A DNA stretch of 64,000 nucleotides. It comes from Anthoceros angustus. Taxonomy: Eukaryota; Plantae; Anthocerotophyta. Both the position numbers and the translations under genes were made by a program. Under the pieces are notes generated by a model. That model ran no database searches and had not been told where the DNA came from. It saw only the letters and a list, made by a program, of their open reading frames with translations. How positions within the stretch are numbered: position 1 is the first letter of the stretch; each line of letters starts with the position of its first letter. The stretch lies in NCBI GenBank assembly GCA_010909165.1, contig VJWM01000144.1:554965-618964 (forward strand), read 5' to 3'. This document shows positions 1 to 64,000 of the stretch, in pieces.

Positions 1-791
1 GGTCAGGTGCACCTCTGGCGTGGTACACACTTGGCGCAGTCCAGTTACACTAGCGATGGCTAAAGTCGCCATCGCCCAACCTCCAGCAGCTGCAACCAGC
101 CACTTACAGTTAGGGGTCTCCAGTTTCTGACCTCATCTTTGCCAGAACCACACGAGCTTGGCCTTCCGGTGCTCGTGGCGATGCGAAAGGAGTGAAGGCG
201 GCCCGGGTTTATCTTTTTCCACGTTGCTCATGCCTTTCTCCATTCTTTGTCAGAGTGCGGTCCCCATGGAACAGAGACCGTCTCATTCAACCGGGACCGT
301 CGGCATGCTGTTCTTTGCGAACGAGTATGCACCATGGCCATGGTGCATATTGTTTGACAAGAACAACATGCCGACATTAAAAAAGCACAGCTCAGGAAGG
401 TGGAGCAGGAATTCAAGGCCGTCAGTTCAAGCGGGAAGGCCTCGAGCCCAACTAGGCATCCGCTTCGCATCTTGACAAGCAACTCCAAGGCCGGAAGTCA
501 TGTATGTTAAGAATCTCGCACCTAGTGCCTTTCTTCTTCATCCAATTGCACTTTCAGCAGTGCAGTTACAAAGGATCACAACCGTGTTTCCAAAGTTTGC
601 ATCATCTCGCTTTCTTCACTTTCAATAGACAGCAAGAAGGCAACCGGAATCGAGCCCTGAAGCATGTTAGGTAGAAATCCGTGTCCGGATACGAACATGA
701 GATATGGGCATCCCGATTAGCACCTGAACAAAAGCTCCTGAACAATTGCCAAAGCTGGTCTCCATCTCGGACCATGTAATGTCATGGCAAG

Positions 792-1531
792 TCATTTCTT
801 CCTTGGCTGACGAGGACTAGCGAACTTGGACTGAGAGCTAGCAGCCTTGAGAGACTTCTTCGTCCATCTGAACAGCCGATCGATCGGCAAGCAGCCCAGA
901 GCGCATACCATGGCAAGAGTGAAGAGGGGTAGGAGAAACACATCCTGCCTGTATGTACCCTCAGAGGTGATATACCAAAGCAGAGCAACCATGCCAGCCA
1001 GACTGACATAAGAAGGGCCGAACATGGAGAGGATGGCCCCAACCAGGCTCAAGACACTGCCAGCCAGCAGGACAGGATGTATCGACGCGGGTTCTGCTGC
1101 TGCACCTGCTCCATCCCCTTGGTACTTGGCCAGCAGGGTGTTCCAGTCTGGTAGGGTGAAATCTTGGTTGTCTCCCACGATGGACTCCACCTTGGTCATG
1201 AAAGCTGAGGGGTAGGCCATGAATTGCAGAACCGCCTTGTTCACCACGTTGGCGTGGTGCAGATAGGAAATCAGGACTTCGACTGAACTTGTGCAGGTGC
1301 CCTTGTGACATGGAACGCTGCCGACATCAGGGGAGCTGACTCAGAAGCTTGCGGCAAGCACTGATAAACGTGCCAGGATCGTGAAGGAGCAATGGCAAGC
1401 AGGGGGGTTGGTGGTTACCTGAAGATTGGAAACGAGAAGAGGGTGACCAGGAAGAAGAATTGGGCGAGACGCCCTCGCAAATCCATGTTGAACGGGTTGA
1501 CCGGCCTTGGGCCTTCCCCGTTTCCAGCCAT
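792..1531 (-). CDS. Conserved plant multi-pass membrane protein of unknown function; 2 exons (1531-1419, 1317-792), 212 aa
   Basis: Exon 1 MAGNGEGPRPVNPFNMDLRGRLAQFFFLVTLFSFPIF joins through a GT..AG intron (1418-1318, 101 nt, phase 2) to SVPCHKGTCTSSVEV...YPSAF...LPDWNTLL...VLLAGSVLSLVGA. The total 639 nt is an intact frame. It resembles a plant family with PC-x-G-x-C-T and LAGS motifs (from memory). Confidence 0.75.
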
Positions 1532-2100
1532 CGTTGTCCGCTCACCGACGGGATGGAATCTGATAAAAGACCTGGCTGGCTTCGGGAGTCGGCTGAAATA
1601 GATATAGTGTGCAGTTGTGTGGAGAGCATGCCAGGATTGGAATGAAGCAACCTGGTGGTCTCAAGGCTCTGATTAGAAGCAAGCCCGCTTCCCGCAGCCC
1701 TTCGGGCGATTGCTGGAGATGTCTTTCACTGTTGCGGGGCGCATCGGCACCGAGCACTTCTGCAGCTAATGATTGTGCATGGGGGGACGTTGGATCGGAG
1801 AAGGTAATTCTGACATTCATCAGCGCCCATGTTTGAAAGATCTGTTATGGAAGGTGTTAGGTGGCTTGGTAGGTCTTGACATGGATCGTTTCAGGGGCGC
1901 TGCAACCAGTGGGAATCTGTATGCGGAGCAAGTGCACAATCCACGGGCTTTCAGAAAAAGCTTGGAGTCACAGACACTGCGTGGGAAGGATTCTACCAAC
2001 GGAGTGAGGACTCTGGAAGGTCCAACTTGCTCTCGCTCGCATCATCTTCTTTGAATGGACTGTATTTTGTAGGCATGCTGAAGCTACGTAGCTGTGGCAG

Positions 2101-5100
2101 GCTGATGGGGACCAGAATCAGCCTTGCAGGTTGGGAAGGTGTAAGGAGGCCTTGGAGTGTGCAACTTGGAGGAAAGCGTGTGAAGAAGAGCAGCTCAATG
2201 AAGTCGTTGAAGCTTTGGACTTTCTGGTCCAGCGGGAGTGTTATGTTCCGGCGTCTGTTTTTCATACCGTCATCAAGGGGTGCACTTCAGATCAGGATGT
2301 GGTTGCTGGCAGGCATGTGCATGCTCTCACAGTTCAAAGTGGCCATGAGTCAAACACATCCTTGGCTAACAATATCATCTCCATGTATGCTGCTCATGGG
2401 AAGTTACAGTGGGCTACACAGGTGTTCAGTAGTGTGGCTGCACCAAGTCCGTCTACTTGGGCTTCCATGATTTTGGCCTTTGCCGAGCATGGGGAGCCTT
2501 TGCAAGCTATCAACATGTATCGCCAAATGCGAGAAGCTGCGGTAGAGCCAACCAGCTATATATTTGTGGCCGTCCTTAAAGCGTGTGCCAGGGCTGCAGA
2601 CTTAGCATCTGGCAAGGAGGTGCATGCTGACATTCTGGGCAGTGTGGTGCAGCTCAATACATATGTTGGGAACTGCCTGGTGGACATGTATGCAAAATGT
2701 GGGAGTGTAGCAGATGCTCGCAGAGTATTTGACAGATTGCCCACAAAAGATTTGGTGACATGGAATGCTATGATCGCAGGATATGCTCAACATGGCTTTG
2801 GTCAACAGGCCCTTGCTCTCTTTGCAACTAAGCAACAAGAGGATACCGCTCCAGCCAATTATGTGACATTTTTGTGTCTCTTGAAAGCCTGTGCAAGTTC
2901 GCGGGCTTCAAGTGAGGGAAAAAAGCTACATTCCCAGATTCAGAGACGAGGACTTGAAGATGATGTGGTGCTTGGCAGCAGCCTGGTGGATATGTATGCC
3001 AAATGTGGTTTATTACAAGATGCTCAGAGAGTATTTGACAGGTTGCCCCGAAAGAATGTGGTTACATGGACAGCCATCATCGGAGGATATGCAGAGAATG
3101 GATTTGGTCAAGAAGCTCTGAATCTTTATAGTCGGATGCAACAGGATTGTGTCAGTCCTGCCAATCATATCACCTTTGTTTGTCTCCTGAAAGCTTGCGC
3201 TAGTGTTGGAGCTTTACACGAGGTAAAACAGCTGCACTCCCAAATACAAGAAAAAGGCCTAGAAACTGACGTGGCTGTTGGGAATATATTGGTAGACACG
3301 TATGTCAAATGTGGGAACCAGAATGATGCTCGTGCAGTATTTGACAAATTGCCCGTGAAGGACAGTATGTCATGGAATGCGTTGATCTCTGGGTATGTCC
3401 ATCAGGGTTTGGGTCATGAAGCCCTTACTCTATACGCGAGGATGAAAAAAGAAGCAGGTGCTTTATCCGATTGTTCTACATTTGGCTGCCTCCTGAAAGC
3501 ATGTTCAAGTGTCAGAGCTCTTCGTCAGGGCAAGGAGCTTCATGATGCAATCAAGAGACAAGGACTGGAAACTGATGATAGTCTTGGAAACAGCCTGGTA
3601 GACATGTATGCAAAATGTGGGGGCATAGAGGATGCTCGGGGAGTCTTCGAAAGATTGCCCACCAAGGATATAACAGCATGGAATGCTCTGATTGCTGCAT
3701 ATGTTGAGAATGGTCAGAACCATGATGCAGTTGCTTTGTATCAGAGGATGCAAGTTGAGGGTATTACTGCAGCCAATCGCGCTACATTCCTGCCCTTATT
3801 GAAAGCAACTGCTAGCCTTGGAGCCCTACACCAGGGTAAACAACTTCATTTCAAGATCAAGGAAGGGGGACTGGAAGGAGACGTTGTCGTTGGCAGCTGC
3901 CTGGTGGACATGTATGCAAAATGTCACAGCTTACAGGATGCCTGCGAGTTGTTTGAGAGGTTGCCCACCAAAAATGTGGTGACATGGACTGCCCTGATTG
4001 CGGGATATGCTCGCCACGGGCTTGGCAAAGAATCCTTGAGTCTGTTTGAAAAAATGCAACTGGACGGTGCCACTCCAGCTGATAATGTTACGTTAGGGTG
4101 TGTACTGAAAGTGTGTGCAGCTGTCAGATCTTTAGATAAGGGCAGAGAAGTACACTCCCAGATTGAAGAAAGGGGGCTGGCAGGTGATGTAGTCATCAGC
4201 AACAGCCTGGTGGACATGTATGCAAAATGTGGGAGTCTAGAGGAGGCCCGCAGAGTATTTGACAGATTGCCAACCAGAGACGTGTTGGCATGGAATGCAA
4301 TCATTTCTGGATATGCTGAGCATGGTCTTGCTCAAGAAGCCCTGTCTCTTTTTGCAAGTATGCAAGGTGAGAGTACCATTCAAGCAGATCATATTACTTA
4401 CGTGTGCCTCCTGAAAGCATGTGCACGTGTCAGGGCGTTACAGGAGGGAAAAGAACTTCATGCCCAGATTCAGAAAAGAGGACTAGAAGATCATGTAATT
4501 GTTGGCAACGGTCTGATAGACATGTATGCAAAATGTGGTGATTTAGATCACGCACGTATAGTATTCGACAGATTACCAGCAAGGGATGTGGTAACATGGA
4601 CTGCCATGATTGCAGGATATGCTCAGCATGGGCTCGGTCAAGAAGCCCTCTCTGTCTATGCACGTATGCAAGAGGAGGGTCTGACACCAACAGACCATGT
4701 TGCATATGCTTGCCTCCTCAGAGCGTGTGCCAGCATCGGATCCATACATCATGGGAAACAAGTCCATGCTCAGATAGAAAAAAGAGGACTGGAGGGTGAA
4801 GTTACTATCAGAAATGGCTTGGTTGACATGTATGCGAAATGTGGGAGTTTAGAGGATGCTCGTATGGTGTTTGACCAATCGCCAGCAAGAGATGTTGTAA
4901 CATGGACGGCAATGATATCAGGTTACGCACACCAGGGGCTAGGTCAGGAAGCCCTTGTTCTGTACGAGGGTATGCAACAGGAGGGCATCGCAGCTGATCC
5001 TGTTACTTTTGTCTGCCTCCTGAAAGCTTGTGCTAGCATTGGAGCCGTAAATCAGGGAAAGAAGCTTCATTCTCAGATCCAGGGAAGGGGACTGGACTGT

Positions 5101-6099
5101 GATCTGGTTGTTGGGAATGCATTGGTCGACATGTATGCAAAATGTGGAGATCTTGCTGATGCTCGCAGTGTATTTGACAAGTTGCCTTCCCGAGATGTGG
5201 TATCATGGACTGCTCTGCTGAATGGATATTGCCAACATAGTAATGGTCAAATGGCAATTGACTGTTTTCAAGAGATGCGGCAAGATGGGGTGGAGCCCAA
5301 TGATGCCACATTCATTTGTTTGCTTGTAGCATGCAGTCACGAGGGCCTGGTAAATGAAGGTCAGCAGTTCTTTAAGATGATGGTGGAAGACTACTGTTTA
5401 GAGCCCACAGTTCACCACTATTGTTGCATGGTTGATCTTCTTGGGCGGTCCGGCCGTCTGGACGAAGCAGAGCACATGTTGCGCACTATGCCAGTTCCCA
5501 GTGACGTAGTAGGCTGGACGTCTTTGCTGAACGCCTGTAAATACCTCGGCGACATAGAGCGTGGAAGGAGATGCTTTGACCGCCTCCATGCATCGGAACC
5601 TCAAAATGGAGCTGCATACATGCTCATGGAAAGCATCTATCGAGATGCTGGTAGGTGGGAGGACGTAGAGCATCTCCAAACCTTAAGAAAGTCCGCCGGT
5701 GCTTGCAAGAAGCCTGCAAGGGCCTGGATTGAAGTAAACAGCAAGGTGCACACATTCTGTGTGGGGGAAGAAAGAGATGACATCTCCTCTAAGCTAAGAA
5801 GTGTTAACATGTGGCTGGAGGAAGAAGTGGGACATGTGCAACAGGCAGAGGCTCTTTCTAACAGAGAGAAGCAGGATGCCTTGTGTGGACATGCTGAGAA
5901 ACTAGCGTTGGCCTACGGTCTTTTGAACACTTCAGATGGCACAACTTTGCTAGTCACCAAGAATCTCCGTATGTGCAATGACTGCCACAGCGGCACCAAA
6001 GCTATGTCGAGGATAGAAAAGCGGGAGATCATAGTTCGAGATGCACACCGAGTCCACCATTTTGTGAACGGCTTTTGTTCATGCGGGGATCGGGTATGA
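2101..6099 (+). CDS. PLS-class PPR RNA-editing factor, ~30 PPR motifs plus E1/E2 plus DYW:KP deaminase domain ending in DRV; probable extra 5' exon(s) upstream (putative intron 2004-2100)
   Basis: 1322-aa ORF with ~10 P-L-S triplets (LVDMYAKCG..DA..VFD.LP..DVV.W.A.I.GY). C-terminus has KKPARAWIEV, HAEKLALAYG, KNLRMCNDCH and CSCGDRV. An in-frame stop at 2089 means the true start needs splicing. Confidence 0.95.
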   Translation, partial: ADGDQNQPCRLGRCKEALECATWRKACEEEQLNEVVEALDFLVQRECYVPASVFHTVIKGCTSDQDVVAGRHVHALTVQSGHESNTSLANNIISMYAAHGKLQWATQVFSSVAAPSPSTWASMILAFAEHGEPLQAINMYRQMREAAVEPTSYIFVAVLKACARAADLASGKEVHADILGSVVQLNTYVGNCLVDMYAKCGSVADARRVFDRLPTKDLVTWNAMIAGYAQHGFGQQALALFATKQQEDTAPANYVTFLCLLKACASSRASSEGKKLHSQIQRRGLEDDVVLGSSLVDMYAKCGLLQDAQRVFDRLPRKNVVTWTAIIGGYAENGFGQEALNLYSRMQQDCVSPANHITFVCLLKACASVGALHEVKQLHSQIQEKGLETDVAVGNILVDTYVKCGNQNDARAVFDKLPVKDSMSWNALISGYVHQGLGHEALTLYARMKKEAGALSDCSTFGCLLKACSSVRALRQGKELHDAIKRQGLETDDSLGNSLVDMYAKCGGIEDARGVFERLPTKDITAWNALIAAYVENGQNHDAVALYQRMQVEGITAANRATFLPLLKATASLGALHQGKQLHFKIKEGGLEGDVVVGSCLVDMYAKCHSLQDACELFERLPTKNVVTWTALIAGYARHGLGKESLSLFEKMQLDGATPADNVTLGCVLKVCAAVRSLDKGREVHSQIEERGLAGDVVISNSLVDMYAKCGSLEEARRVFDRLPTRDVLAWNAIISGYAEHGLAQEALSLFASMQGESTIQADHITYVCLLKACARVRALQEGKELHAQIQKRGLEDHVIVGNGLIDMYAKCGDLDHARIVFDRLPARDVVTWTAMIAGYAQHGLGQEALSVYARMQEEGLTPTDHVAYACLLRACASIGSIHHGKQVHAQIEKRGLEGEVTIRNGLVDMYAKCGSLEDARMVFDQSPARDVVTWTAMISGYAHQGLGQEALVLYEGMQQEGIAADPVTFVCLLKACASIGAVNQGKKLHSQIQGRGLDCDLVVGNALVDMYAKCGDLADARSVFDKLPSRDVVSWTALLNGYCQHSNGQMAIDCFQEMRQDGVEPNDATFICLLVACSHEGLVNEGQQFFKMMVEDYCLEPTVHHYCCMVDLLGRSGRLDEAEHMLRTMPVPSDVVGWTSLLNACKYLGDIERGRRCFDRLHASEPQNGAAYMLMESIYRDAGRWEDVEHLQTLRKSAGACKKPARAWIEVNSKVHTFCVGEERDDISSKLRSVNMWLEEEVGHVQQAEALSNREKQDALCGHAEKLALAYGLLNTSDGTTLLVTKNLRMCNDCHSGTKAMSRIEKREIIVRDAHRVHHFVNGFCSCGDRV

Positions 6100-6159
6100 C
6101 AACGCAGCCCTGCTGACACACCATATGCACATTCTTAAAACCGTGCATTTTCAGAAAAG

Positions 6160-6295
6160 GGAATGCGCTTCATAAATATTGTGACCCGCCGAACTATCCA
6201 CCATCTTGTGAACGGATCCTGTTTATGACAACGCAACCAACAACGCAGTTCTGCCGACAAACATTACGTTCTCAAGCCGTGCATTTTCCAAAGTA
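6160..6295 (+). pseudogene. Degenerate second copy of the DYW 3' end and 3' UTR
   Basis: tccaccatcttgtgaacgg...tatgacaacgca...ccgtgcattttc mirrors 6054-6155. Confidence 0.6.
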
Positions 6296-6379
6296 CATAC
6301 TCCGCTACTTCAACAGATTCCCAGTCGGTGGCAGATGCACGAACTTGAAGGGCAGCTATGAAGACGTGAGCATCTGCCT

Positions 6380-6720
6380 TCACACCTGACCTCTGCATTT
6401 CATGGTACATGGTGAGCTAAAATCAGCCCCTCCTACTCCATTTGTCCATGCGCAACAAGCGCCTCATGTCCAAACCCCTGCTGAGTACCCAGCGACCCAA
6501 GCATTCCATGTCACCACATTCTTTGTCTTCATGCCGTCAAAAACCTGGCATGCATCTTCCAGTTCACCACATTTTGCATGCGAGTCCACCAGGCAGGTGC
6601 CCACCACTACGCCGTCCAGCAGTCCTCTTTCGACAATGTGAGCGTGCAGCCGCCAGACCTACTGCAGGCACCACTGCTTGCATAGGCCTTTTGAAGGGCC
6701 ACATTCTCGATATGAGTGGC
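6380..6720 (-). pseudogene. PLS-PPR relic
   Basis: Minus strand reads VVVGTCLVDSHAKCGELEDACQVFDGMKTKNVVTWNAWVAGY, then a frameshift and a stop. Confidence 0.75.
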
Positions 6721-7329
6721 TCACACCCTCGATGTGAGTGGTGCTTTCGGCAGCCATGCCTGCCAGGACCACAGCCACGCCAGCACGCAGGTCGGTTGCT
6801 GATACAGGTGCGCCATAGAGCGAGCTGATAACACAGTGCCATCAGTGCTGGAAAAATGTCACAACATGCAGAGCTAAAATTGGAAGTCCTCCACCACTTT
6901 CAACCATCCCTACAAACAAAGCACTCCAAGTTGCGATCGCGGATTCAGCACATACCTCCCCTGATCTTTGCCACTGATGGTGGCCACATTCCTGCTAACT
7001 CACACTTTTGCTCCCAGCTTCTATAACTCTTCCACTGCAACAGTCAAGCTCTCATGTCAGACCATCACCCAACGATAGCACGCACGCCCTTCCCTGTTAA
7101 CCTGGGCTGCTACGTGAGAAATGAGTCGAGCGGCTGACCTCCACGATCACTGGGTAGTTCAGATTCGTCCCTCTCGCCAGGGGAGAACAGGCTTGTAGCA
7201 CAATGTTCTGGGACTTGCAAAACTATACAAGTCTTCCCCTTCCACAGAGAGGACTTGGCTCAGTCTGCCGAACCAGTAGGGTTTGGGGTTTCCGTTAATC
7301 CAATCAAGAGCCAGCACCTTCTGCACCAT

Positions 7330-7530
7330 GCCATCCTCTTTTGACAGTCTGTGAGTGCAGTTGCCTGCCCTACTGCAAGGCACCAGTGCTTGCATAGGCC
7401 TTCGGAACGCAAGCAGAAGTAGCATGTTGAGCTAAAATCAGCCCTTCCTGCTCCATTTGTCCATACGCAACAAGCGCCTCATGTCCGAACCCCTGCTGTG
7501 TGCTCAGCGATGCAGTCATTCCATGTCATC
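7330..7530 (-). pseudogene. PLS-PPR relic related to 6380-6720
   Basis: Near-copy of 6415-6515 (gagctaaaatcagccc...caacaagcgcctcatgtcc) plus LRRPMQALVPCSRAGNCTHRLSK-type PPR fragments. Confidence 0.6.
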
Positions 7531-7673
7531 CCACGTAGGGATTCGGAAAGAATGGCGTTCGCTAGGATGACAACAATTTCGTGGAAAAAACGGAGGCAGC
7601 TTCTATCTGTTACTGCCTCTCTTCTGCGGACCACTTGAAATTGAGTCGCCGCTGCAGGTGGACAACGTTTGAA

Positions 7674-10325
7674 TCATAAGCAAGTGACACTTGCCTCCTT
7701 CGACCGCGCACTTAGCTCTCTCAGCAACTCATACAACAATGCTTCTTCTGGATGCCTGCGGTCTCCCACCAGAAACGTGTGCACATTGTTTTCCAGCTCA
7801 ATCCAACTCTGGCCAGGCTTCTTCCAGGCACCTGCCTTGCGTCTTAACTCATCTATTTCATTTGCCTGATCCAACATGCCAGCATGAGCATAGATCTGCA
7901 ACATCAGCACATAGGCTGCAGGATCTTTTGGCTTCAAAGCAACAGCACAATTGAAGGCCTGCCTTCCCAGGGCCACGTTACCATGCTTCCTGCAGGCAGC
8001 CAGTAAGCATAACCATACAGGCAAATCCGGCTGCATCGGCATTTCTGAAAGGAAAGATTGTGCCTCGTGAAATAGGCCTGCACGACCAAGAAGGTCAATT
8101 ATACAGAGGTAATGCTCCACAGTAGGACTGATACCGTAGTCCCTGCTTATGCTTTCAAAGAACTCGAGTCCTGAATCCACCAATGACCCATGGCTGCATG
8201 CGGAGAGGAGTCCAATGAATGTGAGCCTATTTGGTCTTATTCCTGCAAGGTGCATGTCCTTATAACACTGCAGGGTCATCTCACAAGCTCCAAGCTTGGC
8301 ATACCCACCAATTAGTGCATTCCATGATACTACATCGGGCTGAGGCATTGAGTCAAAGACACGTTGAGCATCCACCATGCTCCCACATTTGCTGTATGCA
8401 TGAATCAGAGAGTTTGTCACCAGAAGGCTGTCTTTGAATTGAGACTCCATGATACGTTGGTGTGTATACGAGCAAAGGTCTATTACTCCTGCATTGCTGC
8501 ATGCTTCTAGAACAGCAAGAAATGTAGCCTCATCTGGTTTCACACCTTCTGTCTGCATTTGAGAATACAGTTGCAAAGCCTTCCCAGCTTGGTGCTGCTG
8601 ACCATAGGCTGCAATCATTGAATTCCACAAGACTACATCACGGCGGGACATGCTTACAAAGACCTGTTCTGAATCCTTGATACTCCCACACTTTGCATAC
8701 ATGCTGACTAAAGCACTAGCAACAAACAAGTCCGATCCGAAACCCATCTTAGTTGCTGCAGCATGCACTTTCAGACCTTTTTTAAGTGACTCCGCCTTGA
8801 GATTTTGACCATTGATATGTGCATTTTCTTCCTTTCCGGCACAGCTAGTACATGCTTCAATAGCACTGAGGAAGGTCGCAGCATCTGGCAGGACATTATT
8901 GCCAAGCATTTGCCAAAAAATCTGCAAGCCCATGTCCCCTTCTTCTTGCTGAGCATATGCTGCAATCATAGCATTCCATGACACCACATTGCGGCATGAC
9001 AAGCCATCAAATACGTGTCGAGCATCTATTATGCGTCCACAGGTGGTATACATACTAATTAAACTGGTACCAACAAAAACATCGGATTCGAAACCCCTAC
9101 CAGCAGCTTCAGCATGGATTTTCTTCACCAGTTGCAGTGACTCCAATTTAACATTGCCACCTTCCACAAGTGACCTGTCCTCACGTACTGCAAGACTCCC
9201 ACAGGCTTGGATAGTGCTGACAAACGTCCAGGCATCTGGTAGGATGGCCTCTTGTTGTATGTTCCAAAACATCTGCAAGCCAATTTGTCCTTGACCCTGC
9301 TGAGCATATGCTGTAATCAGGGCGTTCCTTGAGACGACATCACGGTGGGACAATCGATCAAATACGTGCTGTGCATCCATGATGCTCCCACACTTGGCAT
9401 ACATGCTGACCAAGGTGTTACCAACAAAGACATCTGATTCAAATCCCCTCTGAGCTGCATCATAGTGTATTGCCTTACCCGTCTGCAATGTCTGTACTTT
9501 AACTTCATGCGCCTCCAAGAATTTTCTTTCCCTCTCCGCCAGGCTGCCACATGCCTGGAAAGCGCTAACAAAAGTCCTGGCATCTGGCTTCACCCCTGAC
9601 GTGCACATTTTCTGGTAAATCTGCAACCCCTTCTCCCCTTGGCCATTCTGGGCGTAGGCTGCTAGCATGGCATTCCATGACACCGCATTGCGGTAGGACA
9701 TCCCGTCAAACACGTGTTGAGCATCCTCTAGGCTGCCACACTTTGCATACATACTGATCAACGTGCTGCCAACAAACACGTCTGATTCCAAACCGTGGGT
9801 AACAGTGGCAGCGTGAATCCGTTTGCCCTCTTCCAAATCCTCCAACCTGCTGCATGATTTCAGTAAGCTGACAAACGTGTGTTTATTGGGCTTCACTCCC
9901 TCCTGCAGCATCCGCTCATAGCAGGCGAGTGCCTCTCGACATTTTCCAGCATTGCTATACCCTGAAATGATGGCAGTCCACGAGAAGACGGACCGGTGCA
10001 GCAACCTTCGGAACAGATAAAGGCCATCAGAAAGGCTTCCGCAGTTGACTAGTGTGGTGACTACAAAGTCGCCCAGACTTCTATCCGACTCCAACCCATT
10101 CTTTGCCAGATGACTGTGTACCCATTTCGCTTCGGCGAGGGCCCTGTTCTTCATGCACACCTGCAACACGTTTCTGTAAAACTGCACCGAAGGCACTTTC
10201 CCCTGCTGTTCCATGTTGCGCAGGACAAGGAGTGCTTGCTGAAGGTGTCCATCCTTGCACAAGCTGCTACGTTTACCACTGTCCACAGCATTCATCGAAG
10301 GGCACAGGTCCGAACCTCCCATCAC
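7674..10325 (-). CDS. PLS-class PPR editing specificity factor, E+ type (PG box, no catalytic DYW); start codon uncertain
   Basis: 883-aa ORF of PLS repeats and E1/E2, ending KKPGQSWIELENNVHTFLVGDRRHP...EASVTCL* with no HxE/CxxC. Three L motifs carry ~15-aa insertions. Confidence 0.93.
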   Translation of the reverse strand: MMGGSDLCPSMNAVDSGKRSSLCKDGHLQQALLVLRNMEQQGKVPSVQFYRNVLQVCMKNRALAEAKWVHSHLAKNGLESDRSLGDFVVTTLVNCGSLSDGLYLFRRLLHRSVFSWTAIISGYSNAGKCREALACYERMLQEGVKPNKHTFVSLLKSCSRLEDLEEGKRIHAATVTHGLESDVFVGSTLISMYAKCGSLEDAQHVFDGMSYRNAVSWNAMLAAYAQNGQGEKGLQIYQKMCTSGVKPDARTFVSAFQACGSLAERERKFLEAHEVKVQTLQTGKAIHYDAAQRGFESDVFVGNTLVSMYAKCGSIMDAQHVFDRLSHRDVVSRNALITAYAQQGQGQIGLQMFWNIQQEAILPDAWTFVSTIQACGSLAVREDRSLVEGGNVKLESLQLVKKIHAEAAGRGFESDVFVGTSLISMYTTCGRIIDARHVFDGLSCRNVVSWNAMIAAYAQQEEGDMGLQIFWQMLGNNVLPDAATFLSAIEACTSCAGKEENAHINGQNLKAESLKKGLKVHAAATKMGFGSDLFVASALVSMYAKCGSIKDSEQVFVSMSRRDVVLWNSMIAAYGQQHQAGKALQLYSQMQTEGVKPDEATFLAVLEACSNAGVIDLCSYTHQRIMESQFKDSLLVTNSLIHAYSKCGSMVDAQRVFDSMPQPDVVSWNALIGGYAKLGACEMTLQCYKDMHLAGIRPNRLTFIGLLSACSHGSLVDSGLEFFESISRDYGISPTVEHYLCIIDLLGRAGLFHEAQSFLSEMPMQPDLPVWLCLLAACRKHGNVALGRQAFNCAVALKPKDPAAYVLMLQIYAHAGMLDQANEIDELRRKAGAWKKPGQSWIELENNVHTFLVGDRRHPEEALLYELLRELSARSKEASVTCL

Positions 10326-22400: not shown

Positions 22401-24048
22401 ACAAGGGAATGGAATGGCATGGCATGGCATGGTGGATCCATATCGAGGGCGTGATGTGTAACAGCCGGCCTGGGAACCTGCAACGGAAAGGAACGGAACG
22501 ACATGCGGGGACGTCAGGAGAACGTGGAGGCTGACAGCGGGTGCTCGATGACCTGCTGCCTGCCACGGGCCGGGCAGCCGGTTAAAACGTAGCATCCACC
22601 CGATCGCGATCGCAGCCGAGCGCGGGCTGCCCGGCCCAGCCCGGCCCGGCCCGCCGGGCTGGAGACGAATAATTGAAAAGCTGCCCGCCAGCGTTTCTGC
22701 CTACCTGCGGCCCTTTTCGCCGCGGATAACGTCAGGGCAGGCGAGGTGGCGGGCGAAACGTGAGACACGTCTCGCGTTTCCATATAAGACCTGGCTGTCA
22801 GTCTGGCGACGTAAATCAGCCAGATGATGCTGCGGGAGGAACAAGGACGGGAGAAAAGAAGCCTTTTTGCGCGCCTTTTAATGGCGCCATGCTCCAGCTG
22901 CCCAGCGCAGGTGGAGGGAAGGCAGAGAAAAAAGGCGAGGCCATGGGATGCCATGCTGCGTGCTGTTGGAGTCGACTCGGAGTCGTGTGGGAGTCGCACA
23001 CAGACACGGAGCCGAAACCGGGCCGGGCAGCCGGGCAGCCGGGCAGTCGGGCAGTCGGGCAGTCGGGCAGCTCGTGTCCCGAAACCCTAGGCGGAGCCGG
23101 CGAATGGGGAACTGGTGTGAACGGGGTTTTTCTTGTGCCAGTGGTTTGCGAGGTCCTTGCTTGCAAGTTGGTTGCCTTGTGCTTGCTTGCGTCCGAGCCG
23201 CGCAGCGAGGCGAAGAACGGAGGGCAACAATAAATATCTGGAGTCCTGGACCCTGGTGCAGAAGAAATCGGCATGGGTGAGGCTCCGAGGCCCGCCAGCG
23301 CCGGGGGGCATGTCCTAAAGACGCCTTTTGAGACGCTCCTGCTGGCAGACGCGATACGGCTGCTAACCTGCGCGTCAACGTTGATAGCGTTTTCGAGGAG
23401 GCTCTCGCGTTTCCCTCCAGGCTCCGGCAAGCAGCGGCCTCCCCGCCACTGGCAGCCCAGCCTTCCGGGCCTTTACGCCCCAGTCGTACGCTGCTGCCGA
23501 TCTAAACAAAGGGACAAGGCACCGGCTACTGGGCGACTGCCAGGACAAGGGTACCGTGGGCAGCCTTCACACAGCCCGTCATGGACCTCCGAGATAGTAT
23601 TCAACACTTATCCCCATCTGCCCCCGGATGCGCCAAGATGTGGAGTACCCCTTGCCTCCTCGCAAAACCAGTGCTGCTTTGCTACGGACGGCCCCTCACA
23701 CTCTTTGCTCGCCCACAACCCACAACCCTAACCCACAAACCCTCAACCCTCAACCCACAAACCCACAAACCCACAACCTCCAAAGATGGAAGGGCACACC
23801 ATCGGGCAATGGGAAAGGTGAGGAGTATGTAGACGAATTGTAGTAGGTATTCACACACAAATGGAAATACATACGGCACAAGGCCACTTGGAGCAGCTAT
23901 TGGGCCAATGGGAGTGCACCTGGTGGAAGAGGGGCAACCTTGCGGCCACGGCCTGGAATGCAAGTCTTGCTGCTACTCTCTGCTGGGTATTGGCTACCAC
24001 CCACAATGACATACCACACTAGTCAGTATATTAAGGATGTGTGTGGCA

Positions 24049-25570
24049 TCATGATCTCTTGATGCGGAGCGTCCAATCACGCAGGGACTGGATCAGGTTT
24101 TTGATCTGCTCCTTAACCCCGTTGTCGATGACGTCTCCGTTTTGGTCGAACTTGACTGGGGGAGCGAAGGCCTGCACGAACACCTCGGGTTTGTTGATGA
24201 AGTGGAGGTCTATGTAGACACCGACCTGACGGAGGTGGTAGGCGGATCTGCCTCCTCCCCAGCCTCCTCCAGAGCTCAGGATGGCTGCCGGTTTGTCACC
24301 CCACTGGTTGGGTGGGCGTGAGGCCCAGTCGATGGCATTCTTCAACACAGCTGTGAAAACAGCATTGCACACTTGGGGTAAGCTTCATGTACTAAGGGGA
24401 CTGGATGTCGGTGCTGGACAGGCGTGAACTATCATCACTCTGTACAGCAACACACTTAGGGCTGCCAACTGCTGCACCCGAGGCGAGGACGGTACCTGGG
24501 AGAGAGTAGTTGTACTCGGCTGTAGCAAAGATCACACCGTCTGCTGCCTGTACCTTGGCCCTAAGCTGGGTCACATCCTCAGGAAACGTGTTGTTCACCT
24601 CAAGATCCGTGTTTACAAACGGCAGGTGATCGATTCGCAGGATCTCAATCTCCACATCAGGGAAGTGCTCCTTGGCGATCTCAGCGGCTACACACACAGA
24701 CATGCACCGGCATAACAGTACGTAGAGTCAGTACGCTGCAAAACCATCGTGAATCAAACACATGCTTCCATTCACCAAAGCGTTTTTCAGGTACTCAGGT
24801 CAAGTCTGGCACACAAGTAGAGGCTGGGCTGCCTCATCATTAGCAAATGGTTCAACTGTCATTGTTGGATGGTGACCAGACAACGCCCCTTTGTATCCTT
24901 CAAGACACAAAAGGAACACGCAGGCCCATCTCACAAGGCTTTCACATTCTCACTTACCAAGCATTGCTCAGCAAAATCCAACTCAAAAAAATGCATACAA
25001 ACAAGTGATGCTCCAGCAACATGTAACTCAAGCCACTTCTTGCCACAGCTGCAGAACGGAAGCTGTTAGGTTGTACTCAACAACACCAAGATCTCTCAGC
25101 ATCACATACAACACCCTCAACTGTACGCATCGTAGACAGCAACACTGGCAACATGCAAGACTCACAGAGCGACGCACATTTTTCAACCGATCCTCCTCTC
25201 AACAACCTCAATTGCATTCATCGTAGACAGCAACACTAGCAACATTCAACATTCCCAAAGCAATTCCCACTCTTCAACCCGTCCTGCTCTCAACAACCTT
25301 TTGAAAGAAAGAAATTTAAGCTGAGGAAACGTAGCCACAGCGCCCAACATGATCCATCACAGTCTACGGATCTAACACTGCCTGCACCATCCATCCCCAT
25401 CAGGAGCACGCTCTACAAACAAGCAAAATGCGGACCTCCTGCTGCGCGAGACACCATCAAGCAGGCGTGATCTGACAGCTGACACTTCTCTCACCTGCCC
25501 GAAGCAAGCCCAAATTTGTCGAGGCCTTGCGGAAAGAACCAGCGAGCGCAACAAACTTGAGGACCGCCAT
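24049..25570 (-). CDS. NQR: NAD(P)H:quinone oxidoreductase / NADPH-dependent FMN reductase (flavodoxin-like), 3 exons
   Basis: MAVLKFVALAGSFRKASTNLGLLRA | AEIAKE...ADGVIFATAEYNYSLP | AVLKNAIDWASRPPNQWGDKPAAILSSGGGWGGGRSAYHLRQVGVYIDLHFINKPEVF, with GT-AG junctions. Confidence 0.92.
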
Positions 25571-28559
25571 TGCGACGCCTGCGCCTTGTTCCCACCTGAT
25601 ACTGACAAAGCGAGCAGGGGCAGCCCGCGAAGAAACGTTCAGCGTCTCTTCTCTTCGCCCGAGTCGTTTCAAATACCGCCAAACCGCCAGGTCCTGTCTG
25701 AAGGCTGTGGAGCGATTCTGATGCCGGGGAGAAACACACGTGGGAATGGAATCGCCTGGTGGTGCGCACTGTTTCTTGCTACATTCATGCACCAGCATTG
25801 CAGCGCAAAAGGATCTGCAAGAATTTAGAACCTGAGAATCTGGAAAAAAATCGAGAAAGGTTCAACAAAATCCTGAAAAGTGGTACAAGAAATTGCTGTA
25901 GTTCTTGGATAGCCTATGTTTGCGGTGTACTTCGAGAGTGCCAAAGGACCTATATCTTTATCCTTTTGCAGGTGACATTGCAACGTTTACATGTCCGGTG
26001 CTTCATAGGCCTCATGGAGTATTAGAGCACCCCTACTGCCAACCTTCCCCAGATTTTGAGTGATGTTCCGTAAGCGTGATTGGTTTTGTGTTTGCTTTCT
26101 GTTCTAATCCTTGATTCTATGATAATCATCTCTCCTTGGCATCATTTTTTGTTAACTTCAGTCCTTACTTTGTGTTACATGCTGCTAGAAACGTTCCCCA
26201 GAGCTACTACGAATCTTTGGCATCAATCTTCGTAGTCTCAAAGTCTTGCATGTGTCCCTTCTGCAGTCTCTACTATTGTTGATCATATTTGACAACCATG
26301 ATTTTTGTGTGATTGCAAGTTGTTGTGTGTTTTGCCTCACCTATTCTTTTTTATTTTTTATATGACAATGTATTTTTCTAGCTACACTGCATTCACACAT
26401 GCTGTAGTTTACTCTTCAATTTTACTCGGTATTATTGTTTTCTAGCTACACTGCATTCACTCAAGCTGTAGTTTACTCTTCAATTTTACTCGGGCCGAGC
26501 GTGGTGCGTTACGCATTGAGGCGGCGCTGTAACTTGTCGTTATTTTTTACCAGGCAAGTCCATGTGAAACCACCCTTAGAATTAAAATTTGCGGCAATTG
26601 TTGGGAATGCATCATTTAGATTAACGGCGTGATACTTTTCGCCATTAGCAAAGTAATTGATGTTTAAGTCGCTGCGATATCAACTCCATAAAAACAATTG
26701 TTCTTGCTTAGCTATGTTGTTGCACAACTGTTATCGTTAGCAGTGATTCAGATTAACATGAAGAACCAGGTAGGTGAGAACACGTCAACACCGAACTGTG
26801 AGTGGAGCGAGTACCTCTAGTCTTGTTGACTATGAGGAGGTCCAAGATCTAGAGCAAACCATTTCAAATTATGAAGTTTTGTTTTGTTTCATCGAAGGAT
26901 GGAGCAATATGATGAAAAGTGACGAATGCCTATCACACATGGGAAGAAAGTGCTTCGAGGAACAAAATTTGCAATTCATCGTATCTGGTAATATAAAGGT
27001 TAGCACTTAAAGCAGCAGGACATGAGCCTCCTATTACTAGTTTAAACATATAAAAGAACTGTGTAAAAAAATTTGTCGGACATGGATATTTTTTAATTGA
27101 GGAATGAAATTGGTAGGTTTTTTGGCAAGAGACGGTGAAGGAACCTTGGTGTTAGACCCAATCAAAGATTACAGTTCTGTCTGGAATAGACTACGTGTAA
27201 TTGAGTCTAAAAGACAAGGACACCATTTGACGAATGAAGTGGCAGCACTTTTAAGATTGCTCTATTTCAGGGGCATCAACCCAAATGAGATCTTGTCTCT
27301 TTGGGTCAATATATAGATCATTAGCTATAGCGTTCTTCACATAGCTAAAAAAAGTATGTTGTGTATAACATTGAAATACATAACACCTTTGGACATCGAA
27401 CAAGTGGAAAGCTCATTATCTATTAGATCAAGAGCAAAATAAATATTTAGCACATTACGCTTGTTTGGAAGACGCAAAGCAAACGAATTTTTACACTTTT
27501 TTTATGAGATCACAATTTGACACAATGGGTTTCTTAAGAATTTAACTTTCCAGCTAATATATGGTAAAAATTTTCTTCCTAAAATCTAGAGGCAAATTAC
27601 AAAAGGGTGTGAGAGGCGCACTTGCAAGACTATCGGGCTGGATAACAATGCTAATCGTTATTTAAAATCCAGGTACATAAATGCTTACACTCACGAGTTA
27701 CCCTTGGAGCTAGCTAGTTAAATGCCTTATTTATCTCACTGGAGGTATAGAGAGTACGAAGATCAAAGCCGCGATGAAGAGTTTCTAGCAAAAGGTAATA
27801 AAGTGAGAGTTTTAACGGGCTGCCGCAACCGCCCCTCTAATGTCCTTCTTGCTCTGGTCTTCCTCCCCCGTTACCCTGCAATTGGTGACCCAAGGTGCCT
27901 CGATATGCTTGACCCCGGGTACAAAGCATTTCCAGGGAATATCCGCATATGGCATCGACTCGACCTGCGCAGGTCTGGACAAGAGACCAACAAGAGGCAC
28001 TAGCACGGCCAGCTGAGGTCGATTCTGTAGGTGGCATGGGCCTCATCTGCCTGTTTCCATTTTGTGTTTTGGAACGCTGAGGCGTGTAGTTGGGAGGGTA
28101 GTCTGTAGTTTGAATGACCCTTTTTTCTATTTGAAATTCTAATCAGCATGTTCCCGACCTTTGATGTTGGTCCTTTTTTGTGAGGATGTCCATGAAGCTG
28201 TCATGGATCCATAATAAAGCTTGCTCAGTGAATCGTCTAGTCAATCTGTGCAACCGAGTGAAGATGCTCTCCTGCTTTCTTGTAGCCATGAAGGCTCACC
28301 TTGCCTCAGACATTGGTGAAAAGGGCATATGAGGAACTATCTTTTTTCCTAACTAATGAAGCGATGCAACTCTAAATGTTGGTAATTGCGAGAGTGAGAA
28401 CATGCTCACCCGATTTTTTTATTTAAATATACATAAATACATGAAATACAGCCAAAAGCCAGAAAATGGGCTTCGTCCTTTTGGGTTAACCCAACCCAGA
28501 GGGTCTAGAAATCTCATCCAATGAACAAACCTAGAAAGAGGCCTCTTTCAATAACACTA

Positions 28560-31419
28560 TTTGAGCTTTCATAGTGGAAATTCTTTAGCACTTGTATTTA
28601 TTCCACAGATGGAGAACATCTCACGGTTGTGAGAGCGGTTTGTAGAACCGCAGCTTATGACTGCAGGCTTTCAGGACCCTGAACTTAGGAACTTTGCACA
28701 CTGTTGCTATCACAAGGTTATCATTTAGGCTTAATCTCACAAAAGAAAGTCCAGAGGAGGTCAATCCCGCTGGCTAGGGGTGGGCTGATTTCCCATGTGC
28801 GAGACCTAAGGGTGCGCGAGACTTGCTTTCAGTATTGATGGCGAGGAAGTGCATCATAGTGATGAGGCCTTGACGGCCTCTCCGTACAGCGAGGCCCACA
28901 CATGCATCACTAGGCCTGCCTCCTGTGCTGTACCGTGGAGGACGGTGGCTAGGCGAGGAGGGATTTCATGCCAATGGCCTAATTTTCCTGGCTGCGGGTT
29001 TTGTGCACCGAATTAGGTAGCATCACCTCCATTTCTGCCCGTCTAAGCACATTCTCACACACGCGGTTAGTTGAGCTAGCTCAGTGGCTGGCCTCTTGGG
29101 CGATTCAAGTTGCTAGGCTCCGATCCGGATTGTAGTGAGGTCCACAAAAGTTGGTTGGTCTTCGTATTATGTGCAGTCGCATTATGTGAGGCCGAGCCAT
29201 GCAAGGTGTGGAAGCTTTGAGCATTGGGAAGGGGCAAAATTGGGGGTTGAACTAGGGCCTTGCTCACTTTCTCCACCTCCATTTCTACTCTCTTCGAGAC
29301 AAGCTACAGATCTTGCAAGCACACACTAAGCTGAACGGCCTCAACATTTTCATTAGAGATGATTGTACAAAGCTGCAGGTCAAGATGAAGTAGGCGCAGA
29401 TGCCGGAGATGAGGGCAGCCCGGGCGGCTAGGAAGATTATCTATTTCCAAGGAGATCGGCTCCCACTCCAAGTGCATCTTGAAGATGGCTGCCTAGAATT
29501 GCAATGGATCACTCTGGGCATAGCCAGTTGGTATCCTCCACTTTCTTGCAGGCCACGACTTGATTTTTCTCACAGAGAAGCATGAACATCAGGCTGGGCA
29601 ACTTTGTCTTTCCCGGATTTCCATTCCTTTTCTCTTTTTCGAAATTATGTTTTCTCTAATATACCCAAGGCTGCGGGTGGGGTGGCATGCATCGTCCATT
29701 CTTCCCTCTTACAATTCATCTCTGTGGCGAAAGAGGACTCATTGGCGAGGGTTTTATGGATCAGGATTGCGGCAACTATCGTTCCATCTAACCGCAACTT
29801 GTTCATTGCATGCTGCTATTTTCTTTCTTCCATCTATTGATTCCAAGTTTCTGACTACAAGCCTCTTGAGTTTGATCATGCTTTCCTTTCCATGATACCC
29901 CTCCTAACATGCTTCAGTACCTGAAGCATGTCTCTCATAGTGCGCTTTTCCCTCAACCATCTTCATGCTCCCCAATACTCCTCTTTTCTCAAAAGGTCCT
30001 TAGCTGCTATTCCCCTTGATAGATCTCCAGTTCAACCAACAAGCCAATGCCTTCACTGCTGCTATGCTATCTTCTGCACATACTATCTTCCCTTCTAAAA
30101 CTAGTCACCCTCTAAGACTCTCCAATACTGCTCCTCACCATCTCTAGTTTGATGATGAATGCAAACACCTTCGATTTCTCATTCACTAGGATCGCCATGC
30201 CTTTAATGTCCCGCCCAAGTCTCATCATACTCCGCTATTCAAGGAAGTCATCAAGCCTTACAAAGCCATTATTGCTGCCAAGACGTCTACCTTCTTTTCT
30301 TTGTAGCGCAATCGCCTGATGCAGCTTTTAGGGAATCTCCTGGTGGTGCTGCATTTTGGAGAGAATTCCTTTCTCACAACACCATCCTCCTGCAGGCGTC
30401 TCCTGAGCTTATCAACTATGTGCAAACTCTTTTCTTCCAGGAATTTGTTTCATCTCTTAGGTTGCGGGATTTGCAGGAGTTACATGAAAGAAGAGTTACC
30501 AGACTCGAGGTTGTTGATGGCGGAGATGATGAGCTCAGGGGTGAACATGCATTGTTCAACGAGGCCTTGGTCCATAGCTTTCTAGAGAAGTAGTATACGA
30601 ATGACATCCATTGTATCTTCAAGGCTGGTGATCCGCAACTCCCGTCTTACTATTGGTATATTATGGTTGAGTCCATCTTTGCTAACCTCTTTAGTTCCTG
30701 CTTGGAAATACTAACCATTATTTGGGCCGAGACTGCTCGCATAAGGGCAAGTGCCTAGGCTGGGTTTCGTTCGGAGCGGAATACTCAGGATAATCTTTTC
30801 AGTCTCTTTGCTATTATTGAGGAGGCCAAGAGAAGGCGAAGGAAGAATAGATACATTTATGCATGTTTTGTTGACTTCAAGCGCGCCTTCGACTCTATCT
30901 CCCACGAGAAGCTCTTTACCCAGTTTCATAGGTTGGGGATGCCTGCCCATCTTTTGCATGCCATCTCGATTCTCTATGATAAGGTGAAAGCCAAGACCTG
31001 CATTCTCCATGCTGCTTTTAACCTCTTGGATTTGCTTTGCAATATGGGAGTGCGGCAAGGGGATCCATCTTCTCCTGACTTATTTGGCTTGTATATTAAT
31101 GAGCTGGAATCTTGGATTGCGGAATCTGGTGATCCTGATTACCTCCTTTCCTTGGTATATATTGTTATACTCTTGTATGCAGATGACATTGTGCTTTTGT
31201 CTTACTCTCTTAAGGGCCTTCGACGATAACTGGATGTCTTGTCCGATTTTTGCGAGGCCAAGGACTTGGAGGTGAACTTGAAGAAGACCAAGGTGATGTT
31301 CTTCAATCAGAAGGACCCGGTTGATCACAACTTGTAGTTCTTCTATAATGGCCAGCAAGTAGATATTGTCCGGTCTTATGTCTACCTGGGTGCAACTCTC
31401 TACAACCCGAGATTTCAAT
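28560..31419 (+). mobile_element. Degenerate LINE, 5' part (APE endonuclease remnants and RT); left boundary approximate
   Basis: RVLWIRI...NLFIACCYF, CFVDFKRAFDSISHEKL, GVRQGDPSSPDLFGLYINEL, LLYADDIVL, VNLKKTKVM, YVYLG. Confidence 0.8.
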
Positions 31420-34400
31420 CACTCCTAGGAAAACCATCACTTTACTGCCCCTTCAATACTAGAGAGAGGGGTTTTTAGGCCGTCCGTTTGTTTTACAACG
31501 GGGGTTTTCAAGCCATGTATGATTTTCATATAGAACTTAACACTTTACAACATGTTTTTGACTGTTTACAACTGATGGTATTTTTGTACTATGTATTTTG
31601 TTGAGGTGGCACTCTTTAGGGCTTTTTACAATGGAGGTTTGAAAGATTACAACAAACTTTAGTTTTGGACATTGGCGTTTTACAATGGTGTCTCCTATAA
31701 TTACAACATGGTGTTGGTTTACAACGATGGCCAATGTTTTACAACATGGGGTTTGCACCACCGTCTACTCTATTTACAACACTGTGTCTTTTTACAACGT
31801 TATGATGCAATTAACAACATGACTTTTACAACATGGAATACACAATTTACAACAATGTGACTTTTACAACAATGGTAGGTGTTTTACAACAGAACTTTTA
31901 CAACAACCAATATGTTTTTCACAACCGAGTCTTTTTTACAACGATAACTTCAATTTTACAACAATGCTTTTACAACACATAAATCCAAATTTATAACACA
32001 TATTATCTATTCTACAATTATCTTTCATTTACTGTTGTAACTCATGTTGTAAAGGGATTTTGTTGCAAAGGGCCATGACCATTTCCCTCGTTGGTTGTCG
32101 ACGTTATGTTAAATTACCCTAAGATTTTTCGTTGTAACTGGCATTGTAAAATATAATTGTTGTAAATGTACCCTTTGTTTTTACAACAGGTATGAGCAAA
32201 ACAATTTTTCAATTTCACACAATTTCAATTGTAAGCTACATAGTAAATTAATGCGAACAAACTTTCTAAATCCTTTCACAAGCTAACAAACTCAAATAGA
32301 ATTCAAGGGTAACATGGCCCTCCTTTTATACATCCATGGAGCCAGGTGGAGCCACATCCCTAGGCATCCATATTTTCTTCAAAGACAACGCGATTTCCAC
32401 GTGCACTAGTCCCGACAACCACTTTATTGTTATACAAAAAATTTTGAATCAGTTTGGGTGACACAAGGATAAAGGGGTCATCTTGAACTCTGGTAGAAGG
32501 ATAAAAAGATCTAGGGTTCACTATGTGCATTCCAGAATTGTCCTTCTTCAATCCCTTGCTGTGGTCCTTTGCATCCTCATAAACTAGTTTGAACCACTTA
32601 ACCTGGGTTGATGCTTTTAAGCAAGATAAAGATTCTGGGAGGCCAGAAAAAGAGAAAAGAACGAAAGATAATTGACAAAAAAATATTTTTTTTAATTTGA
32701 TGTAACCTGAAGTAAATCAGGGGGGAAAAATCTTTTAACAAGGGTTCTGATTCCCCTATGTTTTCACATCCTAATATCATAGCAGAGGGAGAGCGTACTC
32801 CCCCAAGCTCATATGTATACACACACAAAAAAGAAAAATGGATAGTTTCCGATTGTCCCAGATTTGGACTTTGGGTTTAGGTTGTCACTACCCAGTCGTT
32901 TCAGGCTTGAATTCATAAACAAGAGAGTGCTTTCCACTTCACGGGGAGGTGTCAGAACTTGAGAAGACAACCAGGTGTGAGAAATGGTATGAGGTGAAGC
33001 GCGGATTCGGAGGCCGAGGGCGAGGATGTAAAGAATGGGCTGATCTTGGATGGAGGTGCAACAGGTCAGGAGGAAGTCCACAAGCTTGTAGAAGCTTTCG
33101 CAGGTAGGATGATGCTGTCAGCGGAAACATCGGTTCCGCAATTGTCTGTGAACATAGGGTACCCGTGCCGGGAGCATGGCGGAGTACTACAAACAAGAGC
33201 TTGGGATGGGTTCTGTGCAGTTGAGGATAGCCCTGCGCGACACGGTATGGACAGTTTCCAGCATTCCGGTGTCTATTTTGAGGGAGAGTGCTCTCACTCG
33301 GTAGCTGCCTTGGCGGGACAGGTGGAACCGCCATTGAGATTGGAGACTGACACTGCGAGTGTTCCTGTGGTGGAACGGATCTCCCACTATGACGACCAGA
33401 GCTCAGCCCTTCTCGCTGTGGAGGGAGCCGCTGCCACAGCAAGTGCTCAGCCTGTATACAATGAATCCCATCCTATTCCTAACGAAATCGTACAGCTTTT
33501 GAGAGGGGACTCCAATGGCGTCAACTTCGCGGCCAAGGAAGTGGATGGTGTGGAATTGTCTGCGTTTCAGGAGGTTGCACGGCTTTGCGGAGCTTTTTCC
33601 ACATGAATGCCTCAGGCAGCTCAAGGTATGGCTGAGTCTCCGATTGACCGGACCACAACGGATCAGCAACTGGGTGTGCTTTTGGGATTGGCAGGTATAG
33701 TGTTGCAGCAGATTATTTCCTTGTTTCCCGCAGTGTGGGGTGGGAAAAAACGAAAGAGGGAGGACAGCGCAGCGCAGTAATTGCTGCCGGAGCTTGATGA
33801 TGAGACTAGGAGGGTTAGCGATGAAGAGGATGATGAGTATTCTCGGCTGTTGCACATCGTGTCCATGTACCAGATAAACCTCAACAGTCTACTGCTAGCT
33901 GTTGTGAGAGACAGAGAGGACTCGGTGGGCGCTCGAAAAGGTATGGGTTGGTTTCATGACTATCAGATGGGGATGTGCAACGATGAAAAGTGCATTGAGA
34001 ACTTGAGGATGTCCTCTGGCACCTTCAATTTCATCATGGAGGCGCTAAGGCCACATTGCACTAAGCAGATGACGAAATTTAAGAAGCCTATCTGTGTGGA
34101 ACTGAAGGTGGCTGCATGCATTTACAAGCTGGTAAGTGGATCTACCTTGGCAAAAACTTCAGAGGCATTCAACATTGGGAAGGCTACTGTGTATGATATC
34201 ATGAGGGAGATTATTCCTGCCATTGTCAAGGTCTTTGGCCAGAAGTTTTTGTGGCCTTCAGGACAGTAGATGCATGAGATTATGGACAACATCCACAGTC
34301 GGACAGGATTACCGAACTACATCGGGTGCATTGGGAGCTCCCACGTTTCCATTATGCAGCCTTCCTTGAGCGGACAGGATCGTAAGTGCAGGAAGCAGAC

Positions 34401-35359
34401 TATCAGCTACACAGTCCAAGCTGTATGTGATCACAATTTGAGATTCACATATGTGTTTGTAAGTATGCCTGGGTATGGTCACGACAGTAGAGTTTTAAGA
34501 AGTTCTGTCCTATGGAAAATGGCTAACAACCATCTACTCTTTGATGACCGACCGAATACTTTTCCTTCTGGGTGCTGCTCCATAGCTACTTGTTAGGTGA
34601 TAACTCTTTTCCCAACTTGCAGTGGTTGATCACACCATTCAAGCACTATGGTAGAAGGTCTTTGACAGAAGATGAGAAGGACTTCAATAACTGAGTCAAT
34701 CAGGGTCGGGTTTTGATCGACCAAGCCTTCTTTGTGTTGAAGAGGACATTCTAGGAGCTTGCACGCCCCAGTCGCCTGGCTGCCGGCTACCTTCCAAAGG
34801 TGCATGTGCCTACACAATGTCTTCTTGGACTCGAAAGAGTTTTAGAGTTTTAGTGTTAAAGTTTTCCTTTTTACTTTTTATTCAATTAAATCATTAATAA
34901 TATTTTGAATTTTGGCGGGAGACATCTACAAAGGCAGAAACTCTTTACAATAGCAGAATTTACAACGGGTTGAATGATCTACAACGATTTGAATTTTGGG
35001 GGAAAATATTTACAACAGTAGAATTTACAATAGTAAATATTATAGTACAATAATAAATACAAGGGTTTGAATTTGGGTGGGAGACTTTTTACAACGGTAT
35101 ATTTTATTGCCAATATTGGAGTTTATAATGGGTTAATTTATTCTTATTTATAATAGTTTGAATTTGTGGAGATATTTACAATAGTTGAAATTTTTTATAA
35201 CGGCTTAATTTACAATAGTAGAATTTAAATTACAATTTAAATTTAGTACAATATAAATTACTAAGGGGTGTTTACAACAACAATTTTACAACGGTCGTTG
35301 TAAAAGTGTTGTAAAACTCGTTATAAAATCCCTTGTAAAAGGATACTTTTCCTTCCATT
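31420..35359 (+). mobile_element. DNA transposon inserted in the LINE: 3-bp TSD (AAT), degenerate CACT-type TIRs, TTTACAAC subterminal arrays, Harbinger-type transposase
   Basis: AAT at 31417-31419 and 35360-35362. Left end CACTCCTAGGAAAACCATCACTTTAC vs right-end reverse complement AATGGAAGGAAAAGTATCCTTTTAC. Removing the insert restores the LINE frame (TLYNPRFQWKLYAAARIIKG). Confidence 0.75.
33781..34830 (+). pseudogene. PIF/Harbinger (HARBI1/DDE_Tnp_4-like) transposase pseudogene
   Basis: ENLRMSSGTFNFI, FNIGKATV, LPNYIGCIGSSHV (catalytic D lost), QAVCDHNLRF, PGYGHDSRVL, YLLGD, WLITPF; stop at 34267-34269 and frameshifts. Confidence 0.85.
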
Positions 35360-36400
35360 AATGGAAGCTCTATGCTGCGGCTCGCATTATCAAGGGTGTG
35401 GCATCACGTGTGGGGTTCGGAGGCAGTGGTCTAGGATGCACATCAAAGACATCCTCACTCAGCAATGGCTATTCAACACAGTTGTTGTTCCTTCTATTAT
35501 GTATGCTGCAGAGTTTTGGGGGCACTATCTTTCGCTGGAGGATTGGAGCAAGGTGGAACATGTCCAGACATCTTTTCTTTGGCCACATTTTGTCTGTAAG
35601 AAGTCTGTCCCCCTAGCCATCTTTTATGCAGAGTTTGCCACTTTCCTGATTGAGCTTGAGGGTTTGTTTCGTCTAACCAGCTTCTTGTACCGTCTCTATT
35701 CTTTAGAGGATGCTCAGTGCAATCACCCCACCTCCACTCCCCCGTACCTCCTCCTTGCCTTCCAGTCCTCTCGGAAGTTAGCTTTTATAGGTAGCAAGAC
35801 TTACTGGTATGCTCAGTCTTCTGCTTTGCAACAGAAACTTCGCTTCTGTCCTCGGAAAGTCTCCCAGCCCACCCCCTTTTCCAATTTTTGCCGCCTCCTT
35901 CCAACAAGTACATTCGCAATGAATTGCAATCCACCTATCTCTCCTACACCTGGTCTCCTGTCTCTGAATCCTTACCCACTAAACTCTAGACTTACAAACA
36001 ATTTTTCCGTATCCTCTCCAAGTCTGGGAGCCCCTTGCTTTCACTCTATCTTGGCAACCATATGTCTTTCAACCTTAGGATGATTATAGGTCATTTTCGT
36101 GTGGGGTTTCACCGTCTCAAGATTGAGACTGATAGATGGCTGCTGCCCAGGCCACATAAAAAGACCAGAATATGCAGGTTATGCAATAGGGAAGTTGAGA
36201 CAGAGGAACACTTTGTTTTCGACTGCCCCGTCTACGAAGATATCAGGAATGCTTTTGTCAACTTAGTCATAGTGGTTCGATCTTCGCTCGGAAGTTTCTT
36301 TTCTTTCCCTAACCCTATTCTTATAAATGTTTGCTTGAAACAAATGTGGGATTACAAGGCAGAATATATCCAGTCTTTCAACCTGCCATATATTTGACTT
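35360..36400 (+). mobile_element. LINE 3' part (RT thumb and C-terminal zinc-binding region)
   Basis: LFNTVVVPSIMYAAEFWG, FRVGFHRLKIETDRW, RICRLCNREVETEEHFVFDCPVY. Confidence 0.85.
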
Positions 36401-36559
36401 ACTTCACACCACTAGTACTTAGGAAATTTACAATATTTTTCTGTATATTTGTCTTTTCAGTCCCATGACGGAAATTCCGTCCTTAGTGGACTTTAATATA
36501 CTTCTTCTTGTATTCAGTGGGGCGGTTGCGGGCATGGTGGCGCACCTGCGGTGCCGGTG

Positions 36560-37570
36560 CGCGACCGAGATCCGGCGCCATGGTCTTGACGGCATGAACA
36601 AGGATGTGGTCACATGAGCACGCCAGCATGAACAAAAAGAATGTGGTGATTGCTTGGCCTTTGAAAGCACGGGCGCCTTTCAGAGGGGCTACCAGCTGAC
36701 CTCCTAAATTGTGGGAAGAGGATTGCTGGATAGTGTTACCTATCTTGGGCAGCTGCCTCGTGGATGTAATGGAAGATATGGGGTGAACTGAAAGATGCAC
36801 GGCAGGTTTTCACAGCATGCACATAATTAGAGTGAATGTGGTGACATGGACTGCCGCATTCACAGACTGGGGAAAGAGGAGTGCTGGATAACGCACTGGT
36901 GGGGAACTCTCTGGTGCACGTTATGCCATTAAATGTGGTGAACTAGAAGGTGCAGGCCAGGATTTTGACAGCATGAACACAAAGGGATGTGGTGACATGG
37001 AACGTCTGATATCTAGGTATGGTGCTAATGATGATGGTCACACAAACACTGGCTTGTGTGCAGGAGATGTTAGTTGCCGATGTTCAGCCTGATGGTGCTA
37101 CTTTTACTTGCCCTTATAGCGGCATGCAGTCATGAGGGACTGGTAGGAAGCAGTCTGTTCATCACATTCATGATGACAGTCTTCCGGATTCAGCACAAAG
37201 GAAGGCGGGTGCAACAGAGCGGAGGCATGCTGGATGACGTAGTGGTGGGCACCTGCCTGGTGGACTCTTATGCAAGATGTGGTGAATTGGAAGATGCACG
37301 CCAGGTTTTTGCCACTTGGAACACGAAGAATGTGTGACATTGGATGCCCTGATTGCTGGGTATGCACAGCAATGGCTTGGACATGAGGTGCTTGTCGTGT
37401 ATGGTCAAATGGAGCAGGAGGGGCCGATTTTAGCTAGCCGTGGTACCTTTGCTTGCCTTCTGGAGGAGTGGACACCTGCCTGGTGGACATGAATGCAAAT
37501 GTAGTACCTAATCTGGAAGATGCACGCTAGATTTTTGACAGCATGAACACAAAGAAGGTGGTGTTATGGA
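36560..37570 (+). pseudogene. Cluster of degenerate PLS-PPR fragments
   Basis: DVVVGTCLVDSYARCGELEDARQVF, LLAL..ACSHEGLV and repeated aagaatgtggtgacatgg motifs, with many frameshifts. Confidence 0.75.
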
Positions 37571-37776
37571 CCAGCAGCACCAACTTGGTTCATCCAGCGA
37601 TTCCCTCCAACTTCCCAACCAAGACGGGTGGATTACAATAGTGCAACCGCCTACATCAACTTCAGAGACCGTAGAGGTCCTTAAAAATGTATATGTCGGA
37701 TTAGAAGAACATACTATTGGAGAAACTTCCGAGAAACTGATCTACCAATAATCCGCGCCTCGAAGAGAGCAGAGAG

Positions 37777-38238
37777 CTAGGGAAGATGGCTGTCGTCCGA
37801 GGCGGCGGCTAGCCGACCTTTCGTATTGGTAGCCCAGATTTGATTGCCAAAGTTGTTATACATGACCACATTACCATCGGGCTGGAGGATGATCAAGTGA
37901 TCGTTGTCGCTGCGGCAACACGTATTGGTGTGCCAAACAAATTGGCCGTCGCCCGTGTAAATTACAGCATTGCCGTCTGCCTGCAAGTCGAAATGGCAGC
38001 CTGTGCCCAGGCCACTTGTTTCTGTCGCCCACAGAGGTCCGATGTCGGTGTGGTAGAGCACCAGGTTGCAGTCCTCCTGCATCACGAACTGGTACACGCC
38101 CGAAAGTTCCAGCTCCTCGTTCGGCCCCAGCCCGGAGCCCGGCTCCAGGGTTGTCCTCGCTTCTCCCAATCGCAGCATCGCGTACATGCTCATCAGCCCT
38201 AAAACCAGCAATGCAGCGCTAGTGCATCTTATCGCCAT
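37777..38238 (-). CDS. Secreted GNA/bulb-type mannose-binding lectin (lectin 1)
   Basis: Signal peptide and three intact QxDxNxVxY sites (QEDCNLVLY, QADGNAVIY, QPDGNVVMY); intronless 153 aa. Confidence 0.92.
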   Translation of the reverse strand: MAIRCTSAALLVLGLMSMYAMLRLGEARTTLEPGSGLGPNEELELSGVYQFVMQEDCNLVLYHTDIGPLWATETSGLGTGCHFDLQADGNAVIYTGDGQFVWHTNTCCRSDNDHLIILQPDGNVVMYNNFGNQIWATNTKGRLAAASDDSHLP

Positions 38239-38480
38239 CGTGAGCCAGTGAACGCCTGCTCAATTCTTCTTCCGTCTCTCGGTGGCCGTCCTCAATAGAT
38301 CTTGAAACTGGCGCTGAGCACTGCGTCGTGTGAAGGAGCTGGACGTGTGATCCGAAATGAACGATGGATGGATTGATGGATGCATTTCTTGTCCCGAGCA
38401 GCAGCCGATTTGTAGACTGCGAGAGCTTATGTAAGGGCGGCCGATAATCTGTTCTTCACGATGGGTTCCAATGTAAGTGC

Positions 38481-38488
38481 CACGTGTC
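38481..38488. promoter_or_regulatory. G-box/ABRE-like CACGTGTC in the divergent lectin promoter (conserved copy at 40791-40798)
   Basis: The same motif lies at the aligned position in both duplicated intergenic regions. Confidence 0.4.
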
Positions 38489-38908
38489 CTCCTACAAGTT
38501 GTGAAGCCGATTTCACATCCTCACCGCCACTCATCTGTTTTTTCTAGTGGCCGGTTCCTTTTTCGGAGTTCACGTTTCCCTGGCCGCCACGCGCAGCAGC
38601 ATAGACAGCAAGCCTGCCGACGCCGGCCATAGCCGGCGGGATCGGGCAGGCCTTGTTAGCACGTCCTCCAGGGGCGGCATACGGTCGCTGAGAGATGCTG
38701 ATTAACCACATCCGCAAGATCTACTGTAACACACGGCAGCAGCAGCATATAAGTCATGGACTGCAGGAACATTCAGCGTCAGTGGGGCATAGCATCGATA
38801 TTGCATCGTCCCACACTGAGCTGGGTCCTAGTTCTGTTCCGCGGCCCGAACATCCATTCTCAGATCCGATCAACTGCAACTGCGGGAGGCACTAGTGAAA
38901 ACAACGAG

Positions 38909-39367
38909 ATGGCGCCTGCGCCGGCTGCAGCGGCGGCCTTGACGGCGTTGTTGTGCGTACACGCCATTGGAACCGGACTTATCAGCGGAGTGAGCGGCCA
39001 ATCCCCTGAGAACGTAATCCGGCAAGGGGATGCCATCGGGACCAATGAGCAGCTAAGCTTGGGGAACGTGTACTCGTTGGTGATGCAGGAGGACTGCAAC
39101 CTGGTGCTGATCCACAACGGCGTAGGTCCGTTGTGGGATTCCGGCACCGCCAACAGTGGCAAGAGCTGCTTCTTCGTCTTGCAGCCCGACGGCAACGGTG
39201 TCATATACAAGGACGACACTTTCAGCAATCCAGTCTGGTCCACTGGAACTTGCTGCCGTGGAGACGGCGACCACTACATCATCATCCAGCCCGACGGCAA
39301 TGTCTGCATGTACAACTACAACTCGCCCCAAGCCCTTTGGGCCACCAATACCCGAGGCCGTTTGTAG
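38909..39367 (+). CDS. Secreted GNA/bulb-type lectin (lectin 2), divergent from lectin 1
   Basis: MAPAPAAAAALTALLCVHAIG signal peptide; sites QEDCNLVLI, QPDGNGVIY, QPDGNVCMY; TATA-like catataag at ~38746. Confidence 0.92.
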   Translation: MAPAPAAAAALTALLCVHAIGTGLISGVSGQSPENVIRQGDAIGTNEQLSLGNVYSLVMQEDCNLVLIHNGVGPLWDSGTANSGKSCFFVLQPDGNGVIYKDDTFSNPVWSTGTCCRGDGDHYIIIQPDGNVCMYNYNSPQALWATNTRGRL

Positions 39368-39761
39368 AGCCTTCGCCACTCCCACATCTCAACCTCCTCA
39401 TCGTTAGAGCCTGGTCTAGTCTTCGGTAGTTAAATACAAAGATACTATTGTAACTCTTACAGACAGGAACGAATTTATGGTACACCCGTTTCGAGCACGA
39501 AAAGCTTTCGTTTTTTCCTCTCTTTTCTTCGCTAGTGGAAGGTCTGGGAGGTGTGCATGAGGTGTGGACGGTGTGCATGAGGTGGAGCTCCAGCTTGATG
39601 CAGGGAGCCAGATGGGGTCTAACTTGCCCGATGCCTGCCGATCGATCGTTTCAGGCTCTGGGCCTGCATCGACTCAGGCGCACGAGAGCACAGGAGCATG
39701 AACATGAATCTGTTTCTGGGCGAAATAAAATTACTCATGCAGCTATAATTTGATCATCCAG

Positions 39762-39833
39762 CGTGACTGCTAGGATTTGAGCTTGGGACTCCATGGCCAC
39801 GACATGGAGTTCTGACCACTAAACCATACCCAC
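39762..39833 (-). pseudogene. tRNA-His(GUG) pseudogene or tRNA-derived fragment
   Basis: GTGGGTATGGTTTAGTGGTCAGAACTCCATGTCGTGGCCATGGAGTCCCAAGCTCAAATCCTAGCAGTCACG resembles plant tRNA-His. It has U33->C and mismatched acceptor and T stems. Confidence 0.65.
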
Positions 39834-40055
39834 CGCGCGACAGCTTAGTTTGAATCGATGCGTTATGGATGAATCGACTTAGGCCTGTGCGTGAAGATCT
39901 TCTTCTTCTTCTACTACACCATACCCGGGGCCGTAGGAGTCCTTTAAGATATTATGTAGGATTAAAAGTACAATTGGATAACATAGCTTGAGAGAAACTA
40001 TGAGACAAGGATCCGCCCCAAGGGGGTAAAAGAAAAGAATCTATTAGAGCTAGAG

Positions 40056-40561
40056 CTAGGGGAGATGGCTGTCGACGGCGGCAGTAGAATCGCCTTTTTG
40101 AGTCGAACCTGAGGCGCTAGCAGCTGCTAGGCGGCCTTTGGTACTTGTGGACCAGATCTGAGTGCCGAAGATGTTGTTCATGACTACATTACCATCGGGC
40201 TGGAGGATGATGATGTGCTCGCCGTCGTTTTTGCAGCACGTATCCGTGTGCCAGACAAACTGGTTGCCGGACTTGTAGATGACACCATTGCCGTCTGTCT
40301 GCATTTCGAAGTGGCAGTCTGTGCCTTTCCCATCTGTTTCCGAGGCCCACAGCGGTCCGATGTCGGTGTGGTAGAGCACCAGGTTGCAGTCGTCCTGCAT
40401 CCGGAACTGGTACACGCCTGCGAGTTCCAGCTCCTCGTTCACCCCAGCCCGAAGCCCTCCTCCAGTGTGGTCCTCGCTTCGCTACCTTGCAGCATCGCGT
40501 GCAAGCACATCAGCGACATGACCAGCCCTGCAGCGCTTGTACATGTGCATCTCATCGTCAT
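40056..40561 (-). CDS. GNA/bulb-type lectin (lectin 3), paralog of lectin 1, with a -1 frameshift in a G run at ~40442-40445 (pseudogene or sequencing error)
   Basis: MTMRCTCTSAAGLVMSLMCLHAMLQGSEARTTLEEGFGLG / VNEELELAGVYQFRMQDDCNLVLY...QTDGNGVIY...QPDGNVVMN. Confidence 0.8.
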
Positions 40562-41154
40562 CTTGAGAGGCCTGGCAACGCGCGCTCACTTCTTCTTCCA
40601 CCTTTCAGTGGGCGCTGTCGTGTGAAAGAACTGAATGCTGTGATGCGAATTTAGGTGATATCATCCATGGATGCATTCCTTGTCCCAAGCAGCAGCCAAT
40701 TTGTAGCTCGCTGCGAGAGCTGATACCAGGGCCGCCGCCCATCAGTTCTTCACGATCGGTCGGCTGAAGCCCAGGCGCTCCCTTGACTGACACGTGTCTC
40801 CGCGAGCATCATGAAGCCGGGCTAATAATCCATACACGCCGCCGAGCCACTTGGTTTTTTCTAGAGGACGGTTCCTTTCTTTTCAGAGTATGTGCTTCCA
40901 ATGGTTGCCAAGCGCAGTAGCATAGAAAGCCAAGCTAGCGTTAACGCTGGCCATAGCTGGCAGGGGACGTCCTAACCACGACTGCCTTGATCGAACGTCC
41001 CTTAGTTGCCCTACGGGCTCGCTGAGCGATGCTAAACCCAGGATGCTGTACATGTAGCACAGCATCTGGACTAGACAGCAGCAGCAGCCTATAAATCAGG
41101 GATTGCAAGTACACTCTGCCATTAAGGGAGCATAGCATCGGAACGTCCCACACC

Positions 41155-41360
41155 CAGCAATTCTTCCTGCCATCTGAGATTTTGAGTGTGGGTTGAGATC
41201 TCAGCAACTCTTCCTGCCATCCGTGATTCTGAGATTGTGGGTTGAGGTCTGGGAAGAAAGTTTGTTTTTGAAGAAAAACTCAGCAACTCTTCCTGCCATC
41301 CGTGATTCTGAGATTGTGGGTTGAGGTCTGGGAAGAAAGTTTGTTTTTGAAGAAAAACTT
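41155..41360. repeat. ~80-bp tandem duplication (2 full copies plus a partial copy)
   Basis: ctcagcaactcttcctgccatccgtgattctgagattgtgggttgaggtctgggaagaaagtttgtttttgaagaaaaa x2. Confidence 0.85.
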
Positions 41361-41495
41361 GATTCCTAAGCATTTCTATCACGCGCAATTTCTAGAAATT
41401 CATTGCAAAATCAAGTTGCCAGGACCCGCTCGACAACATGGGCATCTTCCGTTCTGTGTTGACGATGGGATTCGAACCCATGCCCTTTCGTTCTA

Positions 41496-41576
41496 TGTTG
41501 ACAATGGGATTCGAACCCATGCCCTTTCGGACCAGAACCTTAATCTGGCGCCTTAGACCAACTCGGCCATGTCAAC
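41496..41576 (-). tRNA. trnL-AAG: tRNA-Leu(AAG)
   Basis: GTTGACATGGCCGAGTTGGTCTAAGGCGCCAGATTAAGGTTCTGGTCCGAAAGGGCATGGGTTCGAATCCCATTGTCAACA: perfect acceptor stem, CCAGA-TTAAGGT-TCTGG anticodon arm, long variable arm. Confidence 0.93.
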
Positions 41577-41744
41577 TTGCTATCATTACGGTGGAAAAAG
41601 TAAAAGTATTAAAAATTAACTGTAGAGTTTAAGACATCACCATGTTTTGCTCACTTGCACAATGCATAAAGAAACCGCTTTTAAGTGACATTTGCTGGAA
41701 AGAAGAGAATACTGACTTCAATTACAATTTCATCACTGCCCAAT

Positions 41745-42050
41745 TACGAATTGGCGACTTTTGTTATTGTACGTGACCACATTACCATCGTTACATGACT
41801 ATTACTTAGTGTTACTAATCATGTGGTAATGTAGTCATGTGTCAAGTGCCTTGCCCAACTGTTTCGGACACCCACAACGGTCCCACAGTGGTGTGGTAGA
41901 GCACCAGGTTGCAGTCCCCTTGCATAGCGAACTCGTACACGCCCAAGATTCCAACTCGTCATTCACCCCTAATGCGGAGTTGGTCTCCATGGTGCTTCTC
42001 ACTTCGTCCACTTCCATCATCACATGCATCCACGTCAGGCAAGCCAAGAT
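41745..42050 (-). pseudogene. GNA lectin pseudogene (lectin 4, minus-strand type)
   Basis: ALGVNDELE / GVYEFAMQGDCNLVLYHTTVGPLWVSETVGQGT, then a deletion, then DGNVVTYNN. Confidence 0.8.
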
Positions 42051-42129
42051 GTATATAGGAAGATAGAAGAGAGAATTTTTATCCAAGAGTGAGCACTCAA
42101 TTGGTCTTATACTGCATGCTGCCTCTTGG

Positions 42130-45100
42130 TGAAGAGGTGTGAGTCTCCTCCAAACGGTGTGTATCCCTAACTGCCATTGTGGCGCGACTTTCGCTGACGG
42201 CCAGCTGGGCGCGCACGGTCCCGTGTCGTTGTAGTAAGGGGTCCGTTCCCAAGAGAATGATAGGTTCCGTTTGGCACGTCTCAACCGATTCTCACCTCAC
42301 CGGCGTGGCCGTTTCTGACTCAGATCGCGCACGCTCGCGGTTTTACTACTAACTACTTAACGTCCATGAGCAGGCCGGCGTTTAAGGACCCGTCCGGCGT
42401 CAGTATTCTACCGTCAGATCGTTTAGTTTAGTCCGCCTTCCTTACCCCTCCCACTACGCTCATCGTTCGTTGGAAAAGAGTGGGCGTGGTTGTCCGGACC
42501 TCATTCATTCCACGGGCCTCCGTCCGGCTCTATACGCCTCCAGTTCCACCGGTCTCACGCGTTCGGTCGTCAGTGACCCCCCGCTCGAGCAAGGGTCTCG
42601 GTCGTTACACACACCACCACACGTTGGGTCCGTCACGGGACCTTGATCAATCTCTCCGGCCGCTCGGTGATTGAACTCGCGTTAGCAAGGGACGACAAGG
42701 GTCTACAAAGCGGTGTCCACCCCAAAAGAAAGATGCTTTACTACCTTATACTCGCCCAAGGCGGCGTCTTTATTACACTCCTATTCTCGAACAGGCCAGC
42801 TCGGTGTGCTAACACCGCCCACTATTTCCTCTATCCGCCTATCTCGTCGTCGGTGGGGTGGAGTATAGTTCTGCCCGGCGCTTGTGGCCCAATCCTAGTC
42901 CTATGGGTTGCGGCGCAATCGGATCATCCGTGAGGCGGGCCCCTCTCCCTTCGAGACCACCGTCGTTGAGCTACGGCGGCGGCGACAACCGTGGTAACCA
43001 CCAAGTCCTCCTCCCCTTCCTCTCTTGGCTCACTTGTGGGTCCCCGCTCTGTGGGACCACCAGGAGGTTGCTCCGCCTGAGCAGGCCGGTGGTGATTCCT
43101 CCTCTCCTCCTGAGTCCGGACCTCGGGGTCGGGCCTTGCTTCTAGAGTCCGGATCTCGGGGTCCTATCTCGACTCTGGAGTCAAGACCTCAGGGTCCGGT
43201 CTCGTCTCCGGAGTCCGGACCTCAGGGTCCGGACTCACGGGTCCTTGAACTTCCCCACCCGGGGTCCGCCTCGCCCATGGACCCCGCTGCTTGGGTCTTC
43301 TGGACTTCCTCTCTCCAACCCCTCGGGCCCTCCTCCCTTCCTTCCACTGGTGGGGTGCGGCTTACCTCATGCCTCGTGGTATCCCGGTGTCCACTCCTCC
43401 TCTGATCCCCTCCTCCCCGCTGCTCTCGTCTCCAAGCAGGCTCCCAAGGTCCTGGCCATTACTATCTCCGGCTTCATCTCTTCCCCTCCCTCGATCCATC
43501 CGGGTCCGTTAATTTCGGGGTGGCTCGGGACCTCCAGGCCTTGAGGAGCTCCAGCGTGGTAGTAAACAAAGTAAGATCGACTTGAATTGCCTCCTCCACA
43601 TGAGCCGGAGCACCGGTACTCCCTCCTCCAGAGGTGCTCCGGTAGTTAGGCGTCTTGGCCGGCTTTGGCGTCTCCGTCATAAGGCCATGGAGTCTGGCGG
43701 GTCTCTTGAGGCCGCCAAGGCTGCCTCAAAACTTCACCTGCGGCCTCTGCTGCTCCGTGTGCTCCTCCTCCCGTCTGTAGTTCGGCCACTTCAGCCATGG
43801 AGCGGCCCCTCACTTTCCGCAATCGGACCAGGCACTCCTCTCTCGAGCCCTCTCCACCATCCATCCTTGCGGAGGGCCACCATCTCCTTCCCAGTGCGGC
43901 GCCGCGCTCGTGGCTTCCTCGGATCCTTCTCCAACTCGGCGATGTCCATCTCTTTGGTTAGCTCGACTCTCCTCCCCTCCATGAGCTAGAGTCGCTCGAT
44001 CTCACCTCGTGGTCCATATATTCTCCTTGAGAATTCCATGTCGTTCCATGTCACAGGCTGTTTCTCACTGGATCTCCTCTGATCCTCCAGCTCGGTGCCC
44101 TCCGCCCACTATTTCCTCTATCCGCCTTCACGTCGCCGGGGTACTGGAGTGCCCATAGTTCTGCCCCAGCGCTTGTGGCCCAATCCCTAGTCCTAACAGT
44201 TGCGGCGCACCCAATCGGATCATCCGTGAGGCGGGGCCCCTCTCCCTTCCCGAGACCCTGTCAGGTTGAGCTACCGGCGGCGGCCTGACAACCGTGGTAA
44301 CCACCAAGTCCTCCTCCCCTTCCTCTCTTGGCTCACTTGTGGGTCCCCGCTCTGTGGGACCACCAGGAGGTTGCTCACGAGCAGCTTGGTGATTCCTCCT
44401 CCTCCCGAGTCCGGACCTCGGGGTCGGGCCTTGCTTCTAGAGTCCGGATCTCGGGTCCTATCTCGACTGAGTCAAGACCTCGAGGTCCGGTCTCGTCTCC
44501 AGTCCGGACCTCGTGGTCCGGACTCACGTCCTTGAACTTCCCACCCGGGGTCCGCCTCGCCCATCGGACCCCCGCCGGCTTGGGTCTTCTGGACTTCCTC
44601 TCTCCAACCCCTCAGGCCCTCCTCCTTCCTTCCCCTCGTGGTGGGGGCTTACCTCATGCCTCGTGGTATCCGCTGTCCGCCTCCCGATGATCCCCTCCCC
44701 GCCTGCCTCCAAACAGGCCCTAAGGTCCCAACATTTATCTCCGGCTTCATCTCTTCCTCCTCTCGATCCATCCGGGTCCGCACTTGGGGGTGGCTCAGGG
44801 ACCTCCAGGCCTTGAGGAGCTCAGCGTGGTAGTAGGCAAAGTCTCGAATCGACTTGTTGAATTGCCTCCTCCACATGAGCCCGAGCACTGGTACTCCCTC
44901 CTCCAGAGGTGCTCCAGTTACATGGCCGGCTCTGGCCGCCTCCGCAGGCCGCCAAGGAGTCCTGGGCGGAGTCTCTTGAGGCCGCCAAGGCTGCCTCAAA
45001 ACTTCCCGCAGGCCTCCGCTGCCGTGTGCTCCTCCTCCTCCTCCGCTGTAGTTCTGCCACCCATCGCCATGGAGCGACGTTCCCCTTCTGCTTTCCGCAA

Positions 45101-48030
45101 TCGGACCAGCACCCGCCTCTCTCAGAGCCCTCTCTCCACCATCCATCCTTGCCCGGAGGGCCACCATCTCCTTCCCAGCGGTCCGATTGCCCTACTGGCT
45201 TCCTCGGATCCTTCTCCAACTCGGCGATGTCCATCTCTTTAGTTCGCCGTCGACTCTCCTCCCCCCTCCAACAGAGCTAGAGTCGCTCGATCTCCTGCTC
45301 GTGGTCCATATATTCTCCCTTGGAGAATTCCATGTCGTTCCACCGTGTCCTGGAGCTGCAGCTCCTGGATCTCCTTGCGATCCTCCAGCTCCTGGCGCCG
45401 CTCCTCCGCTCCTTGCAACTGGGCCCAGAGATCCTCCATCTCCCGGGTGCTGTCCTCCCTTTCTTCTTCACGGCTGCGTGCCCTTTCTGCCTTGCTTTCG
45501 GCTTCGGGTTGGCCGGCTGCACGTTCCCTCCACGGTTTGTCCAGCCCGGTAGTGGTTGTCCGTCTTTTCTGCGGCACTTCGCACCCCTTCACCCAGCTTC
45601 CAGCTTGGTGTTGCTCCGTCATGTTGCTTCCGCCTCTTCTTGGGGTGCCTCATCCGATACGCAGGTCTTCCGCCTTTGCCCGTGCCTCTGCGCTTGCTTG
45701 TTGTTCACTGGTGAGGATCTGTCCGATCTGTTAGGCGGACCTCCGCCTGCGCTTCTCCTCCTCGATTCTTGCGGTCTTGACCTTCCTCTTGGCGCTTGGC
45801 GCCTCCTAACCACAGGTTCCACCATCCGCCTCCGGCCTCCACTTCACAGGTCTTCTCTGGTTCGCGAGACCCCAGGCTGGCATCCATAAGCGGCGCGAAT
45901 ACCACGCCCGAAGTTTCCTCTCTGGCAGTGGAAATCCCCATGAAGTCCGTCGCGGCCTCGGGTACCGCCCGGTCCATGGGACACGCCACCGTCGGCGCGG
46001 GACTAGGGACTCAGACCCCAGGACTCGGTCACAGGTGTTACAGTCTCTCACCTCCTTGGCCCTCTTGGTTCTCCTTCTCCGCGCCTCCTCTTGGGGCTCG
46101 GAGGTGGTGAGGGGGTCCTGGAGCTGGCCCTCTTACATCTCCCGGTTGGGGCAGGGGGCCAGGCTCGGGGTGGGGTTCTTGCCGGTGTCCTCCTCACTTG
46201 CAAGCGGATCCTCTCTGCTCTTCTTATGGCCTCCTCCGCTTCACGCCCATAATCCAGGGGTAAGAGGCAGGTGCAGTCTGAACGCTGCGTTGGTGGGGGC
46301 CGTCTTCCTTCTCTTTGCTTCCCGCCTAGTCCGTGAGTTGGTAACTAGGTCGTTGTGGGCTAGTGGTTTGTCAAGGCGTCATGCGCCAGCCTCCCTTCTG
46401 TGACCGCCTCCTCCTGCGTAGGGTGCTCCGGTGAAGGGACTAAAAGAAGGGAAGCAGGGATGTCCTCCCACACTTCCCGGGGTGGCGAGGGGGTCCGTTC
46501 CAGACGTATGGAGTCCGGAATCCCCTCCCACTCGTCCTCCTCCCGGACTCGCTTGGCCTGGGTGACCTTGCCTCCTGTGCCCCTCCCGCGCCGCCTCGGG
46601 GCACCGCTACCTGAGGAGCGCTCTTCCTTACCTCCCTCGGAGGTTCGGTGTGACATGGATAATGAGCAGCGACAACGGACGGGTAACTTCTCACTCCTCG
46701 CTTCGCCTCTGTTGATCTTGGCAAAGATGATTCTTCCCCAGTCGGCCCGTTTCCCTCTCTGTAGGGCGTGGAGGAACACCAGCAAGTTGTTACCAAGGTG
46801 GTCCACCTTGGTGAGCATGTTCCAGTGGACGATGATTTTCGCCACCGCCGCACCTCGTCGATGCGTCAGGAAAGCCAGCCATCCGTTGGAGGATCGCTGT
46901 GTTCGTGGCCTCAGGAGAGCCGCCCTTGCTGCGTCCACCTTCCCCTTTACCTTAAGGGGCTCCGGGACCACGCCTCCTACTTCCTCCGCTGGGCGGTTGT
47001 AAACCGCCCTCAGGATTTCCACCGTCCACCTCCTGGGGTCCTCCCTCAGGTTCTTGGAGCGGACCTCCTTGTTGGCCACCGCCAACATCTTCCCGGAGAT
47101 TCTCGGACTAGGCAACGCGTGAAAGTCCGGCACTGAAAATATCCAGTGCGCCTTCCACGCCTCCTCCGCCTCCGCCAACCAAGGTCCAACTGGGTAGCGC
47201 TTGGTGACGATGTTCCGTTCCACCAAGCGCCAAGGCTCCCACACCTCCGCCGCCTTCTTGGGCCCCATTGCTGTGCTCCTCTTGATCTGCTGTTGGGGGT
47301 TGAGGCTCAGCGATTCTCCTTCCTCCTGTCGCTATGTTGATCGCTCCGGCCGCGAAGATGAGCCGCTAGTAAGGGCGCTCGGGCGCTTGAAGAGACAACG
47401 CCAGAGAGCAGGGTGTTTGAGCGCAACAGACCGCGAAAACCGTCGCGAGGCCGCTTGGAAGAATCACCTTCGCCGGAGCTGGCCGAGTAAATCAAATGCG
47501 GAGAGCGTCCCTTCACGCCAGAATCGCCGAGGCTCCGCATGGCTTACTCTAGCCTTACGCCGCTGCCACGATCACAGACTACTCTTACCAGCCACGCCAA
47601 CGCGCAGATTTAGCCTTCTACCGGCACTGTACTCGGGCGTGAATACAACGCCATCAACCCTACCCTCGTCCGTCAGACATTCGTCCACCTCTCAAAGACC
47701 GGGCCCACGTGGCCCTCCTGCCAAAATACGATCCCCACTCCAAAGTTACTTTCCCTGGCGTACTTATCACGACTTACTCGAGTGCGGCGGACTCACCCAT
47801 GACCGCCGGTGCGGTCCGCGGATACTCGGCCCGGAGTGGGTCCGGGTCCCTGCCTACTCGGAGTGAGGTCGAGTCATCTCCAACCCGAGCGAGGTCCAAA
47901 GTTAGCCCATCCGGTGAGGTCCGGAGTCATCTTATTACCCATCCTGGCCTTATTTCCTGTCTTATTTCTCACTCCACACCCAAAAAACAAAAAAAACTAG
48001 CCCTTTACCTTCCTACGAGGGATAGTCTAC
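42130..48030. mobile_element. Retroelement-like segment: LTR-like head (42130-~42710, related to 62950-63698) and GC-rich minus-strand accessory ORFs (46360-47268 plus a coiled-coil region); no pol seen
   Basis: Shares blocks with 62950-63698 (aagagaatgata, ggaccttgatcaatctc, cgttagcaag). ORF W-rich motifs resemble accessory ORFs of Ty3/Gypsy elements (inference). Confidence 0.45.
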
Positions 48031-48846
48031 GGTCCACAGCCATGCTGGCTAACAGCTCTGCTAACAGAAGATGTCTGCATATTCCAATACTCCCCCTCTA
48101 ATACGACATGTTAGCAGAATGGGCATCAATCCATATCAAAGTCTAGATCAAAGTCTTAAGTGCGACATCTAGGCTCTCGGTCTTCGCTTAATCATGACGT
48201 CAAATCTCCTTAAGTGGGTGGCTCCCCCTCAGGTCGATGGCCAGGATAAAGAGGTGCACATGGAATGAGCGGCCACTTCTGTGCAGTGAGGTGCTTGCTC
48301 CCATGCTATCACCTCCCAAGTGCCGACTACATAGGCCTCCGCCGAAGGAGGGCCGTGTGAAGGCTGGAATGGACAAGGTGGGGCCGGCGGACAACTTGGA
48401 AAGGGGGAGAAGTTAGTGATGTCATGGGGAGGAAGAGTAGAACCGAGAATAAAGAGCCTACCGGACGGAGGACAGGTGGCAATAAGGTGGTGATCGGACG
48501 GAGGATAGGTGGCAATAAGGTAGAGATCGAGGAATCGAAAAGGCTACACTGGTCCAGAGCAAATAAAAAAATGTAGCCGGACTCAAGAGCTTGACCAATA
48601 AATAGAATATTCCTGCTCAAGTGAGAAACGTAAAGCACGTGAGGGAAACCCGTTACCTCACCATTGGGTAGAACGATGGCCACTGTACCTGAGCCCTCGA
48701 TGGCACAATGGGAGTGGTCACTAAGATAAACGTAGCTTGTGACTGTGCTAGGTTGGAAGGAGAGGTACGAATCTCTGAGGCTCATCATGTGGTGGGTTGC
48801 ACTTGTATCCACAAACCAAATGCGCAAATTAGAGCATCTGAGAAAC

Positions 48847-51800
48847 TGTTGGATAATATTAGTTAAGCTACATTGAATATACCTAGGGCACTCTTTGGTA
48901 AACCCTAAAAGCTAGTTAGTTATTACAACCGTTTTCACGGGACATGGATATATGTTCCTTGTACCCCTTTTTTGTTTTAAGACGATTGCTCTCAGTGCTG
49001 TGCGTGTTTCTGATTCTGCTGTGAACCTATAAACGGAACATGGTATCAGAACCCTGTGGCTCGATTGTTTGATCTCTGCCATGAATCGGCAGTTTTCTCT
49101 CCAGCCCATCTAGTAATTACAATGGCAGTTTGCCATAACCCTAGTGACTAGATAAAAATGCCTCGCAGGCAGGTCTACAGGCAACCCTGGACAGAGTTTG
49201 AGAAAGGGAAGTCACATCAAAACACAGAGCCTGATTTTGAGAAACTTTACTATAAGAAAGCAGCATCTGCTGCTGACATAGAGGAGAGAGCTCGGTTTCT
49301 TGGCGCGTCTCTTTATTCTCGAACATCCAAGCGGCGATCATCTAATTCACGAACAACGATTATTTAAATCACGGGCTAGTACTTCACATCAGCAAAAGCC
49401 CAGACGTCCAGAGGCTTTCACACAACATCAGGCAATTCAATTTTGAACATTAAAAGCACAGTCTTGGAATATACATCAAGAATTGATACTCGAGATCGAG
49501 ACAAGAGCGATTAGAAGTTGCGTGCGACATCTAGGCTCCTGGTCTCGCTTAATCATGACGTCAAATCTCCTTAAGTGGGTGGCTCTCGTGCCTATGGATA
49601 AAGAGGTGCACATGGACGGCGAGCCGCGGCCACTTCACAGGCGGAGGTGCTTGCTCCCATGCTATCACCTCCCAAGTGCCGACTACATAGGCCTCCGCCG
49701 AAGGAGGGCCGTGTGAAGGCTGGAATGGACAAGGTGGGGCCGGCGGACAACTTGGAAAGGGGGAGAAGTTAGTGATGTCATGGGGAGGAAGAGTAGAACC
49801 GAGAATAAAGAGCCTACCGGACGGAGGACAGGTGGCAATAAGGTGGTGATCGGACGGAGGATAGGTGGCAATAAGGTAGAGATCGAGGAATCGAAAAGGC
49901 TACACCGTCGAGCAAATAAAAATGTAGCGGACTCAAGAGCTTGACCAATAAATAGAATATTCCTGCTCATGAGAAACGTAAAGCACGTGAGGAAACCCGT
50001 TACCTCACCATTGGGTAGAACGATACACTGCATCAGGCCTCGATGGCACAATGGGAGTGGTCACTAAGATAAACGTAGCCAGACTGGTAGGTTGGAAGGA
50101 GAGTCGAATCCGAGGCTCATCATGTGGTGGGTTGCACTTGTATCCACAAACCAAATCGCAAATTAGAGCATCCGAGAACTGGATAATATTAGTTAAGCTA
50201 CATTGAATATACCTAGGCACTCTTTGGTAAACCCTAAAAGCTAGTTAGTTATTACAACTGCTTTCACACATGGATATATGTTCCTTGTACCTTTTTTGTT
50301 TTAAGACGATTGCTCTCGGTCATATGGTTTTGATTCTGTGAACCTATAAGCGGAACATGGTATCGTAACCTGTGGCTCGATTGTTTGATCTGCCATGAAT
50401 CGCGCTTTCTCCAGCCCATCTAGTAATTACAATGGTTTGCCATAACCCTAGTGACTAGATAAAAATGCCTCGCAGTGTCACAGTGCAACCCCCGACAGTA
50501 GTTTGAGAAAGTCAAGTCACATCAAAACACAGAGCCTGATTTTGAGAAACTTTACTATAAGAAAGCAGCATCTGCTGCTGACATAGAGGAGAGAGCTCGG
50601 TTTCTTGGCGCGTCTCTTTATTCTCAGACATCTGCAGCAAACAACCGATCATCTAATTCAGATCCTGAACAACAGTTATTTAAATCACGGGCTAGTACTT
50701 CACATCAGCAAAAGCCCAGACGTCCAGAGGCTTTCACACAACATCAGGCAATTCAATTTTGAACATTAAAAGCACAGTCTTGGAATATACATCAAGAATT
50801 GATACCGTCCAGATCAGACAAGAGCAGTTAGAGAAGCTGCGTATTTCTGACCTGATGACTATGGCGAAGCAGGAGAGTGACATTGCCAGTCTCAAGGAAC
50901 AGCTGGCTCGATTGTCAACACCTAATTGATCTGGCTTTTTAACTCGCAGGCATCATGTCAGGCTCTACTAATCCTGACATAGGGTCAGATAGGTTGCAAG
51001 AGAAGGACCGTCTGAATCCAAATAACTTTGATGCTTGGAGTTTCAGGGTGCGCATCCTAGAGGAAAAGCTTCTTATGGAAGTCGTTGATGGGTCTGTACC
51101 GAAGAGGGTGACAGGCCAGCCATCTGGAACACATACACCAAACGGGGTGAATTATGTACCTTGGACAATGAAAGATGAGCTAGAATGGAAGTATAAGGAT
51201 GGAAGGCACGCACTACCATTCCTGGTTGCCTCTCTATGAAATGATACCTCATATAAGATTGACGCAGTCCTCAAACGAGGTCTGGTCATTGCAATTTGAA
51301 ACCTATGACTCAAAGGATATGGTAGCCGAGGAAGCTGCAACCCTGCAATCTAGGGCAGCAGTTCAACTGTTGCTCTCTCTTCCATCTAGCTATGAACACT
51401 TTAGCTCTAGCTTGCAGACATCAGCTGTAGTCATACCTGCCACAGCCACTACCCCTGCCTCATCAAACCTAACTGTCCAGAAAGTTGTAGGAGCGAGTCT
51501 TCAGCCATCCTTGCTCTGGACACTGTCAGATACTTGAAGTCAGTACGTGTGAGCAGCAGACCACACCACACCAAGAGTGGGAAAACAAGTAAGGCAGACT
51601 GCTCACCATAATAAGAGATAAAATTTCCGTCATGTCCTCCCCATCTCCACCAGTTCTTGATGAAATATGACCTATTTAGGGCACTCTTCACTAGGGCACA
51701 TAAGACTATTAATTAATTTAGTTCTTAGGGCTTTAGGTAGTTTATTTAGTAGTTAGTTGTTACAACCACCTAGAGGTTAGAACTACTTATGGTTACAACC

Positions 51801-54800
51801 ACCTTATGGTTATAACCACCTAGCCTATATAAAGGCTTTGTACTTTCTATTATAATCAATGCATACAACTCTTTTGTGCAAAGCTTTCTACTATCTGCTA
51901 TGTTTTGCTTTTTAAAGCATGATTCTCATCATGGTATCGAGCATTCTGCTCTCTATTTGCATTGGACAACTTGACATGCTGATCTACTCTTCTTCTTCAT
52001 CTTCTTCTTCATTTCTTTTTAGAAGATGTATAGATTCTTTAGATTGCATGTCATAGATTCTTTGTCATGTTTTGCTTCCTTAATCTTCAATAATGCACAC
52101 ATTGCATCCAATCCTTGCTTCAATGCGATGGACCCTTCAATCCTCGCAAGCAAGGCTATTGGAAGAAGATTAAGGCTGCAAGACAAGAGATAGAATATAG
52201 GAATGCAAAGATTAGAATTGCTAGGAAGTCTAGTAAGATAGTAGGAGATTCCATACTTATTGCTAACTTCATTGGCTCTATTCTAATCAAAGTAGAAGAT
52301 CAAGGGAGGCATAGAAATTGCTAGAAGAAACTTGCTTACTATCTTTAGTTTAAGTCAAGTGAAAGCAATTGAACTCGCTCTTGATCATATCCCAAATCTA
52401 CAAGCGGGTCCTCTTCCTCTCTCCAATGCGGGTTTACAACAACAAGCAAGAAACTTCGATTCGATAAAGACTCTCGCCAGAGAACCACGCCATCAACACA
52501 CCCTCGCGAACAAGCATAGAGGAGTTAGCAAGAGAAGTGCGTGATCTCAATAAGCGCCTCCTTGAGCATCTTGATCCAAACATCTTCTTCTTCATCACAA
52601 ACTTTCCCTTGCTTGTCATCCCGACAAACACGCCTGAAAAGGTTTCTTCTTGTTTTGCTCCTTGCATGATTTTCATGATGATGAGGAAATGCGAAGGCGC
52701 GCCTGACTCTCTAAGCATAGTGACCACCGCAATGGCTGGTTCCGGCGTGACGACGATCGAGAGAGAGAGAGAGAGGAAGGATCCACCCAAAGATGAAGTA
52801 CGACCTTCCGTGGTGAATCACAACTATGGTGATTTTAAGGAAAAGGAGATTCAATGGGCGGGCGTGGCGTTTGGCGCGATCGTGCACTTTTCCGCAATCG
52901 AGACCTATGGGACGTTGTAAGTGGGTCCACACCAAACCAATGGGGCTCAGAGCAAAGAAACAGGGCCGAGGATGAAAAAGCTCAAGACCTCGATCGTGGA
53001 CTAGCCCTTAATATGGTAAGACAATGCGTCAAGCAAAACTTCTAAGCAGATGTGGGATCACCTTGCTCATTATATTCTTCAAGAGATGTGATGAGTATGA
53101 TGACCGCGATGCAACTTCTTCAATCAAGATGAAGGAATCGACTCGTCGAACACCATATCAACACTTTCCAAAGCTAGATCTCAATATGAAGCGCCACCAA
53201 CACCTCCCTCCGAACTTGTTGCATTCCTTGTTCTCTTGATTTCCCTCCCACCCTCCTCTGGACCATTTCTCACCACCCGTAGTGGTTGACAAGCCCAAAA
53301 GAATTGGGCGGCTTGATGCGCACGACCTCGACATCAGTGTCGAACTCATCGGAGCCATGATTCAGGAGGAGTCCAGTCGACGCCATGAGCCCAAGTCCAG
53401 CCGACAGCAGGTGATGTATGCTGGAAGAGGCAGAGGAAGAGGACGCGGCAAAAGTTCTCCTTCCAATAGACCTGCTTATTCCACACCAAACAAATCTCAT
53501 GGCGAATCCAGCTCTTCCACACCTTCCAGGGGTAACAAAAAGAGTGGAATTATTTGTAATTGGTGCAGAATTCCTAATCACATGGAAAAGGACTGTAGAA
53601 AGAAGAAGAATGGGAACCTAGATCGAGGCCCTGCCGCTCATGTTGCTTCAAGAAACACTCTTCATCAACAACACGTGTGCTCACTATTTGCCTTGCATCC
53701 TCTAAGCCGCCACCGCTTATTGGTACAGACGGTGGAGCAACATCACATATCTGCTACAACAAAGACTCCTTTGAGTCATACACCCCACGGGACATCCATT
53801 TGTTCTCACGGGCGATGATCACACCCTTCCCATAGCGGGCCTAGGTTCTATTGTACTCAGATGTGATTCAGGTCGACTCTTCATCTTCACCAAGTCCTCC
53901 ATGTTCCTGCCATGTGCAAAAACCTAGTGTCAGCCGCTAGTCTTTGCAAAGAACACAACATGTGTCCTTTTATATGCCGATAGTTGTTCCTTTCCTACCT
54001 CACGAATAGAACACACGAAATATCTGGCATCTTAGAAGATGGACTCTATAGATTGTCAAAGTAGGAGCACACATTCGTCAATGTAGCCTCCCAACATTCT
54101 CACAACCAACACACACGATGCTCGGCATTGTAGATTAGGTCATCCTAATAGTCGGTTACTCCAAATGTCTAGAGACAACTGTAGAACACCTGTCTCTCCA
54201 AGGTTCACAACTTAGATTGGTGCGAAACTGTCCTCATCACACACAAAACCTTTCAAAATCCATCTCCTCAAAGGGCCAAGTCACCTTTGTAGATGACATT
54301 TTATCTTAGTGGTAGTAGACTTTACCGACGACTATTCCGTTTCGCCTCTCCTACATCCTCACACAAAAGAGTGAAACTTATCGGTTTTCAAGGATTACAT
54401 GGCATGGGCGTAAAGGCTTACGATCACAAACTCAAGACCTTACGTTCCGACAACGGTGGAGAGTTTACATCTCATAGATTTGCTGAATTTTGTCGAGTGA
54501 AGGCGTAGCTCAACAATTAAGTGTAGTATACACTCCTCGGCAAAATGGCGCGAAAATAAGAATCTCCGCCTCCAAGAGATTACAGTTGCTGTTAACACAA
54601 GCTAACTTATCCAAAGCTTATTGGGTGAGGCCCTCCTTACAACAACCTATCTCATGAATCGCCGACTTCCTCGGTTCAAGGTATGACTCCATATGAAGCA
54701 TTCACGGCAACAAGCCTTCCATAGATCACCTTCAATTTTTGGCTCTCCGCATATGTCTTTATCCCTAAAGTACAACGCAAGTTAGATCCAAAAGCTGCCA

Positions 54801-57800
54801 AATATCTATTTATTGGCTACAAGGCATCAAAGGTTACAAGCTATTTGAACCCACCACGGAAGCTTATATATGCCGAGTGTTACTTTTCATGAGTCTTACC
54901 TCTTTTCCCCAGCGTGGGGCTGGTACATCCGGCCACGAGGGGCGTCTCTTAAGAGCCCTCGATACCTCCTCATTTGATGATACGATTATATCACTCAATT
55001 TCCAGTTCGCTCTCGTGTTCCGTAGTTGAACCTCTTGCGGGAGGAGGAGGAGTTAGCATCTATTCCACATGAAACACCACGGATGGCGACAACATTCAAG
55101 TCGAGGAGCCGAGACACTCTTATGAAGAGCATGATGACCCTCCTGAATGACATGGAGCACCATGATCCTATTGATGTTCTGCTCCATGGAAGATGCACGG
55201 AACCTACACAAAGGTACAACTTAAGAACCCGTCTGCAATCCGGACCCGCGGGAAGGAACCTCCTTTAGGATATCTAGCTGTTTTGATGATCCTCTTTCTG
55301 TCACTTTACTCACAAGTATACAAGGCAACCATAGATCCGGAAGAACCTCTTACCTTAAAACAAGCTTTCTCTTCTCACGAAAAGCCTTATGGAAGGTAGT
55401 CAGATTCGAATATAACTCTCTCATTAGTAACTCTACATGGGAATTGGTTAAGCCACCTAAGGGTAGGAAGATAGTCACCAGCAAATGGGTATTCAAAATT
55501 AAGAGAAAAGGAGATGGTTCCATTGAGAGATACAAAGCACGCCTTGTGGCGGATTCACCCGATCGGGTTTAGATTACCTCCCATGGGCCACATTCGCTCA
55601 GATAGCAAAGTTTGCTTCCCTTAGAATAATCTTCGCCATGACCCATCATGATCTTGAGCTCCATATGATGGATGTGAAGACAACATATCTCTATGGCTCT
55701 TCAAGAAGAAATCTACATGAAACAGCCCAAGGTTATGAGGTTAAAGGCAAGGAAGATTGGGTATGTGACTAATTAAAGGCTTGTATGGCCTTAAGCAATG
55801 GTAAAATTGGAATATGGACATACATGTGAAACTCATCAAAGAGGCTTCCGCAAAGTGATGCCGATGCATGCATGTATATCCTAATATCGAGCAATGATAC
55901 CTTTTACTTATTGCTCTCGTCGACGACGTATTCATGGCCACAAACTCTCTTACTCTCCTAGCCGAGATCAAAAGTCGGCTCAAGACTTTTATGAAATGTC
56001 GATTTAGGAGAAATGACATATGCACTTGGTGTCAACATTATTAGAGATCGAGCAAACAAGACTCGAGTATTGTTCAAACCAAGTACATTAAAGAAAGTTT
56101 AACCAAGTTTGGACTTGAAGATGCGAAACGCCCTACACCTTTGCTAGCGTCGCTTACCATGGATATGAGTCCAAAGACACAAGACAAGTTGGAAATGTCG
56201 GCATATCGACATCTTGTTGGCACACTTATATATTTATCCAACTTCACTCGACGGATATATCTTTCAAGTCGCTCCTGCTCACAATTCGAGAACCACGGGC
56301 GTGAACACGGATGTCAACTAAGCGCATATTCGAGATACCTCAAGGGTACCATGCACACGGATTGACATTCAAGTATACACCGAGCATAAAGACGTTGACA
56401 TTAACGACCGCGGCGCCGACTATCTTTGGTGACCCCACGCATCCGTATCAGTTACGTCGCTATTGGGGAGCACCAATATCTGGTCAAGTAAGAAACAACC
56501 AACCATAGCCTTGTCCAGAGTCGAGTATAGAGTACTAACCTCGGTTGCTAAAGACATAGTATGGACTAGGCTAACCTTGAGTGAACTTCATCACAAGCGG
56601 GAAAAGCCCACCTTGTTGTTGAGTGATAGTCGGGAGCTATAGCCTTGTCAAGGAACCCCTCTTCCACTCTAGAACTAAACATATTGTCGAATATCATTAC
56701 ATCGGAGAGAAAATAGAGGATAAAACTATAGATATTAGTTATGTTCAAACTTTAGATAACTGATTTATTAACAAAGTCACTAGGCATTGAACAGAAACAC
56801 ATGAAATGTTTAGGTATATTGGACACATTGTCTAAGCCTCCACTATAGTTCATCCTAGCGGCTAAATTGGTCTACTTGAGATAACCTTAGTACTAGTCCA
56901 ATATTCTATTCTAAGTCTTGAACAATCATCCTCAATCTTAACATAGGCCTTGTAGCTCATCCTCTCCTTCATACATAGTTGAGGAGCTCTCTAGAAAATA
57001 ATATTAAAATATTAAATAATATTTTGCTAATTAAAACTTTTCATATTTTCTTAACCTCAAGAATACTCACGATAGACATGGATCATATGTGGAAATTCTT
57101 CACAGCATACATAACCCTTATCATGTGTATCTTAGTTTCACAAACATAGGAGCATGGTGTACGTCGGCCCTCTCCCTTTCATATTAGTGATTATATAGAT
57201 GAGCTTCACATCATCACCCTTGGGATATATGCGGGTTTCCGAACCCTATGTTTCCTATTCTATGTCTTCTTGGGGCGAAAAGAAACCTAAAAATGGGCAA
57301 GTTTTAGCAAGAGAAAATAAGTTAGAACACCTTTTTAGAGTCACAAAAGCATGTCTACCTTTTCATTTTTCTCATTTTCTTCATTTTCCATTTCATTTTC
57401 CTTTTTCCCATAATTTTCCATACATAAATCTGCGAAAATAGTATCAGAAAATTCATCACAATTAATATTTTGAACTGGAAAATGGTCATTTGAAGATGCC
57501 ACAAAAGCGGGCTTACAAGGTGCCTCTCCTCATGACGGGGCATCCATCTGCTCAAGGTGCCTCCCTTCACGACAGGGGAATGCCTTATACCAACTGTCTT
57601 GAGATTTCAGCCTCCTCGTCATCAGCGAGGAAGCCCTTCCATGAAGATTCTTCCAAGGCTTGTCGATAAGAGAACAATCTGCGATTTCTTCTCACAACTT
57701 TAGATAACGCATTGATTTATTAACAAAGTCACTAGGCATTGAATGGAGAAACATATGAAATGTTTAGGTATATGCCTAAGCCCACCTATAGTTCATCCTA

Positions 57801-60612
57801 GCTAAATTGGTCTACTTAAGATAACCTTAGTAATCCAATATTCTATTCTAAGTCTAAGTCAATCATCCTCAATCTCAACATATAGCCCCATCCTCTCCTT
57901 CATACATAGTTGAGGTGCTCTAGAAAATAATATTAAAATATTAAATAATATTTTGCTAATTAAAACTTTTCATATTTTCTTAACCTCAAGAATACTCACG
58001 ATAGACATGGATCATATGCCGGAAATTCTTCACAAACATACATACATATATGTATCTTAGTTTCGGCAAACATAGGAGCATGGAGTCGGCCCTCTCCCTT
58101 TCATATTAGTGATTATATAGATGAGCTTCACATCATCACCCTTGGGATATATGCCGGGTTTCCAATCCTATGTTTCCTATTCTATGTCTTCTTCTAAAAA
58201 GAAACCTAAAAATGGGCAAGTTTTAGCAAGAGAAAATAAGTTAGAACACCTTTTTAGAGTCACAAAAGCATGTCTACCTTTTCATTTTTCTCATTTTCTT
58301 CATTTCATTTCATTTTCCTTTTTCCCATAATTTTCCATACATAAATCTGCGAAAATAGTATCAGAAAATTCATCACAATTAATATTTTGAACTGGAAAAT
58401 GGTCATTTGAAGATGCCCACAAACGGCTTACTCAGGTGCCTCTCCTCATGACAAAGGGGGGCATCTGCCCAAGGTGCCTCCCTTCACGACGGGGGAATGC
58501 CTATACCATGCTATCTTACTTGAGATTTCACTCCCTTCATCGCAGGCGGGAAGCCCTTCAATGAAGATTCTTCCGAGGCACTTGTATCGATAAGAGAACA
58601 ATCTGGCGATTTCTTCTCCACAATGAATCCCTCGACGATCTCTCACCGACACAACCGTGGTGACGACATGCCGCAGCTTGGAGCAGGCTTGGGATTAGCG
58701 GCGAGCACTTTTGACAAATTGAGACAAGACATGGGGCAACATCTTTCCAATTTGGTGAGTACTCTCCGCAGCACTCACACATCAATTGGCGACCTCCAAC
58801 AAATTCCACCTCTCCCGGTGACTTCAACCTCTACACGAGCTCGGACCACTTCCACAAAATGGTGGGCTCTCACAAAGGTTGGAATCCATTTAGAGGCGGT
58901 GAGGATCACGGTCTTGCGAGGGCGCGCTCTTGAGATCCCTCCGGCGCTCCTCCCACTTCTTTCTGCACGGTGGCGTTCACCTCCTTGCGGCGCCGCCCAC
59001 GACCGCAGTGCACATGGGCGGGCGCCGGCGCGCGCCCGGTGGCGCGCCCCTCCGGCCTTCCGCACCGCTGGTCATGCCGCCAGTTCTTTGTGTTCATGAG
59101 GGCGGGAGGCGGGAGCGCGCGGGAGCGGGAGGAATAAAACCGTATGGGGAGGTACATTATGCCCCATGGCATCTGGACCATCATATGGCGGGCTCATTAA
59201 TGGGTTTTCACTTTTTACCTCTTTCAAGTTTTTCTTTAACTTTTACCTATGGTTTTTACTAAGATTAACCTAGTTTAAGTTTTACTTTTATCTTTTACCT
59301 TGTTTAGGAATTTACCATTTTAATTAAGTTTTGGTAATTAATTTTGATTACATTAAATTCTGCTTAAATGTAACTTAAGCCAGTTTTTAATTGTTTTCTT
59401 AGTTGGATAGCTTTCAAGTTAGTGGGAGCTAACTAGCCTTTTTAGTCTCATTTGAAGCTATTTCTTCACACCTAGTTCATAGTGAGTGGGAGTGATGAAA
59501 TATGACCTATTTAGGGCACTCTTCACTAGGGCACCTAAGGCTATTAATTAATTTAGTTCTTAGGGCTTTAGGTAGTTTAATGAGTAGTTAGTTGTTACAA
59601 CCACTTAGAGGTTAGAACTACTTATGGTTACAACCACCTTATGGTTATAACCACCTAGCCTATATAAAGGCTTTGTACTTCTATTATAATCAATGCATAC
59701 AACTCTTTTGTGCAAAGCTTTCTACTATCTAGCATGTTTTGCTTTTCGGCGTGTGATTCTATCAGTTACTGCGAACATCTAATCTTAGTGGTAGGGCATA
59801 TGTAGACTTGAGTGCATCATCAATAGTGCTTCATGTCATGACCACCTTCTTCTTTGATAAAGGTGGCCTGCGGGCAATTTGTACTCTCTCGCTTTGAAGT
59901 CCTCGGGTAGCACAACCTTGTCAAGTCCTTCACCATGTCTTCCTCGTTTTCCGTGGTTGAAGGAGGGGTCTTTAGGATGTAGTCTGGACTTCTTGATCGG
60001 CTCCGGTGAAATTCTCTTCCCTTTAGCTTTAGCTAGCAACCCTTGCCAGTATCTGGCGCCACCTCTGTCGGCCACTCACCAGGGTTCGCCCGGATGCTAG
60101 GACATGGCGGCGGATCAATAGCCATGCGGTCACGCTGCGTCTCCCCTTTGCACTCCGGGTGATTCTCTAGCTATGGTCCGAGGCAAATGCAGGTGGCGGG
60201 AGCATTTGCGGCAACATCGAGGGGTCCACTGTGGCTGGCGCTCTCAAATTCTGTCAAGTCTATGGGTGTTGCACGAGAGCTGGCCATTTAATTTTGAGCA
60301 CAAGCGTAGCAGTGCGTGGGCGTTGAGCTAAAGGCGCATCACGAACATCGCCGTACAAGTTCCAGATTTGTTTGGCTTATGCACTGCTTGCGGACCTCGT
60401 GGTTATGGTCGTATATCCAATGAGAGGGGGTGTTGGATAATATTAATTATTAGTTAAGCTACATTGAATATACCTAGGGCACTCTTTGGTAAACCCTAGA
60501 AAGGAGTTATTACAACCGTTTCACGGGACATAAATATATGTTCCTTGTGACCTTTTTAAGAATATTGCTCTAGTGCGTAGATTTACGATTCTGCGTGAAC
60601 TTATAAGCGGGC
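48847..60612 (+). mobile_element. Copia-derived non-autonomous element B: LTRs 48847-49040 and 60431-60612, PBS-iMet, gag fragment only, TSD GAAAC
   Basis: TGTTGGATAATATT... LTRs; TGGTATCAGA PBS at 49041; PPT gagagggggg at 60422; gag LNPNNFDAWSFRV..LEEKLLMEVVDGS; GAAAC at 48842-48846 and 60613-60617. Confidence 0.8.
51658..59764 (+). mobile_element. Full-length Ty1/Copia element C: LTRs 51658-51931 and 59493-59764, gag-PR-IN-RT-RH (frameshift-ridden)
   Basis: Near-identical ~272-bp TG..CA LTRs; PBS TGGTATCGAGC at 51932; PPT agtgagtgggag; CNWCRIPNHMEKDC, LRSDNGGEF, KWVFKIK..DGSIERYKARLV, RTKHI; TSD gttct/gtt(a)ct. Confidence 0.9.
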
Positions 60613-62119
60613 GAAACAAATGAGTGCCATGAGTGATGCTCCTATCTAGTAGAGCGTGGCTCCCTCATGTCTGCTTGTCTCTTGAGGCAATCACATTGGT
60701 GATGCCCAGGCTGCAAGCAGTAGAAGCAATTCCCTATCCGCTTGTCATTAGGGTGAGTGGCTAGGGGGTTGCCCCTACTGGATCCTCTAGAGTACTGCTC
60801 TTGATAAGGGCCAGTCCTACCGCGGGTGAAGAGAGCGAGATCTCTGGGGCTGCAGTGTGGGCCGCCTTCCACTGTTGCTCCTCTTATTTCAACCGCGAGA
60901 TAGTCTCGTCCAACGGCCTTGGATTCATAGTTTGTGTCATTACCAATGCTGACCATGAAGGGGGCATGCACTACAGCATTTGCACAGAAGAATTGTGGTT
61001 AGACACGGTGGTGCCCGCCAACTCCACTGAATCCTTGAGGTTCATGAACTTGTTCGCAAACTGCTCGACCAATTCATTCTCTGACATACGGAGGTTGTAC
61101 AACTCCCATGTCAGGTAGCCTTATTTACGGCGTTGTCGAAGACATACTTCTTCTTCAAGATGTCCCAAACTTCTTGGAGGTGGGAAGATGCCGAACCACG
61201 CTCAGCTGATCATCCTTCATATAGAGCAAGATGTTTGCTCTTGCCCTTTGATCTTTTGAGTCCTATTCAAACTTGCTTCCTAAACCCGTCACAGGGATAT
61301 GGACGACTGTTCCGAGCACCTGCACCTTGCTATGGTGGCTAAGGTCCGGTGTGGCCGAATCCGAGTCGCCTATGGCCACCGGATGCTAATTTCCCTGAGC
61401 GCCTCCTGCAGACCGCCAATGTGTGGATGCTTTGGAATTAAACAATCTTCAGACCATCAATGCGACTGAATTCTGGGGCTAGGACATTTGCATCTCGTGA
61501 GCTTTCAATTTCTCTGCACTAGAGTACGCAATCCTGGGCGGAATTGTGGTTGTTGCAGTCGCTAGGACATTGTGCGCTTTGAGCGATCTAGCACGCTAGG
61601 TGTACCTTATGTAGGCGACGAGATTGCACGCAGGATTGTTGCTTTCTAGCCATGGTCGCTTGAACTTGGCAAATTGCGGGCTTGGAATACTGTAGGTTAA
61701 CAGTGAAGGGGCCGAATGCCCCTGACTATTTGGAGAATCATGTTTTCAAGGGGGCCCGAATTGGGCATCTATAGATATCTCCACCTCGAACATGAAACTA
61801 AGTTGATCTAAGCATGCCGCCGTGCCAACTGTTTATTTCTTGGCGATACTTCCGTTTTAAAGAACACATGGCACGCGAGATAGACATCCAGCTACACCGC
61901 CATATGCTTTTGCACCGGCATGATCGAGCAATCCTTGGGATACGCACAGCCTCGTCAAGGGTTGCGGGGCATTCAACTAGCAGCGTAGCACATCGCAACT
62001 CTCACACTCTGCCCAGTTGAGTTTTGATTCTAGATCTGTCACGCGGCGTGGGCAAAATTGTTGGAAATTTTGAATTGCGTACAAAAAGGGAGAAGTACTT
62101 GCAGTTAAGGCACAATCAC

Positions 62120-62435
62120 ATGGCGCCTGCACCTGTAGCAGCAGTGGCTGTGGCAGCAATGTTATGTGTTTACAGCATTGCGATTGGACTCATCAGCGGA
62201 GTGAACGGCCAAGAAATAGACGAGAAGATTCTGGACCAAGCGGTGCACTGGCGACGGGTGAGGAGCTGAAGCCGAGGAACGTCCACTCGTTTCTAATGCA
62301 AGATGACTAGAACTTGGTGCTGAGGCACACCGACGTGGGTAAGTTGTGGGAGTCCGGCATAGCCGGCACAGGCATAAATTGCCTCTTTGTCATTCAGGCC
62401 AACGGTAACGTTGTCATCTACAAGGAATACCATAA
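62120..62435 (+). pseudogene. GNA lectin pseudogene (lectin 5, plus-strand type, paralog of lectin 2)
   Basis: MAPAPVAAVAVAAMLCVYSIAIGLISGVNGQ, then a frameshift, then FLMQDD*NLVLRHTDVGKLWESG...IQANGNVVIYK; 3' truncated. Confidence 0.82.
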
Positions 62436-62949
62436 TATTTGAACCGGCGGATTATACATCAAGCGGCTTTATGCATGTTTATACACTTTTCCATATGTTT
62501 CTTAACTTATATCGTCAAGTATAAATTTATAAGCTGTTGTTTTTTAAAGGTAGAAAGAGGTGCAACCCAAACTACCATTAATCATGGGAAGTTGGGCGTC
62601 TTCATGCCGTCAACCAACTTCCCAAACTACATTTACTATGGGTGATGGGCACCGACATTACACAATCAAGCTTCCTTCAAAGGCCTCCACCTTCAACATC
62701 TATAGCACTCATGTACAAGATGGCCTTCTGATATCCGCTCCAAATTTTTTGATCTCTTGGACTCAAGCATTATTCAACTTAGTCCGACGACAATACAATT
62801 TCTTCATGTATTGGCCTGCAAAAGAGCTGCCATTGACTACTAGCACCTTTGTTTGGTTTGCGGGTACAACGAATCCCACAACCACTGTGGACTCCCGGGA
62901 GTCTCATGTAGGAGGAGAAGGGGGGCATCATTAATGGATTTACCGAAGG

Positions 62950-63698
62950 ACCATGGGCGACTTGACGACGGCCAGACAATCCATGTCGTTGTCCCAAGAG
63001 AATGATATGTTCGTTGACGCGTTTTCAGCGATTCTTATCTCAGCGTCGTGACGTTTGACGGCGTCTGCAGCTTCACTAACTTCTCTTAACGGCCACCAGC
63101 AAAGTCCCGGTGTGGCCAAGCGTTTAAGGACTCTCGCGCATACCCTCGATCATCTGCTCCTCGTTTGTTTAGTCCGTTCTCCTCACCACTCTCGACACTG
63201 GCGTGACTTTTGTCGATGGCCAGCGCGCACAATCCGTCGTTGCTAGAAGTCCGCTTCCCAAAGGAATGATAGCGTTTACGCGTTTGTGTGATTCTTACCG
63301 TCCTTAGCGCTGCTTGCCTCAAGACACACACATACTCCTAACTACTCACAACGCTCAGACAGTCTTGGATGGCTAAACGTTAGGATTCACCCAGACGCTC
63401 ACATACATCCTTCACGCATCCTTTCCTCTCACGCTTACACCTTCGCCTTAGAAAAGACGCTGGTTACAGCACCGACCTCCGCTGCTCCGGCCTCCGTCCG
63501 GCTCTACACACCCTCCCGAGTTCCTCCACGCGCTCAGCCTGCTCGGCCGGCCGCTGCTCCGGACGAGCACGATCACCGCCACCCTTCCCCGCACACACCA
63601 CAACGCTAAGTCCGCCACCGGACCTTGATCAATCTCCCGAGTCCGTGCGCGCTGACTGTGACTCACGTTAGCAAGAAGACTCACAAAATTGGGCACAT
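62950..63698. mobile_element. Putative solo or partial LTR related to 42130-42710
   Basis: Colinear similarity with 42190-42700; ends ...aattgggcaca. Confidence 0.5.
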
Positions 63699-64000
63699 GC
63701 ATAAAGACTTGACCATACTAGTTACTTGGGCTGCCCAAGTGCACATTGCGACCAGTTCATGATCTGGGGCTCCAACGTCGATGTCGTCCTCGTGCCTCTC
63801 CTCTTAGGAATGGTTGCAGTCAGGTGATCACATCCTTGGGATGTTTGGAACCCAGCGCATCTTATGGCTTCCCCGCCACCTTCATGATGGCCTTGGTTTG
63901 GCGTTCCGTCTTCCTTGGATCGCCTTGCGCTCAATCCCCAAGGCAGGTTAACGGTGCCTTCTCCACCTTCTCCCGGTGGTGTCTTGATTGTACTAGGGTG

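Follow-up and report, generated by a model that had tools for sequence, protein, structure and literature searches.

The window analysed here is a stretch of 64,000 nucleotides from Anthoceros angustus (contig VJWM01000144.1, positions 554,965 to 618,964), and all coordinates below are those of the window, on its forward (+) strand. An open frame of 1322 uninterrupted codons was found at positions 2131-6099. In this frame, a TAG (2089-2091) precedes the opening, no ATG lies near 2101-2131, and the first in-frame ATG is codon 85. From the spliced frame and the contigs of sequencing runs (X1, X3, and X16), the start codon was assigned to ATG 1642, connected to the long frame via two introns, and the predicted product is a protein of 1418 aa encoded by three exons.

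Exon 1 (1642-1803) carries the start codon, the first in-frame ATG that follows an upstream stop once the exons are spliced, and 54 codons rich in Ser, Ala, and Arg. Its 54-aa peptide contains 8 basic (R+K), 4 acidic (D+E), and 17 S/T/A residues, and is regarded as a putative organelle-targeting peptide. Intron 1 (1804-1894; 91 nt, GTAATT...TTCAG) has canonical GT..AG ends and is skipped in X3 contig record 25. Exon 2 (1895-2019; 125 nt) was covered by X3 and X16 contigs over about 1889-2018, and the frame remains open when it is joined to exons 1 and 3. Intron 2 (2020-2129; 110 nt, GTCCAA...CCTTGCAG) also has canonical sites, and X3 record 25 runs from about 2018 straight on to 2128, so that both GT..AG introns are absent from one spliced contig of a sister species. 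X16 record 10 begins at 2099, within intron 2, and continues to 2693; therefore, unspliced copies exist too. Exon 3 (2130-6099) includes the long open frame and supplies the remaining coding sequence to the TGA stop. It was covered with 0 differences by X1 contigs at 2185-2693, 2755-3618, 4206-5910, and 5886-6444, the last of which also gives the minimum extent of the 3′ untranslated region (6100-6444). The kind of each sequencing run (RNA or DNA) is a guess of the tool; X1 contigs with perfect matches end at splice sites elsewhere in the window, and X1 therefore behaves as RNA.

Over 3 kb of coding sequence was covered by contigs of two sister species, which are about 95-97% identical to it and show no indels. 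The classifiable differences numbered 11 (6 non-synonymous and 5 synonymous), too few to show purifying selection. Word searches for sister-species orthologues using the last 90 residues, or the first 187 residues of exon 3, returned nothing above 85% identity. The locus is an intact, transcribed, and spliced plant nuclear gene.

When exons 1 and 2 were each searched alone against Pfam, no family was matched. For an N-terminal OSB-type PDF domain, neither a Pfam match nor a PDF tripeptide was found, a weak negative since Pfam may be without a model for it. Two other gene models were rejected. A 64-nt intron (2130-2193) read from ATG 2076 would delete residues with aligned counterparts in the N-terminal motif of a neighbouring PPR protein, and the run contigs favour the other splice pattern. 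A frameshift into an overlapping frame of 147 aa was discarded on the sister-species contigs, which are free of indels across 2099-2693.

The 3′ untranslated region holds, at about 6153-6290, a tandem copy, now decayed, of the last ~90 nt of the gene and the first ~50 nt downstream of it, and PPR debris adjoins the gene.

PPR array and predicted target

The long frame encodes a PLS-class PPR array (2155-5505), recognised by motif parsing and Pfam PPR families (E 7e-150), followed by E1 and E2 motifs (5506-5706; motif parse, Pfam E_motif 1.2e-11). The array opens with a degenerate P motif and proceeds through L1-S1, nine P1-L1-S1 triplets, and a final P2-L2-S2. An initial annotation of this locus, made from the open frame, had counted about 30 repeats and expected an unusually long, readable target code; the code is indeed long and readable, and the count was corrected to 33 PPR motifs plus E1 and E2. 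Canonical pairs of 5th and last residues (ND, NN, NS, TD, TN, SN) occupy 19 of the 22 P and S motifs, and the target predicted by the P/S-motif code is 5′-CNNUYNAANUUNUYNAGNUUNUGNUGNUANN-3′ at positions -34 to -4, a pattern of about 36 bits, which natural sites match imperfectly. At 1418 aa, the product exceeds every retrieved relative (43 proteins, 740-1223 aa). A recent internal duplication as the origin of the long array was rejected, the triplets being only 38-64% identical at the protein level and no tandem array being detected by TRF.

DYW:KP deaminase domain

The C-terminal 130 residues (5707-6096) form a DYW-type deaminase domain (Pfam DYW_deaminase, 1.6e-32). The replacement of Pro-Gly by Lys-Pro in the N-terminal box defines the KP subclass (PMC11845758), and the zinc signature HxE(x)nCxxC has Ala (or Cys) after the His in KP domains and Ser in PG domains. 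In the present domain, the KP form of the PG box, KKPARAWIEV (5707-5736; alignment and direct translation), is followed by the beta-finger of the gating region (5827-5889), by HAE (5890-5898), which contains the zinc-ligand His and the catalytic Glu with the KP-typical Ala between them, and, 25 residues past HAE, by CNDC (5974-5985), the CxxC zinc ligands C90 and C93. Between these lies Lys85 (5959-5961), the equivalent of KP6 Lys88 and OTP86 K915, 21 residues past the catalytic Glu, the spacing seen in OTP86 (E894/K915); PG domains carry this lysine too, and it does not discriminate the KP class. The second zinc site (HHF...CSC; H117, C124, and C126) and the terminal DRV lie at 6052-6096, with DRV plus the stop at 6088-6099. 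H62, E64, K85, C90, C93, H117, C124, and C126 are invariant across 46 DYW domains, and the protein keeps all 15 invariant columns of that alignment, both zinc sites and the lysine included. With all DYW:KP hallmarks present in the deaminase, the product is a PPR-E1-E2-DYW protein of the DYW:KP class.

All the features named in the initial annotation (KKPARAWIEV, HAE, CNDC, a shortened gating region, and DRV) were thus located by direct translation, and the deletion of about 4 residues that it had noted after GHV proved real: 14 residues separate GHV from LCGHAE, versus 18 in P0001, the closest relative, and in most other KP relatives. The missing residues fall in the beta-finger, the position of which was taken from that of OTP86 (870-891, immediately ahead of H892-S-E894; PMC7611903). 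A further ~4 residues after VGEE are absent relative to DYW:PG structures; since most KP relatives also lack them, this gap is not special to the gene.

PDB sequences matched were 9kfx (2e-33) and OTP86 (7o4e, 7e-32). A confident AF2 model of the domain (pLDDT 85.8) found its best structural matches in PPR-DYW proteins, superimposed by Foldseek with a TMq of 0.88 on 9kfx and 0.79 on OTP86, and its sole low-confidence part is the beta-finger (blocks 41-60, pLDDT 55-56).

Phylogenetic position and known relatives

A tree of 47 domains was constructed with IQ-TREE from a sample that is biased, being composed of the best matches of the query itself. In this sample, the domain lies inside the KP clade (support 87/87), and the PG clade is separate (88/82); clustering with DYW:PG domains, named beforehand as the outcome that would speak against a U-to-C editor, was thus not observed. 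The domain is outside the GRP subclade (100/97) and the fern DMF/DLF clade (96/98). GRP-type proteins are among its best matches. Its branch is short (0.15) and belongs to an unresolved group together with proteins ending in VDH, DSP, DNH, and DDT, and no separate supported clade was formed.

Among 25 KP relatives, more than 10 kinds of C-terminal tripeptide occur (DRH, GRP, DRP, DAH, DSP, DNH, DHH, DKL, DDL, DDT, VDH, DYV, and others), in line with the "greater diversity in KP proteins" described for this triplet (PMC11845758). DRV was found in none of the retrieved relatives; it retains the Asp and Arg, and only its last residue departs from DRH. Shortened fingers are also present in four KP relatives (P0016, P0017, P0021, and P0046). 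The earlier proposal that the DRV end and the deletion may define a variant enzyme is therefore not upheld by these tails and fingers, and both features are read, from the sequence comparison, as ordinary within-family variation in an ordinary KP member.

The protein resembles most closely the hornwort DRH-type DYW:KP group (Gerke et al. 2020; Gutmann et al. 2020, so far as they are cited in PMC9478123), which supplied the template of the designer protein KP1. The PLS-E1-E2-DYW architecture is the same and the domain clusters with such proteins; the KKPAxA box, LCGHAE, LLVTKNLRMCxDCH, VVRDAHRVHHF, CSC, the Asp-Arg opening the final triplet, and the ~4-residue gap after VGEE relative to PG domains are common to both, and the stretches LLVTKNLRMC and VRDAHRVHHF, the KP box, and HAE match hornwort-type KP relatives generally. 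Unlike DRH-type proteins, it ends in Val instead of His, has a finger 4 residues shorter and a domain of 130 instead of 132-133 residues, carries Trp at KP-box position 7 (just past KKPAxA), a position taken by Cys, Gly, or Val in many relatives, and has a very long array.

The domain has the HAE...CxxC site and the equivalent of Lys88 in common with KP2, KP3 (both of hornwort GRP type), and KP6 (fern), in which the two are needed for U-to-C activity; those three are consensus domains on short synthetic PLS arrays, whereas the present protein is native and, in addition to its position in the tree, lacks a GRP terminus, so that membership in the GRP subgroup failed. Compared with DYW:PG domains (OTP86, 7o4e/7o4f; a consensus PPR-DYW protein with RNA, 9kfx), it has the same fold and shares both zinc sites, the catalytic Glu, and the active-site Lys at an identity of about 40-45%, but it has KP for PG, HAE for HSE, DRV for DYW, and the two ~4-residue deletions (after VGEE and in the beta-finger); membership in DYW:PG failed on these differences and on its separation from the PG clade.

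Proposed function and alternative readings

U-to-C editing is found in hornworts, some lycophytes, and ferns, and such KP genes number hundreds in hornwort genomes. To our knowledge, U-to-C is the single pyrimidine transition without a characterised native enzyme. In the literature examined, there is no demonstration of editing by a native DYW:KP protein, the assays having been performed on synthetic consensus KP proteins only. KP domains are confined to clades with U-to-C editing, and their code matches U-to-C sites (PMC9478123, PMC11845758). Seven designer KP proteins have been reported, among which only KP2, KP3, and KP6 were active (PMC9478123), and HAE and Lys88 were necessary for U-to-C editing in all three (PMC11845758).

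On this basis, the locus is probably a functional nuclear gene for an organelle-targeted PPR-DYW:KP RNA-editing factor, with U-to-C as its likeliest reaction. The 33-motif PLS array would read about 30 nt upstream of a single site in the plastid or mitochondrion, and E1/E2 together with the DYW:KP domain would position base 0 beside the catalytic zinc (His62, Glu64, Cys90, and Cys93) and Lys85. By analogy with the designer proteins KP2, KP3, and KP6, the conversion would most likely proceed from U to C via a lysine-linked intermediate. The U-to-C direction, the organelle targeting, and the target are what we infer for this gene. The U-to-C editor proposed in the initial annotation accordingly keeps its candidate status, on the KP hallmarks and the KP clade, and loses the part that made it a distinct variant enzyme.

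That the editing factor, its KP-type domain notwithstanding, acts C-to-U or both ways is unlikely, yet there is precedent for it. In human cells, KP6 carries out both reactions, C-to-U included (PMC9478123), and its direction is shifted by single substitutions, that of the last residue (F133H) among them (PMC11845758); KP1, the design based on hornwort DRH-type sequences, does not belong to the active set and gave no U-to-C activity (PMC9478123). The direction of the reaction therefore does not follow from the KP label, and the retention of Lys88 in PG domains points the same way. At the positions that steer KP6, the present domain is mixed: the Gly that precedes HAE and the Val in the position of L113 are C-to-U-favouring states, whereas Ala at the D116 equivalent and Val at the I119 equivalent are U-to-C-favouring. 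However, all four states are common to the hornwort-type KP relatives; the GRP group, the basis of the U-to-C-only designs KP2 and KP3, has them too, and the states are therefore context-dependent. The occurrence of KP domains only in clades having U-to-C editing also argues against this reading and for a U-to-C factor.

It is improbable that the protein acts as a specificity factor whose DYW domain is inactive or regulatory, or that the gene is drifting to loss with the finger and the tail as early damage. Removal of the beta-finger from OTP86 markedly lowered editing (PMC7611903), mutation of D or W in the DYW triplet abolished the activity of PG proteins (PMC9478123), and the locus bears the decayed duplication of its 3′ end with PPR debris adjacent. 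Against this, 1418 codons are open, all the invariant catalytic and zinc residues are kept, and the code residues are canonical; transcription and splicing of the gene were seen, and in two sister species its frame has no indels; moreover, alanine changes in the gating region had only a small effect in PG proteins (PMC13324415), and equally short fingers are found in several other intact relatives.

A further proposal, to which we give little probability, is that the Val end, the short finger, and the KP-box Trp together make a naturally distinct KP enzyme. Such an enzyme might release its product where designer KP proteins stay crosslinked, or shift the balance between U-to-C and C-to-U, and its long, clean 33-motif code would make it among the easiest native reverse editors to match to a single site. 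A KP subtype with a function of its own, marked by the DRV tail together with the short beta-finger, is very improbable: no retrieved relative ends in DRV, the last residue is able to influence the direction of KP6, and the Val codon (GTA) is more than one step from the His codons, but the short branch and the missing clade support in the tree, together with the free variation of tails and finger lengths in neighbouring relatives, stand against it.

Nothing was found that sets the gene apart mechanistically from other hornwort KP genes. Synthetic KP editors stall as RNA-protein crosslinks, for which their authors suspect the consensus design or a missing native context (PMC11332814); since, in addition, no native U-to-C enzyme is known to have been characterised, an intact and expressed native KP gene is a usable test case, and its long, unambiguous code suits it to target assignment and biochemistry. 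The practical gains of the analysis are a corrected three-exon gene model and a motif-by-motif code.

Gene model and transcription

An open frame of 1322 codons runs over 2131-6099 on the + strand; the stop codon that precedes it is a TAG at 2089-2091. Its Pfam matches are to PPR families (E values of 7e-150 and similar), to the E motif (E 1.2e-11) and, at residues 1240-1320, to DYW_deaminase (E 1.6e-32). No ATG stands close to the start of this frame; the first one is codon 85, and a start there would remove the first repeats. The start was settled by comparing public sequencing runs with positions 1300-6700. A contig (record 25) of run X3, from a sister species, joins 1419-1801, about 1889-2018 and 2128-2693, skipping two + strand introns with canonical GT..AG borders at 1804-1894 (91 nt) and 2020-2129 (110 nt). 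When 1642-1803, 1895-2019 and 2130-6099 are joined, a single frame runs to the TGA from 1642, the first ATG that follows an upstream stop, and the product is 1418 residues long, the first 54 being Ser/Ala/Arg-rich. Database searches were performed with each exon separately.

The gene is transcribed: run X1, which stems from the window's own organism, behaves as RNA, and its perfect-match contigs cover 2185-2693, 2755-3618, 4206-5910 and 5886-6444 at low depth. No X1 contigs were found over the intron/exon-2 stretch 1843-2023, and the 5' end is therefore thinly covered in this run. The gene is present in two sister species at about 94-97% nucleotide identity, with 0 indels in their contigs over >3 kb of coding sequence; the 11 listed differences that were classified (6 non-synonymous, 5 synonymous) are too few to judge selection. 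No orthologue protein was found in the protein collection. In all four runs, k-mer depth reaches 10^4-10^5 at 2567-2747 and 3834-4014, whereas the flanks have about 10-30. The PPR words in these two stretches, around VVTWNAMI and DMYAKCG, are the most strongly conserved ones and are common to hundreds of paralogues; the gene is broken at both stretches in short-read assemblies, which probably explains the absence of a full orthologue from the collection.

Class of the DYW domain

Direct translation of the + strand confirmed each motif read by the initial annotation, namely KKPARAWIEV (5707-5736), HAE (5890-5898), CNDC (5974-5985) and DRV followed by TGA (6088-6099), and also gave a second zinc site, HHF...CSC, upstream of DRV. 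Residues 1130-1322 are 55-68% identical to their 18 best matches. In nearly all of these the KP box is present, as KKPAxA or something close to it, together with HAE (HVE in one), and several end in GRP; hornwort KP domains come in two variants, DRH and GRP (PMC9478123). A tree of 47 domains places the query inside the KP group (87/87), as had been predicted, and separates it from the PG group (88/82), from the fern DMF/DLF clade (96/98) and from the GRP subclade (100/97). Its branch is short and belongs to an unresolved set with the C-terminal triplets VDH, DSP, DNH, DDT and similar. The 15 columns that are invariant across 46 aligned domains are all kept in the query, including both zinc sites and K85, which lies 21 residues beyond the catalytic Glu, matches in that position K915 of the Arabidopsis DYW:PG deaminase OTP86, and has Lys88 as its counterpart in the designer consensus protein KP6. 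The AlphaFold model of the domain is confident (pLDDT 85.8, pTM 0.79) except at residues 41-60, and its best structural matches are 9kfx (TMq 0.88), an RNA-bound consensus PPR-DYW structure with the closest fold, and OTP86 (TMq 0.79). The gene is a further member of an already described family.

It had been proposed that the DRV end and a deletion of ~4 residues after GHV may define a variant enzyme. Both features are present, but varied tails and short fingers also occur in KP relatives. The deletion falls within the gating region's beta-finger, the stretch of roughly 20 residues ahead of HxE (OTP86 870-891; PMC7611903), and similar or larger shortenings were seen on alignment in the KP-type relatives P0016, P0017, P0021 and P0046. 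Alanine changes in the gating region of PG proteins have little effect (PMC13324415), and deletion of the whole beta-finger is harmful in OTP86, of the PG type (PMC7611903). Compared with DRH, the tail retains Asp and Arg, the last residue alone being changed; the C-terminal triplet takes >10 forms among KP relatives, a diversity also stated in PMC11845758. Since F133H, at the last residue, shifts KP6 towards C-to-U (PMC11845758), the terminal Val could possibly affect editing direction.

PPR array, predicted target and editing direction

The array consists of 33 PPR motifs (a degenerate first motif, L1-S1, nine P1-L1-S1 triplets with motifs of 35/36-35-31 residues, and P2-L2-S2), followed by E1, E2 and a 130-residue DYW domain; the long array first estimated at ~30 repeats thus stands, with its number corrected. 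Canonical 5th/last code pairs occur in 19 of 22 P/S motifs, and the target predicted by the PPR code with S2 set at -4 is CNNUYNAANUUNUYNAGNUUNUGNUGNUANN (-34 to -4). Identity between the triplets is 38-64% for protein and 53-71% for DNA, and a TRF search of the repeats found no tandem array; the array's length is thus of old origin, and recent duplication as its source is ruled out. The protein exceeds all 43 retrieved relatives (740-1223 residues; allowed range 727-2313).

We infer organelle targeting, editing direction and target: the protein would act natively in organelles as a site-specific editing factor of the DYW:KP class, and its most likely reaction is the conversion of a single U to C. 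The direction-shifting positions of KP6 show mixed states in the query: the Gly that precedes HAE and the Val equivalent to L113 are C-to-U-favouring in KP6, and the Ala and Val equivalent to D116 and I119, respectively, are U-to-C-favouring; these four states are common to all hornwort-type relatives and so do not discriminate for the query. The KP activity assays in PMC9478123 and PMC11845758 cover consensus designer proteins only; three of seven (KP2, KP3 and KP6) were active, the DRH-based KP1 not among them, and KP6 edits in both directions (PMC9478123).

Adjoining loci

The DNA run X2 is continuous across 1419. All RNA-like runs break there, at a minus-strand donor site (CTTCAG|GTAACC); PPR exon 1 is therefore covered in antisense by the first exon of an adjacent minus-strand gene (1419 to at least 1814, donor 1418/1419). 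This exon overlaps PPR exon 1 and the 5' region head-to-head, with RNA-like run depth about tenfold above the PPR body, and the overlap accounts for the higher depth at PPR exon 1.

At the other end, 6153-6290 (+) is a decayed tandem copy (about 140 nt) of 6010-6152, spanning the last ~90 coding and first ~50 downstream nt of the PPR gene and lying within its transcribed 3' UTR. Read in frame, the copy gives approximately ...IVTRRTIHHLVNGSCL* and the gene ...IIVRDAHRVHHFVNGFCSCGDRV*, each ending in a stop; the alignment is ambiguous near the stop codon, so the copy does not date the DRV ending. A second PLS-class PPR gene (7674-10325, minus strand; 883-aa frame with E and E+ motifs) is convergent to the first and carries a PG-type box, KKPGQSWIE, shortly past which the frame stops without a deaminase core; the gene either encodes an E+-type protein or is a truncated DYW:PG gene. 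Between the two, short open PPR-like fragments on the minus strand (6264-6607 and 7370-7519; for example ...CLVDSHAKCGELEDACQVFDGMKTKNVVTWNA...) look like remains of a dead PPR gene; because they carry conserved PPR words, k-mer depth is very high at 6368-6700 in every run.
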